Shown here: piece after piece, positions 1 to 11,452 of the stretch
How positions within the stretch are numbered: position 1 is the stretch's first letter
How the letters are laid out: every line of letters begins with the position of its first letter
Source: a virus
Lineage: Duplodnaviria > Heunggongvirae > Uroviricota > Caudoviricetes
DNA length: 11,452 bases
Virus record (IMG/VR): IMGVR_UViG_2778261693_000002
Coordinates: 1-11,452 of that record
Reading direction: 5' to 3' (one strand)
The notes under the pieces: generated by a model
Database searches by the model: none
Told to the model about the DNA's origin: nothing
The model's input: the letters and a program-made list of their open reading frames with translations, nothing else
Made by a program: the position numbers and the translations under genes

Positions 1-157
1 GCGTACCGGGTTGAGAAGCGGTGTAAGTGAACTGCAGTTGCCATGTTTTACGGCAGTGAGAGCAGAGATAGCGCTGATGTCCGGCGGTGCTTTTGCCGTT
101 ACGCACCACCCCGTCAGTAGCTGAACAGGAGGGACAGCTGATAGAAACAGAAGCCAC
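1..157 (-). CDS. insA: IS1 InsA (N-terminal transposase/repressor protein), 5' portion only; 3' end lies outside the window
   Basis: Minus-strand frame from GTG at 157-155 translates [52 protein letters not shown]..., matching remembered InsA; runs off the window edge. Confidence 0.75.
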
Positions 158-212
158 TGGAGCACCTCAAAAACACCATCATACACTAAATCAGTAAGTT
201 GGCAGCATTACC
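1..212 (-). mobile_element. IS1 insertion sequence, partial (left ~212 bp including terminal inverted repeat at 190-212; element continues beyond window start)
   Basis: Reverse complement of 1-212 reads GGTAATGCTGCCAACTTACTGATTTAGTGTATGATGGTGTTTTTGAGGTGCTCCAGTGGCTTCTGTTTC..., i.e. the IS1 left terminal IR followed by the insA start. Recognised from memory of IS1, not searched. Sequence changes abruptly to AT-rich DNA at 213. Confidence 0.85.
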
Positions 213-689
213 AATTTTCTCTTCTATATTACCAGTTTCAGCTGCAATTGCAGATATACCTGAATTATATAATTCTAATCTGCGTAAAATTTGCTTTGGT
301 AATAAATTTCTATCTTTCAGCCTCTCAAATGAAAAAAGGTCATTAATCCTATGAGAGATATATAACATTGAAATAACATAAGATGGTATAGCGGTTTGTT
401 GAACTGATGCGTTACCATTGTTTATATGATTAATATTTTGCTGAGCATGATCCAGAGTGTAAATGAGCGCATCAATTACTGCAATGTCATCTGAAGATGG
501 TACAAATTCCTGCATCTGATTAATTCTATCAGATAACATTTTTGGTAGTTCTATCAGATCCTCTTTATGTAAAAAAGGAAATGTGTACGGCCCAAGGTTT
601 ATAAAATCTTCCACAGGGAATACAAGACCATTAAGTGTTGTATGTAAATTATCTAGTTTCTCTTTTAATTCAGTTAGTTTTTCGTTCAT
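186..689 (-). CDS. AT-rich hypothetical protein (orphan cargo gene); frame runs into IS1 and stops 8 codons inside the IS1 terminal repeat, so the native C-terminus is probably lost
   Basis: Long ORF in low-GC DNA. ATG at 689 is preceded by AAGGA (revcomp of 698-702); the longer track start at 836 has no RBS and sits directly on the upstream terminator T-run. Last codons GNAANLLI* are encoded by IS1 sequence 186-212. No recognisable family. Confidence 0.45.
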   Translation of the reverse strand: MNEKLTELKEKLDNLHTTLNGLVFPVEDFINLGPYTFPFLHKEDLIELPKMLSDRINQMQEFVPSSDDIAVIDALIYTLDHAQQNINHINNGNASVQQTAIPSYVISMLYISHRINDLFSFERLKDRNLLPKQILRRLELYNSGISAIAAETGNIEEKIGNAANLLI

Positions 690-845
690 TAAAAAATCCT
701 TTATGACGCTATCGAACTTCCAGAGTAATCCGATAAAGATATCATAAGACAATATTTTGGTATAAACACTTATTGCGCGCGCTCGTATCCCCGCCACGCC
801 TGCCCGCTTTATGTAGTGGTTTTCATGCACCTGCATGATCTACGC

Positions 846-869
846 AAAAGCCCGCCAGTTCTGGCAGGC
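846..869 (-). terminator. Rho-independent terminator for the LexA-controlled operon (minus strand)
   Basis: Plus-strand AAAA (846-849) followed by GCCCGCCAG tt CTGGCAGGC (9-bp stem, one mismatch); on the minus strand this is a GC hairpin followed by TTTT, ~135 nt downstream of the DinI-like stop. Confidence 0.5.
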
Positions 870-1003
870 CTTAGCAAAAACGATCCTCAAACGATCATGC
901 GATCTCATGCGGCATAGACATGCACCACAGAGCTAACGCCTCGCACAGCTCGTTGTTCAACCTTGCTGACGCCAGAAGCAAGTTCAGACGCCAGCAACGT
1001 TTC

Positions 1004-1237
1004 TTAATGCAGCCAGCTGTCGTCTTCCCACACCTTCTGCATAATTTTCATCACTTGTTTTCTTTCTTCGTCCAGTTGCAGTCCGGTCAGTTCCACACCG
1101 TTAGAGCTACCTTTGCGGATACGAATTACCGTTTTGGGATACAGAGGGCGCAGATTGCGGTAAAGCTCGGATTCAAGGGCGTCCAGTGTAGACTGGCTAA
1201 CCTTCTGCTCTTTATCGATCATTATTTCAATGCGCAT
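1004..1237 (-). CDS. DinI-like DNA-damage-inducible protein
   Basis: From internal ATG at 1237 (RBS GAGGTG 5 nt upstream) the product MRIEIMIDKEQKVSQSTLDALESELYRNLRPLYPKTVIRIRKG...KIMQKVWEDDSWLH aligns by eye with E. coli DinI (MRIEVTIAK...IDALAGELSRRI...ETWESADDWF). The 101-aa track ORF from 1309 is an upstream extension. Confidence 0.8.
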   Translation of the reverse strand: MRIEIMIDKEQKVSQSTLDALESELYRNLRPLYPKTVIRIRKGSSNGVELTGLQLDEERKQVMKIMQKVWEDDSWLH

Positions 1238-1247
1238 AAAAGTCACC

Positions 1248-1436
1248 TCAGCTGATGACATCCATTGAGCGGTTGTATTCGTGGGTTCTGATTTTTGCCA
1301 TGAGTTCATCTGTCAGTTCAGAAACCCACTGCAGGGCCAGCCCCTTCTCTTCATCACTACACTCACTAGCCGCTACAAGCTTAAGAAAAAAATCAATGCG
1401 CTGGAGCTTCAAAGACTCCAAAAAATAGTCCTGCAT
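1248..1436 (-). CDS. Small hypothetical protein, first gene of the LexA-box operon (positional analogue of the phage 186 Tum antirepressor; function not recognisable)
   Basis: 62-aa ORF with strong RBS (AGGAGG, revcomp of 1441-1446) 4 nt before ATG at 1436; directly downstream of the LexA box; its 3' end carries the RBS of the DinI-like gene. Confidence 0.45.
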   Translation of the reverse strand: MQDYFLESLKLQRIDFFLKLVAASECSDEEKGLALQWVSELTDELMAKIRTHEYNRSMDVIS

Positions 1437-1476
1437 CTTTCCTCCTATGACACCAAAGCAATACTGTATATATAAC

Positions 1477-1496
1477 CACTGTTTATATTTACAGTA
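1477..1496 (-). promoter_or_regulatory. LexA (SOS) operator, CTGT-N8-ACAG, with an overlapping second half-site at 1462-1474
   Basis: cACTGTTTATATTTACAGTA at 1477-1496 matches the LexA consensus TACTGTATATATATACAGTA at 17/20; TACTGTATATATA at 1462-1474 is a perfect left half with a degenerate right half. Located ~45-60 bp upstream of ATG 1436 in an AT-rich promoter-like region. Confidence 0.7.
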
Positions 1497-1588
1497 TATA
1501 ATAATCTTACTGATGTAAAACGTTTTTTTATGCTCATCAGCCTGATATGCCTGGTATTATTAAGGGCACGAATTGTTAACCCGCGTAA

Positions 1589-4003
1589 TTAATACAGGTT
1601 TCGCCACTTATCATCTTCCTGCAAACGCTGGTTCCGATAGAAGATACGCAGGCCTGCTCCTGACGGAATACTGCCGCCGCGAAGCAGTAAATCGACCTCT
1701 TTCTCGCTGCCATCAAATCCCCTGGACTTCAGTTCATACACGAGCTGCTGTCGCTGATGATCTGTAATTCGCTGTTTGTAGTCTTTACGCCGTTTCGGTT
1801 TCACAAGGCGTAACCTTGCTGCCAGTTCCCGGCGCTCTTTTTTGCTCATACTGTGCAGGTAATCGTGCAACTCCTTGTCATCCATGCGGGTGATATCCGT
1901 TCTGGTATCTCCATCAGCTGATTTGTCTTTCCCTTGTTGGTACAAATTTTCAGCAAGGGGACAGTTATTGCCACGAGTCCAAGGGGCGCAAGCGCCCTGG
2001 TCGGCTGCCGCCTCCTGAACGTCAACGGCCTTACGAACCATTTTCCACTTCACTGCATGAGTGCAGATCTTGCCCTCTGCAATGGGTGACCAGATGCCAT
2101 AAATACGAATACCGTGATCGCCATAGGCGGTTGGCTCTTCGTTGATTTCATAAGCGGTTCTGATGAGGTGATATTTGCGGGGAACCAGTACGCCGCCCTG
2201 CTTCATGATGTAGGTGGCAAAACAACCAGCATCAGCAGCAGCCAGGATGGCATCAAGGCGCGGGTTATCCAGTACCGACGCACCTGCTTTTTTGTCACCC
2301 TGTTGCCTTGCCGCCTGACCAGCCAGCAATCGCAGTTCACGGTAAGCCTGACGCCCCGGAATGCCAAAGAAGCGGAATTGCTGAACACGATGCAGAGACG
2401 CCCAGGCATTAACGTATTCAGCGTTATCACGCAGGGATTTCCCCGTTTCCTTACTGATCTCGCCAGCCAGACCACGCCCGTCAATATTCTTACTGATATA
2501 TTTCGCAATGTAGCTTGTCGGCGTTCCTTTGCGCGGGTTTATCAGCTCAGACTTAAAGCGTGGCCCCGTGTTATTGCCCAGCTCCTCGCGGTCTTCACGG
2601 ATGGCAAACTTACGCAACAATGCAGTAATGGCGCGGCGGTCTTTTTTGCGCATGAAACACAACAGGTGCCAGTGAACTGTGCCATCATGATGCGGCTCAG
2701 CCACCCGCACGCCATACCAGCGCAACCCGGCTTTGTGCATAGCCTTACGAAATGCAGCAAACATGCCGACCAGATAATCGCTGCTTTGTCTTACTGTCGC
2801 GTTGGTCCAGGTCGGGTTTGGCCTGCCGTTATTTAGCGTGGAATGGAAACGTGACGGACAGGTGATGGTGTAGAAAACGGCGCAGTCACCGCGCATTTCC
2901 GCGATAAGCTCCAGGCCTTTAACACAGGCCATCATCTCGTTGCGGCGATGCGCCGGGTTGCTGCTGCTGGCGTTTACCACATCCTCCATGTTCAGCGTGT
3001 CGCCGTCTTCGTTCACCAGTTCATGAGAACGGAAAAACTCCAGCGACTTACGGCGCTGCTCACGTTTATGCATCACGGCTTCATAGCTGACATAGGGAGA
3101 TGCTTTTTTGCTGACCAGGCAGACAGCACGCAACTGCTCTTCCCGCCATTCGCAACGCATCTTCCATAATTTCCGATACCACCAGTCGGCGCACAGCATA
3201 CGCGCCAGCGAACCCGGAATGCGTTCATAAGGCACAGGTTTGCGGCGGTTTCTTTTCCGGCGGAGTTGCTCAAACGCAGGCGGTATGACATCCAGTCGCA
3301 GGGTTTCTGCAGCCACCTTTTCCCATGTCTTGCGGATTTCTTCTGGCTTAACATCATCGGAGGCGTACAAATCACCACAAGCGGCATCAAGACACATGCT
3401 CATATGCGCAGCGACAAGGGTAGACAGGCGTTTCACCTGATCCTGACTCATTTCAGGCAGGATCAGCAGACCGTCCAGCCCTTCATGGCTTGCCATAAAC
3501 CGAAAAGATGCAGATAGCTGGCTGTCGCGTACATGCTCCAGTCGTTCCAGACATGGCTTAATCGTCTCACGCAAATAGCGGGAATAAGCCTTTGGCCTGC
3601 CCAGGCTGCTGAAGTATTCAATACGTTGCATCAGCGGCTTGCTGATATGGGAAGGCTGGGCGTTGACGTCAGCCAGAATGACCATGTCTGGATTAAAACG
3701 CTGCTGCTCATGCGCCATCTTTGCCCGGCTAATGAGCTTATCCTGCTCCATTTCGCGTTGGACAGGATCACGGGATTCATTAAAGAAATAACGCTCCCAG
3801 ACCTGATCACTTAGTGCCTCGCGGCGCAGTTGTTCCTGCTCGTTATCGGTAGCGTACAAAGTGATCAGGTTTGAAAGCGCAGAAACCGGCGCAACTTCCA
3901 CCGGGTCCAGATAAGGGTTAATGGCCTTTTTCGGGCTGTTCCATGAGAATGCTGCGGCGACCTCGTTAAAGCCGCTGCAGTTGTTCATATCAGCATGGCT
4001 CAT
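1589..4003 (-). CDS. Replication initiation endonuclease, phage P2 gpA family (HUH rolling-circle initiator)
   Basis: 804-aa ORF; HUH motif VHWHLLCF and paired-tyrosine active-site motif YIAKYISK; ATG 4003 overlaps the upstream Dam stop (ATGA); RBS GGAG 8 nt upstream. Confidence 0.9.
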
Positions 4004-4857
4004 GCACGCACTCCGTACACGGCAGAACTATCCACGCCACGCGAAGGATCAAATCCCATCCAACAGCGCGGCCCGGAAACAGCGATGATTTCTGTTGCAG
4101 ATTTACTCTCACCAGCTGCTACACCGATGCTGCGTTTTGCCTTGATGTAGTGGTGAGTAAAATTGCGATACAGCGAACGGATCAGGGATGTATCACTGTT
4201 AGAAACAATGACCGGATGTCCTTCTGATGACCGATGTTCAAGAACGGATGCCAGGTGATACTGGTCATCTTCAGTGAAACCATCAGTGTGATAGCCGGAA
4301 AACGTACCGTCATACGGCGGATCGCAATACACCACATCCCCCACCTGCAGCATCGCCAGCGTTTCATCAAAGCTTGCGCAGATAAACGTTGCACGCTGGG
4401 CCTTTTCTGCAAATGCGCGAATTTCTTTTTCAGGGAAATACGGATTTTTATAATTACCGTAGGGAATGTTGAAATGCCCGCTCTTGTTATAGCGACATAA
4501 ACCACGGTAACCGTGACGATTGAGATACAGGAAATATACCGCTTTCATGAAATCAGTAATTTCAGTTGAGTAATTAAACTCCTGCCTTATGTTGTAATAA
4601 GCCACCTCCCTGTTTGCGATCTCAAATAAAACTCTGGCGCGAGATATAAACGATTCACAATCAGCAGCAACCTTTTTATAGAGGTTGATTAAATCAGGAT
4701 TAATATCCGCAACAAGATAGCTGGGGTAATCCGTCTCCATCATCACAGCACAGGAACCCGCGAAAGGTTCAACCAGTCGCGGGCCAGCAGGAAGATGTTT
4801 TTTCAGTTCGGACATAATGGCAGTTTTATTACCCGCCCATTTCAGGATGGTGCTCAT
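4000..4857 (-). CDS. dam: DNA adenine methyltransferase (Dam-like, N6-adenine, GATC class)
   Basis: 285-aa ORF with KWAGNK, FAGSCAV (AdoMet-binding region) and catalytic DPPY motif ([10 protein letters not shown]); RBS GGAGGTG; start overlaps the stop of the upstream gene (ATGA). Confidence 0.85.
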
Positions 4858-5081
4858 ACAGCACCTCCGTTGTAATGTTTACCTTTCAGCTCTGCGATTT
4901 CCTGACAGGTAATGCAAAGCTGCACTCCCGGAATGGCGCGGCGGCGCGCTGGCGGAATTGGCGCTTCACACTCAATGCAAAGCACGCGAGACACGCCAGG
5001 TGTTTTGGCACGGGCAGCACGGATGTGGCGCTGGCGTTCTTCTTCAACGCGCTGCTGTACGAGATCCATTGCATCAGCCAT
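4854..5081 (-). CDS. TraR/DksA-family C4 zinc-finger protein
   Basis: 75 aa; CIECEAPIPPARRRAIPGVQLCITCQ...KGKHY closely parallels F-plasmid TraR (LCEACGNPIPEARRKIFPGVTLCVECQ...RKHY) as remembered; RBS AGGAGA; ATG overlaps the preceding stop (TAATG). Confidence 0.8.
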   Translation of the reverse strand: MADAMDLVQQRVEEERQRHIRAARAKTPGVSRVLCIECEAPIPPARRRAIPGVQLCITCQEIAELKGKHYNGGAV

Positions 5082-5314
5082 TAGTGGATCTCCTGCGCTT
5101 CGTTCTGGATTGCTTCAGCGGTCACACGCAGCAGTTCTGCTGCTTCAACGTGGTTTAGCTGGCGGGATGAGATATGACACGCCAGGCTATCAAGGCGAGC
5201 TGCCATTGCTTCAGCCCTTGCCCGGCGTTCTTCCAGACGAGCCTCTGTCAGTAAAAGATTAAGACCTGCATCATCCGGTCCGGTTTTGGTCGTGAGGGTT
5301 TCAATATTACGCAT
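5081..5314 (-). CDS. Hypothetical phage early protein
   Basis: ORF in the early operon; the track start at 5320 is TTG, and the ATG at 5314 has RBS AGGAGA 7 nt upstream; stop overlaps the next start codon. Confidence 0.45.
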   Translation of the reverse strand: MRNIETLTTKTGPDDAGLNLLLTEARLEERRARAEAMAARLDSLACHISSRQLNHVEAAELLRVTAEAIQNEAQEIH

Positions 5315-5381
5315 AAGCAATTCTCCTGAATTTAGATAAAGGGATGCCCGGCGGGTTTACGCCATTAATTTCATTAGTTGG

Positions 5382-5723
5382 TTAATTCGGCATGGTTAGC
5401 CGTCTGGGAAATAAGCTCACCACTGCACGAAAATGATTCATTGCTTTAATCAACTCCCGCTTTTCGTCAGTGGTCAGCTCATTAATGCTGATGCTATGAC
5501 GTTCAGCTGGAATTTTTGCCATAAAGAATATGGCAGCCAGGGCTCGTTTATTTTGTTCGTTATTAATATCCCGTGGATCACGCATATCTTTAATAAACCG
5601 CTCAAGCTCTGACTCAATATTCAGGCCAAATACTTTCGCCCTTAACTCCGCAATGTGATTAAGTCCATTCAGGCGTTCACCGGGGCTTAATGGAACAGTC
5701 GCCGCAGCGCCTTCAATAGCCAT
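5382..5723 (-). CDS. Hypothetical phage early protein
   Basis: 113-aa ORF, ATG at 5723 preceded by GGGGGAA; co-oriented and tightly packed with neighbours; no recognisable motif. Confidence 0.5.
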   Translation of the reverse strand: MAIEGAAATVPLSPGERLNGLNHIAELRAKVFGLNIESELERFIKDMRDPRDINNEQNKRALAAIFFMAKIPAERHSISINELTTDEKRELIKAMNHFRAVVSLFPRRLTMPN

Positions 5724-5887
5724 TTGTTCCCCCGTTTTTTCGTAGATAGTTCTGCCAGCAATTCATCTTGTGAACGGCACGGATGCCAGCGTTTACCATC
5801 CTCCCCCATAATCCAGCCGTGACCATAATGCATTGCCGGGCTTTGTTTAACCAGCAGCGATGCAAATGATGGTTCTTTCGTCAACAT
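5687..5887 (-). CDS. Small hypothetical protein (position of 186 fil/dhr-type small early genes)
   Basis: Track ORF starts at GTG 5917 inside the CII-like gene; the ATG at 5887 with RBS GAGGTG begins after the CII-like stop. 66 aa from ATG. Low information. Confidence 0.35.
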   Translation of the reverse strand: MLTKEPSFASLLVKQSPAMHYGHGWIMGEDGKRWHPCRSQDELLAELSTKKRGNKWLLKALRRLFH

Positions 5888-5894
5888 AAGCACC

Positions 5895-6404
5895 TCACAG
5901 CAAACCAAATGAAGCACCGAGGCCAGTCACGGTATCAACTGCACTCGCCATCGCAGGATTAGCCTGTAAACGGGCCTGCAATGAAACAGCCGCCAGCGCC
6001 ATCAGTCGTGTTACAGAGTTAATGCTGCTGATAGCATCACGACGACCGGCGCAGGTTTTTACATCGCCAGACACCGCACCTGCAGCAACACGCCCGATCT
6101 CTGCGGTTGCACTCATGACGTAATGTGGCAGTTTCTCTTTTGCCACCTCATTAATCGGTACACATGGCAGACAATGAATCTGTGCCAGAAAACCATCTAT
6201 CAGCGTTGAGTCTTCTGTCAGATCGGTAAGCAGCCAGATTTCTGGCGCATTGAGCTGATGCGGTTGATCTGGGTTGAGTTTGTTTCGCAGTGTCTGAACA
6301 TTCATTCCTGCACGTTCTGCCAGCTTCGCCATATTGTGACGTAGTGCAAAAGCTCTACAGGCTTCATCAAAATACGGATGTTTGGAAATCTTGTAATCAA
6401 ACAT
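5895..6404 (-). CDS. CII-like transcriptional regulator (HTH), second gene of the lytic operon
   Basis: 169-aa ORF, the same length I recall for phage 186 CII and in the same position (directly after apl); HTH-like segment MAKLAERAGMNVQTLRNKL; RBS GGGGG 4 nt before ATG 6404. Confidence 0.55.
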   Translation of the reverse strand: MFDYKISKHPYFDEACRAFALRHNMAKLAERAGMNVQTLRNKLNPDQPHQLNAPEIWLLTDLTEDSTLIDGFLAQIHCLPCVPINEVAKEKLPHYVMSATAEIGRVAAGAVSGDVKTCAGRRDAISSINSVTRLMALAAVSLQARLQANPAMASAVDTVTGLGASFGLL

Positions 6405-6436
6405 GCTGCCCCCTTAGAAAGTTCCCATAATTGAAC

Positions 6437-6679
6437 TTACTTACCAACAATGACGCGGAAGTTGGAATGTCCGAGGGATTCACGGACCTGATCAGTTTTG
6501 TACATCAGATAACGCAGACTTACGCGGCCTTTGTTTTTTTCTTTCTTGACCATGTACTTAGCAAGTTGACCATGGTGAATTTTTTGGTAAACAGAGCCGC
6601 GGGAAATGCCCTCCCACTCTGCGAACTCTGCAGGTGTTGCCATCTCTTTTGGTACACGAATTGAAATATCAGTACTCAT
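6437..6679 (-). CDS. Apl/Cox-type excisionase and switch regulator
   Basis: 80-aa first gene of the minus-strand operon, convergent-promoter arrangement opposite cI as in 186/P2; HTH-like EFAEWEGISRGSVYQKIHHGQL. Confidence 0.65.
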   Translation of the reverse strand: MSTDISIRVPKEMATPAEFAEWEGISRGSVYQKIHHGQLAKYMVKKEKNKGRVSLRYLMYKTDQVRESLGHSNFRVIVGK

Positions 6680-6758
6680 AGTGCAGTATCTCTTACTTTG
6701 TGTGCGTGTTAGTTCGTTTTAGCCCGTCTCTTAAACTCTCACATCAAGAGACAAGAAA

Positions 6759-6787
6759 ACATTACGATCTTGATTCAAGATTGTCAA
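6759..6787 (-). promoter_or_regulatory. Candidate lytic promoter (pR-like) with palindromic operator in the spacer
   Basis: Minus strand reads TTGACA (revcomp of 6782-6787), 17-nt spacer, TAATGT (revcomp of 6759-6764); the spacer contains the perfect palindrome ATCTTGATTCAAGAT (6767-6781); a further TCAAGAG half-site lies at 6745-6751. Confidence 0.4.
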
Positions 6788-6800
6788 ATGGAGATTACCA

Positions 6801-7433
6801 ATGTTAAACATCAGAATGGGTTCCGATACGGGAGGTAAAGCAGCTATTGAGAGGCTGCTTGCGGCTTATGGATTCACAACTAAGCAGGCATTAAGTGAGC
6901 ACCTGAATGTCTCAAAAAGCACTATGGCAAACAGAGTGTTACGTGACAGCTTTCCTGCTGACTGGATAATTCAGTGCGCACTAGAAACCGGTGTTTCGTT
7001 GCTTTGGTTAGCTACAGGACAGGGAAGCATGAAAGCAGGATCTGAGACTGAAAAAAGATCTCACAATGAGAACAAACAAGCAATTAAACCGTTATCTAAA
7101 CTCATAACTCCATCTATTCCTAAAGGAACCTTGGAGAATGGACAACTCAGTATTGATGAAGAGATTTTCCTAGACCACAGCATATTACCTGCAAATTATG
7201 AAGAATCGATGTTCTTAGAAACCCCTACTGATTGTTATCTCATCGATAAATCAGTTAAACAAGTCAGCAATGGATTCTGGCTTATCAATATTGATGGAAT
7301 GATTATTATTGCAAAAATTATGCGGATTCCCGGCAATAAGATTGTAGTAAATCAAGATGAAGCGTCTTTCGAGTGCTCTGCTGATGATGTGGAAGTTATT
7401 GGGCGTGCAGTCAAAGTAATAAAGAGTATCTAA
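6801..7433 (+). CDS. CI-type immunity repressor (N-terminal HTH, C-terminal domain)
   Basis: 210-aa ORF immediately upstream of and co-transcribed with int (stop 7431-7433, int ATG 7436); HTH-like TTKQALSEHLNVSKSTMANRV; RBS GGAG; divergent from apl across the switch region. Confidence 0.7.
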   Translation: MLNIRMGSDTGGKAAIERLLAAYGFTTKQALSEHLNVSKSTMANRVLRDSFPADWIIQCALETGVSLLWLATGQGSMKAGSETEKRSHNENKQAIKPLSKLITPSIPKGTLENGQLSIDEEIFLDHSILPANYEESMFLETPTDCYLIDKSVKQVSNGFWLINIDGMIIIAKIMRIPGNKIVVNQDEASFECSADDVEVIGRAVKVIKSI

Positions 7434-7435
7434 AC

Positions 7436-8452
7436 ATGACTGTCAGAAAACAGCCAAACGGCAAATGGTTGTGTGAGTGCTATCCCAATGGACGCAATGG
7501 CAAGCGCGTGCGTAAGCAATTTGCTACGAAAGGAGAAGCCATTGCTTTTGAAAGCTTCACAATGGAAGAAGTGAATAAAAAACCGTGGCTAGGTGAAAAG
7601 GATGATCGGCGACGCCTATCAGAATTAATTGAGCTTTGGTATTCCCTGTATGGTCAGACACTCGCAGACCCCAGGCGCCTCATGGCGAAACTTAGAATTA
7701 TCTGTAATGGTCTAGGCGACCCCATCGCCTCAGAACTGACAGCCGGTGACTTTACGAAATACCGCGAAGCACGGTTAAAAGGCGACGTTCGTAACGAAGA
7801 CGGCACACTAATGTCGCCAGTAAAACCACGCACGGTGAATCTTGAGCAACGTAACCTATCATCGGTTTTCGGCACATTGAAAAAACTAGGCCACTGGTCA
7901 GCACCAAATCCTCTCGCCGGGCTGCCAACATTTAAAATCGCTGAGGGGGAACTGGCGTTCCTGACCTCGGAAGAAATTAAACGTCTGCTAGATGCCTGCG
8001 CTGATTCTCAAAACCCCAGTCTGCTTTTGATTGCAAAAATATGCCTGGCCACCGGCGCACGCTGGAGTGAAGCCGAAAACCTGCAGGGCCATCAGTTATC
8101 TAAATACCGCATCACTTATACCAAGACGAAGGGCAAGAAAAACCGCACCGTGCCGATATCTCAAGATCTGTATGACGAACTCCCCAAGAACAGAGGGAAG
8201 CTATTCACTCCGTGCAGAAAAGCCTTTGAACGGGCAGTAAAGCGAGCTGGCATCGAGCTGCCAGAGGGCCAATGCACTCACGTGCTACGTCATACATTCG
8301 CCAGTCATTTTATGATGAATGGCGGAAACATACTGGTGCTACGCGATATTCTGGGCCATGCCGATATAAAAATGACGATGATTTACGCCCACTTTTCGCC
8401 CGATCACCTTGAAGATGCGGTTACTAAAAACCCTTTATGCAACTTAAGATAA
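7436..8452 (+). CDS. int: Tyrosine site-specific integrase (P2/186 type)
   Basis: 338-aa ORF; catalytic-domain signature ARWSE...HVLRHTFASHF...GHADIKMTMIYAHF (R, H-x-x-R, Y); size and position typical of P2-like int. Confidence 0.9.
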   Translation: MTVRKQPNGKWLCECYPNGRNGKRVRKQFATKGEAIAFESFTMEEVNKKPWLGEKDDRRRLSELIELWYSLYGQTLADPRRLMAKLRIICNGLGDPIASELTAGDFTKYREARLKGDVRNEDGTLMSPVKPRTVNLEQRNLSSVFGTLKKLGHWSAPNPLAGLPTFKIAEGELAFLTSEEIKRLLDACADSQNPSLLLIAKICLATGARWSEAENLQGHQLSKYRITYTKTKGKKNRTVPISQDLYDELPKNRGKLFTPCRKAFERAVKRAGIELPEGQCTHVLRHTFASHFMMNGGNILVLRDILGHADIKMTMIYAHFSPDHLEDAVTKNPLCNLR

Positions 8453-8765
8453 AGTAACTTATGAAAATAAACTCAAATTATTTACAAATATAATATTCAG
8501 CAGGTTATTTATTCTTATTTAACTCTTCAGACTGAGATTAGGTTTTATTTATAGAATAAGATAATTTCATATCACAAAAAACCTGTAAGCCCTCATCTTT
8601 GTTGTATAAAAACATAAAAGATGCCATATTCAAAAAAGTAGAAAAGCATTGCAATGCAACATTAAAAATAAGCCAATAAAAAACAGTCATTAGAAAATGA
8701 AAAAACCAAAAACATTTTTTATCAAAGCTTCAGTCTGACTACTAGTTTGACTCTGCAATTAACTA

Positions 8766-8797
8766 TCAAGATGATCAATATTTATTGATCATCTTGA
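8766..8797. repeat. Perfect 15-bp inverted repeat (TCAAGATGATCAATA tt TATTGATCATCTTGA) containing two GATC sites
   Basis: Exact reverse-complement arms read directly from the sequence; lies 33-64 nt downstream of the deaminase-fusion stop; no flanking U-tract on either strand. Confidence 0.6.
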
Positions 8798-8829
8798 AGC
8801 TGCCCTCAGGAAAGATGAGTATAATATTT

Positions 8830-10566
8830 CTACTCAAGAAGATATTCTAACTCATCTTTTATCGGGATAACTTGCTCATAAAGTCGGTGATATGACTTCC
8901 CAATTGCGCCTCTGAATTGTATTAACTTTGGTGGCTTGTTACCTATATTAATAATATGGTCTTGGGCTATACCTGGGTAGGGATCAATAAATACAATTTC
9001 AGATATACCTAACTGATAAGCTTTTTTCGCACACAGCTCACAGGGACTGGCAGTTGTATATAACCTTCCCCCCTGAACGCCAATACCACCATATTTTGCA
9101 AGTTGTAAAAAAGCGTTTTCCTCAGCATGTAATGCACGTGTATGAACTTGATTACCTTTTTTATCTTTATCAAGATCATTATGTATATCTTTAAAACAAT
9201 AAGATAAGTTCCTGCCTCTATAAATATCACCAGTTTTATCTATCGCCCTAAAATTTAAGAGTTTCTCATTAGCCTTAATTCTGAAAGAACTATTATTTCT
9301 CTCATAATGACTGTACACTTTTTCATCAAAGTCGTTCATTAGGCCATCTAGCGATCTCATAGAGCAAGGAATCTGACCGTTGGCAACATCATTCCAACCT
9401 ACTGATTTTATTGAATTGTCACCATCAGTTACTACAGCTCCCACCTGTCTAGATATACAACCAGAGTTTAATTTTACCGTATACGCAACTTGCATAACCC
9501 TTTCCATTGCAGTAGGTGTTATCAGACCAGGATGCTTCATCAGTGCGATGTACCACGCTAATTGTGCTTTTAAAATATTATCATTATCAAATTCATTTTT
9601 TGGGTTAAAAATGTGTATATCTGATAGTTCAATACATTTAGTTACATTTGGATTAGTGAGATGTTTGTAAGAGTTATCACCTTTACCTGACTCTACAGAA
9701 TCTATTTCCTCTATCTGCTTTTCAGAAAACTTATGTAGTTTCCGCAAATAGTTTGTTCGATGTTCATCTGGGGCATTTATTGACATTAAATGAAATGCAG
9801 AATATCTATCCTTAAAAAATTTTGCTTCATATGGATTTCTAATAGCATCTATGACAATTAATGCGTTATCTCTTTTGCTTTTTCTTATTAATTTAATAAC
9901 CCTATTAATAGTTTCCGGCAAATGAAAAACAGATTTAGGTATAAACTCTTTATCTTCAAAATCGACTTCAATACGCCCACGGCGTCTAATTGACTTACCT
10001 GCTAACTGATAGACTGAAACATATAAATTTGAGTTTATCGCATTTAGTTCAGCTTTGAATTCCTTAGTAAATTTTCTAACTAACCTCAAAATTGATATAA
10101 ATTTATTAATCGTTTTTTCATTAAGCTTCAATTCACTATTATGATCAAGCAAATTCTCAATTACATTTTTAAATCTTGTTAAAATTAGATTATCTGAGAA
10201 TACACCAAAAGTTAATACATTATCTAAATGCTCTTTACTGATAGATTTATTAGATGACAGAATGAATTCAGAAGCTTCTTCAACTGTTAACATCAAAAGA
10301 TACGCTGAGATTAGGTCACTCACCTTAATTGAGTAAAAATTTTCCCAGTGATTTTCTGCGAATTTTTTAACTATATTATAACGATGGACATCCAATCCCT
10401 TGTAAAAACCCTGTAATTTACTTACATCAGGGAAGACTGTTTTTTCGTTTTCAAGAATATTAGCTGTTGTTGTGCAACCAGAACCAGTTCGACCTGTCAA
10501 ACCGACTAAAATAAACTGCCCATTTTCAAGGAAAAGCTCACTAACGAATTTTTTTTCTTTCATCAC
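8830..10566 (-). CDS. P-loop-kinase-like + dCMP/cytidine-deaminase fusion protein (AvcD/DCD-like candidate anti-phage deoxynucleotide deaminase)
   Basis: 578-aa ORF in low-GC DNA. N-terminal Walker-A-like VGLTGRTGSGCTT (10468-10503, Lys replaced by Cys). C-terminal deaminase signatures RQVGAVV, zinc ligands HAE (9121-9129) and PCELC (9031-9045). Start is GTG 10566 or ATG 10563. Family assignment from memory, no search. Confidence 0.75.
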   Translation of the reverse strand: MMKEKKFVSELFLENGQFILVGLTGRTGSGCTTTANILENEKTVFPDVSKLQGFYKGLDVHRYNIVKKFAENHWENFYSIKVSDLISAYLLMLTVEEASEFILSSNKSISKEHLDNVLTFGVFSDNLILTRFKNVIENLLDHNSELKLNEKTINKFISILRLVRKFTKEFKAELNAINSNLYVSVYQLAGKSIRRRGRIEVDFEDKEFIPKSVFHLPETINRVIKLIRKSKRDNALIVIDAIRNPYEAKFFKDRYSAFHLMSINAPDEHRTNYLRKLHKFSEKQIEEIDSVESGKGDNSYKHLTNPNVTKCIELSDIHIFNPKNEFDNDNILKAQLAWYIALMKHPGLITPTAMERVMQVAYTVKLNSGCISRQVGAVVTDGDNSIKSVGWNDVANGQIPCSMRSLDGLMNDFDEKVYSHYERNNSSFRIKANEKLLNFRAIDKTGDIYRGRNLSYCFKDIHNDLDKDKKGNQVHTRALHAEENAFLQLAKYGGIGVQGGRLYTTASPCELCAKKAYQLGISEIVFIDPYPGIAQDHIINIGNKPPKLIQFRGAIGKSYHRLYEQVIPIKDELEYLLE

Positions 10567-10758
10567 GTCCCACTTATGAATGTAAGAATATTCAACATAT
10601 TAATTATAATTTATTAACTCATTTTGTTCTAGATACTTGATGTAATGGCGGCATTTTGGCGACGGAGCATTAAAAACGCGTAAGACGAGCAAATACAACA
10701 AAACACTAACACACTGTTTTTAAATATAAATAGCTGTTTTTACTATACTAAAAATGGT

Positions 10759-10803
10759 ATGTAGGAATTTCGGACGCGGGTTCAACTCCCGCCAGCTCCA
10801 CCA
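10759..10803 (+). other. ssrA: Duplicated 3' end of the tmRNA gene ssrA (att core copy; tRNA-like T-arm, acceptor strand and CCA), not a complete gene
   Basis: ATGTAGGAATTTCGGACGCGGGTTCAACTCCCGCCAGCTCCACCA: T-stem GCGGG/CCCGC with T-loop TTCAACT, 3' acceptor strand and CCA; matches the remembered E. coli ssrA 3' end. The upstream ~300 nt is AT-rich and unlike tmRNA. Confidence 0.7.
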
Positions 10804-10836
10804 CTTGCTCTTCCGGATACGTCCGGAGAAATCCTG

Positions 10837-10871
10837 AAAGCCCGCATGGCACAAGCTCTGCGGGCTTTTTT
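10837..10871 (+). terminator. Rho-independent terminator downstream of the ssrA 3' end
   Basis: AAAGCCCGCA-(12-nt loop)-TGCGGGCTTTTTTGT: 7-10 bp GC stem followed by a T6 run; preceded by a tetraloop hairpin CCGGA-TACG-TCCGG at 10813-10826. Confidence 0.6.
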
Positions 10872-10915
10872 GTGTCTACTGTTGTCCGAGGATATCCAGC
10901 TAAATCCAGTGATTA

Positions 10916-10967
10916 TTGGTATACGTTTAGGTATACGGTAGGATGTATACCTAAACGCGTATACCAA
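10916..10967. repeat. Imperfect ~21-bp inverted repeat (TTGGTATACGTTTAGGTATAC ... GTATACCTAAACGcGTATACCAA) upstream of the integrase remnant
   Basis: Arms are reverse complements apart from a one-base insertion; centred ~45 bp upstream of the AAGGAG RBS of the following ORF. Confidence 0.5.
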
Positions 10968-10987
10968 TTCATGAAGGAGCGGCCAAA

Positions 10988-11434
10988 TTGGCAAGAACGA
11001 CACGCCCCCTGACCAACACAGAAGTACTGCGCGCTAAAGCGTTAGAAAAGGATCTAACGTTGCATGATGGCGATGGTCTTTTTCTACTCGTTAAAACGAA
11101 CGGTAAGAAGTTATGGCGTTTCCGTTATCAACGTCCGGCAACAAAGCAGCGGACAATGATGGGGCTAGGTACCTTCCCAGCTCTTTCACTTGCTGACGCC
11201 CGACGGTTAAGAGCGGATTACCTTTCCTTGTTAGCCAACGGAATTGACCCGCAAATTCAAGCTGAAATTGCAGAGGAACAGCAGCAAATCGCACAGGACA
11301 GTATTTTTACAACGGTCGCCGCTAAGGAAGGTGCGAATAAGCAGGTCATTTCTTCCCAAGCTGACTCGTTGATTAAAATTTCGCGGATCTGGGCCGATTT
11401 TTTTCCCGCAAACACATCGAATCAGCCTATTTAG
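10988..11434 (+). pseudogene. P4-type integrase, N-terminal fragment (~110 aa of arm-binding domain, then divergent tail and premature stop)
   Basis: TTG start with strong RBS AAGGAG; MARTTRPLTNTEVLRAKALEKDLTLHDGDGLFLLVKTNGKKLWRFRYQRPATKQRTMMGLGTFPALSLADARRLRADYLSLLANGIDP fits the N-terminus of P4/CP4-57-family integrases (~400 aa full length) as remembered; ORF ends at 148 aa with no catalytic domain. Confidence 0.55.
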
Positions 11435-11452
11435 GCTATTTTTTCCACCATT

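Follow-up and report, generated by a model that had tools for sequence, protein, structure and literature searches.

A probable simple IS1 insertion in the cos-proximal cargo gene of a P2-like prophage at ssrA, with late genes beyond the other end of the element

The insertion sequence IS1 is 768 bp long, produces its InsAB' transposase by a −1 programmed frameshift, prefers AT-rich targets, generates a direct target-site duplication of 8-9 bp, and promotes adjacent deletions. Among the temperate phages considered here, Fels-2 integrates at ssrA. The cos-proximal region between gpA and gpQ of P2-like phages is a hotspot for cargo and defence genes (the tin/old locus in P2) (Rousset et al. 2022, PMC9122126). 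In relatives of the prophage described below, the same slot is taken up by CoiA-like, DprA-like, HNH or other genes, and IS1 is found in it in the closed genomes 33-6, 58-3, KL53, and ZH177 as well. Two of these prophages are degraded: 33-6 lacks the portal-to-tail-fibre region, a loss associated with IS3, and KL53 lacks the scaffold-to-gpD region; neither deletion adjoins IS1.

The DNA analysed here, referred to as the window (11,452 bp), is the entire contig NLHF01000087.1 of the draft assembly GCA_002226055.1. Its positions 213-10803 constitute the early half of a P2-like prophage which is ≈ 94% identical to RE2010 (Salmonella) and Cartapus (Escherichia). The features, in window coordinates, are as follows.

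1..212, minus strand: left 212 bp of IS1, reverse-complemented, 100% identical to annotated IS1A/IS1B
212..190, minus strand: terminal inverted repeat IRL of IS1, 23 bp, GGTAATGCTGCCAACTTACTGAT, read from the sequence
157-155, minus strand: start codon GTG of insA, whose first 52 codons reach base 2, base 1 being the contig end
186..689, minus strand: truncated cargo ORF of 167 aa (WP_244565659.1), with its stop inside IS1
782..800, minus strand: cos cohesive-end sequence, 19 nt, GGCGTGGCGGGGATACGAG, matching at every base the cos annotated as putative in Salmonella phage SEN8
1004..1237, minus strand: DinI-like (186 Tum-like) gene, the final gene of the backbone ahead of cos
between gpA and the DinI-like gene: ORF of 62 aa
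1589..4003, minus strand: gpA replication endonuclease, 804 aa, full length
between CI and gpA: CII, Fil, DUF5347, DUF2732, TraR, and Dam
6801-7433, plus strand: CI repressor
7436-8452, plus strand: integrase
8830-10566, minus strand: anti-phage dCTP deaminase
10733..10803, plus strand: prophage/chromosome junction with a 3' fragment of ssrA (tmRNA), 34.9 bits and E 2e-12 with the tmRNA model
11326..11452, plus strand: terminal 127 bp of ISKpn26 (IS5-like) with inverted repeat GGAAGGTGCGAATAAG, at the other contig end

The early module (int, CI, CII, Fil, Dam, gpA, and the DinI/Tum-like gene) is complete, every gene being of full length and of the size seen in relatives. As befits an incomplete gene, the ssrA piece does not reach the gathering score, and ARAGORN detected no full tmRNA gene in the window. 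The dCTP deaminase (577-578 aa) is a cargo gene between the integrase and the ssrA-type junction in a region of 33% GC; with the NCBIfam model NF041025 (cut-off 400) it scores 424 bits, and with the PADLOC dCTPase model it gives E 1.4e-145. Its slot holds other genes in relatives; in Cartapus, for example, one for a RES-domain protein. Beyond the ssrA fragment, the stretch 10988-11452 (plus strand) holds the first ≈ 113 codons of a P4-type integrase gene (Arm-DNA-bind_3) together with the ISKpn26 end that cuts this gene at a CTAA target. The integrase piece points to another integrative element lying in tandem at ssrA.

IS1 was recognized by imperfect terminal repeats of ≈ 23 bp (IRL GGTGATGCTGCCAACTTACTGAT, IRR GGTAATGACTCCAACTTATTGAT), by an insA gene beginning ≈ 55 bp inside IRL whose product carries a CxxC...CxxC zinc finger at its N-terminus, and by the 8-9-bp duplication. 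The 52-codon translation of insA contains the motifs CPSC and CSHC and is encoded by DNA that is 100% identical to annotated IS1 transposase genes. Both terminal repeats are present, a variant of IRL at 212..190 of the window and IRR at 153-175 of a second contig of the same assembly, NLHF01000030.1 (see below). The boundary with the prophage lies exactly at 212/213, as the match begins at position 213 in all 13 complete genomes with an uninterrupted flank. A preliminary description, made from the window only, had taken 1-212 to be the reverse complement of the IS1 left end, abutting prophage DNA at 213, and comparison with IS1A/IS1B bears this out; given the terminal repeat, the insA start, the complete identity, and the exact boundary, the IS1 is real.

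Near-full matches to 1-212 occur in 4960 of 5426 complete E. coli genomes, with a median of ≈ 10 and up to 68 matches per genome. The contig terminates inside such multicopy elements on both sides, in IS1 on one and in ISKpn26 on the other, and both ends are thus repeat-induced breaks of a short-read assembly: the edge at IS1 is there because the assembler was unable to cross the repeat. No late gene lies within the window, as the preliminary description correctly noted; the reason is that the whole contig stops inside IS1, and the absence consequently carries no biological information. For scans of this kind it follows that a contig stopping inside an insertion sequence marks an assembly break and is no evidence of a deletion.

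The cos site, likewise reported as not visible, is in fact within the window. It was located by short-word alignment to the cos junction of phage 186 and then confirmed against SEN8, while a search with the P2/186 cos consensus allowing ≤ 3 mismatches detected no site in the window or in the uninterrupted prophage of CP61_Sichuan. From 813 to 775 the minus strand reads CATAAAGCGGGCA, then GGCGTGGCGGGGATACGAG, then CGCGCGC. The 19-mer and the following 8 bases equal positions 1-27 of SEN8, of which 1-19 are annotated as 'putative cos site', and the SEN8 record stops exactly at window position 801. Across the predicted cut site, 25 of 26 bases match the cos junction of 186, and within the 19 positions of the cos sequence itself four differ from those of 186. 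The conserved backbone lies to the right of cos (801 upwards). On the left, a few more bases, up to ≈ 773-775, are still shared among relatives, with variable cargo below them, and homology with other P2-like phages ends at 766-776. Because the homology ends just past cos, where the variable cargo starts, the cargo slot lies between cos and portal, as in SEN8. The site had been expected to follow the accessory locus; it is located instead between the DinI-like gene and the cargo gene, 570 bp from IS1, which fixes the anatomy for this phage group: cos precedes the cargo gene rather than following it. The side of cos on which cargo resides differs among P2-like lineages, with orf97 of 186 between tum and cos, and the cargo of SEN8 and the present prophage between cos and portal.

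The other end of the IS1 insertion was traced by a protein search with the missing C-terminal part of the cargo protein, followed by listing of the cluster members. The first 175 bp of contig NLHF01000030.1 (49,229 bp) of assembly GCA_002226055.1 are the right end of IS1, terminating in ...ATCAATAAGTTGGAGTCATTACC with 0 mismatches to a reference IS1B; then come GAGAAAATT and AAAACTATAAATGAA..., which is the exact continuation of the cargo gene. On the minus (gene) strand of the window, the left junction reads ...GAAGAGAAAATT, followed across the boundary by GGTAATGCTGCC. The two copies of the duplication are placed as follows.

Window 213..221, minus strand: copy 1 of the target-site duplication, GAGAAAATT, compared with contig NLHF01000030.1 and with the empty site
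NLHF01000030.1, bases 176-184: copy 2, GAGAAAATT, directly after the IS1 right end

The 9-bp sequence is thus a direct repeat on both flanks of IS1, within the 8-9 bp that the element generates, and the empty site in CP61_Sichuan has a single copy of GAGAAAATT; the probability of meeting this 9-mer by chance at one fixed position is ≈ 2e-5. The two IS1 pieces share the same orientation. When window and NLHF01000030.1 are joined after removal of IS1 and one repeat copy, they align with the CP61_Sichuan prophage in one block of 12,195 bp that includes the junction (96.75% identity, 4 gaps). Both original flanks hence exist, and the reconstruction is collinear with an uninterrupted prophage. The left junction recurs unchanged in a Logan assembly that was built independently from run SRR3987974; the complete E. 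coli genomes of the collection searched do not contain this exact IS1 junction. In GC content, both the N-terminal part of the cargo gene (31%) and the 100 bp surrounding the site (36%) are below the backbone (≈ 49-56%), and such an AT-rich target fits the known preference of IS1.

Past the cargo gene, NLHF01000030.1 carries the genes for portal, large terminase, scaffold, major capsid, and small terminase, and further on L, X, holin, lysozyme, LysA/B/C, R, S, V, W, and the start of J. The contig was read over its first 11.1 kb; the tail genes after J, ogr, and the second attachment site would lie beyond. Within this stretch the head, lysis, and baseplate set Q P O N M L X Y K LysABC R S V W J is present (J in part, as it runs past the stretch), and every fully read late gene has the length found in relatives. 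At 49 kb the contig is long enough to hold the tail genes I H G FI FII E T U D and ogr. Assuming that the unread tail region is typical of relatives, the prophage is estimated at ≈ 34.6 kb including IS1, which falls inside the range of related phage records (33-39 kb).

Taken together, the locus very probably represents a simple insertion of a single IS1, with 9-bp duplication, into the cos-proximal cargo gene, nothing adjacent having been deleted. By ordinary transposition, IS1 would have entered an AT-rich site at codon 159/160 of a 463-aa cargo gene, located between cos and portal of a prophage of the Fels-2/SEN8/RE2010 type at ssrA. The event duplicated the 9 bp GAGAAAATT and truncated the cargo protein to 159 native and 8 IS1-encoded residues. 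The early region, cos, and the late genes as far as read (portal to J) are all there at full length. That IS1 is inserted within the prophage, as the preliminary description stated, is documented by both junctions and the duplication. Its further proposal, namely that IS1 possibly marks a deletion of the late region and that the prophage may be cryptic, is refuted by the late genes on NLHF01000030.1 past the other IS1 end; the arrangement it had itself set against a deletion, a matching 9-bp GAGAAAATT and late genes (here portal to J) beyond that end, is the one observed. The cargo gene is accessory and non-essential, and since it is transcribed towards the late operon, essential genes would not be expected to suffer polar effects; the prophage is presumably still functional.

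Three other readings have to be considered in this context. An adjacent deletion, by which IS1 would have removed cos and the late genes and left a cryptic remnant, accords with the established behaviour of the element, with a window devoid of late genes, and with the degraded state of some related prophages (33-6 and KL53), albeit through deletions that are not beside IS1. The cos site at 782-800, on the other hand, is retained, and in the same assembly the second IS1 junction shows the same 9-bp repeat, the exact continuation of the gene, and then the late genes. An adjacent deletion would have destroyed this original second junction, so that its preservation argues against such an event, which is considered highly improbable. 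Even less credence can be given to the idea that the junction is an assembly chimera and that no IS1 was inserted at all. The junction does coincide with the edge of a contig assembled from short reads; yet the same left junction was recovered in the independent Logan assembly of SRR3987974, and the complementary right junction with its perfect 9-bp duplication is of the kind that real transposition generates.

Less easily dismissed, albeit unlikely, is an originally simple insertion whose halves were later separated or inverted by recombination between IS1 copies, or an insertion of a composite transposon flanked by IS1. Neither contig crosses IS1, the same two junctions would remain in either case, and the copy numbers of IS1 in E. 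coli given above offer many partners for recombination. Against this, no positive evidence for a rearrangement or a composite element was obtained, one element accounts for the orientation and for both junctions, insertions of a lone IS1 are known to be far commoner than composite insertions or rearrangements, and the closed genome of ESDR8 shows the simple case. Since IS1 bases 213-593 (the middle 381 bp) are present in neither contig, we infer the linkage of the two contigs through one IS1; presumably exactly one 768-bp copy joins NLHF01000087.1 and NLHF01000030.1. The simple insertion remains the preferred reading, and in terms of known biology it would be a textbook case of IS1 knocking out one non-essential prophage cargo gene, of little biological weight.

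The intact cargo gene, as found in CP61_Sichuan and E. coli HS, codes for a hypothetical protein of 463 aa (WP_001583354.1). In uninterrupted relatives it converges on portal, and 26 bp separate the stop codons of the two genes. The truncated ORF of the window consists of 159 native codons (689..213), the product of which is identical to the N-terminus of WP_001583354.1 from CP61_Sichuan, and of 8 IS1-encoded codons (GNAANLLI). The remaining 304 codons are on NLHF01000030.1 (gene part 176-1099), where the downstream piece is annotated from the first ATG past the break as an ORF of 286 aa (WP_244565650.1). Two other contigs with the 286-aa ORF were inspected for the same insertion: one has the empty site and a frameshift, the other is a short contig.

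Homologues of the cargo protein number in the thousands in Enterobacterales; its PHROG, 34659, is a family annotated without function. Long helices are predicted for its N-terminal and central parts (AlphaFold model), hydrophobic segments span residues ≈ 276-299 and 311-338, and a strongly conserved block extends over ≈ 328-410. The product may be described as a putative, uncharacterized coiled-coil membrane protein. Searches against Pfam, PADLOC, NCBIfam, and PDB sequences returned sub-threshold coiled-coil noise only. The AlphaFold model of a 463-aa homologue is all-helical (pLDDT 71.6, pTM 0.32), and Foldseek yielded no match with E < 0.1 to it in the PDB. As neither sequence nor fold searches gave anything significant, no function is claimed for the protein. 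The best Foldseek match in the PDB is the executioner four-helix bundle of MLKL (6zz1_B; probability 0.99, target-normalised TM 0.63, rmsd 3.0 over 128 columns); another top match is the coiled-coil domain of a plant CC-NLR, the top E-values being 0.16-0.9 with a model of moderate quality. The resemblance to MLKL and CC-NLR may serve as a lead and is not a finding.

Many E. coli, Salmonella, and Klebsiella draft assemblies have the cargo gene annotated as two partial pieces. To regard all of these copies as hits by insertion sequences was rejected: the two halves are separated by gaps, and their break points, spread over residues ≈ 107-160 in a stretch of ≈ 30% GC, would look more like drop-out of coverage, although repeated insertions or selection against the gene may also contribute. 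Other damaged copies are frameshifted, and one is truncated to 376 aa. It could be speculated that the gene encodes a costly, membrane-acting abortive-infection effector of the P2 cos-proximal hotspot which is repeatedly inactivated in lysogens; two independent IS1 insertions (in the window strain and in ESDR8), the frameshifted and truncated copies, and the weak resemblance to MLKL point in this direction, although the proposal must be regarded as doubtful. If it applied, the IS1 insertion would be a selected loss of function and not a neutral accident.

With regard to known systems, the IS1 of the window resembles IS1A/IS1B of E. coli in its terminal repeats, the insA start, the 9-bp duplication, and the AT-rich target; over the 212 + 175 bp seen it is 100% identical to these elements and displays no unusual feature. 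Relative to the IS1 reference, its IRL has A instead of G at position 4, a variant common to many other copies. As described for the hotspot of P2-like phages (PMC9122126), the cargo resides in the variable gpA-gpQ slot adjoining cos; its product matches no PADLOC, Pfam, or NCBIfam family. In contrast to 186, where orf97 is on the gpA/tum side, the cargo is on the portal side of cos, as in SEN8. The prophage as a whole is closest to SEN8, RE2010, and Fels-2 (Felsduovirus) and to Cartapus, as seen from its early region (≈ 94% to RE2010 and Cartapus) and from the cos 19-mer, which equals that of SEN8, and it shares with Fels-2 the link to ssrA, a 3' fragment of which marks its right junction, but it differs from all of these in both variable slots, with the 463-aa gene in one and the dCTP deaminase beside int in the other. 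The closest parallel to the insertion itself is the prophage of ESDR8 (NZ_CM169472.1), which shares an IS1B in the 463-aa gene, in the same orientation to the gene and with a target duplication; over the left 212 bp the two elements differ by a single mismatch, at position 4. In ESDR8 the site is an independent one, ≈ 140 bp deeper in the gene, with the duplication TCTTTAAG/CTCTTTAAG, and this prophage also carries an IS21-family element in gpA. Likewise, in this closed genome the genes from portal to lysis are intact past IS1.

Follow-up and report, generated by a model that had tools for sequence, protein, structure and literature searches.

The window analysed here is the entire draft contig NLHF01000087.1, an 11,452-bp stretch of the short-read Escherichia coli assembly GCA_002226055.1 that ends inside IS1. 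Next to the IS1 sequence lies a minus-strand ORF (186..836) in the accessory region of a P2-type prophage, and the question it raises is whether this is a genuine gene cut short by the insertion sequence and, if so, what the complete gene encodes. Counted from the ATG at position 836 in the ORF listing of the window, the product would be 216 aa long, and no database record was found for this version. The ATG at 836 was rejected as the start, as the interval 690-836 consists of non-coding leader and conserved phage backbone and all homologues begin at the position equivalent to 689. The ATG at 689, which a reading of the sequence alone had proposed as the start, is preceded by AAGGA, is the start of the annotated intact allele and corresponds to the nearly invariant M1 of the family. 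The features of the truncated gene and its junction with IS1 are as follows.

1..212, minus strand: IS1 end, comprising the terminal inverted repeat and the 5' part of insA, in the same orientation as the truncated gene
186..212, minus strand: IS1-encoded tail of 8 codons and the stop TAG (186-188), from the sequence read and the alignment
186..689, minus strand: chimeric ORF of 167 aa (WP_244565659.1), made up of 159 cargo-gene codons, 8 IS1 codons (GNAANLLI) and TAG
213-221: candidate 9-bp target sequence AATTTTCTC, the proposed duplication, adjoining the IS1 end
213..689, minus strand: retained codons 1-159 of a 463-aa hotspot gene, with the helical bundle of the N-terminus (about residues 1-120) and a portion of the linker
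697..701, minus strand: Shine-Dalgarno sequence AAGGA, 7 nt upstream of the ATG at 689, read from the sequence

The low GC content of the ORF was reproduced by measurement, with values of 0.32-0.33 over positions 151-750 compared with about 0.5 in the adjacent phage backbone. The ORF is no product of chance, since its homologues are conserved across phyla at identities ranging from 100% to about 30%.

Alignment of window positions 1-212 with the annotated IS1B element of E. coli ESDR8 was gapless and revealed a single mismatch (position 209). The IS1 terminal sequence ...GGCAGCATTACC finishes at position 212, and the terminal inverted repeat GGT(A/G)ATGCTGCCAACTTACTGAT is present, the reverse complement of 190-212 being GGTAATGCTGCCAACTTACTGAT. 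A query containing 1-212 matched E. coli genomes at tens of thousands of sites, mainly copies of IS1. Full-length IS1 carries insA/insB and measures 768 bp; the window shows 212 bp of it, and the remainder lies past the contig end. The reading frame runs across the junction, such that the intact protein reads ...GNIEEKI-KTINEAYD... and the window product reads ...GNIEEKI-GNAANLLI followed by the stop codon. As the two sequences diverge after GNIEEKI (codon 159), exactly 8 codons are encoded by IS1. The sequence-only reading had placed the IS1 junction at 212, the TAG inside the IS1 repeat and the last 8 codons in IS1, and all of these coordinates are correct.

Positions 213-1500 of the window are 99.3% identical to E. 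coli CP61_Sichuan, in which the DNA continues without IS1 and the intact gene (1,392 bp) encodes a 463-aa 'hypothetical protein', WP_001583354.1. Codons 1-159 of the window specify a protein sequence identical to that of WP_001583354.1, with one synonymous base change (window position 396). The insertion is therefore recent, given that the retained part differs from intact alleles by this one base. A search for intact homologues in prophages without IS1 had been suggested as a check, and the full-length 463-aa gene of CP61_Sichuan is such a homologue; the suspicion that the original C-terminus was missing proved right, with 304 residues gone. We also looked for a natural C-terminus at the truncation point. 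Homologues are nearly all 420-470 aa in length, and residue 159 is thus not a natural end of the protein. The 304 lost residues include a helical stalk of about 100 residues, a two-helix transmembrane hairpin and a juxtamembrane module (243-410). With the membrane hairpin and the conserved module lost, the gene is inactivated, and the window copy is almost certainly non-functional as a member of its family. Taken together, these data show the 5' third of a 463-codon P2-like prophage accessory gene that is interrupted by IS1 after codon 159. Taken whole, the explanation that best fits the locus, and one we regard as highly probable, is that of an IS1-interrupted and inactivated cargo gene of the P2 hotspot. 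The same IS1 insertion was found in no complete E. coli genome searched.

IS1 causes adjacent deletions, and the 3' two-thirds of the gene could have been removed by such a deletion or by a rearrangement, possibly along with the portal and terminase genes, leaving a crippled prophage. The end of the contig inside IS1 and the occurrence of decayed P2 prophages among the family loci (L088, L091) would both fit this explanation, and PMC5009759 has also been pointed to for adjacent deletions caused by IS1. Against it stands a 286-aa E. coli protein, WP_244565650.1, which begins at the internal Met178, the first in-frame start codon past the junction, and reaches the natural C-terminus. Its accession number is nine away from that of the window's WP_244565659.1, a proximity that suggests, circumstantially, a different contig of this assembly as the location of the remaining 3' sequence. 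A second argument against a deletion comes from E. coli ESDR8 (locus L002, NZ_CM169472.1), in which a complete 768-bp IS1 at 3445-4212 interrupts this gene at a site 135 bp deeper than that of the window; this is a clean insertion flanked by an 8-bp target duplication, TCTTTAAG, with both halves of the gene kept. We consider an adjacent deletion unlikely. If the window instead carries a simple insertion, the other end of IS1 would be followed by GAGAAAATT (the duplicated AATTTTCTC) and then by codons 160-463.

It is highly improbable that the 167-aa product is itself functional, either with a natural C-terminus or in a new role such as a soluble, sensor-only decoy. The whole of the confidently folded bundle (residues 1-120, pLDDT > 93) is present, and the ribosome-binding site and leader have been kept. 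Nevertheless, full-length homologues are about 400-490 aa in length, the shorter entries being contig-end partials, frameshifts or IS-disrupted copies; the final 8 residues are IS1 repeat sequence, and the best-conserved part of the family is missing. The least probable account is that the assembly falsely joined the gene to a collapsed IS1 repeat, in a short-read draft contig ending in a multi-copy sequence, and that the gene is intact in the real genome. Against this account stand the junction itself, at which the gene adjoins precisely the last base of the IS1 inverted repeat, as in real transposition, the presence of the same chimeric protein in the Logan assembly of SRR3987974 (possibly the same strain), and the existence of a separate ORF for the C-terminal part under a nearby accession number. 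The window copy is thus an ordinary IS1-generated pseudogene of a P2-hotspot cargo gene, and is best annotated as such rather than as a hypothetical protein of 167 aa or 216 aa.

The insertion in ESDR8 is an event independent of that in the window. Close to its C-terminus, a homologue from Yersinia enterocolitica, WP_439324654.1 (P0056; 447 aa, about 64% identical), probably bears the mark of a third IS1 insertion. It ends ...KKKGDAANLLI; the tail GDAANLLI corresponds to the IS1 inverted repeat in the same frame as GNAANLLI of the window. IS1 prefers AT-rich targets and generates duplications of 8-9 bp (PMC5009759), and in a gene with 33% GC this preference would suffice to explain repeated hits without selection. 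Selection against a costly or self-toxic gene is a possible force behind the IS1 hits. Two or three independent IS1 disruptions of a hotspot gene are now known, and they are relevant to a recently made claim, according to which cargo in hotspots is exchanged instead of decaying into pseudogenes.

Widespread IS insertion was also considered for the 'partial' fragments of the gene at contig ends and was rejected; their ends are scattered and carry no IS sequence, and the fragments are therefore assembly breaks. Many drafts of E. coli, Salmonella and Klebsiella (clusters around P0297-P0319) break at codons ~105-178 of the gene. These breaks are likely due to poor coverage or assembly of the AT-rich stretch, not to transposition.

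We then considered the position of the gene. In the window the order is gpA (1589-4003), a 62-aa gene, DinI and the truncated gene, and at the intact locus of CP61_Sichuan the gene and the portal gene gpQ are convergent, 27 bp separating the end of the former from the latter. Rousset et al. (2022) described the gpA-gpQ interval as a diversity hotspot rich in anti-phage genes, in which P2 itself carries old and tin, and their Table S5A lists WP_001583354 as 'hypothetical' at one hotspot locus, although not among the systems that were cloned; P2 hotspots also carry non-defence cargo, for example partition systems and toxins (PMC9122126). The gene thus lies where P2-type phages carry variable genes such as old and tin, as the sequence-only reading had stated. 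Its character as variable cargo is supported by the distribution of the allele, found in only 13 of 5,426 complete genomes of E. coli, and by alignments in which other P2-like prophages share the backbone only from about 763-776, where the boundary between cassette and backbone falls. The same slot beside the portal gene is filled in E. coli by a subfamily with 65% identity and in Serratia by one with 50% identity. The features between the truncated gene and gpA are as follows.

690..775, minus strand: AT-rich 5' non-coding leader of the cargo cassette; other P2-like prophages without the gene align only from 763-776
846..872, minus strand: stem-loop followed by UUUU (folding energy -22.6 kcal/mol, z = -3.9, 0 of 200 shuffles as good)
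1004-1240, minus strand: DinI, downstream of the LexA-box pattern
1248-1436, minus strand: 62-aa ORF, downstream of the LexA-box pattern

A LexA-box pattern of the form CTGT-N8-ACAG, CTGTTTATATTTACAG, is located at 1479-1494, upstream of the 62-aa ORF and the DinI operon, and agrees with the designation of this segment as an SOS operon. The stem-loop sits just downstream of DinI and probably serves as intrinsic terminator for the SOS/DinI operon that precedes it. It was not flagged by a consensus terminator scan, owing to its run of only 4 U. A terminator at this position suggests that the cargo gene forms a separate transcription unit. The leader probably holds the cargo gene's own promoter; a consensus promoter scan of 690..775 found none.

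An optional second cargo gene, encoding a 225-aa hypothetical protein (WP_000700647.1) without a Pfam or PADLOC match, was observed between DinI and the family gene in HS-type prophages of E. coli (L002, 5115-5792, minus strand; L086 and L090, 5047-5724). It is absent from the prophage of the window.

Full-length homologues were also observed in decayed P2-type prophages of E. coli (L088, 6001-7365) and Serratia (L091/L092, 6001-7380), in which genes for the portal, the terminase or structural proteins have been truncated or lost. This observation suggests that the cargo gene is retained after the death of the phage.

Beyond the prophage, the window contains another AT-rich ORF of 578 aa (8830-10566, minus strand), which matched the PADLOC 'dCTPase' model (E = 1.4e-145) and the Pfam family dCMP_cyt_deam_1 (8e-15). 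Judged by these matches, it is a known defence gene, encoding a dCTP deaminase that acts in nucleotide-depletion defence. It lies just outside the prophage, past the P2-type integrase (7436-8452). Close to the contig end, a 148-aa ORF at 10988-11434 (plus strand) contains an Arm-DNA-bind_3 domain (E = 1e-23) and appears to encode the N-terminal portion of another integrase. With this second integrase, the dCTP deaminase gene would be flanked by integrase genes on both sides, in the manner of a separately integrated islet.

To place the intact protein, its family was examined in sequence databases. At least 1,600 homologue matches were present in a 90%-clustered database, and there were about 1,476 representatives of 50%-identity clusters at E <= 1e-3 and 423 at E <= 1e-30. 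The family spans Pseudomonadota, Bacteroidota, Acidobacteriota, Spirochaetota, Verrucomicrobiota, Nitrospirota and other phyla, and beyond Enterobacterales its homologues were found in at least 249 genomes, 17 plasmids and one isolated Providencia phage. All-against-all BLAST of 973 neighbouring ORFs from 82 loci revealed no conserved partner gene in more than 6 of about 80 loci. Recurrent neighbours were portal proteins (in P2-like prophages), serine recombinases and tyrosine integrases; others included type I/II/III/IV restriction genes, AbiU, AbiEii, Old, PD-T4-2 and mads, and many neighbours of the distant homologues were housekeeping genes flanking the insertion. The mobile distribution and the absence of a shared partner together indicate a self-contained, horizontally mobile single-gene module.

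The sequence-only reading had recognised no known family. This held for Pfam, NCBIfam, PADLOC and PDB, and did not hold for PHROG, as the function-unannotated PHROG 34659 matched the intact protein at E = 6.3e-87 (protein residues 55-438 on profile positions 55-413 of 433) and the window fragment at E = 4e-7. Scans of Pfam, NCBIfam and PADLOC with the intact protein, the fragment and 40 diverse members produced only sub-threshold coiled-coil or transmembrane noise. PADLOC-DB 2.0.0, scanned with five family members, gave only weak coiled-coil matches to JetC, LmuB, the ZorA tail and DruC (E = 5e-6 to 0.09); profile searches of PDB sequences with 27 and 150 members gave coiled-coil noise only, and Foldseek against PDB and BFVD gave nothing at E <= 0.001. 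DUF4126, ATG17, JetC, LmuB and the ZorA tail were each rejected as the family of this protein, their matches being sub-threshold coiled-coil or transmembrane noise. For DUF4126, the name that NCBI gives to some fragments, the match was limited to the hairpin and reached 17.4 bits (E = 0.0037) compared with a Pfam gathering threshold of 27.5 bits, and this family was not among the 25 most matched by the 40 diverse members. A search of the literature and supplementary tables with accessions, the PHROG identifier and sequence motifs returned only the 'hypothetical' entry in Table S5A of Rousset 2022; the supplementary tables of DefensePredictor contained neither these accessions nor these motifs.

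An AlphaFold2 model of the intact protein, built on 150 diverse homologues, had a mean pLDDT of 85.6 and a pTM of only 0.44, which makes the placement of its domains relative to one another tentative. In this model, residues 1-120 form an N-terminal helical bundle (pLDDT > 93), residues 121-175 form a poorly defined linker with the conserved motif KI.TINEAYDAAE.LPTT, and residues 176-306 form a single continuous helix, the last turns of which are the first transmembrane segment. A short loop leads to a return helix (313-368) that contains the second transmembrane segment, followed by a conserved juxtamembrane region. Hydropathy analysis supports two membrane segments, at about 280-300 and 315-337. 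Mean identity to the E. coli protein across the family was 56% for residues 243-410, 23% for residues 1-157 and 15% for the stalk, and the residues G261, L262, F266, W332, W335, D350, Y351, K354, G363, P391 and R393 around the hairpin are invariant. The window therefore keeps the variable N-terminal bundle, and everything that defines the family is lost.

In tblastn searches, plasmid matches from Vibrio parahaemolyticus and Vibrio sp. (H56-H61) aligned to residues 237-408 only, at about 25% identity. These alignments suggest that the conserved module 237-408 may exist with other N-terminal regions or with none.

The reading of the intact protein that we tentatively favour is that of a stand-alone, inner-membrane-anchored anti-phage protein acting in abortive infection or superinfection exclusion. 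In such a protein, the fast-evolving cytoplasmic N-terminal helical bundle would sense a cue of infection, the stalk would relay the signal to the conserved membrane hairpin module, and this module would then either oligomerise and compromise the membrane or block the entry of phage DNA. An anti-phage role is suggested by the position in the hotspot, the stand-alone mobile distribution, the pattern of a variable sensor with a conserved effector, and the retention of the gene in decayed prophages. In P4-satellite hotspots, six of eight randomly chosen loci of unknown function protected against phage when tested (PMC13586616). Against a defence role, no defence model was matched beyond coiled-coil noise, and hotspots hold non-defence cargo too.

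These last two points also speak for a non-immune function, in lysogenic conversion, in the physiology of the host envelope or to the benefit of the phage through control of lysis or induction, and we hold this to be a serious possibility, if a slightly less favoured one. The JGI automatic names of two homologues, ATP synthase membrane subunits, and the frequent location of distant homologues beside housekeeping genes point in the same direction. A non-immune function fits less well with a gene that stands alone, with no conserved partner, in prophages, plasmids and recombinase-flanked islets of many phyla, that stays intact in decayed prophages, and in whose product the N-terminal region is variable and the membrane module conserved; the gene also lies outside the P2 lysis cassette. 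With an anti-phage role as the favoured reading, the family is a reasonable candidate for a new single-gene membrane defence. It is large, compact and stand-alone, is absent from Pfam and from the searched defence databases, and sits in a well-validated hotspot; its seat in the hotspot and its retention in decayed prophages make it a well-justified candidate for phage challenge.

Several known systems resemble this gene or its fate. The family is a direct profile member of PHROG 34659, and PHROG 30912 is more distant; both are phage families without an assigned function, whereas the family described here extends past phages into chromosomal islets and plasmids. The IS1 insertions recall the transposition of insertion sequences into cas genes (PMC10359306), in which a mobile IS likewise disrupts an accessory, possibly costly gene related to mobile elements; the gene described here has been hit independently more than once. 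In contrast to that case, the immune role of the target is putative here, and the recurrence is explicable by the AT preference of IS1 without selection.

The N-terminal bundle may resemble the four-helix-bundle executioner domain of MLKL and the coiled-coil domains of plant CC-NLRs (Rx CC, Sw-5b). A more far-reaching idea, which we think quite unlikely, is that the family is an undescribed single-protein anti-phage system in which an MLKL/CC-NLR-like bundle on a stalk of about 15 nm controls a killing two-helix module, with the IS1 hits reflecting selection against self-toxicity. If true, the protein would be a bacterial, membrane-tethered counterpart of the eukaryotic four-helix-bundle executioners.

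Among abortive-infection systems, the transmembrane effectors (for example the 2TM + 1TM + TIR system of the P2-like phage AC1) share with the cargo protein the same hotspot, a membrane hairpin and a predicted action at the inner membrane. Unlike these effectors, the cargo protein has no PADLOC match, stands alone without an enzymatic or signalling partner, and possesses a long helical stalk and an N-terminal domain of its own. The closest parallel in position is the old/tin locus of P2, which occupies the same slot next to cos, between gpA with the SOS/DinI operon and gpQ, and which likewise holds AT-rich, swappable and often single-gene cargo; the cargo protein nevertheless differs from both Old (an ATPase/TOPRIM nuclease) and Tin in sequence and in domain content.

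What the first reader, a model, noticed from the sequence alone, without database searches (positions are those of the whole stretch)
1004..1500. LexA-box controlled two-gene operon (small ORF + DinI-like) downstream of the replication gene
Seen: a near-consensus LexA box (1477-1496) overlapping a second half-site (1462-1474) lies ~45 bp upstream of a strongly RBS-led 62-aa ORF, followed by a DinI-like gene and a terminator. Established (from memory): 186-type phages are induced by a LexA-repressed antirepressor (Tum) rather than by repressor autocleavage. Inference: the 62-aa protein is the candidate antirepressor. It is much shorter than the ~146 aa I recall for 186 Tum, so it may be a different or minimal antirepressor.
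Basis: partly seen in the sequence, partly recalled or inferred. Interest (0 to 1): 0.5.

Follow-up and report, generated by a model that had tools for sequence, protein, structure and literature searches.

The report
Split Tum antirepressor SOS operon

Summary
On the minus strand, after the gpA replication gene, there is a promoter (TTTACA-17 nt-TACTGT). It is covered by two overlapping LexA boxes (1496-1477 and 1481-1462). Then come a 62-codon ORF (1436-1248), a DinI-family gene (1237-1004), two hairpins and the phage cos site (800-782).

The 62-aa protein is the stand-alone form of the N-terminal antirepressor part of coliphage 186 Tum (profile match to Tum residues 5-44, 94.5% probability). 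It is 61/62 identical to ECHS_RS04495 of the E. coli HS prophage DuoHS. A published in-frame deletion of exactly that ORF, or a lexA(Ind-) allele, abolishes mitomycin C induction. It is also 61/62 identical to Fels-2 STM2728. The split tumA/tumB layout is already documented for PSP3 and Fels-2. The module occurs in 1125 of 5426 complete E. coli genomes.

The operator is a colicin-type double SOS box, at a fixed 15-bp offset in 24 of 34 related loci. And nearly identical Tum proteins sit beside CI repressors only 38-60% identical, with no Tum-CI covariation, which suggests a promiscuous antirepressor.

Verdict: interpretation supported, already known, low interest.

The parts
1589..4003 (-). 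gpA-type replication endonuclease gene. This is context: the operon lies directly downstream of it.
   Evidence: 804-aa ORF. Homologous stretches are annotated as replication endonuclease / gpA in phage and E. coli records.
1491..1529 (-). p95-like SOS promoter: A-tract 1529-1523, -35 TTTACA 1519-1514, 17-nt spacer, -10 TACTGT 1496-1491 (the -10 is the left arm of LexA box 1).
   Evidence: Read from the sequence. The layout matches the annotated p95 of phage 186 (-35 TTCACA, -10 TACTGT inside the LexA box). The pattern A-tract + TT[TC]A[CA][AT]-N16-18-T[AG]CTG[TC] (TTTACA-N17-TACTGT in most) is kept in 32 of 35 related loci. The generic promoter scan missed it because the -10 matches only 3 of 6 consensus positions.
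1477..1496 (-). LexA box 1 (TACTGTAAATATAAACAGTG), overlapping the -10.
   Evidence: Unique consensus match in the window. Scores 22.0 bits; 0 of 300 simulated windows reach this. Conserved in all related loci that have upstream DNA.
1462..1481 (-). LexA box 2 (CAGTGGTTATATATACAGTA), overlapping box 1 by 5 bp. Together they form a colicin-type double SOS operator.
   Evidence: Scores 16.9 bits; 2 of 300 simulations reach this. The fixed 15-bp offset is kept in 24 of 34 related loci. The geometry is the same as at ColE1 5063-5093, and 27 of 31 bases are identical.
1248..1436 (-). tum (tumA-type): 62-aa antirepressor ORF with RBS AGGAGG at 1446-1441.
   Evidence: ORF listed. It is 61/62 identical to ECHS_RS04495 and to Fels-2 STM2728. 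32 orthologues have exactly 62 codons, with pooled pN/pS 0.14. hhalign to 186 Tum residues 5-44 gives 94.5% probability. The AF2 model is a helical hairpin with pLDDT 88.
1004..1237 (-). DinI-family gene (tumB-type), 77 aa. Its RBS GAGGTGA (1249-1243) overlaps the tum stop codon.
   Evidence: Pfam DinI E 6.6e-23, above the curated cut-off. phrog_189 match to profile positions 71-148 of 151. 59/77 identical to PSP3 TumB and 30/75 to the DinI-like C-terminal part of 186 Tum.
963..997 (-). Conserved stem-loop just after the operon (11-bp stem, no U-run). It may belong to the conserved cos-proximal region rather than being a terminator.
   Evidence: RNA fold. The same element follows tum directly in loci that lack the DinI-like gene (L018, L024, L028, L039).
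843..870 (-). Terminator-like GC-rich hairpin followed by UUUUGCGU.
   Evidence: RNA fold, in both the MFE and the centroid structure. The stem aligns with a conserved element near the right ends of 186 and PSP3.
782..800 (-). cos cohesive-end sequence GGCGTGGCGGGGATACGAG. It marks the right end of the phage chromosome, so tum-dinI is the last transcription unit before it.
   Evidence: The right ends of the 186 and PSP3 records align up to position 801. The annotated 19-nt cos of 186 aligns with 800-782.
6801..7433 (+). 186-type CI immunity repressor, the presumed target of Tum.
   Evidence: Pfam Phage_CI_repr E 5.7e-30 and Phage_CI_C E 1.7e-30. Matches the solved 186 CI structure 2fjr with E 2.8e-26.

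Best explanation
This is the SOS induction module of a Fels-2-type (186-like, Peduoviridae) prophage.

In the lysogen, two LexA dimers are expected to occupy the overlapping boxes. These cover the -10 and the start region of a p95-like promoter, and keep it shut. DNA damage activates RecA, LexA cleaves itself, and the promoter fires. The transcript encodes two proteins.

1. A 62-residue helical-hairpin protein, homologous to the N-terminal part of 186 Tum. It binds the prophage's 186-type CI repressor stoichiometrically and prevents CI from binding its operators. This switches on the lytic promoter.

2. A DinI-family protein, which probably modulates RecA-filament (SOS) activity and is not needed for induction itself.

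Transcription stops at hairpins just before the cos site.

What is shown here: the sequence anatomy, its conservation, the homology to Tum and DinI, and the presence of a 186-type CI.
What is shown in the literature for a 61/62-identical orthologue: the small ORF and cleavable LexA are both required for mitomycin C induction.
What is inferred: binding to this particular CI, occupancy of both boxes by LexA, and the role of the DinI-like protein.
For: - Anatomy and statistical support for the LexA boxes.
- Conservation of the promoter and operator across 34 loci from many Enterobacterales genera, although the flanking sequence has diverged.
- Purifying selection on the ORF: pN/pS 0.14, with 32 orthologues of exactly 62 codons.
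- Homology to 186 Tum residues 5-44 (hhalign 94.5%) and to a Yersinia phage protein annotated as 'tum protein' (96.6%). The 186 Tum N-terminus itself hits those Yersinia proteins by tblastn (E 3e-6 to 7e-3).
- Same position as tum in 186 and tumA/tumB in PSP3: after gene A, before cos, behind a LexA box.
- Experimental evidence from a near-identical prophage. The delta-tum deletion in E. coli HS DuoHS removes exactly this ORF: primers NHR24/NHR28 and locus tag ECHS_RS04495, with a near-identical promoter and operator. [quoted passage not shown]
- Lemire et al. 2011 state that Fels-2 and PSP3 have tum split in two and that in PSP3 the upstream gene carries the antirepressor activity.
- 186 Tum is described as an anti-CI factor whose capacity to sequester CI can be exceeded (PMC7708051).
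- The CI here is of the 186 type.
Against: - Pairwise BLASTP finds no similarity between the 62-aa protein and 186 Tum or PSP3 TumA. The profile match to PSP3 TumA is weak (E 0.004, probability 8.6%).
- The CI of the experimentally tested prophage DuoHS is only 43% identical to the CI in this window. Action on this CI is therefore extrapolated.
- No physical Tum-CI interaction has been shown for any Fels-2-type protein in the material I could read.
- The -10 hexamer is weak (3 of 6), and the promoter is assigned by analogy with 186 p95.
- The position weight matrix was built from LexA sites recalled from memory.
Confidence: 0.9

Rival explanations
1. The DinI-like protein, or the two proteins acting only together, is the real inducer. 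The 62-aa protein would be an accessory factor or merely needed for expression of the downstream gene.
For: In 186 the two parts are one polypeptide. The RBS of the DinI-like gene overlaps the tum stop codon, so some translational coupling is possible. I saw no complementation test of the HS delta-tum mutant.
Against: The HS deletion keeps the ATG-TGA fusion and the intact RBS and start of the DinI-like gene, yet induction is lost. 13 of 35 related loci have tum behind LexA boxes but no DinI-like gene. Yersinia and ESSI-2-type phages also carry tum alone. In PSP3 the upstream gene is reported to carry the antirepressor activity.
Confidence: 0.04
2. The 62-aa protein triggers induction through a target other than CI, for example CII, Apl, or the host LexA/RecA.
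For: There is no covariation between Tum and CI sequences (Mantel r 0.058). Identical Tum proteins sit next to CIs that are 38-50% identical. The Phollow paper says only that tum 'inhibits pro-lysogenic regulators'.
Against: The protein is homologous to the part of 186 Tum whose product is annotated and published as inhibiting CI DNA binding. The SOS reporter still responds in the delta-tum strain, so Tum is not needed for the SOS response itself. All 29 CIs analysed are of the 186 type and share a strongly conserved stretch (window CI residues 37-75) that could be a common docking surface.
Confidence: 0.05
3. The LexA-like sequences are a chance feature of an AT-rich intergenic region, and the two genes are transcribed by read-through from gene A.
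For: No intrinsic terminator is evident between the gpA stop (1589) and the promoter. The region is AT-rich (GC 0.35).
Against: The box scores exceed nearly all simulations. The boxes and their 15-bp offset are conserved across genera while the surrounding bases vary. The geometry matches the ColE1 operator. lexA(Ind-) blocks induction in the near-identical HS prophage.
Confidence: 0.01

Closest known systems
tum of the E. coli HS prophage DuoHS (ECHS_RS04495) and STM2728 / STM2726.1 of Salmonella phage Fels-2
   Same: Tum is 61/62 identical and the DinI-like protein 76/77 identical. The promoter and double LexA operator are near identical, and the genes occupy the same position after gpA. [quoted passage not shown] A Fels-2 prophage makes a lexA null lethal in Salmonella (the title of Bunny et al. 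2002, cited).
   Different: The CI repressors differ strongly: window versus HS 43% identity, window versus Fels-2 60%. The genes beyond cos also differ. Databases still call the ORF 'hypothetical protein'.
Tum of coliphage 186 (146 aa, p95 SOS operon)
   Same: It is LexA-repressed, with the -10 TACTGT inside the box, and lies after gene A near the right end. Its N-terminal 5-44 is homologous to the 62-aa protein and its C-terminal 77 residues are DinI-like. It acts on a 186-type CI.
   Different: In 186 the two modules are fused in one reading frame with internal starts, whereas here they are two genes, 13 nt out of frame. 186 has a single LexA box and a third gene, orf97, in the operon. Pairwise identity of the N-terminal parts is only 23%.
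tumA / tumB of Salmonella phage PSP3
   Same: The same split layout: a small upstream gene annotated 'UV induction of prophage', then a dinI homologue (59/77 identical to the one here), a LexA box, and the same right-end position.
   Different: PSP3 TumA is barely alignable with the 62-aa protein (hhalign E 0.004). PSP3 has a single LexA box.
Colicin operon double SOS operators (for example ColE1 cea)
   Same: Two LexA boxes overlapping by 5 bp in the form CTGT-N9-CAGTG-N10-CAG; 27 of 31 bases are identical to ColE1 5063-5093. Both control a product that is lethal to the cell. In colicin operons the two boxes bind two LexA dimers and prevent untimely expression (PMC2994835).
   Different: The downstream genes are unrelated. 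Whether LexA binds cooperatively, and whether induction is delayed, has not been tested for the phage operator.
LexA-controlled antirepressors of the Gifsy prophages (GfoA, GftA) and N15 AntC
   Same: These are small SOS-induced proteins that bind non-cleavable repressors. The Gifsy operons also contain a dinI homologue, and the Gifsy antirepressors act in trans on repressors of other prophages (PMC3121763).
   Different: No sequence relationship was detected. The gene order is reversed in Gifsy (dinI first), and the repressor family is different.

Membership tests
186-type Tum antirepressor (split tumA form) | Sequence homology to the N-terminal, non-DinI part of 186 Tum | tested here: met
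   A profile of 28 family members aligns with 186 Tum residues 5-44 (hhalign probability 94.5%, E 7.6e-8). It also aligns with a Yersinia phage 'tum protein' (96.6%). Pairwise BLASTP finds nothing.
186-type Tum antirepressor (split tumA form) | Expressed from a LexA-repressed promoter directly upstream | tested here: met
   Tested at the sequence level only. There are two high-scoring LexA boxes over the -10 and start region, conserved in related loci. LexA binding itself was not measured.
186-type Tum antirepressor (split tumA form) | Located after replication gene A at the right end of a P2/186-like genome that encodes a 186-type CI without a LexA-like autocleavage domain | tested here: met
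   gpA lies upstream and cos lies about 200 nt downstream. The CI has Phage_CI_repr and Phage_CI_C as its only significant Pfam domains and matches 186 CI structure 2fjr.
186-type Tum antirepressor (split tumA form) | Required for SOS (mitomycin C or UV) induction of the prophage | not testable with these tools
   Shown in the literature for the 61/62-identical DuoHS orthologue. Not shown for this prophage.
186-type Tum antirepressor (split tumA form) | Binds CI and prevents its binding to DNA | not testable with these tools
   Known for 186 Tum (the record note; PMC7708051).
DinI family | Match to Pfam PF06183 above the gathering score over the whole domain | tested here: met
   81.3 bits against a cut-off of 24.2, covering profile positions 1-63 of 63. 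phrog_189 E 3.9e-29.
DinI family | Binds RecA filaments and modulates the SOS response | not testable with these tools
   There is only the annotation of the 186 truncated Tum products ('modulates SOS induction').
Colicin-type double SOS operator | Two 20-bp LexA boxes overlapping by 5 bp (15-bp offset) | tested here: met
   The pattern CTGT-N9-CAGTG-N10-CAG is found once in the window and once in ColE1. The offset is kept in 24 of 34 related loci.
Colicin-type double SOS operator | Simultaneous or cooperative binding of two LexA dimers giving very tight repression | not testable with these tools
   Stated for colicin operons in PMC2994835. Not measured for this operator.

The most novel reading that the evidence does not exclude
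The Fels-2-type Tum may be a promiscuous, 'universal' antirepressor. One highly conserved 62-aa protein (64-100% identity across genera) would inactivate many heteroimmune 186-type CI repressors. At least 14 CI clusters, at 70% identity or more, occur among the 29 prophages analysed. Tum would dock on the one strongly conserved CI stretch, window CI residues 37-75 (SKSTMANR..RD.FP.DW...C..ETG.SL.WL.TG.G).

If so, co-resident P2-like prophages of different immunity would be cross-induced. Immunity and inducibility would also evolve independently.

Support: there is no Tum-CI covariation (Mantel r 0.058). Tums that are 60/62 identical function in DuoHS and, by the lexA-null lethality, in Fels-2, although the CIs of those two phages are only 46% identical.
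Probability: 0.45. Interest if true: 0.45.

Novelty: already known. Interest (0 to 1): 0.15.

Why it matters
Practically, it identifies which gene makes this very common class of E. coli, Salmonella and Klebsiella prophages inducible by DNA damage. The module is present in about a fifth of complete E. coli genomes. NCBI and phage databases still label the gene 'hypothetical protein', so naming it tum would improve annotation and help predict which P2-like prophages are SOS-inducible.

Conceptually it adds nothing new to the 186 paradigm. The two side observations are modest leads. One is the colicin-type double operator on a lethal phage function. The other is that one conserved Tum is paired with many divergent CI repressors. 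Together they could explain tight repression and possible cross-induction between heteroimmune prophages.

Tried and rejected
- Pairwise BLASTP of the 62-aa protein against 186 Tum and PSP3 TumA gave no alignment. Only profiles show the relationship.
- Pfam, PADLOC and PDB sequence searches found nothing for the 62-aa protein.
- The Foldseek search of its AF2 model against viral structures gave no significant match. The best E was 0.17, and a helical hairpin is a generic shape.
- The generic promoter scan found no promoter, because the -10 is weak.
- Rfam and tRNA scans of the window found nothing.
The single protein was used instead.
- Bunny et al. 2002 is not held in the library. Its content is cited only through Lemire et al. 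2011.
- A search for 'TumA/TumB/PSP3' papers returned only irrelevant hits.
- I considered a programmed frameshift or read-through that would fuse the two ORFs, and rejected it. The DinI-like ATG is 13 nt after the T of the stop codon (out of frame) and has its own RBS. No fused Fels-2-type protein appears among the 66 representative clusters.
- I considered the AT-rich ORF at 186-836 as a third operon gene, by analogy with orf97 of 186, and rejected it. It lies beyond the terminator-like hairpin and beyond cos.

Full report
**1. What is in the sequence**

Read on the minus strand, the window holds the early and immunity region of a P2/186-like prophage.

- The 804-aa gpA-type replication endonuclease gene ends at 1589.
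- Downstream of it lie an A-tract (1529-1523), a -35 TTTACA (1519-1514), a 17-nt spacer and TACTGT (1496-1491).
- TACTGT is the left arm of a LexA box, TACTGTAAATATAAACAGTG (1496-1477).
- A second box, CAGTGGTTATATATACAGTA (1481-1462), overlaps the first by 5 bp.
- Then come AGGAGG (1446-1441) and a 62-codon ORF (1436-1248).
- GAGGTGA overlaps that ORF's stop codon and precedes a 77-codon ORF (1237-1004).

The second ORF is a full-length DinI-family protein (Pfam PF06183, 81.3 bits against a cut-off of 24.2). Its true start is ATG 1237, not the ATG at 1309 listed mechanically.

**2. Is it more than chance?**

- CTGT-N8-ACAG occurs once in the window (expected 0.12).
- A match within 3 mismatches of the 20-nt LexA consensus also occurs once (expected 0.00).
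- I built a position weight matrix from 20 E. coli operators. I recalled these from memory, so the matrix is approximate. Box 1 scores 22.0 bits and box 2 scores 16.9 bits, while the real training sites range from 12.7 to 25.1.
- The next best site in the window scores 10.2 bits.
- Of 300 simulated windows, none reached the score of box 1 and two reached that of box 2.

**3. What the small protein is**

Pfam, PADLOC and PDB searches find nothing for the 62-aa protein. PHROGs places it in phrog_698, of unknown function.

It is 98% identical to Fels-2 STM2728, and similar ORFs occur in SopEPhi, RE2010 and many Klebsiella and Escherichia P2-like phages.

The GenBank records give the key context:

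- In 186, the LexA-controlled p95 promoter drives tum. Tum is a 146-aa protein whose last 77 residues are DinI-like.
- In PSP3 the same place holds two genes. tumA is annotated 'similar to 5' end 186 tum; UV induction of prophage', and tumB is annotated 'similar to dinI and 3' end of 186 tum'.
- Lemire et al. 2011 state that Fels-2 and PSP3 have tum split in two by a stop codon, and that in PSP3 the upstream gene carries the antirepressor activity (PMC3121763).

Pairwise BLASTP shows no similarity between the window protein and 186 Tum or PSP3 TumA. I therefore tested the relationship with profiles:

- An exhaustive HMMER search found 66 representative clusters. Almost all are stand-alone proteins of 55-75 aa.
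- A 28-member alignment of them has the consensus MxDLFxESxxLQRIxLxxRLVAxxxCSxxDKELALxWxxELTxEL.
- This profile aligns with 186 Tum residues 5-44 at 94.5% probability (E 7.6e-8).
- It aligns with a Yersinia phage 'tum protein' at 96.6% probability.
- The 186 Tum N-terminus itself finds those Yersinia proteins by tblastn.
- The match to PSP3 TumA is weak (E 0.004).

The 62-aa protein is therefore the stand-alone version of the Tum N-terminal module, not a new kind of antirepressor.

It is a real gene. 32 orthologues from many genera have exactly 62 codons, and pooled pN/pS is 0.14. AlphaFold2 predicts a two-helix hairpin (residues 2-23 and 28-61, mean pLDDT 88). That model has no informative structural neighbours.

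**4. Experimental evidence from a near-identical prophage**

The Phollow study (Nat Microbiol 2025, PMC12055606) deleted 'tum' in the P2-like prophage DuoHS of E. coli HS. [quoted passage not shown]

The supplementary file gives the locus tag ECHS_RS04495 and the primers. These fuse ...ATAGGAGGAAAGATG directly to TGAGGTGACTTTTATGCGCATTG. That removes exactly the small ORF and leaves the DinI-like gene with its RBS.

ECHS_RS04495 is a 62-aa 'hypothetical protein' followed by a DinI-like gene. It differs from the window protein at one residue, T51S. The promoter and operator regions of the window, DuoHS and Fels-2 are nearly identical.

**5. The target**

The ORF at 6801-7433 is a 186-type CI. 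It has Phage_CI_repr and Phage_CI_C domains and matches the solved 186 CI structure 2fjr with E 2.8e-26.

186 Tum is described as an anti-CI factor induced by SOS derepression of p95. Its capacity to sequester CI can be exceeded by CI overproduction (PMC7708051).

That the window's Tum acts on the window's CI is an inference from homology and genomic context.

**6. Conservation of the control region**

A scan of one genome per species returned 33 loci with Tum orthologues of 71-100% identity. The genera include Escherichia, Citrobacter, Enterobacter, Klebsiella, Kluyvera, Serratia, Pantoea, Tatumella, Erwinia and others.

- Every locus that has upstream DNA and an intact start carries a strong LexA box.
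- 24 of 34 have the second box at a fixed 15-bp offset by position weight matrix score, or 26 by a relaxed pattern.
- 32 of 35 keep the A-tract, -35, 16-18-nt (mostly 17-nt) spacer and TACTGT layout, although the spacer and flanks have diverged.
- 186, PSP3, ESSI-2-type and Yersinia phages have a single box.

The double arrangement has the same geometry as the classic ColE1 colicin operator. ColE1 5063-5093 reads CTGTATATAAAACCAGTGGTTATATGTACAG, and 27 of 31 bases are identical to the window.

[quoted passage not shown] By analogy, the phage operator probably gives very tight repression of a function that kills the host. This is an inference.

**7. The end of the operon**

Two hairpins follow the DinI-like stop codon.

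- One lies at 997-963 and has no U-run.
- The other lies at 870-843 and is followed by UUUUGCGU.

The right ends of the 186 and PSP3 genome records align with the window up to position 801. The annotated 19-nt cos of 186 aligns with 800-782, GGCGTGGCGGGGATACGAG.

So tum-dinI is the last transcription unit before cos. Unlike in 186, there is no orf97-like third gene. The first hairpin also follows tum directly in loci that lack the DinI-like gene, so it may belong to the conserved cos-proximal region.

The DinI-like gene is dispensable for the module. It is absent from 13 of 35 related loci and from the Yersinia and ESSI-2-type phages.

**8. An unexpected side result**

Tum is nearly invariant while CI is not.

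- Window, DuoHS and Fels-2 Tums are 97-98% identical, but their CIs are only 43-60% identical.
- Among 29 prophages there are 14 CI clusters at 70% identity or more.
- Identical Tums sit beside CIs that are 38-50% identical.
- One Pantoea prophage pairs a Fels-2-type Tum with a 186-like CI.
- The Mantel correlation between Tum and CI identities is 0.058, and 450 of 2000 permutations reach it.
- The most conserved part of these CIs is residues 37-75 of the window protein, at the end of the DNA-binding domain.

This suggests that Tum recognises a conserved CI surface and could act across immunity types. Trans-acting behaviour of this kind is known for the unrelated Gifsy antirepressors. I could not test it.

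**9. Verdict**

However, the system is already described for 186, PSP3, Fels-2 and DuoHS. It is also extremely common, present in 1125 of 5426 complete E. coli genomes. Its main residual value is annotation, since the ORF is still labelled 'hypothetical protein' everywhere, plus the two modest leads above.

Noticed in passing
window 1248-1436 compared with 6801-7433; loci L009-L041: Tum is 64-100% identical across 29 prophages, while the linked 186-type CI repressors fall into 14 clusters (median identity 44%). There is no covariation (Mantel r 0.058). Identical Tums occur with CIs that are 38-50% identical, and L030 (Pantoea stewartii) pairs a Fels-2-type Tum with a 186-like CI. This suggests a promiscuous antirepressor, or at least independent recombination of the immunity and induction modules.
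   Followed up: partly
window 1462-1496; ColE1 L042 5063-5093: The tum operator has the same two-overlapping-box geometry as colicin E1, with 27 of 31 bases identical. 186, PSP3, ESSI-2-type and Yersinia phages have only one box.
   Followed up: yes
window 8830-10566 (-): A 578-aa protein with an N-terminal P-loop and a C-terminal dCMP/cytidine deaminase domain matches the PADLOC dCTPase model for the dCTP-deaminase anti-phage defence (E 1.4e-145). It lies just outside the prophage integrase gene and before the N-terminal part of a second integrase (10988-11434, Arm-DNA-bind_3). This may be a defence island or a tandem integration site.
   Followed up: partly
window 1-212: The left edge of the window is the end of an IS1 element (99-100% identical to IS1 copies in more than 5000 plasmids). 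The AT-rich ORF at 186-836 (-) runs into the IS1 terminal repeat: its last residues GNAANLLI* are encoded by IS1. IS1 has therefore probably interrupted a low-GC cargo gene just beyond cos.
   Followed up: partly
window 782-800 (-): The prophage's cos cohesive-end sequence GGCGTGGCGGGGATACGAG lies about 200 nt downstream of the DinI-like gene. The low-GC gene at about 186-689 is therefore at the left end of the phage chromosome, in the variable slot between cos and the portal gene. Fels-2 and DuoHS carry other unknown genes in that slot.
   Followed up: partly
window 963-997 (-); L018, L024, L028, L039: A conserved stem-loop (TTGCTGGCGTC...GGCGTCAGCAA) followed by GGTTGAACAACGAG...GAGGCGTTAG directly follows either the DinI-like gene or, where that gene is absent, tum. 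Its function is unknown; it could be a cos-proximal packaging signal or an RNA 3' end.
   Followed up: no
L039 (Siccibacter turicensis), L023, L040: Some related prophages carry a disrupted tum (frameshifted in L039) or a broken DinI-like gene (L023, L040). These prophages may have lost SOS inducibility.
   Followed up: no

What the first reader, a model, noticed from the sequence alone, without database searches (positions are those of the whole stretch)
6680..6800. Lysis-lysogeny switch: near-consensus promoter with a perfect palindrome in its spacer
Seen: on the minus strand, TTGACA, a 17-nt spacer and TAATGT point toward apl; the spacer is the perfect palindrome ATCTTGATTCAAGAT (6767-6781), with another TCAAGAG copy at 6745-6751. 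This places a repressor operator over the lytic promoter directly upstream of cI. Inference: TCAAGA-type half-sites are the CI (or Apl) operators of this phage.
Basis: partly seen in the sequence, partly recalled or inferred. Interest (0 to 1): 0.45.

Follow-up and report, generated by a model that had tools for sequence, protein, structure and literature searches.

The report
Lytic promoter with repressor operator
This is the early lytic promoter of a 186-like E. coli prophage, with a palindrome between its two promoter elements that most likely binds the phage's own CI repressor; it is an ordinary but previously undescribed example of a well-known phage switch.

Summary
On the minus strand, TTGACA (6787..6782), a 17-nt spacer and TAATGT (6764..6759) point at apl. 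The spacer holds the perfect 7-1-7 palindrome ATCTTGA-T-TCAAGAT (6767-6781). Two corrections: the extra TCAAGAG copy lies at 6744-6750, one base off, and the -10 matches only 3/6, so the promoter scores 9/12.

The window is a 186-like prophage, 96% identical here to RE2010 and Cartapus, with int-cI facing apl-cII. In the annotated 186 record, pR has the same layout: a -35 about 14 nt from the cI ATG, a 17-nt spacer, and a palindromic CI site filling that spacer.

Across 88 related loci, all but two show a TTGAC[AG]-like -35, a 17-nt spacer and a TAnnnT -10. The spacer sequence follows the CI N-terminal domain, not Apl. The window's Apl allele occurs with five CI types and five different spacers. 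The window's CI type occurs with four Apl alleles and essentially one palindrome. One relative changed the same half-site position in both arms.

So this is the pR homologue carrying the main CI operator of an uncharacterised immunity group, and Apl is rejected as the binder. CI binding and transcription start sites remain untested. A second dyad (6726-6752) and a conserved 186-FR-like site (6419-6438) are probably part of the switch. This is a new member of a known kind, of modest interest.

The parts
6782..6787 (-). pR -35 hexamer TTGACA
   Evidence: Read directly. It lies 13 nt from the cI ATG, against 14 nt for the annotated 186 pR -35. It is invariant in the 13 aligned distinct group-A intergenic sequences. 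TTGAC[AG] (TTGAAG in one locus) is found in six of the eight CI types.
6759..6764 (-). pR -10 hexamer TAATGT (3/6 to consensus, with T1, A2 and T6 present)
   Evidence: Read directly. It sits exactly 17 nt from the -35. TAnnnT is found at this position in the same six CI types and is invariant in group A. The tool's scan did not call it because it matches only 3/6.
6767..6781 (.). O1: perfect palindrome ATCTTGA-T-TCAAGAT in the pR spacer; inferred primary CI operator
   Evidence: It occupies the same place as the annotated palindromic CI site ATCTCTCAATTGGGAGAT in the 186 pR spacer. Its sequence tracks the CI N-terminal domain and not Apl. L044 carries a symmetric double change at half-site position 5, with L030 as the one-sided intermediate. 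Within group A, only the symmetric positions 4/12, 5/11 and the centre vary.
6744..6750 (-). Third half-site copy (minus strand CTCTTGA; plus strand TCAAGAG); possible weak auxiliary CI contact
   Evidence: 6/7 match to ATCTTGA. Its start is 31 nt downstream of the O1 left half-site start, about three helical turns. It is conserved in all group-A loci. No recognisable partner half-site is present (3/7). Its role is inferred only.
6726..6752 (.). O2: dyad GTCTCTT-N13-AAGAGAC at about +1 to +27 of the predicted pR transcript; auxiliary CI site or 5' RNA stem-loop (unresolved)
   Evidence: Among group-A loci one arm position (6730) varies in one variant, against five variable loop positions. The Klebsiella group has a dyad with the same centre but unrelated arms, CCAACTTC/GAAGTTGG. 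As minus-strand RNA it folds at -10.9 kcal/mol, z = -2.7. Comparable hairpins exist in some CI types but not in others or in 186.
6661..6689 (+). Predicted pL (lysogenic promoter for cI-int): TTGAAA (6661-6666), 17 nt, CAGTAT (6684-6689), facing pR
   Evidence: Positional homology with annotated 186 pL. There the -10 CATGAT lies 4 nt from the apl start codon and the -35 lies inside apl. The spacing from the apl ATG is the same here, and this block is conserved across all CI types. The predicted start sites are about 56 bp apart, against 62 bp in 186 (distance recalled from the literature, not retrieved here). No start-site data exist.
6801..7433 (+). cI repressor gene (210 aa)
   Evidence: Pfam Phage_CI_repr (E=5.7e-30) and Phage_CI_C (E=1.7e-30). 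It matches 186 CI structures 2FJR (E=2.8e-26) and 2FKD (E=1.7e-12).
6437..6679 (-). apl (Cox/Apl-like excisionase and regulator, 80 aa), first gene downstream of pR
   Evidence: 30% identity to 186 Apl, E=4e-13. Relatives annotate it as an excisionase or Cox-like gene.
6419..6438 (.). FR-like palindrome AAGTTC-N8-GAACTT at the apl stop codon, enclosing CATAAT (6426-6431, candidate pE -10); candidate distal CI site of a second type
   Evidence: It occupies the same position as the annotated 186 CI site FR (ATTCACTTTATGTGAAT, starting at the apl stop). It is conserved in all heteroimmune groups. The 16-mer RTTCAATWWTGRGAAC has only two hits at 2 or fewer mismatches in the whole Cartapus genome: here and upstream of the ogr/B gene. 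Expectation is 0.2, and 0 of 60 shuffles reach 2. It lies 345 bp from O1.
6378..6404 (.). CII binding site ATGTTTG-N13-CAAACAT at the cII start (pE activation)
   Evidence: It has the same half-sites, spacing and position as the annotated CII binding site of 186. cII is Pfam Phage_CP76, E=8.9e-43.

Best explanation
The element is the pR-type early lytic promoter of a 186-like temperate phage, and the 15-bp palindrome in its spacer is the main operator of the phage's CI repressor.

Proposed mechanism in a lysogen:
- CI is a two-domain protein whose C-terminal domain is homologous to the one that builds the 14-mer wheel of 186 CI. Its helix-turn-helix dimers bind the two ATCTTGA half-sites.
- The site fills the space between the -35 and -10, so bound CI excludes RNA polymerase and shuts off apl-cII-replication transcription.
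- pR fires head-on into the weaker pL (predicted TTGAAA-17-CAGTAT, 6661-6689). Silencing pR therefore also relieves interference and lets pL make cI and int.
- Weaker contacts probably add cooperativity: a half-site at 6744-6750, the dyad at 6726-6752, and a distal FR-like site at 6419-6438.

What is shown: the sequence features, the homology of the genes, positional identity with the annotated 186 pR/CI site, and co-variation of the spacer with the CI DNA-binding domain.

What is inferred: actual CI binding, start sites, the oligomeric state, and the role of the auxiliary sites.
For: 1. Gene context. cI has both 186-CI domains and matches 2FJR and 2FKD. An Apl homologue, cII and int are present in the 186 order.

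2. The 186 GenBank record annotates pR with -35 TTTACT, a 17-nt spacer and -10 TATATT, with the -35 lying 14 nt from the cI ATG. It also annotates a CI binding region over pR that is the locus of vir mutations. The spacer there is the near-palindrome ATCTCTCAATTGGGAGAT. The window has the same geometry (13 nt, 17 nt) with a palindrome starting at the same first spacer base.

3. Among 88 related loci, six of the eight CI N-terminal-domain clusters show a TTGAC[AG]-like -35, 17 nt, then TAnnnT. Each cluster has its own spacer. One other cluster (L046) has a perfect 7-1-7 palindrome, ATCACTTTAAGTGAT, at the same spacer positions 1-15.

4. Discrimination between CI and Apl. The window's Apl allele (at least 90% identity) is found with five CI clusters and five different spacers. 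The window's CI cluster is found with four Apl alleles, and 32 of 35 loci carry the identical palindrome.

5. Symmetric evolution. Half-site position 5 is T/A in most loci, changed on one side in L030, and changed on both sides (C/G) in L044. All variation inside the palindrome in group A falls at the mirror positions 4/12 and 5/11 and at the centre.

6. The chance of such a palindrome in 121 bp is about 1.6%.

7. In the same-immunity prophage Cartapus, the CI gene is expressed in the lysogen (PMC9928086).
Against: - There is no binding, footprint or start-site data for this immunity group. No such study turned up in the library.
- Only one full palindrome is present. 186 has three pR operators two helical turns apart (PMC3675496). 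No recognisable sites lie 21 bp either side of O1. The only extra copy is a lone half-site 30-31 bp away.
- Two CI types (Fels-2 and the L081 group) show no clear dyad in the spacer, so 'palindrome in the spacer' is not universal in the family.
- The recognition helix SKSTMANRxLR is almost identical in heteroimmune CIs, so what reads the group-specific bases is unexplained.
- The palindrome is no more conserved within group A than the rest of the intergenic region (5 of 15 positions vary against 25 of 121), although the variants come from only 3 of 35 loci.
- The -10 is weak (3/6).
Confidence: 0.85

Rival explanations
1. The palindrome is the operator of Apl, the Cox-like excisionase and regulator, which would shut down pR from within its spacer.
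For: In 186 the annotated Apl binding region begins just after the pR -10 and represses pR and pL (PMC7498355).
Against: Phages with an Apl at least 90% identical to the window's (100% in most) carry five unrelated spacer sequences, each matching a different CI type. Phages with the window's CI type but Apl only 67-71% identical keep the same palindrome. Apl-type proteins bind direct repeats one helical turn apart, not a single inverted repeat (PMC7498355).
Confidence: 0.03
2. The promoter is real, but the palindrome is not the functional operator. CI would act through other sequences, such as the 6726-6752 dyad or an FR/pB-type site. The palindrome would be a by-product of conserved promoter backbone (ATC after the -35, GATCG before the -10).
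For: - The outer ATC...GATCG frame is shared by five heteroimmune groups, so part of the symmetry is inherited backbone.
- Plus strand 6773-6788, ATTCAAGATTGTCAAA, matches the pB/FR-type motif at 12/16 (my own reading).
- Two CI types lack a spacer dyad.
- The palindrome is not more conserved than its flanks within group A.
Against: - The inner bases that complete the perfect symmetry are exactly the ones that differ between CI types.
- L044 changed the same position in both arms.
- A second CI type has an independent perfect palindrome at the same place.
- The homologous 186 spacer lies in the region annotated as CI sites and as the locus of vir mutations.
Confidence: 0.07
3. The palindrome acts at the RNA level. 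Transcribed from pL, it would form a hairpin in the cI leader about 10 nt upstream of the cI Shine-Dalgarno sequence and tune cI translation or stability.
For: Plus-strand RNA 6762-6786 folds at -8.1 kcal/mol, z = -3.6, with 0 of 200 shuffles folding as well. It lies between predicted pL and the cI ribosome-binding site (GGAG, 6790-6793).
Against: Any perfect palindrome folds like this. Other CI types have weak or no dyads here. L014 and L030 break pairs without compensation. No Rfam family matches. This reading does not exclude operator function and could at most be a secondary effect.
Confidence: 0.05

Closest known systems
Coliphage 186 pR promoter and its CI operators (pR/pL convergent switch; Eganvirus ev186)
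   Same: - The gene order is the same: int-cI facing apl-cII.
- CI has the same two domains.
- The pR -35 lies 13-14 nt from the cI ATG, the spacer is 17 nt, and a dyad-symmetric element begins with ATCT at the first spacer base.
- pL faces pR, with its -10 lying 4 nt from the apl ATG.
- The CII site ATGTTTG-N13-CAAACAT is identical.
- A palindrome at the apl stop codon sits where 186 has FR.
   Different: - The operator sequence and length differ: 15 bp ATCTTGAATCAAGAT here against 18 bp ATCTCTCAATTGGGAGAT in 186.
- Only one full palindrome is present, rather than three operators two turns apart.
- No FL-like site was found in cI.
- CI is only about 30% identical and has a longer interdomain linker.
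- The FR-like site has 6-bp arms with an 8-bp gap instead of 6+5+6.
- A Dam GATC abuts the operator; none is seen at that position in the 186 pR spacer.
- Nothing here has been tested experimentally.
Fels-2 / SopEPhi / SEN8 / RE2010 / Cartapus group of P2-like prophages (Felsduovirus, Elveevirus)
   Same: The window is 96% identical to RE2010 and Cartapus across cII-apl-cI-int and carries the same palindrome. All share the promoter backbone, Apl, CII and the FR-like site.
   Different: Fels-2, SEN8/SopEPhi and the Klebsiella phages have CI N-terminal domains only 61-72% identical and different spacers, so they are presumably different immunity classes. PMC3448106 notes that CI immunity classes in this group have not been studied in detail. 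None of these records annotates a promoter or operator here.
Phage P2 Pe/Pc switch with C repressor
   Same: It has face-to-face early and lysogenic promoters, with an immunity repressor acting at the early promoter and a Cox-type protein encoded by the first early gene (PMC3448106, PMC1904263).
   Different: P2 C is a small unrelated repressor that binds two direct repeats, not a palindrome. P2 has no cII and no 186-type CI (PMC1904268 abstract; PMC3448106).

Membership tests
186-type CI / pR-pL lysis-lysogeny switch | Immunity repressor with the 186-CI N-terminal helix-turn-helix domain and the 186-CI C-terminal oligomerisation domain | tested here: met
   Pfam PF07022 (E=5.7e-30) and PF16452 (E=1.7e-30). 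It matches 2FJR at E=2.8e-26 and 2FKD at E=1.7e-12.
186-type CI / pR-pL lysis-lysogeny switch | Gene order int-cI divergent from apl-cII, with a short intergenic switch region | tested here: met
   int is at 7436-8452 (+), cI at 6801-7433 (+), apl at 6437-6679 (-) and cII at 5895-6404 (-). The intergenic region is 121 bp, against 129 bp in 186.
186-type CI / pR-pL lysis-lysogeny switch | Sigma-70 lytic promoter pR next to cI, reading toward apl | tested here: met
   This is sequence-level evidence only. TTGACA-17-TAATGT sits at the position of annotated 186 pR. The hexamers and spacing are found in six of the eight CI types. The start site has not been measured.
186-type CI / pR-pL lysis-lysogeny switch | Dyad-symmetric CI operator overlapping pR, specific to the immunity type | tested here: met
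   A perfect 7-1-7 palindrome fills the spacer. It co-varies with the CI N-terminal domain and not with Apl. A symmetric double substitution is seen in L044. Physical binding is not testable with these tools.
186-type CI / pR-pL lysis-lysogeny switch | Three adjacent pR operators spaced two helical turns apart (PMC3675496) | tested here: not met
   No second palindrome copy exists within 3 mismatches. Nothing recognisable lies 21 bp either side of O1. The only extra copy is a 6/7 half-site about 30-31 bp away. The flanking 186 sites are themselves not obviously palindromic, so weak sites could be missed.
186-type CI / pR-pL lysis-lysogeny switch | Convergent (face-to-face) lysogenic promoter pL about 40-60 bp from pR | tested here: inconclusive
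   TTGAAA-17-CAGTAT (6661-6689, +) has the same offset from the apl ATG as annotated 186 pL and lies in a block conserved in all CI types. The hexamers are weak and there is no start-site data.
186-type CI / pR-pL lysis-lysogeny switch | Distal CI sites (FL, FR) about 300 bp either side of pR, of a second sequence type also found at pB | tested here: inconclusive
   An FR-like palindrome lies at 6419-6438, at the apl stop, 345 bp from O1. The same 16-mer occurs upstream of ogr/B in Cartapus and nowhere else in that genome at 2 or fewer mismatches. No FL-like copy was found in cI. Binding is untested.
186-type CI / pR-pL lysis-lysogeny switch | Apl direct repeats at 10-11 bp spacing between pR and pL | tested here: inconclusive
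   TAAAAC-like repeats at about 10-bp spacing are visible in several relatives. In the window they appear at about 6721-6696 on the minus strand (reading). A pattern scan of Cartapus did not pick out a clear array.
186-type CI / pR-pL lysis-lysogeny switch | CII-activated establishment promoter pE, with inverted 7-mers two turns apart at the start of cII | tested here: met
   ATGTTTG-N13-CAAACAT at 6378-6404 is identical in half-sites and spacing to the annotated 186 CII site.

The most novel reading that the evidence does not exclude
Heteroimmune 186-like repressors of the Fels-2/RE2010 group share an almost invariant recognition helix and a common second-type site, RTTCAATWWTGRGAAC, at pE/FR and pB. 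Immunity specificity would then reside only in the inner bases of the dyad in the pR spacer, read by residues outside the recognition helix such as the N-terminal arm or helix 2.

If so, a resident prophage's CI would still bind pB and pE of heteroimmune relatives, giving partial cross-repression between 'heteroimmune' phages. The conserved Dam GATC abutting the operator could couple pR or CI binding to methylation state.
Probability: 0.15. Interest if true: 0.5.

Novelty: new member of a known kind. Interest (0 to 1): 0.25.

Why it matters
It defines the likely immunity determinant (operator plus promoter) of a widespread E. coli and Salmonella prophage type. A match to this region is found in 238 of 5426 complete E. 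coli genomes, 61 of them over at least 80% of its length, though these matches span several immunity types. This type includes RE2010/ELPhiS and the LF82 prophage Cartapus.

That is useful for predicting superinfection immunity among Fels-2-like prophages and for building orthogonal 186-type repressor/operator pairs. It is also useful for testing how 186-type CI proteins with near-identical recognition helices tell operators apart. It does not change the understanding of the switch: the architecture is that of phage 186.

Tried and rejected
- Apl as the binder: rejected by the CI/Apl cross-tabulation.
- Additional full copies of the palindrome as FL/FR-type sites: none within 3 mismatches in the window or in the whole Cartapus genome.
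- 186-style operators 21 bp either side of O1: nothing recognisable.
- The tool's own promoter hit on the minus strand (TTAACA-16-GACAAT, 6807..6780): rejected as the main promoter because it is not conserved in relatives.
- A mini-ORF (GTG AGA GTT TAA) in the centre of the 6726-6752 dyad: rejected because the reading frame is not conserved among relatives (reading).
- ATCAATATTGAT (7284-7295, inside cI) as an FL-like site: it is invariant in 18 cI alleles, but the invariant run of 18-19 nt is not exceptional for this gene and the sequence encodes I-N-I-D. Left as a weak lead.
- Apl direct-repeat arrays: a pattern scan did not resolve them.
- Known RNA families: no Rfam match in 6300-7000 at E up to 1.
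- Literature on operators of Fels-2/RE2010/Cartapus-type CI: none found.

Full report
**What is in the sequence.** On the minus strand the region reads CAT(cI start)-TGGTAATCTCCAT-TTGACA-ATCTTGAATCAAGATCG-TAATGT-TTTCTTGTCTCTTGATGTGAGAGTTTAAGAGAC...ATG(apl).
- The -35 TTGACA is at 6787..6782 and the -10 TAATGT at 6764..6759, separated by 17 nt.
- The first 15 spacer bases (6767-6781) form a perfect palindrome with 7-bp arms and one central base. The repeat finder reports an extended form of it.
- 'Near-consensus' needs qualifying. The -35 and the spacing are consensus, but the -10 matches only 3/6, so the tool's scan did not call the promoter.
- Such a palindrome is not remarkable over 11.4 kb (3 seen, 1.7 expected). 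In a 121-bp intergenic stretch its chance is about 1.6%.

**Context.** The window is a 186-like P2-family prophage.
- The ORF at 6801-7433 carries both domains of 186 CI and matches the 186 CI crystal structures.
- The ORF at 6437-6679 is an Apl homologue.
- cII, int, a Dam methylase and the replication gene A surround them.
- The cII-apl-cI-int stretch (window 6300-7500) is 96% identical to Salmonella phage RE2010 and Escherichia phage Cartapus. It is 99.9% identical to prophages in several E. coli chromosomes.

**Comparison with phage 186.** The 186 GenBank record is richly annotated.
- Its pR has -35 TTTACT lying 14 nt from the cI ATG, a 17-nt spacer and -10 TATATT.
- The CI binding region, which is the locus of vir mutations, covers this promoter. 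The spacer itself is the near-palindrome ATCTCTCAATTGGGAGAT.
- The window has the same geometry (13 nt, 17 nt), with its palindrome starting at the same first base of the spacer.
- 186 pL has its -10 lying 4 nt from the apl ATG on the opposite strand and its -35 inside apl. The same offsets here give TTGAAA (6661-6666), 17 nt, CAGTAT (6684-6689).
- The 186 CII site, ATGTTTG-N13-CAAACAT, is present unchanged at 6378-6404.

**Relatives.** I collected 80 viral contigs encoding CI relatives and several annotated phages.
- They fall into eight clusters of CI N-terminal domain. Six show a TTGAC[AG]-like -35 (TTGAAG in one locus), exactly 17 nt, then TAnnnT. The other two are one-locus clusters, one not scored by my script and one with no match to the promoter pattern. 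Each cluster has its own spacer.
- One other cluster (L046) has an independent perfect 7-1-7 palindrome, ATCACTTTAAGTGAT, at the same spacer positions.
- Two clusters (Fels-2 itself and the L081 group) have no clear spacer dyad.

**CI or Apl.** The cross-tabulation is decisive at the level of inference.
- The window's Apl allele is 100% identical in most cases. It occurs with five CI clusters and five unrelated spacers.
- The window's CI cluster occurs with four Apl alleles, some only 67-71% identical. It carries ATCTTGAATCAAGATCG in 32 of 35 loci and close variants in the other three.
- The spacer element therefore belongs to CI.
- Apl-type proteins also bind direct repeats one turn apart, not a lone inverted repeat (PMC7498355).

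**Variation within the window's immunity group**.
- The hexamers are invariant.
- Inside the palindrome, only the mirror positions 4/12 and 5/11 and the centre vary.
- Position 5 is T/A in most loci, changed on one arm in L030, and changed on both arms (C/G) in L044, whose CI N-terminal domain is 89% identical.
- This is the pattern expected of a dyad read by a symmetric dimer.
- The palindrome as a whole is not more conserved than the rest of the intergenic region, which is a mild caution.

**Most likely mechanism.** CI binds the palindrome between the -35 and -10 and excludes RNA polymerase from pR. As in 186 (PMC3675496), silencing pR should relieve convergent interference on pL and so sustain cI-int transcription. 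The CI C-terminal domain is homologous to the 186 wheel-forming domain, so cooperative, multi-site binding is plausible but unshown.

**Other probable parts of the switch.**
- *A second dyad, GTCTCTT-N13-AAGAGAC (6726-6752).* It starts at about +1 of the pR transcript.
  - One arm position varies, in one group-A variant, against five in the loop. The Klebsiella group has unrelated arms around the same centre.
  - It folds as a 5' hairpin of -10.9 kcal/mol.
  - Comparable hairpins are present in some CI types only.
  - I cannot decide between an auxiliary CI site and an RNA stem-loop.
- *A palindrome at the apl stop codon, AAGTTC-N8-GAACTT (6419-6438).* It sits exactly where 186 has the CI site FR.
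  - It encloses a candidate pE -10 (CATAAT).
  - Its 16-mer recurs upstream of the late activator gene ogr/B in Cartapus. These are the only two hits at 2 or fewer mismatches in that genome, against 0.2 expected.
  - 186 has CI sites at those same two places.
  - Unlike the pR palindrome, this motif is conserved across heteroimmune phages. That fits the near-invariant recognition helix SKSTMANRxLR.
  - It also raises an unanswered question: what reads the immunity-specific bases?

**What does not fit 186.** There are not three recognisable pR operators at two-turn spacing, and no FL-like site turned up in cI.

**Novelty.** No promoter or operator is annotated here in the RE2010, Fels-2 or Cartapus records. 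No paper in the library describes operators for this CI group. PMC3448106 notes that CI immunity classes have been little studied. The finding is therefore a correct call of a new member of a well-understood kind. Interest is modest. The only less ordinary threads are the dual site types, the invariant recognition helix, and the unresolved second dyad.

Noticed in passing
window 6378-6404: ATGTTTG-N13-CAAACAT overlaps the cII start codon. It is identical in half-sites and spacing to the annotated CII binding site of phage 186, so it is the likely CII activation site of the establishment promoter pE.
   Followed up: partly
window 6419-6438; L093 (Cartapus) 22503-22518 and 26814-26829: A palindrome at the apl stop codon is positionally homologous to the 186 CI site FR. 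Its 16-mer RTTCAATWWTGRGAAC recurs only upstream of ogr/B in the Cartapus genome. It is conserved across heteroimmune CI types, unlike the pR palindrome, and is a candidate second-type CI operator.
   Followed up: partly
window 6726-6752: A 27-bp dyad, GTCTCTT-N13-AAGAGAC, sits at the predicted 5' end of the pR transcript. The Klebsiella relatives have a dyad with the same centre but entirely different arms, around a shared core GTGAGAGTTT. It is either an RNA 5' stem-loop or an auxiliary protein site.
   Followed up: partly
window 6766-6769: A Dam site, GATC, lies between the palindrome and the -10. It is kept at the same spacer position in five of the CI types, though lost in SopEPhi. The window's phage also encodes a Dam methylase (4000-4857), but SEN8 keeps the GATC without a dam gene at that position.
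   Followed up: no
CI residues 38-48 (window about 6912-6944) and alignment A1: The predicted recognition helix SKSTMANRxLRDSFPA is identical in heteroimmune CIs except for one residue (V, M, Y or N). Four types with Y have quite different pR spacers. Specificity must come at least partly from elsewhere in the N-terminal domain.
   Followed up: no
window 8766-8797: A perfect inverted repeat with 15-bp arms, TCAAGATGATCAATA-TT-TATTGATCATCTTGA, lies just downstream of the 8830-10566 gene. Its outer ends are the same heptamer as the pR half-site, in everted order. It is probably a terminator-like hairpin, and the resemblance may be chance.
   Followed up: no
window 8830-10566 (minus strand): A 578-aa protein with a cytidine/dCMP deaminase domain is annotated in an identical E. 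coli prophage as an anti-phage dCTP deaminase. It sits as cargo between int and the chromosomal ypjA region. RE2010 and Cartapus carry different cargo at this position.
   Followed up: partly
window 7284-7295: A perfect 12-bp palindrome, ATCAATATTGAT, lies inside cI (codons I-N-I-D). It is invariant in 18 cI alleles and resembles the TCAATATTGA core at pB of relatives. It lies 515 bp from the pR palindrome and is weak as an FL-like candidate.
   Followed up: partly
window 6773-6788 (plus strand): ATTCAAGATTGTCAAA overlaps half of the palindrome and the pR -35. It matches the pB/FR-type motif ATTCAATATTGAGAAC at 12 of 16 positions. In both pR and pB the -35 is followed by ATnTTGAAT. The meaning is unclear.
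   Followed up: no
L079 (IMG/VR contig) pR region: In this more distant CI type, the pR -10 is flanked by GAGAAC-N14-GTTCTC, and the spacer contains TTATGAGAAC, identical to part of the FR-like motif. The operator in the pR spacer of that type therefore looks like the second site type.
   Followed up: no

What the first reader, a model, noticed from the sequence alone, without database searches (positions are those of the whole stretch)
8453..10566. AT-rich cargo between int and the att core encodes a kinase-like + deaminase fusion resembling AvcD/DCD nucleotide-depletion defence
Seen: a 578-aa minus-strand ORF in a ~2.3 kb low-GC block wedged between the integrase stop (8452) and the ssrA-derived att core (10759), where P2-like phages normally have only a short att arm. 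The N-terminus has a Walker-A-like loop GLTGRTGSGCTT (10468-10503) with Cys where the canonical Lys would be. The C-terminus has dCMP/cytidine-deaminase hallmarks: RQVGAVV, HAE (9121-9129) and PCELC (9031-9045), with an unusually long ~85-residue insert between the RQVGAVV...GWND segment and HAE. Established (from memory): P-loop-kinase + deoxycytidylate-deaminase fusions (AvcD, also described as DCD dCTP deaminase) deplete dC nucleotides on phage infection and are often carried on prophages. Inference: this is a prophage-borne AvcD-family effector, possibly a divergent subtype given the Lys-less P-loop and the insert.
Basis: partly seen in the sequence, partly recalled or inferred. Interest (0 to 1): 0.85.

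Follow-up and report, generated by a model that had tools for sequence, protein, structure and literature searches.

The report
Known prophage anti-phage dCTP deaminase
The gene is an intact copy of an already characterised bacterial anti-phage enzyme (a dCTP deaminase that starves infecting phages of one DNA building block), sitting in a known cargo slot of a P2/Fels-2-like prophage, so it is real but ordinary.

Summary
A 577/578-aa minus-strand ORF (8830-10563/10566) lies in a 31% GC block between the integrase stop (8452) and the ssrA-derived att core (10759). It has the motifs GLTGRTGSGCTT, RQVGAVV, HAE and PCELC.

The protein passes NCBIfam's equivalog model "anti-phage dCTP deaminase" (424 bits, cutoff 400) and PADLOC dCTPase (E=1e-145). 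The same int-gene-att block occurs in 20 of 5,426 complete E. coli genomes, already annotated under that name.

It is 98% identical to the protein at the locus whose upstream DNA matches (99.5%) the E. coli U09 construct that Tal et al. tested. It is 72% identical to their AW1.7 enzyme.

The "divergent subtype" idea fails:
- The Cys-for-Lys P-loop occurs in 131 of 138 family representatives that cover the motif, none with Lys. AW1.7 has the identical motif, and its G29A + C30A mutant loses defence.
- The 86-residue insert is also typical of the family (median 81.5).

Fels-2 and SEN8 have the att arm directly after int, and phage Cartapus carries another gene there. A 2026 preprint already describes int-att as a minor P2 defence hotspot.

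No AvcI-like RNA was detected. Novelty: already known. Interest: low.

The parts
8830..10563 (-). Anti-phage dCTP deaminase (DCD/AvcD family) CDS. It is 577 aa from ATG 10563; the mechanical ORF starts one codon upstream at GTG 10566 (578 aa).
   Evidence: NF041025 scores 424.1 bits against a cutoff of 400. PADLOC dCTPase E=1.4e-145. The protein is 98% identical (564/577) to RefSeq WP_021565872.1, which is annotated 'anti-phage dCTP deaminase'.
10468..10503 (-). Nucleotide-binding loop GLTGRTGSGCTT (residues 22-33 in 578-aa numbering). Cys31 replaces the Walker-A Lys. The motif resembles CoaE-type GLTGGIGSGKST (motif recalled from memory).
   Evidence: invariant in 16 of 16 sequences; Cys in 131 of 138 representatives, Lys in none. 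In AW1.7 the G29A + C30A mutant abolishes defence. Weak similarity to dephospho-CoA kinase.
9031..9129 (-). Catalytic zinc site of the deaminase domain: H480-A-E482 (9121-9129) and P-C509-E-L-C512 (9031-9045).
   Evidence: H, E and the first Cys are kept in 149 of 150 representatives and the second Cys in 148.
9196..9459 (-). Family-typical insert region of the deaminase domain, holding invariant Cys370 (9457-9459), Cys401 (9364-9366) and Cys457 (9196-9198). Cys370 and Cys401 correspond to the residues mutated in AW1.7 (C370A and C401A, described there as predicted zinc ligands).
   Evidence: Cys370 and Cys401 align with Cys residues of T4 dCMP deaminase.
10567..10643 (-). Cargo-specific upstream stretch (77 nt, 23% GC), presumed to hold the promoter. 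A perfect -10 TATAAT lies at 10608-10603 with a weak -35, and GGGA lies before the start codon.
   Evidence: The consensus scan found no full sigma-70 promoter, so the promoter is inferred.
8453..8829 (.). AT-rich spacer (26% GC) between the int stop and the DCD stop. It contains a perfect 15+15 palindrome at 8766-8797 with two GATC sites. No annotated gene lies here, and the 50-aa ORF 8538-8690 has no family hit.
   Evidence: The spacer is absent in the other allele class: in strain 127 the gap is 13 nt.
10644..10758 (.). Conserved attP arm of Fels-2-like phages. In phages without cargo it begins a few bases after the integrase stop codon.
10759..10803 (+). ssrA (tmRNA) 3'-end att core. The native ssrA terminator hairpin follows at 10853-10867.
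7436..8452 (+). P2/186-type tyrosine integrase; its stop codon is the left border of the cargo slot.

Best explanation
The ORF is an intact single-gene anti-phage dCTP deaminase, the family called DCD by Tal et al. and AvcD by Hsueh et al. It is carried as accessory cargo in the int-attP slot of a Fels-2/186-like (P2-family) prophage integrated in ssrA.

Expected mechanism, by homology:
- When an infecting phage shuts down or tampers with host transcription, the enzyme becomes active.
- Its C-terminal zinc-dependent dCMP-deaminase-type domain (H480, E482, C509, C512) converts dCTP (and dCMP) to dUTP/dUMP.
- This depletes deoxycytidine nucleotides and stalls phage DNA replication.
- The N-terminal dephospho-CoA-kinase-like domain has a Lys-less GSGC loop and is required for activity. 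It most likely binds a nucleotide rather than transferring phosphate.

Shown here: family membership, conservation of all residues with mutational support, near-identity to a tested orthologue locus, and the cargo-slot anatomy.

Inferred: activity, trigger, promoter and the role of the Cys loop.
For: Family membership:
- NF041025 'anti-phage dCTP deaminase' equivalog scores above its curated cutoff.
- PADLOC dCTPase E=1.4e-145; Pfam dCMP_cyt_deam_1.
- The AlphaFold model (pLDDT 79) matches dCMP deaminases (2w4l, 4p9e, 1vq2, 7fh4) and a dephospho-CoA kinase (4zo4).

Existing annotation: 20 complete E. coli genomes carry the same block at 95-99% identity, annotated under this name.

Link to tested proteins:
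- The upstream part of Tal et al.'s U09 construct runs through the ssrA core and att arm and is 92% identical to window 10567-10803.
- The U09-type locus in FDAARGOS_1337 matches that construct at 99.5%, and its protein is 98% identical to this one.
- The protein is 72% identical to an AW1.7-type protein. Residues G29/C30 and C370/C401, whose mutation abolishes defence and dCTP depletion in AW1.7, are conserved here.

Cargo slot:
- Fels-2 and SEN8 have the att arm directly after int.
- Cartapus has a different gene there.
- The int-att hotspot of P2 is described in 10.64898/2026.02.27.708500.
Against: - No experiment was done on this exact allele, and U09's full protein sequence could not be read because the supplement is truncated.
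- The prophage shows some decay: an IS1 sits at the window's left end. Expression of the gene is therefore not guaranteed.
- No consensus sigma-70 promoter was found upstream by the simple scan.
- Whether an RNA antitoxin is needed is unresolved.
Confidence: 0.93

Rival explanations
1. The locus is a two-part AvcID-type type III toxin-antitoxin system. An unrecognised small RNA, encoded in the 5' leader/att arm or in the 377-nt 3' spacer, would hold the deaminase inactive until transcription shutoff. This is a rival about regulation, not about the enzyme.
For: - In Vibrio, Proteus and an ETEC strain, AvcD is inhibited by a cognate sRNA encoded immediately 5' in the same orientation. These sRNAs share no sequence similarity, so homology searches cannot find them.
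- The 377-nt spacer with a perfect palindrome is unexplained.
Against: - Only 77 nt upstream are cargo-specific. The next 115 nt are the attP arm, which is also present in phages without the gene.
- The 194-nt leader folds no better than shuffled sequence (z=+1.19).
- The upstream stretch is not conserved between allele classes.
- There is no Rfam hit other than ssrA-derived ones.
- Tal et al.'s functional, tolerated AW1.7 construct had only 83 nt upstream of the ATG.
- The spacer is absent in strain 127, where the gene ends 13 nt from int.
Confidence: 0.12
2. It is a nucleotide-metabolism gene that serves the phage's own replication, like T4 cd (dCMP deaminase feeding dTTP synthesis), not a defence gene.
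For: The C-terminal domain is most similar to phage and cellular dCMP deaminases: T4 1vq2 at E=2.4e-10, and S-TIM5. It also hits PHROG dCMP deaminase families.
Against: - The full-length two-domain architecture matches the defence family end to end.
- ComEB scores 38.5 bits, far below its cutoff of 219.
- The gene sits in a variable cargo slot, is transcribed against the phage early operon, and is AT-rich relative to the phage.
- Orthologues protect against phages experimentally.
- No record among 50,697 GenBank phage genomes carries it.
Confidence: 0.03
3. It is an inactive relic in a decaying prophage.
For: - An IS1 element disrupts the neighbouring classic hotspot gene at the left end of the window.
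- Related loci exist where only the gene and the att arm survive without an integrase.
Against: - The ORF is full length with no frameshift.
- All family-invariant residues are retained, with 13 substitutions out of 577 relative to the U09-type protein.
- Retention of the gene in prophage remnants argues for selection on it rather than decay.
Confidence: 0.03

Closest known systems
E. coli U09 dCTP deaminase (DCD), validated in Tal et al. 2021/2022 (bioRxiv 10.1101/2021.04.26.441389)
   Same: - Same length (577 aa).
- Same position next to the ssrA att core and att arm of a Fels-2-like prophage.
- The construct's upstream DNA is 92% identical to the window.
- The protein at the U09-type locus in FDAARGOS_1337 is 98% identical.
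   Different: - There are 13 amino-acid substitutions.
- In the window the prophage is followed by a second integrase-bearing island rather than directly by ypjA.
- U09's own full sequence could not be read.
E. coli AW1.7 dCTP deaminase (576 aa), the biochemically characterised DCD of Tal et al.
   Same: - 72% identity end to end with an AW1.7-type protein (P0013).
- Identical GLTGRTGSGCTT loop.
- The mutated residues G29/C30 and C370/C401 are conserved.
- Same insert.
   Different: - A different allele class in a different element: in AW1.7 the gene lies between a tyrosine recombinase and tRNA-Phe.
- The upstream region is unrelated.
Vibrio cholerae AvcD/AvcI (DcdV/DifV, VC0175), Hsueh et al.
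   Same: - Same two-domain architecture (P-loop kinase-like + dCMP deaminase).
- Same chemistry (dCTP/dCMP deamination).
- Catalytic Glu and the CxxC motif are required.
- Activated by transcription shutoff.
   Different: - AvcD is 532 aa and is controlled by a cognate upstream sRNA, AvcI.
- No such RNA is detectable here, and there is hardly room for one within the cargo.
Defence cargo in the int-att slot of P2-like phages (de Sousa/Rocha-type analysis, bioRxiv 10.64898/2026.02.27.708500; hotspot concept from Rousset et al. 2022, PMC9122126)
   Same: [quoted passage not shown]
- Related phages have the slot empty (Fels-2, SEN8) or occupied by a different gene (Cartapus).
   Different: - This is a minor hotspot, holding 3% of P2 defence systems according to the preprint.
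- The classic hotspot (between gpA and the portal gene) holds, in this window, an IS1-disrupted unknown gene.
T4-type dCMP deaminase (Cd, PDB 1vq2)
   Same: - Same fold and catalytic HAE...PCxxC motif.
- It also has an extended segment between the two motif blocks.
- Its Cys residues align with C370 and C401.
   Different: - No N-terminal kinase-like domain.
- A metabolic role for the phage.
- The query's insert is about 25 residues longer.

Membership tests
Anti-phage dCTP deaminase (DCD / AvcD; NCBIfam NF041025, PADLOC dCTPase) | Whole-protein score above the curated family threshold | tested here: met
   NF041025 (equivalog) scores 424.1 bits against a cutoff of 400, covering residues 18-570 and the full 437-position model. 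PADLOC PDLC02373 E=1.4e-145.
Anti-phage dCTP deaminase (DCD / AvcD; NCBIfam NF041025, PADLOC dCTPase) | One polypeptide longer than 350 aa with an N-terminal kinase-like P-loop domain and a C-terminal zinc cytidine/dCMP deaminase domain (Tal et al.'s criterion) | tested here: met
   Pfam dCMP_cyt_deam_1 covers residues 354-526. There is a weak AAA_18/dephospho-CoA kinase signal at residues 20-61. The AlphaFold model matches dCMP deaminases and the dephospho-CoA kinase 4zo4.
Anti-phage dCTP deaminase (DCD / AvcD; NCBIfam NF041025, PADLOC dCTPase) | Catalytic H-A-E and P-C-x-x-C zinc motifs | tested here: met
   H480/E482 and C509/C512 are present. They are kept in 148-149 of 150 family representatives. 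The equivalent E384A and C411A/C414A mutations inactivate V. cholerae AvcD.
Anti-phage dCTP deaminase (DCD / AvcD; NCBIfam NF041025, PADLOC dCTPase) | Lys-less nucleotide-binding loop G-S-G-C, whose mutation (G29A + C30A in AW1.7) abolishes defence | tested here: met
   The motif is identical to AW1.7's. It is invariant in 16 of 16 sequences, and Cys occurs in 131 of 138 representatives with no Lys.
Anti-phage dCTP deaminase (DCD / AvcD; NCBIfam NF041025, PADLOC dCTPase) | Conserved Cys370/Cys401, mutated in AW1.7 with loss of defence | tested here: met
   Both are present at the same alignment positions and in 150 of 150 representatives.
Anti-phage dCTP deaminase (DCD / AvcD; NCBIfam NF041025, PADLOC dCTPase) | dCTP-to-dUTP conversion on infection, and protection against phages | not testable with these tools
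   This is known only for orthologues: U09 and AW1.7, and AvcD.
AvcID type III toxin-antitoxin system | A cognate small RNA antitoxin encoded immediately 5' of the deaminase gene on the same strand | tested here: inconclusive
   - The leader fold is not better than shuffles.
- Only 77 nt upstream are cargo-specific, and the rest is the attP arm.
- Nothing is conserved between allele classes.
- Known AvcI RNAs share no sequence similarity, so absence cannot be proven in silico.
Housekeeping dCMP deaminase (ComEB / Dcd-type) | A score above the family cutoff and a conserved chromosomal context | tested here: not met
   TIGR02571 ComEB scores 38.5 bits against a cutoff of 219.45. The gene is present in only 38 of 5,426 E. 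coli genomes, and in every context examined it lies in a mobile element or next to an integration site.
Defence cargo in the int-att slot of P2-like phages | The same flanks (integrase stop and attP arm) in related phages, with the slot empty or holding different genes | tested here: met
   - Fels-2 and SEN8: the arm starts 3 nt after the int CDS.
- Cartapus: a 401-aa gene occupies the slot.
- 29 E. coli genomes have int and the arm contiguous.
- A second DCD allele occupies the same slot in strain 127.
- The slot is described.

The most novel reading that the evidence does not exclude
The gene's presumed promoter lies only about 40-80 nt from the attP arm that Int and IHF bind, and everything further upstream changes on excision (host DNA in the lysogen, the other phage arm in the circle). 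Expression of the deaminase could therefore be coupled to the integration state of the prophage. Alternatively, the unexplained 377-nt AT-rich 3' spacer with its perfect GATC-bearing palindrome could encode a regulatory RNA or protein-binding site specific to this allele class, an AvcI substitute placed 3' rather than 5'. Neither is excluded by the evidence and neither is supported by it.
Probability: 0.06. Interest if true: 0.45.

Novelty: already known. Interest (0 to 1): 0.12.

Why it matters
As a discovery it matters little. The gene family, its mechanism, its near-identical E. coli orthologue and even its unusual int-att location are all published or already annotated in RefSeq.

It is useful as a clean worked example in three ways:
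- It pins down the exact borders of the int-att cargo slot in ssrA-integrating Fels-2-like phages (int stop codon to about 115 nt before the core).
- It shows that the tested U09 construct came from this very slot.
- It documents that the Cys-for-Lys P-loop and the long deaminase insert are family hallmarks rather than signs of divergence.

One question stays open, for the whole family rather than this locus. What does the Lys-less kinase-like domain do, and does the 576-585-aa subfamily need an RNA antitoxin? No solved structure of the family was found in the PDB copy.

Tried and rejected
- **AvcI-like RNA upstream.** The fold of 10567-10760 gave z=+1.19. Rfam gave only ssrA-derived hits, namely the tmRNA 3' end and a partial IsrM match that is just the ssrA end and terminator. 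Aligning upstream regions across four allele contexts showed conservation only in the att arm and core. Rejected as unsupported, but not excluded.
- **Consensus promoter/terminator scan.** No minus-strand promoter was found upstream of the gene and no terminator downstream. The TATAAT at 10608-10603 was found by eye and script.
- **Small ORF 8538-8690 in the spacer.** No hit in Pfam, PADLOC or PHROGs. Treated as chance in AT-rich DNA.
- **Divergent-subtype idea.** Rejected by family-wide residue counts and insert lengths.
- **Solved structure of the family.** None was found by sequence or by fold. Only single-domain dCMP deaminases and a dephospho-CoA kinase came up.
- **Sequenced phage genomes carrying the gene.** tblastn against 50,697 records gave one distant 27% hit only.
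- **Direct comparison with V. cholerae AvcD and ETEC H10407 AvcD.** Not possible, because the sequences were not retrievable. H10407 is not among the 38 E. coli genomes with DNA-level similarity.
- **U09's full protein.** It could not be read because the supplementary sequence is truncated after about 400 nt. The link is made through a genome with a 99.5% identical upstream region.
- **Model coordinates.** These could not be inspected, so clustering of the four extra conserved Cys into a second zinc site is untested.
Full report
**Observation**

The ORF list shows a 578-aa minus-strand ORF at 8830..10566 starting at GTG. RefSeq homologues start one codon later at ATG 10563, giving 577 aa. The integrase ORF ends at 8452.

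GC content is 31.4% over 8453-10643, against 49.0% for the phage early region 1589-8452.

- GLTGRTGSGCTT at 10468-10503
- RQVGAVV at residues 373-379
- GWND at residues 390-393
- HAE at 9121-9129
- PCELC at 9031-9045
- 86 residues between GWND and HAE

Identity to native ssrA runs from 10759 to 10803. This rests on 100% matches annotated as ssrA and an Rfam tmRNA 3'-end match with E=4e-11. The native ssrA terminator hairpin follows at 10853-10867.

**What the gene is**

Three independent profile libraries agree:
- Pfam dCMP_cyt_deam_1, E=7.8e-15, over residues 354-526
- PADLOC dCTPase, E=1.4e-145, over residues 8-574
- NCBIfam NF041025 'anti-phage dCTP deaminase', an equivalog model, at 424.1 bits against a curated cutoff of 400

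The housekeeping ComEB model scores 38.5 bits against a cutoff of 219.

An AlphaFold2 model built on 64 homologues (mean pLDDT 79, pTM 0.74) matches human, S-TIM5, T4, S. mutans and PBCV-1 dCMP deaminases with its C-terminal part. Among P-loop kinases, it matches a dephospho-CoA kinase (4zo4) with its N-terminal part.

No solved structure covers the full architecture.

**It is already known**

Megablast of 8400-10900 finds the same int-gene-att block in 20 of 5,426 complete E. coli genomes at 95-99% identity. The gene is annotated 'anti-phage dCTP deaminase' in 19 of them and 'deoxycytidylate deaminase' in one. A more sensitive search finds homologues in 38 genomes, all under the former name except that one.

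Tal et al. (bioRxiv 10.1101/2021.04.26.441389) experimentally validated two E. coli genes of this family, from strains U09 (577 aa) and AW1.7 (576 aa).

The link to U09:
- The readable part of the U09 construct contains the reverse complement of the ssrA core and the att arm.
- It aligns to window 10567-10803 at 92% identity.
- The same 399 nt match E. coli FDAARGOS_1337 at 99.5%.
- There the adjacent 577-aa protein is 564/577 (98%) identical to the window's protein.

So the window carries an allele of the U09-type gene at the same locus.

The link to AW1.7:
- The AW1.7 N-terminus read from the construct is identical to protein P0013 over that stretch.
- P0013 is 72% identical to the window's protein end to end.

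**The 'divergent subtype' idea**

The GLTGRTGSGCT loop is invariant in 16 homologues of 58-89% identity.

I aligned the query with the 150 best-scoring 50%-identity cluster representatives (36-58% identity) from a search of 1.84 billion proteins. That search gave 449 hits at E<=1e-30. In this alignment:
- The Walker-A Lys position is Cys in 131 of the 138 representatives that cover it, and never Lys.
- C311 is kept in 147 of 150, C370 and C401 in 150 of 150, and C457 in 149 of 150.

In AW1.7, the G29A + C30A mutant (the same Gly-Cys) and the C370A + C401A mutant abolish both defence and dCTP depletion. The alignment shows these are residues G30/C31, C370 and C401 in the 578-aa numbering used here.

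The segment between GWND and HAE is 86 residues here. The family median is 81.5, and 142 of 150 representatives fall in the 70-99 range. T4 dCMP deaminase also has an extended segment there, and its Cys residues align with C370 and C401.

The loop is clearly of the dephospho-CoA-kinase type. The evidence is a weak TIGR00152 match at residues 20-42 and a JGI annotation 'deoxycytidylate deaminase/dephospho-CoA kinase'. The resemblance to the CoaE motif GLTGGIGSGKST is from my own memory. Loss of the Lys suggests nucleotide binding rather than phosphotransfer; that is my inference.

**Anatomy of the cargo slot**

The left part of the window is a Fels-2/186-like early region:
- gpA replication protein
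- Dam methylase
- CII
- Apl/Rha-like regulator
- CI repressor
- integrase

In Fels-2 and Salmonella phage SEN8 the int CDS ends at locus position 3997, and homology to window 10645-10803 begins at position 4001. Alignments place the right border of the insertion at about window 10643-10644 and the left border at the int stop codon.

The cargo is thus 8453-10643, 2,191 nt in total:
- a 377-nt spacer at 26% GC
- the gene
- 77 nt of upstream sequence at 23% GC

Escherichia phage Cartapus has a different 401-aa gene in the same slot.

A synthetic 'empty site' query (int 3' end joined to the arm) matches 29 E. coli genomes contiguously at 77-82% identity.

A second deaminase allele class (73.6% nt identity, 585 aa) occupies the same slot in E. 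coli strain 127, ending 13 nt from int.

[quoted passage not shown] The location itself is therefore described.

**Regulation**

In Vibrio, Proteus and an ETEC strain, AvcD is inhibited by a cognate sRNA (AvcI/DifV). It is encoded directly 5' on the same strand and is lost on transcription shutoff.

I found no sign of such an RNA here:
- The 194-nt leader folds no better than shuffled sequence (z=+1.19).
- 115 of its nucleotides are the attP arm, shared with phages that lack the gene.
- The remaining 77 nt are not conserved between allele classes.
- Rfam gives only ssrA-derived matches.

Tal et al.'s functional AW1.7 construct had only 83 nt upstream of the ATG.

A perfect TATAAT lies at 10608-10603 with a weak -35. 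The simple scan reported no full consensus promoter.

Known AvcI RNAs share no sequence similarity, so absence cannot be proven computationally. I give the two-component reading 0.12.

**Mechanism, by homology**

On infection, the enzyme is triggered by interference with host transcription. It deaminates dCTP and dCMP to dU nucleotides, depleting dC nucleotides and stalling phage DNA replication.

Both domains are needed.

Everything about activity in this allele is inferred. What is shown here is membership, conservation of all residues with mutational support, and orthology of the locus.

**Verdict**

The reasons it gave for special interest do not hold. The gene is a new instance of a known, already annotated and experimentally characterised system in a described location. 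Novelty: already known. Interest: 0.12.

Noticed in passing
window 1-~212 and 186-836: The left end of the window is an IS1 copy (matches in 5,104 of 5,426 genomes, many places each). It interrupts the cargo gene of the classic P2 hotspot between the DinI-like/gpA genes and the portal gene. In an intact relative (L012 2586-3977) that gene encodes a 463-aa hypothetical protein (WP_001583354.1) with no convincing Pfam or PADLOC match. The 216-aa ORF 186-836 is therefore a truncated gene reading into IS1, and the RefSeq start corresponds to window 689.
   Followed up: partly
window 8766-8797: A perfect 15+15-nt palindrome (TCAAGATGATCAATA aa TATTGATCATCTTGA) with two GATC sites lies 33 nt downstream of the deaminase stop codon, in the 26% GC spacer. 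It is not followed by a T-run, so it is not a canonical terminator. The phage encodes a Dam-type methylase (4000-4857). Its function is unknown.
   Followed up: no
window 10759-11434: There are tandem elements at ssrA. After the att core and the native ssrA terminator hairpin (10853-10867) comes the N-terminus of a second integrase (10988-11434, Arm-DNA-bind_3). In a related genome (L001) this second integrase heads a P4-like satellite carrying HEPN and DUF262 genes. The prophage therefore sits between ssrA and an older ssrA island.
   Followed up: partly
L003/L004/L005 3772-5755 and 8095-8139: A 75%-identical deaminase (P0007, 584 aa) lies next to smpB/ssrA in another genome. A diverged copy of the same att arm and core sits directly upstream of the gene, but there is no integrase. 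This looks like a prophage remnant that has kept only the defence cargo.
   Followed up: partly
L010 (E. coli AW1.7) 3286-8559; L011 (E. coli strain 127) 5001-7785: The biochemically characterised AW1.7 deaminase also lies between a tyrosine recombinase and an integration target (tRNA-Phe) in an unrelated element. A 585-aa allele occupies the int-att slot of a Fels-2-like prophage in strain 127. The integrase-to-att position seems to recur for this gene family.
   Followed up: partly
L006 (phage Cartapus) 2798-4003: The gene occupying the same int-att slot in Cartapus is annotated 'putative RES protein, NAD+ binding domain' but has no Pfam hit at E<=0.01. It may be another uncharacterised cargo or defence gene.
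   Followed up: no
window 8830-10563 vs the phage genome collection: None of the 50,697 GenBank phage records encodes a close homologue (best hit 27% identity in a 5-kb metagenomic fragment), although PHROGs holds a full-length family (phrog_8118, 'unknown function'). The gene is so far seen only in prophages and islands of bacterial genomes, not in genomes deposited as phage records.
   Followed up: partly
window 10766-10871: The Rfam 'IsrM' match (31 bits against a gathering score of 376) is only the ssrA 3' end plus its terminator, not an IsrM gene.
   Followed up: yes

What the first reader, a model, noticed from the sequence alone, without database searches (positions are those of the whole stretch)
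8766..8797. Perfect 32-bp palindrome with two Dam (GATC) sites in the cargo 3' region
Seen: exact 15-bp arms around a TT centre, 33-64 nt downstream of the deaminase-fusion stop, in the AT-rich spacer shared with the convergent int gene. It lacks a U-tract, so it is not a canonical intrinsic terminator. The prophage encodes its own Dam methylase (4000-4857), so a methylation-sensitive protein-binding site or RNA-processing hairpin is conceivable (inference). A 12-bp palindrome GCATTGCAATGC also occurs at about 8649-8660.
Basis: seen in the sequence. Interest (0 to 1): 0.35.

Follow-up and report, generated by a model that had tools for sequence, protein, structure and literature searches.

The report
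Integrase-gene fossil kept as 3' hairpin
The perfect 32-bp palindrome is real, but it is a leftover scrap of an old phage integrase gene that sits just after an anti-phage deaminase gene and appears to have been kept as an ordinary RNA stem-loop at the end of that gene's message, not as a Dam-methylation switch.

Summary
The palindrome (8766-8797, 15-nt arms, TT centre, two GATC) is exactly as described and far beyond chance. It lies inside a 186/Fels-2-like prophage at ssrA, in a cargo slot between int and attP that holds an AvcD-type anti-phage dCTP deaminase. The palindrome is a fossil of the 3' end of a second, older integrase gene. On the + strand it still reads IKMxxIY / DHLExAxxK, the motif around the catalytic tyrosine, with about 14 nt deleted. 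In related phages an intact int abuts the deaminase and contains the same imperfect inverted repeat. In sister lineages (Citrobacter, Siccibacter, Enterobacter) the remnant is CAAGATGACC-13 nt-GGTCATCTTG, with no GATC. The stem is constrained: 0/26 stem sites vary against 5/7 loop and 35/115 flanking sites (P~3e-5), and 0/32 against 46/345 in the window lineage (P~0.01). The ancestral U·G pair became C-G in one lineage and U-A in the other. The hairpin is always more stable in the deaminase-sense RNA (about -20 kcal/mol). Best reading: an exapted 3'-UTR stem-loop that defines or protects the deaminase mRNA 3' end. The Dam idea is not supported. Modest interest.

The parts
8766..8797 (-). Perfect palindrome. 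As RNA it forms a 14-bp stem with a 4-nt loop; the functional strand is proposed to be the deaminase-sense (minus) transcript.
   Evidence: -19.3 kcal/mol deaminase-sense, -18.1 int-sense. Invariant in 14 distinct window-type sequences while 13% of neighbouring spacer sites vary.
8773..8790 (.). The two GATC sites (8773-8776, 8787-8790), 14 bp apart centre to centre.
   Evidence: Not conserved: GACC/GGTC in L072, L076, L224 and L225.
8750..8829 (+). Fossil of the 3' end of an older P2-like integrase gene. It reads T-IKM-I-N-IY (frame 0), then DHLEAALRK..N (frame 1) after a ~14-nt deletion of the AHFSP codons, and it abuts the deaminase stop as an intact int does in L083. The left limit (~8750) is approximate.
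   Evidence: Translations. Local alignment to the int 3' ends of L083, L077 and L086 scores 34-35, and 0/500 shuffles reach that.
8453..8668 (+). Decayed 5' remnant of a 208-aa gene that follows int in sister phages (ATG at 8462, stop after 10 codons).
   Evidence: blastn 70-76% identity to L072 and L076; the gene is intact in L072, L073, L076, L224 and L225.
8830..10566 (-). AvcD-type anti-phage dCTP deaminase (the cargo gene whose 3' UTR holds the palindrome). RefSeq relatives start at the ATG at 10563.
   Evidence: NCBIfam NF041025, 424 bits against a cut-off of 400; PADLOC dCTPase 1e-145; Pfam dCMP_cyt_deam_1; RefSeq name.
7436..8452 (+). The functional prophage integrase (convergent with the deaminase). 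Its own codons for the same motif do not form the inverted repeat.
   Evidence: Pfam Int_N and Phage_integrase.
8811..8859 (-). Second hairpin (AAAGATGAGT / ACTCATCTTT) spanning the deaminase stop codon. It is perfect only in the window and is probably incidental.
   Evidence: the variable site at 8813 breaks one pair in relatives; not conserved in L072.
10645..10803 (.). attP arm homology (10645-10758) plus attR core, a 45-bp copy of the ssrA 3' end (10759-10803). This shows that the deaminase and the palindrome lie inside the prophage; the cargo slot is 8453-10644.
   Evidence: homology to Fels-2 int-attP and to E. coli E308.
8646..8657 (.). 12-bp palindrome GCATTGCAATGC inside the 208-aa gene remnant. 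Not conserved; no function inferred.
   Evidence: broken in L002, L093 and L131.

Best explanation
The palindrome is a relic of the last ~80 nt of an ancestral P2-like integrase gene that once abutted the convergent AvcD deaminase gene (shown). A later rearrangement placed a new int 3' end plus a 208-aa gene upstream and orphaned the old int tail (inferred from gene order). In that tail, the codons for IKMT and DHLE already formed an imperfect inverted repeat 24 nt apart. After loss of coding constraint the interior was shortened, to 13 nt in the Citrobacter/Siccibacter lineage and 10 nt in the E. coli lineage, and the one wobble pair was converted to a Watson-Crick pair (shown). The stem has been kept under purifying selection (shown statistically). 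The proposed function (inferred) is an RNA stem-loop of about -20 kcal/mol in the 3' UTR of the deaminase mRNA, 33-64 nt after the stop. It marks or protects the transcript 3' end against 3'-5' exonucleases in the way U-tract-less stem-loops do at the ends of E. coli Rho-dependent transcripts. It may also impede read-through into, and from, the convergent cI-int unit. The two GATC sites are by-products of the Asp-His codons and their mirror image.
For: Origin:
- Reading frames IKMxxIY / DHLExAxxK.
- Significant alignment to int 3' ends.
- An intact int contains the same repeat 6-17 nt from the deaminase stop in L083 and in 11 of 15 spacing-24 viral contigs.
- An int pseudogene sits at the same place in L077-L082 and L226.

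Constraint:
- L072-type group: stem 0/26 variable, loop 5/7, other non-coding 35/115, P=3e-5.
- Window-type group: 0/32 against 46/345, P=0.01, with variable sites at 8765 and 8800-8804 close to or abutting the arms.
- L131 keeps a 14-bp stem despite a 4-nt loop insertion.

Pairing:
- RNAalifold finds 11 conserved pairs. One pair is U·G (intact int, 5 sequences), C-G (4) and U-A (3).

Strand:
- The deaminase-sense RNA is more stable than the int-sense RNA in every class: -21.7/-14.3, -21.3/-16.0, -19.6/-13.9, -19.2/-13.7, -19.3/-18.1. The reason is G·U pairs, and those positions are invariant in the L072 class.

Position:
- Pseudomonas homologues carry canonical terminators at +27 to +56 after the stop, the same place.

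Precedent:
- Stable stem-loops without U tracts define and protect 3' ends of E. coli Rho-dependent transcripts (PMC6061677).
Against: - No transcript data; the function is inferred.
- There is no U tract, and the 45 nt downstream on the deaminase-sense strand are G>C, so they do not look like a rut site (own count).
- Sequence conservation of the arms, not only covariation, would also fit a DNA- or protein-level role.
- Only one pair shows alternative Watson-Crick states.
- 72%-identity deaminase loci in other contexts lack this stem and have unrelated hairpins. L083 has a weaker version (-12.4). So the deaminase does not strictly need this particular structure.
- The polymorphism tests treat sites as independent and the lineages as a star.
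Confidence: 0.6

Rival explanations
1. Neutral relic. The int tail is junk, and its quasi-palindrome was made perfect and shortened by replication template-switching (quasipalindrome correction) and slippage, with no function.
For: The origin as a pseudogene scrap is shown. Template-switch mutation in E. coli is known to convert imperfect inverted repeats into perfect ones (PMC7202029). One templated event could explain the C->T change plus ATGG->AATA in the left arm (own reading). The neighbouring 208-aa gene is decaying in the same lineage.
Against: A neutral scrap should vary like its surroundings, yet stems show 0/26 and 0/32 variable sites against 30% and 13% around them. In the L072 class two G·T positions remain uncorrected yet invariant, which fits RNA G·U pairing rather than DNA palindrome perfection.
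Confidence: 0.2
2. Dam-methylation-sensitive protein-binding site. A regulator, or SeqA, reads the two GATC sites in the palindrome, coupled to the prophage Dam.
For: Two GATC sites 14 bp apart in a symmetric site; the prophage encodes a Dam-type methylase; the arm sequence as well as the pairing is conserved.
Against: GATC is absent from the conserved homologous stem in L072, L076, L224 and L225 and from L083, and is present on one arm only in the other intact-int alleles. Half-site spacing is 10, 13, 14 or 24 nt in different lineages, which does not fit a fixed dimer. No half-site recurs elsewhere in the window beyond chance. There is no GATC enrichment. The site lies at a gene's 3' end, not at a promoter.
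Confidence: 0.04
3. The main role is on the other strand, or on both. The hairpin would be a bidirectional barrier ending the cI-int transcript so that it does not run antisense into the deaminase gene, or a DNA cruciform or recombination breakpoint of the cargo slot.
For: In the window lineage the palindrome is perfect, so both RNAs fold about equally (-19.3/-18.1). It lies between convergent units. The slot between int and attP exchanges cargo: AvcD, GapS1 or none.
Against: In all other classes the int-sense hairpin is 4-7 kcal/mol weaker. In L072-type phages an intact 208-aa gene ends 70 nt before it and the constrained G·U pairs do not pair in the int sense. No U tract on either side. No second copy or direct-repeat scars.
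Confidence: 0.12

Closest known systems
U-tract-less protective stem-loops at the 3' ends of E. coli Rho-dependent transcripts (Dar & Sorek 2018, PMC6061677)
   Same: An energetically stable stem-loop a few tens of nt after the stop codon, not followed by uridines, in E. coli. The proposed role is protecting the mRNA from PNPase and RNase II and fixing the steady-state 3' end.
   Different: No transcript mapping here. The sequence immediately downstream is not C-rich/G-poor as a rut site would be. The origin is a pseudogene fragment.
REP (repetitive extragenic palindromic) elements as mRNA stabilisers (own knowledge)
   Same: An imperfect or perfect palindrome between convergent genes that can stabilise upstream mRNA without terminating.
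   Different: Single copy per genome. There is no REP consensus and no sign of RAYT-type mobility. It is found only beside this deaminase.
Rho-independent (intrinsic) terminators
   Same: The position relative to the stop matches where Pseudomonas homologues carry canonical terminators. Stem stability is comparable.
   Different: There is no U tract and the stem is AT-rich (5 G-C pairs of 15). The consensus scan does not call it.
Quasipalindrome template-switch mutation hotspots (PMC7202029)
   Same: An imperfect inverted repeat became a perfect one, as templated mutation does.
   Different: That is a mutational mechanism, not a function. It can explain how the perfect form arose but not why the stems stay invariant.
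Dam-regulated GATC clusters (pap, agn43, IS10; own knowledge)
   Same: Paired GATC sites in a symmetric element in a Dam+ host.
   Different: The GATC sites are not conserved, they are not at a promoter, and no partner protein site is evident.

Membership tests
Intrinsic (Rho-independent) terminator | G+C-rich stem-loop | tested here: inconclusive
   The stem is stable (-19 kcal/mol) but AT-rich, with 5 G-C pairs of 15.
Intrinsic (Rho-independent) terminator | Run of U immediately 3' of the stem | tested here: not met
   There is no T run after the stem on either strand. The same holds in the L072, L076, L077 and L083 forms.
Protective 3' stem-loop of Rho-dependent transcripts | Stable stem-loop shortly after the stop codon, not followed by U-rich sequence | tested here: met
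   The position is +33 to +64 in the window and +29 to +90 in relatives.
Protective 3' stem-loop of Rho-dependent transcripts | Steady-state RNA 3' end at the base of the stem; Rho or exonuclease dependence | not testable with these tools
   Needs Term-seq or 3' RACE, with or without bicyclomycin, and pnp/rnb mutants.
Protective 3' stem-loop of Rho-dependent transcripts | rut-like C-rich, G-poor tract just downstream | tested here: not met
   The 45 nt after the stem on the deaminase-sense strand hold about 6 C and 10 G (own count).
Structured RNA element under selection | Stem conserved or compensated while loop and flanks vary | tested here: met
   0/26 stem, 5/7 loop and 35/115 flank sites vary. 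0/32 against 46/345. One pair occurs as UG, CG and UA.
Integrase (tyrosine recombinase) 3' pseudogene fragment | Recognisable residues of the C-terminal catalytic-Tyr motif, in order, at the position where relatives have int | tested here: met
   IKMxxIY + DHLExAxxK; alignment beats 500/500 shuffles; an intact int is at the same place in L083 and L086.
Dam-methylation-sensitive regulatory site | GATC sites conserved in homologous elements | tested here: not met
   GACC/GGTC in four sister lineages; one GATC or none in intact-int alleles.
Dam-methylation-sensitive regulatory site | Differential methylation or competing binding protein | not testable with these tools
   Needs methylome (SMRT or Nanopore) data and footprinting.
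REP / MITE-type repeated palindrome | Multiple dispersed copies per genome | tested here: not met
   One copy in the window. There is one place per E. coli genome, always beside the deaminase. All deaminase-free hits in viral and metagenome scans are unrelated sequences.
AvcI antitoxin RNA of AvcID | Encoded upstream of avcD in the same operon | tested here: not met
   The palindrome is downstream of the gene. AvcI is described as lying upstream, with no terminator between avcI and avcD (PMC10511110).

The most novel reading that the evidence does not exclude
In the ancestral arrangement the last codons of a functional integrase gene doubled as the 3' hairpin of the convergent defence gene's mRNA, with synonymous codons chosen to pair. 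Among 60 distinct int alleles encoding the same peptide, the deaminase-abutting allele ties for the most stable antisense hairpin. When int was displaced, only this dual-use segment was retained and sharpened. That would be a traceable case of coding sequence exapted into a stand-alone RNA element of an anti-phage system, possibly tuning how long the toxic deaminase message persists after host transcription shut-off.
Probability: 0.2. Interest if true: 0.45.

Novelty: new member of a known kind. Interest (0 to 1): 0.25.

Why it matters
The result removes a tempting but unsupported epigenetic reading: a Dam switch next to a prophage-encoded Dam. It also shows that apparent 'spacer' DNA beside defence cargo can consist of traceable gene fossils. 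If the hairpin does set the 3' end or half-life of the AvcD deaminase mRNA, it belongs in constructs used to study AvcID/dCTP-deaminase defence, where native 3' regions are often trimmed. The int-attP interval of 186/Fels-2-like phages also emerges as a cargo slot carrying AvcD, GapS1 or nothing.

Tried and rejected
- tRNA and Rfam scans of the window found nothing.
- The promoter/terminator scan found no terminator and no excess of promoters.
- Half-site search: no further copies in the window beyond chance, so the palindrome is not a repeated operator of CI, Apl or Int.
- AvcI antitoxin RNA: rejected, because AvcI lies upstream of avcD.
- attR in the spacer: rejected, because the ssrA 3'-end copy is at 10759-10803, beyond the deaminase.
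- The genome-wide survey of 68 deaminase loci found no shared 3' palindrome outside the int-associated clade.
- The metagenome scan for short-spacing variants gave only three more window-type copies plus an unrelated GC-rich repeat family. My pattern required TT before CAAG, so it could not catch L072-type variants.
- Link between the 208-aa gene and the deaminase: the 208-aa ORF near avcD in L077 is unrelated, and no defence-library hit was found.
- Association of the int hairpin with deaminase adjacency: suggestive, but confounded by shared ancestry.
- The 12-bp palindrome at 8646-8657 is not conserved and was dismissed.

Full report
OBSERVATION. The arms are 8766-8780 (TCAAGATGATCAATA) and 8783-8797 (TATTGATCATCTTGA), 100% complementary around TT. 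GATC lies at 8773-8776 and 8787-8790. The minus-strand ORF 8830-10566 ends with TAG at 8832-8830, so the palindrome lies 33-64 nt downstream of that stop. There is no T run on either side, and the consensus scan calls no terminator in 8300-9000. It is far beyond chance. In 60 first-order Markov resamples of the window the longest perfect inverted repeat with a loop of 10 or less had arms of 7-13 nt. None of 2000 resamples of the 27%-GC spacer reached 15.

CONTEXT. The window is the early/immunity end of a 186/Fels-2-like (P2 family) prophage:
- gpA 1589-4003(-)
- Dam-type methylase 4000-4857(-)
- CII 5895-6404(-)
- CI 6801-7433(+)
- Int 7436-8452(+)

About 20 of 5426 complete E. coli genomes carry the same int-spacer-gene arrangement, and RefSeq names the gene 'anti-phage dCTP deaminase'. 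This is confirmed by NCBIfam NF041025 (424 bits, cut-off 400) and PADLOC dCTPase (1e-145). In those genomes the prophage sits at ssrA. A 45-bp copy of the ssrA 3' end (attR core) is at window 10759-10803, beyond the deaminase. Homology to the int-attP interval of Fels-2 and of an E. coli prophage carrying GapS1 resumes at about 10645. So the deaminase and the palindrome are prophage cargo in a slot (8453-10644) between int and attP. The antitoxin RNA AvcI of AvcID systems is encoded upstream of avcD (PMC10511110), so the palindrome is not AvcI.

WHAT THE 'SPACER' IS MADE OF. The closest non-E. coli relatives of the deaminase are 89% identical in protein and come from Citrobacter portucalensis, Siccibacter colletis, Enterobacter hormaechei and a metagenome (L071-L076, L224, L225). 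They have the same CI-int context but an extra 208-aa gene directly after int, convergent with the deaminase. Window 8453-8668 is a decayed 5' remnant of that gene: 70-76% DNA identity, ATG at 8462, stop after 10 codons. A 76% relative (L083) has an intact int whose stop lies 6 nt from the deaminase stop. In 11 of 15 viral contigs of the 'spacing-24' class, an intact int (91-95% identical to the window Int) likewise abuts a convergent deaminase. L077-L082 and L226 have an int pseudogene there.

ORIGIN OF THE PALINDROME.
- In L083, L077 and L086 the int codons ...D-IKMTM(V/I)Y(A/S)HFSPDHLEDA... read ATCAAGATGACC-24 nt-GA(T/C)CATCTTGAAG. This is an imperfect inverted repeat.
- The window's + strand reads T-IKM-I-N-IY* in one frame and (I)DHLEAALRK..N in the next. 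That is the same motif with about 14 nt (AHFSP) missing, running up to the deaminase stop just as the intact int does in L083.
- Local alignment of 8669-8829 against these int 3' ends scores 34-35, and none of 500 shuffles reaches that.
- The sister lineage has a different remnant: CAAGATGACC-13 nt-GGTCATCTTG (TKMTKCY / PGHLV).
- The window's functional int encodes the same peptide with other codons and has no such repeat.

The palindrome is therefore a fossil of the tail of an older integrase gene that travelled with the deaminase. The two GATC sites come from the Asp-His codons GAT-CAT and their mirrored partner.

IS THE STEM MAINTAINED? Three lines of evidence say it is.

(i) Among four L072-type lineages that differ at 30% of neighbouring non-coding sites (35/115), the 26 stem positions never vary, while 5 of 7 loop positions do. 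The loops are GGTAACA, GAGAGAA and GAGGTAA. P(0/26) is about 3e-5.

(ii) Among 14 distinct window-type sequences, 0/32 palindrome sites vary against 46/345 elsewhere in the spacer (P about 0.01). Variable sites lie at 8765 and at 8800-8804, close to or abutting the arms. L131 has a 4-nt insertion in the loop and keeps a 14-bp stem.

(iii) RNAalifold on 12 sequences of all classes gives 11 conserved pairs. One pair is U·G in intact int alleles (5 sequences), C-G in the L072 class (4) and U-A in the window class (3). Each orphaned lineage repaired the wobble by a different single change.

The distance between the conserved 10-mers is 24, 13, 14 or 10 nt in different lineages. That fits a hairpin and does not fit a fixed dimeric binding site.

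WHICH STRAND? In every class the deaminase-sense RNA folds better than the int-sense RNA:
- L072: -21.7 against -14.3 kcal/mol
- L076: -21.3 against -16.0
- L077: -19.6 against -13.9
- L086: -19.2 against -13.7
- L083: -12.4 against -8.3
- Window: -19.3 against -18.1

The reason is G·U pairs that exist only in that sense. In the L072 class the two G·U positions are invariant yet were never 'perfected' at the DNA level. Four structurally different variants converge on about -20 kcal/mol. In Pseudomonas homologues the same position (+27 to +56) holds canonical terminators.

MECHANISM PROPOSED. I propose a 3'-UTR stem-loop of the avcD mRNA that fixes and protects its 3' end. This is how stable stem-loops without U tracts work at the ends of E. 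coli Rho-dependent transcripts, where they shield against PNPase and RNase II (PMC6061677).
- Shown: the origin, the conservation pattern and the strand asymmetry.
- Inferred: that transcripts end there, and that stability or termination is the selected effect.
- Weak points: there are no RNA data. The sequence just downstream is G>C, so it is not rut-like. The 72% homologues in other contexts use unrelated hairpins.
- Possible downstream terminator (inference): a weak A/T hairpin plus T runs at about 8700-8722 (minus strand) could be where some transcripts actually stop before trimming back.

RIVALS.
(a) Neutral relic perfected by quasipalindrome template-switching (PMC7202029). This probably explains how the perfect form arose, but not the invariance of the stems.
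(b) Dam-sensitive site. The GATC sites are absent from the conserved sister stems, the spacing varies, GATC is not enriched (41 against 38.5 expected), and no half-site recurs elsewhere.
(c) Bidirectional barrier for cI-int read-through, or a recombination breakpoint. This is possible as a secondary role in the window lineage, where both strands fold equally, but it is not supported in the other classes.

NOVELTY AND SCORE. This is an ordinary kind of element, a 3' stem-loop, with an unusually traceable origin as an exapted integrase tail. In a sample of 60 distinct int 3' ends encoding the same peptide and not selected on the repeat, the antisense hairpin ranges from -5 to -19.2 kcal/mol (median about -9.5). 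The deaminase-abutting allele ties for the most stable, with a 3-nt-different allele that has no deaminase. This hints that int codons may already have served as the deaminase's 3' hairpin, but shared ancestry confounds the comparison. Interest is modest (0.25). The main value is to replace an attractive epigenetic story with a documented evolutionary one, and to flag the hairpin for anyone cloning this defence gene.

Noticed in passing
window 8453-8668; intact in L072 5872-6498(-), L076, L224, L225: A 208-aa gene with hydrophobic N- and C-termini and no Pfam, NCBIfam or PADLOC hit sits between int and the deaminase in Citrobacter, Siccibacter and Enterobacter phages. In the E. coli lineage it is reduced to a 5' remnant. 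A same-length ORF near avcD in L077 is unrelated.
   Followed up: partly
window 8453-10644; L222 3163-4683; L223 1663-1780: The int-attP interval of these 186/Fels-2-like ssrA prophages is a variable cargo slot. It holds the AvcD deaminase here, a GapS1 family gene in E. coli E308, and nothing in Fels-2 (118 nt from the int stop to attP).
   Followed up: partly
window 10567-10644: Only about 78 nt separate the deaminase start from the attP-arm homology. There is a plausible TAGAAC-17-TATAAT promoter but little room for an upstream AvcI-like antitoxin RNA. Either AvcI overlaps the attP arm or this module lacks one.
   Followed up: no
L137, L143-L149, L158-L214 (about 45 metagenome contigs; two copies in L212 at 4371-4412 and 11805-11846): A GC-rich repeat family, TTCAAGATGATCA-(N)-CTATTGCGCGC-(N)-TGATCATCTTGA, with arms 20 nt apart, is found in sediment metagenomes (Ga0315274, Ga0307378-80). 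It looks like a REP/MITE-like element of an uncultured organism. It shares the arm sequence by chance, with no deaminase or int nearby.
   Followed up: no
window 186-836 (-): A 216-aa ORF in a 33%-GC patch downstream of the gpA replication gene has no Pfam, NCBIfam or PADLOC hit. It occupies the P2 old/tin-type cargo position, where E. coli 5735 has an HNH endonuclease and a DUF4145 protein instead.
   Followed up: partly
window 8811-8859: A second hairpin (AAAGATGAGT / ACTCATCTTT) spans the deaminase stop codon and shares the AAGATGA motif with the palindrome. It is perfect only in the window. Relatives have a mismatch at 8813, and the L072 class lacks it.
   Followed up: yes
window 10988-11434 (+): The N-terminus of a P4/CP4-57-type integrase (Arm-DNA-bind_3) lies directly after attR. 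The P2-like prophage is therefore inserted at ssrA in tandem with a second integrative element. In strains 5735 and FDAARGOS_1337 the deaminase is instead followed by ypjA.
   Followed up: partly

What the first reader, a model, noticed from the sequence alone, without database searches (positions are those of the whole stretch)
10759..11434. Duplicated ssrA 3' end followed by a truncated P4-type integrase: serial occupation of the ssrA site
Seen: only the last ~45 nt of a tmRNA/tRNA-like gene are present (10759-10803), preceded by phage DNA and followed by terminator hairpins and a TTG-initiated integrase N-terminal fragment of a different (P4-like) family from the prophage int at 7436-8452. 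Inference: this is the prophage junction carrying the displaced ssrA 3' end, and the integrase fragment is the decayed remnant of an earlier island (CP4-57-like) at the same site.
Basis: partly seen in the sequence, partly recalled or inferred. Interest (0 to 1): 0.5.

Follow-up and report, generated by a model that had tools for sequence, protein, structure and literature searches.

The report
Prophage–satellite junction at ssrA, IS-cut integrase
This is the ordinary right-hand junction of a Fels-2-like prophage inserted in the tmRNA gene, lying directly against a P4-like phage satellite whose integrase gene was cut by an insertion sequence where the draft contig ends.

Summary
Bases 10759-10803 are exactly the last 45 nt of E. 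coli ssrA. Phage DNA lies upstream, and a hairpin, a terminator and the 5' part of a P4/IntA-type integrase gene lie downstream.

The serial-occupation reading is right and already documented for ssrA. The block is attR of a Fels-2/RE2010-like P2-family prophage. The DNA to its right is the attL arm and integrase of a P4-like satellite, 100% identical over 567 nt to the ssrA–integrase junction of E. coli CT30.

The "truncated, decayed" part needs correcting. The integrase is intact for codons 1-112. It is then interrupted at a CTAA target (11322-11325) by an ISKpn26-type IS5-family element, and the window ends 127 nt into that IS.

The window is a whole draft contig (NLHF01000087.1) bounded by IS copies at both ends; 1-212 is IS1. 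The 148-aa ORF is therefore an integrase–IS chimera, not a frameshift or deletion product. Whether the rest of the satellite survives beyond the IS cannot be seen from here.

The second "hairpin" (10915-10968) is an inverted pair of a 21-nt motif that recurs at the satellite's far end. It is probably a pair of integrase arm sites. Known kind, low interest.

The parts
7436..8452 (+). Integrase of the Fels-2/RE2010-like P2-family prophage (338 aa)
   Evidence: Pfam Int_N + Phage_integrase. The phages RE2010 and Cartapus annotate an integrase here. No meaningful similarity to the downstream integrase.
8830..10566 (-). Prophage cargo gene between int and attR: anti-phage dCTP deaminase (578 aa as listed, 577 as called)
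   Evidence: PADLOC dCTPase 484.7 bits. Pfam dCMP_cyt_deam_1. NCBI names the homologue in 2020N21-246 'anti-phage dCTP deaminase'.
10567..10758 (+). Phage-side arm (P arm) of the prophage attachment site
   Evidence: Aligns with the RE2010 left end and with the 2020N21-246 attR up to the core, but not with the ssrA body.
10759..10803 (+). 45-nt core: the last 45 nt of ssrA (T-arm, 3' acceptor strand, CCA). It is the attR core of the prophage and contains the attL core of the satellite.
   Evidence: Identical in the window, both RE2010 ends, the 2020N21-246 ssrA and the CT30 ssrA. Identity ends on both sides exactly here. Partial Rfam tmRNA hit.
10812..10827 (+). Small hairpin TCCGGA-TACG-TCCGGA in the satellite's attL arm
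   Evidence: Predicted fold. Conserved in CT30, 2020N21-246 and HeN100.
10837..10871 (+). Intrinsic-terminator-like hairpin plus T-run carried by the satellite. It terminates ssrA when the satellite directly abuts the gene, as in CT30.
   Evidence: Inverted repeat I3 of 10/10 nt, terminator scan and fold. It directly follows the intact ssrA in CT30. It gives the weak Rfam IsrM match (31 bits against a gathering score of 376).
10915..10968 (.). Inverted pair of a ~21-nt motif (TTGGTATACGNTTAGGTATAC): candidate arm-type binding sites or operator of the satellite integrase, just upstream of its RBS
   Evidence: Inverted repeats I1 and I2. Fold z-score -5.6. A single copy of the same motif lies ~50 nt inside the satellite's degenerate attR in CT30 and 2020N21-246; 0 matches were expected by chance. 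The function is inferred.
10988..11325 (+). Codons 1-112 (plus 2 nt) of the P4/IntA-type integrase of the satellite: arm-binding domain only
   Evidence: 100% nt identity to the CT30 integrase WP_063104199.1. Pfam Arm-DNA-bind_3 at residues 8-91. The central (107-198) and catalytic (213-377) domains of the full-length protein are absent from the window.
11322..11325 (.). CTAA target of the IS insertion
   Evidence: Intact genes read GCCGCTAACTGG; the window reads GCCGCTAA|GGAAGGTGCG. The same IS in HeN100 also follows CTAA.
11326..11452 (.). First 127 nt of an ISKpn26-type IS5-family element (terminal repeat GGAAGGTGCGAATAAG); the contig ends inside it
   Evidence: Identical apart from one T in a T-run to the IS in HeN100. 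The HeN100 copy is 98-99% identical to copies annotated 'IS5-like element ISKpn26 family transposase'. The window is the entire contig NLHF01000087.1.
11326..11434 (+). IS-derived tail (36 codons and stop) of the chimeric 148-aa ORF
   Evidence: Translation compared with the intact protein. It diverges at residue 113: N becomes K, followed by EGANK...

Best explanation
The region is the boundary between two mobile elements stacked at the 3' end of the tmRNA gene ssrA in an E. coli-like chromosome.

Left of 10803 is the right end of a Fels-2/RE2010-like P2-family prophage. Its tyrosine integrase (7436-8452) recombined a 45-nt phage copy of the ssrA 3' end with the chromosomal gene. The phage copy, with a phage-borne terminator, now completes the functional ssrA at the far left end, outside this contig. 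The displaced 45 nt remain here as attR.

Right of 10803 the DNA is not native chromosome. It is the attL arm of a P4-like satellite that uses the same gene end. It comprises:
- its own ssrA terminator;
- an inverted pair of probable integrase arm sites;
- its P4/IntA-type integrase gene, with a TTG start.

That gene was inactivated by transposition of an ISKpn26-type IS5-family element into a CTAA at codon 112/113. This leaves an arm-binding-domain stub fused to 36 IS-encoded residues. The satellite can therefore no longer excise on its own.

The apparent truncation of the sequence is the end of a short-read contig inside the repeated IS.

Shown: coordinates, identities, domain content, the IS junction, and the complete architecture in relatives. 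Inferred: that the satellite arrived first, that the motif pair binds integrase, and what lies beyond the IS.
For: Core and arms. The four-way att comparison shows a core of exactly 45 nt. The window combines the phage P arm with the B' arm that follows the intact ssrA in CT30. The attL of 2020N21-246 and both RE2010 ends carry a different, phage-borne terminator arm.

Prophage identity. About 94-95% nt identity to RE2010, Cartapus and Klebsiella prophages, ending at 10803. The gene set comprises gpA, Dam, TraR, CII, CI and Int.

Complete analogue. In E. coli 2020N21-246 the order is smpB, intact ssrA, 36-kb P2-family prophage, int, dCTP deaminase, 45-nt fragment, intact integrase, defence genes, psu, delta and onward to a P4-type primase-helicase.

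Satellite alone. CT30 has the same satellite directly after ssrA, with 100% identity to window 10759-11325.

Satellite hallmarks. Two 120-nt repeats sit past the primase in CT30, in the position of P4's crr. The equivalent stretch of 2020N21-246 is full of GGTGAACA/TGTTCACC iterons. A degenerate attR, TTCAAACTCCGCCAGCCCAATCA, lies at the far end of both.

Integrase family. Arm-DNA-bind_3 + Phage_int_M + Phage_integrase, 61% identical to IntA.

IS. The junction is at CTAA and the IS is ISKpn26-type.

Contig. The window is the whole contig, and IS1 occupies its other end.

Frequency. The same P-arm/core/satellite-arm junction occurs in 18 of 5426 complete E. coli genomes.

Literature. Fels-2 and SopEPhi integrate into ssrA (PMC3448106). 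P4-type and P2-type integrase islands at ssrA are tabulated, with both present in S. Typhimurium LT2 (PMC10107115, Table 1, citing Williams 2003). Tandem arrays at tRNA and tmRNA genes are a recognised class (PMC4383910).
Against: The intact ssrA and the rest of the satellite are not in the window, so the full architecture rests on relatives rather than on this strain. The order of arrival cannot be read from the sequence, because the 45-nt core is invariant in all copies. The binding role of the 21-nt motif is untested. I could not retrieve the other half of the integrase from the source assembly.
Confidence: 0.9

Rival explanations
1. One reading: the integrase is a decayed remnant, truncated by deletion or frameshift, of an old CP4-57-like island. 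Nothing functional lies beyond it.
For: Only 112 native codons are present, and the ORF ends after 148 codons. In HeN100 the same integrase is cut by the same IS and the island beyond is deleted up to near glaH, with no matching target duplication. IS-mediated loss of the island therefore does happen.
Against: There is no frameshift or point decay. The 5' 338 nt and the 184 nt upstream are 100% identical to an intact gene. The break is a clean IS terminal repeat at a CTAA target. The sequence stops because the contig stops. Whether the island is deleted beyond the IS is simply unknown here.
Confidence: 0.3
2. Reverse order of arrival: the P2-family phage lysogenised a naive ssrA first. The satellite later integrated into the displaced 45-nt fragment, which still contains its short core, rather than into the intact gene.
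For: The satellite's recombination core appears short: only about CTCC(C)GCCAGC is shared between ssrA and its attR. It lies wholly inside the 45-nt fragment, so the fragment would be a usable target.
Against: The satellite directly after an intact ssrA is much more common than the tandem. Roughly several hundred genomes have it, judged from the evenly spaced rows, against 18 with the tandem. The same degenerate attR next to glaH is shared by CT30 and 2020N21-246, which suggests long residence. With the satellite already in place, the phage has only one full 45-nt target, and using it gives exactly the observed order.
Confidence: 0.25
3. The juxtaposition is an assembly chimera: phage DNA and the ssrA-downstream region were joined through the shared 45-nt repeat.
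For: The 45-nt core is present twice per genome, and the contig comes from a fragmented draft.
Against: A 45-nt repeat is shorter than the 127-nt overlap seen at the contig end. The same junction exists at 97-98% identity in complete genomes (H1, H2 and H66). It is the junction expected from integration.
Confidence: 0.02

Closest known systems
Fels-2 / SopEPhi / RE2010 (Felsduovirus, P2 family) prophages integrated in ssrA
   Same: About 94-95% nt identity to RE2010 over the replication, regulatory and int region. P2-type Int next to att. The attachment core is the ssrA 3' end, and the phage restores the gene (PMC3448106).
   Different: It carries a dCTP-deaminase defence gene between int and att, where RE2010 has an unrelated hypothetical gene. 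In this host the right flank is a satellite rather than native DNA.
P4-like phage satellites (int, psu, delta, sid, alpA, eps, alpha) as defined by Moura de Sousa & Rocha (PMC8628076)
   Same: The relatives whose int 5' region is 97-100% identical have the canonical order: int, variable defence hotspot, psu, delta, a gene in the sid position, an HTH regulator, Icd-like, derepression protein, P4 primase. Past the primase lie two 120-nt repeats and GGTGAACA/TGTTCACC iterons, in the position of P4's crr.
   Different: P4 itself integrates in leuX; this lineage uses ssrA. In the window only the integrase's arm-binding domain is present, and the gene is IS-disrupted.
CP4-57 cryptic prophage of E. 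coli K-12 (IntA) and other P4-type-integrase islands at ssrA
   Same: Same insertion site, the same three-domain integrase at 61% identity, and a degenerate displaced ssrA end at the far boundary (psaA in K-12).
   Different: A different element: a satellite gene set rather than the CP4-57 cargo. Here its attL is a 45-nt fragment, not the live ssrA.
Tandem island arrays at tRNA and tmRNA genes (Islander; Williams 2003 'Traffic at the tmRNA gene', cited in PMC4383910 and PMC10107115)
   Same: Each element has its own integrase and its own gene fragment. S. Typhimurium LT2 is listed with both Fels-2 (P2-type integrase) and Stm27X (P4-type integrase) at ssrA (PMC10107115, Table 1).
   Different: Nothing substantive. 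This is another instance, with an added IS hit.

Membership tests
Complete tmRNA gene (ssrA, Rfam RF00023) | Full-length RNA with the 5' acceptor strand, tag reading frame and pseudoknots, scoring at or above the family threshold | tested here: not met
   34.9 bits against a gathering score of 47, with only the 3' part aligned. ARAGORN finds none. Identity to the CT30 ssrA begins at 10759.
attR of a Fels-2-like (P2-family) prophage in ssrA | Phage DNA up to the core, with the core identical to the copy carried by the phage | tested here: met
   The RE2010 match ends at 10803. The 45-nt core is shared with both RE2010 ends.
attR of a Fels-2-like (P2-family) prophage in ssrA | P2-type tyrosine integrase adjacent to the att site | tested here: met
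   7436-8452 has Int_N + Phage_integrase and is annotated as integrase in the phage records.
attR of a Fels-2-like (P2-family) prophage in ssrA | Intact, phage-completed ssrA at the other prophage end (attL) | not testable with these tools
   It lies outside the 11.4-kb contig. It is present in the analogous locus of 2020N21-246 (tmRNA at L006 36958-37320).
P4/IntA-type tyrosine integrase | N-terminal arm-type DNA-binding domain (PF13356) | tested here: met
   84.6 bits, residues 8-91.
P4/IntA-type tyrosine integrase | Central domain and catalytic domain carrying the active-site tyrosine | tested here: not met
   The window holds residues 1-112 only. Phage_int_M (107-198) and Phage_integrase (213-377) are found in the full-length CT30 protein but not here.
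P4-like satellite | Core set psu, delta, sid, alpA, eps and alpha next to int | not testable with these tools
   These lie beyond the IS and the contig end. psu, delta, Icd-like and P4 primase are annotated, with an unnamed gene in the sid position, in CT30 and 2020N21-246, whose int 5' regions are 100% and ~97% identical. A search for the other half of the gene failed.
IS5-family element (ISKpn26 type) | Terminal inverted repeat GGAAGGTGCGAATAAG and high identity to annotated copies | tested here: met
   11326-11452 matches the HeN100 copy, which is 98-99% identical to ISKpn26-annotated copies.
IS5-family element (ISKpn26 type) | 4-bp CTAA-type target duplicated at both ends | tested here: inconclusive
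   CTAA is present at the visible junction. The other end is outside the window. The target preference itself is from my own knowledge of IS5.
IsrM sRNA (RF02763) | Score at or above the gathering threshold over the whole RNA | tested here: not met
   31 bits against a gathering score of 376. Only the terminator hairpin aligns.

The most novel reading that the evidence does not exclude
The tandem may be more than an accident of site sharing. With the helper-type P2-family prophage inserted between ssrA and the satellite, the live tmRNA gene would be insulated from the satellite's excision. Judged from its degenerate attR (…GCCAGCCCAATCA), that excision would otherwise leave a defective ssrA 3' end, as shown for CP4-57. 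Helper and satellite would also be inherited as one linked unit. The surviving arm-binding stub of the integrase (148-aa chimera), together with its palindromic sites, might still act as a DNA-binding regulator.
Probability: 0.07. Interest if true: 0.35.

Novelty: already known. Interest (0 to 1): 0.12.

Why it matters
It matters mainly as a correction for annotation.
- The fragment should not be called a tmRNA gene.
- The 148-aa ORF is an integrase–IS chimera.
- The apparent truncation is a contig break in a repeat.
- DNA right of the ssrA fragment belongs to a P4-like satellite, so prophage-boundary tools should stop at 10803.

Biologically it is one more example of ssrA as a shared landing site. 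It places a P2-family phage next to the kind of satellite that parasitises such phages, with anti-phage cargo in the prophage here and in the satellite of relatives. It opens no new question.

Tried and rejected
Finding the other half of the integrase in the source assembly. I built the expected IS-end/integrase chimera from the HeN100 IS and the CT30 integrase. A homology search returned only full-length or differently truncated integrases, with no chimera.

Naming the source organism. The cluster look-up gave no name, and no held paper cites the accession. The closest DNA is E. coli.

Looking for a perfect ssrA-end repeat at the satellite's far end. None was found at up to 3 mismatches in 16 nt. 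Reading the sequence revealed a degenerate copy with an indel instead.

The IsrM hit was rejected as a terminator-only match.

Williams 2002 and 2003 could not be read. They are cited only through papers that quote them.

Rousset et al. 2022 does not mention ssrA or dCTP deaminase.

Full report
**What the window is.** The 11,452-base window is the whole of contig NLHF01000087.1 of assembly GCA_002226055.1. Bases 1-212 are an IS1 end. Bases 11326-11452 are the first 127 nt of an ISKpn26-type IS5-family element. The contig is thus a unique stretch between two repeated insertion sequences, as expected where a short-read assembly breaks. Between them, 213-10803 is the replication, regulatory and integration end of a P2-family prophage. 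It is closest to Salmonella phage RE2010 (Felsduovirus) and Escherichia phage Cartapus, at about 94-95% identity, and the match stops exactly at 10803. The called genes fit this: gpA, Dam methylase, TraR, CII, CI and Int.

**Checking the observation.** Bases 10759-10803 are identical to the last 45 nt of the annotated ssrA of E. coli CT30. Similarity to the ssrA body ends at 10759. Rfam aligns only this 3' part to the tmRNA model (34.9 bits, threshold 47). ARAGORN finds no tmRNA or tRNA gene. Downstream lie three structures:
- a small hairpin at 10812-10827;
- a terminator-like hairpin with a T-run at 10837-10871;
- a long palindrome at 10915-10968.

The ORF at 10988 starts with TTG, 8 nt after AAGGAG. 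NCBI's annotation of CT30 starts the integrase at the same base, and strain 2020N21-246 has GTG there.

**Anatomy of the attachment site.** I aligned the window with both ends of the RE2010 record, with the ssrA end of the prophage in E. coli 2020N21-246, and with CT30. All five share exactly the 45-nt core.
- Left of the core, the window and RE2010 share the phage arm, while the two intact genes have the ssrA body.
- Right of the core, RE2010 and the 2020N21-246 attL share a phage-borne terminator arm (…CAAGGGGTTACGTGAAAGCGTAGCCC TTTTTT).
- Right of the core, the window and CT30 share a different arm (CTTGCTCTTCCGGATACG…AAAGCCCGCATGGCACAAGCTCTGCGGGCTTTTTT).

This is the pattern expected of attP, attL, attR and attB. 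The window is attR, and the 45 nt are the displaced original gene end.

**What lies to the right.** Bases 10804-11325 are 100% identical to the DNA that follows the intact ssrA in CT30. In CT30 that DNA opens a P4-like satellite. The gene order is:
- a 399-aa integrase;
- two variable genes;
- psu, an ogr/delta-like gene, and a 244-aa gene in the sid position;
- an HTH regulator, an Icd-like gene and a 'derepression protein';
- a P4-family primase.

Past the primase come two 120-nt repeats. These resemble P4's crr, a comparison that rests on my own knowledge of P4. A degenerate copy of the ssrA end, TTCAAACTCCGCCAGCCCAATCA, lies just before glaH.

E. coli 2020N21-246 has the full two-element series:
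- smpB, the intact ssrA and a reverse-transcriptase cargo gene;
- a 36-kb P2-family prophage, ending with its int and a dCTP deaminase;
- the 45-nt fragment;
- the intact satellite integrase, then HEPN and DUF262 genes, psu and delta, and onward to the primase;
- GGTGAACA/TGTTCACC iterons past the primase, then the same degenerate attR and glaH.

The junction 'phage arm + core + satellite arm' is found in 18 of 5426 complete E. coli genomes. A Klebsiella prophage record that overshoots its boundary shows the same kind of neighbour, an integrase 60% identical.

**The integrase.**
- The full-length protein has the Arm-DNA-bind_3, Phage_int_M and Phage_integrase domains.
- IntA of CP4-57 has the same three domains and is 61% identical.
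- It is unrelated to the prophage Int.
- Close relatives are spread over Escherichia, Salmonella, Klebsiella, Enterobacter, Citrobacter and other Enterobacterales.

**The truncation.** Intact genes read …GTCGCCGCTAACTGGTTCCAG…. The window reads …GTCGCCGCTAA|GGAAGGTGCGAATAAGCAGG…. The new sequence is the terminal repeat of an IS whose copy in E. coli HeN100 is 98-99% identical to elements annotated as ISKpn26. It follows a CTAA, the kind of 4-bp target IS5-type elements use; that preference is from my own knowledge.

Residues 1-112 are native and carry only the arm-binding domain. Residues 113-148 and the stop are read from IS DNA. There is no frameshift and no sequence decay, so the event is recent relative to the divergence of these strains.

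In HeN100 the same IS sits at another CTAA in the same gene. There the far flank is unrelated DNA near glaH with no matching duplication, so the island was deleted. That fate is possible here but cannot be assessed. I could not recover the other half from the source assembly.

**The palindrome.** The arms of 10915-10968 are two inverted copies of TTGGTATACG(N)TTTAGGTATAC, and one arm has two extra bases. One further copy of this motif lies about 50 nt inside the satellite's degenerate attR in both CT30 and 2020N21-246, where none is expected by chance. Sites flanking the core on both sides of an excised attP and sitting on the integrase promoter region are what arm-type integrase sites look like. 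By analogy with P4 I propose that is what they are. This is inference.

**How it most likely came about.** The satellite, or its predecessors, occupied ssrA first. It supplied the gene's last bases and a terminator and left a now-degenerate fragment near glaH. The P2-family phage later recombined its 45-nt core with the only full-length target, the live ssrA. That places the prophage between the gene and the satellite.

Three things support this order, none decisive. The satellite-only state is much more common than the tandem (spread rows). The degenerate attR is shared between strains. With the satellite resident, there is only one usable target for the phage.

The ISKpn26-type element then hit the satellite integrase, and an IS1 hit the prophage's accessory region.

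**Consequences (inferred).** The prophage can still excise between its two 45-nt cores. The satellite cannot excise without integrase supplied in trans. The functional ssrA no longer depends on the satellite's junction.

**Comparison with the literature.**
- Fels-2 and SopEPhi integrate into ssrA (PMC3448106, citing Pelludat 2003).
- Table 1 of PMC10107115 lists islands at ssrA with P4-type integrases, including CP4-57 and Stm27X, whose excision would alter the gene's 3' end. It also lists P2-type ones, including Fels-2, that leave it intact. Both kinds are present in S. Typhimurium LT2 (after Williams 2003).
- Tandem arrays in which each island has its own integrase and its own gene fragment are a routine category in Islander (PMC4383910).
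- P4-like satellites and their defence hotspot between int and psu are described in PMC8628076 and PMC9122126.

**Verdict.** Nothing here departs from these descriptions. It is an already known kind of locus and of low interest.

Noticed in passing
window 1-212 and 186-836 (-): The contig starts inside an IS1 (IS1B-type) end. The adjacent 216-aa ORF has no Pfam or PADLOC hit and runs into the IS, since its stop at 186 lies within IS1. It is therefore probably a prophage accessory gene truncated by IS1. The uninterrupted sequence from 213 onward occurs in many E. coli genomes as a 'hypothetical protein'.
   Followed up: partly
window 8830-10566 (-): Between the prophage int and attR lies an anti-phage dCTP deaminase (PADLOC dCTPase 484.7 bits). 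RE2010 has an unrelated hypothetical gene in this slot, so it is a variable cargo position.
   Followed up: partly
window 10837-10871: The terminator after the ssrA fragment gives a weak Rfam match to the 3' end of the Salmonella island sRNA IsrM (31 bits against a gathering score of 376). This suggests the IsrM terminator derives from the same kind of integrase-upstream att arm.
   Followed up: no
L001 (E. coli HeN100) 3345-8633: A different prophage, with DarT/NADAR (DarG-like) cargo and its own integrase, abuts the same satellite arm with a shorter ssrA identity block. The satellite integrase there is cut by the same IS at another CTAA, and the rest of the island is deleted up to near glaH.
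   Followed up: partly
L007 5290-5320 (-) and L011 930-960 (-): The satellite's far-end ssrA fragment is degenerate (TTCAAACTCCGCCAGCCCAATCA against TTCAACTCCCGCCAGCTCCACCA). Excision from a directly abutting ssrA would probably leave a defective 3' end, as reported for CP4-57 (PMC10107115). In the tandem arrangement the live gene is shielded from this.
   Followed up: partly
window 10988; L002 6389: The integrase start codon is TTG in the window, CT30 and HeN100, but GTG in 2020N21-246. A change between two valid start codons supports this as the true start.
   Followed up: yes
phage record OK490418.1 (Klebsiella phage Kp4865-2), hits H26 and H41: This deposited 'phage' record runs past the att core (match to window 10873). 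It includes a neighbouring P4/IntA-type integrase 60% identical to the full-length CT30 integrase. The predicted prophage therefore overshoots into a second element, and the same tandem exists in Klebsiella.
   Followed up: no
L006 35934-36849: In 2020N21-246 the other prophage end, next to the intact ssrA, carries a reverse-transcriptase-domain gene. It may be another defence cargo. It lies outside the window.
   Followed up: no
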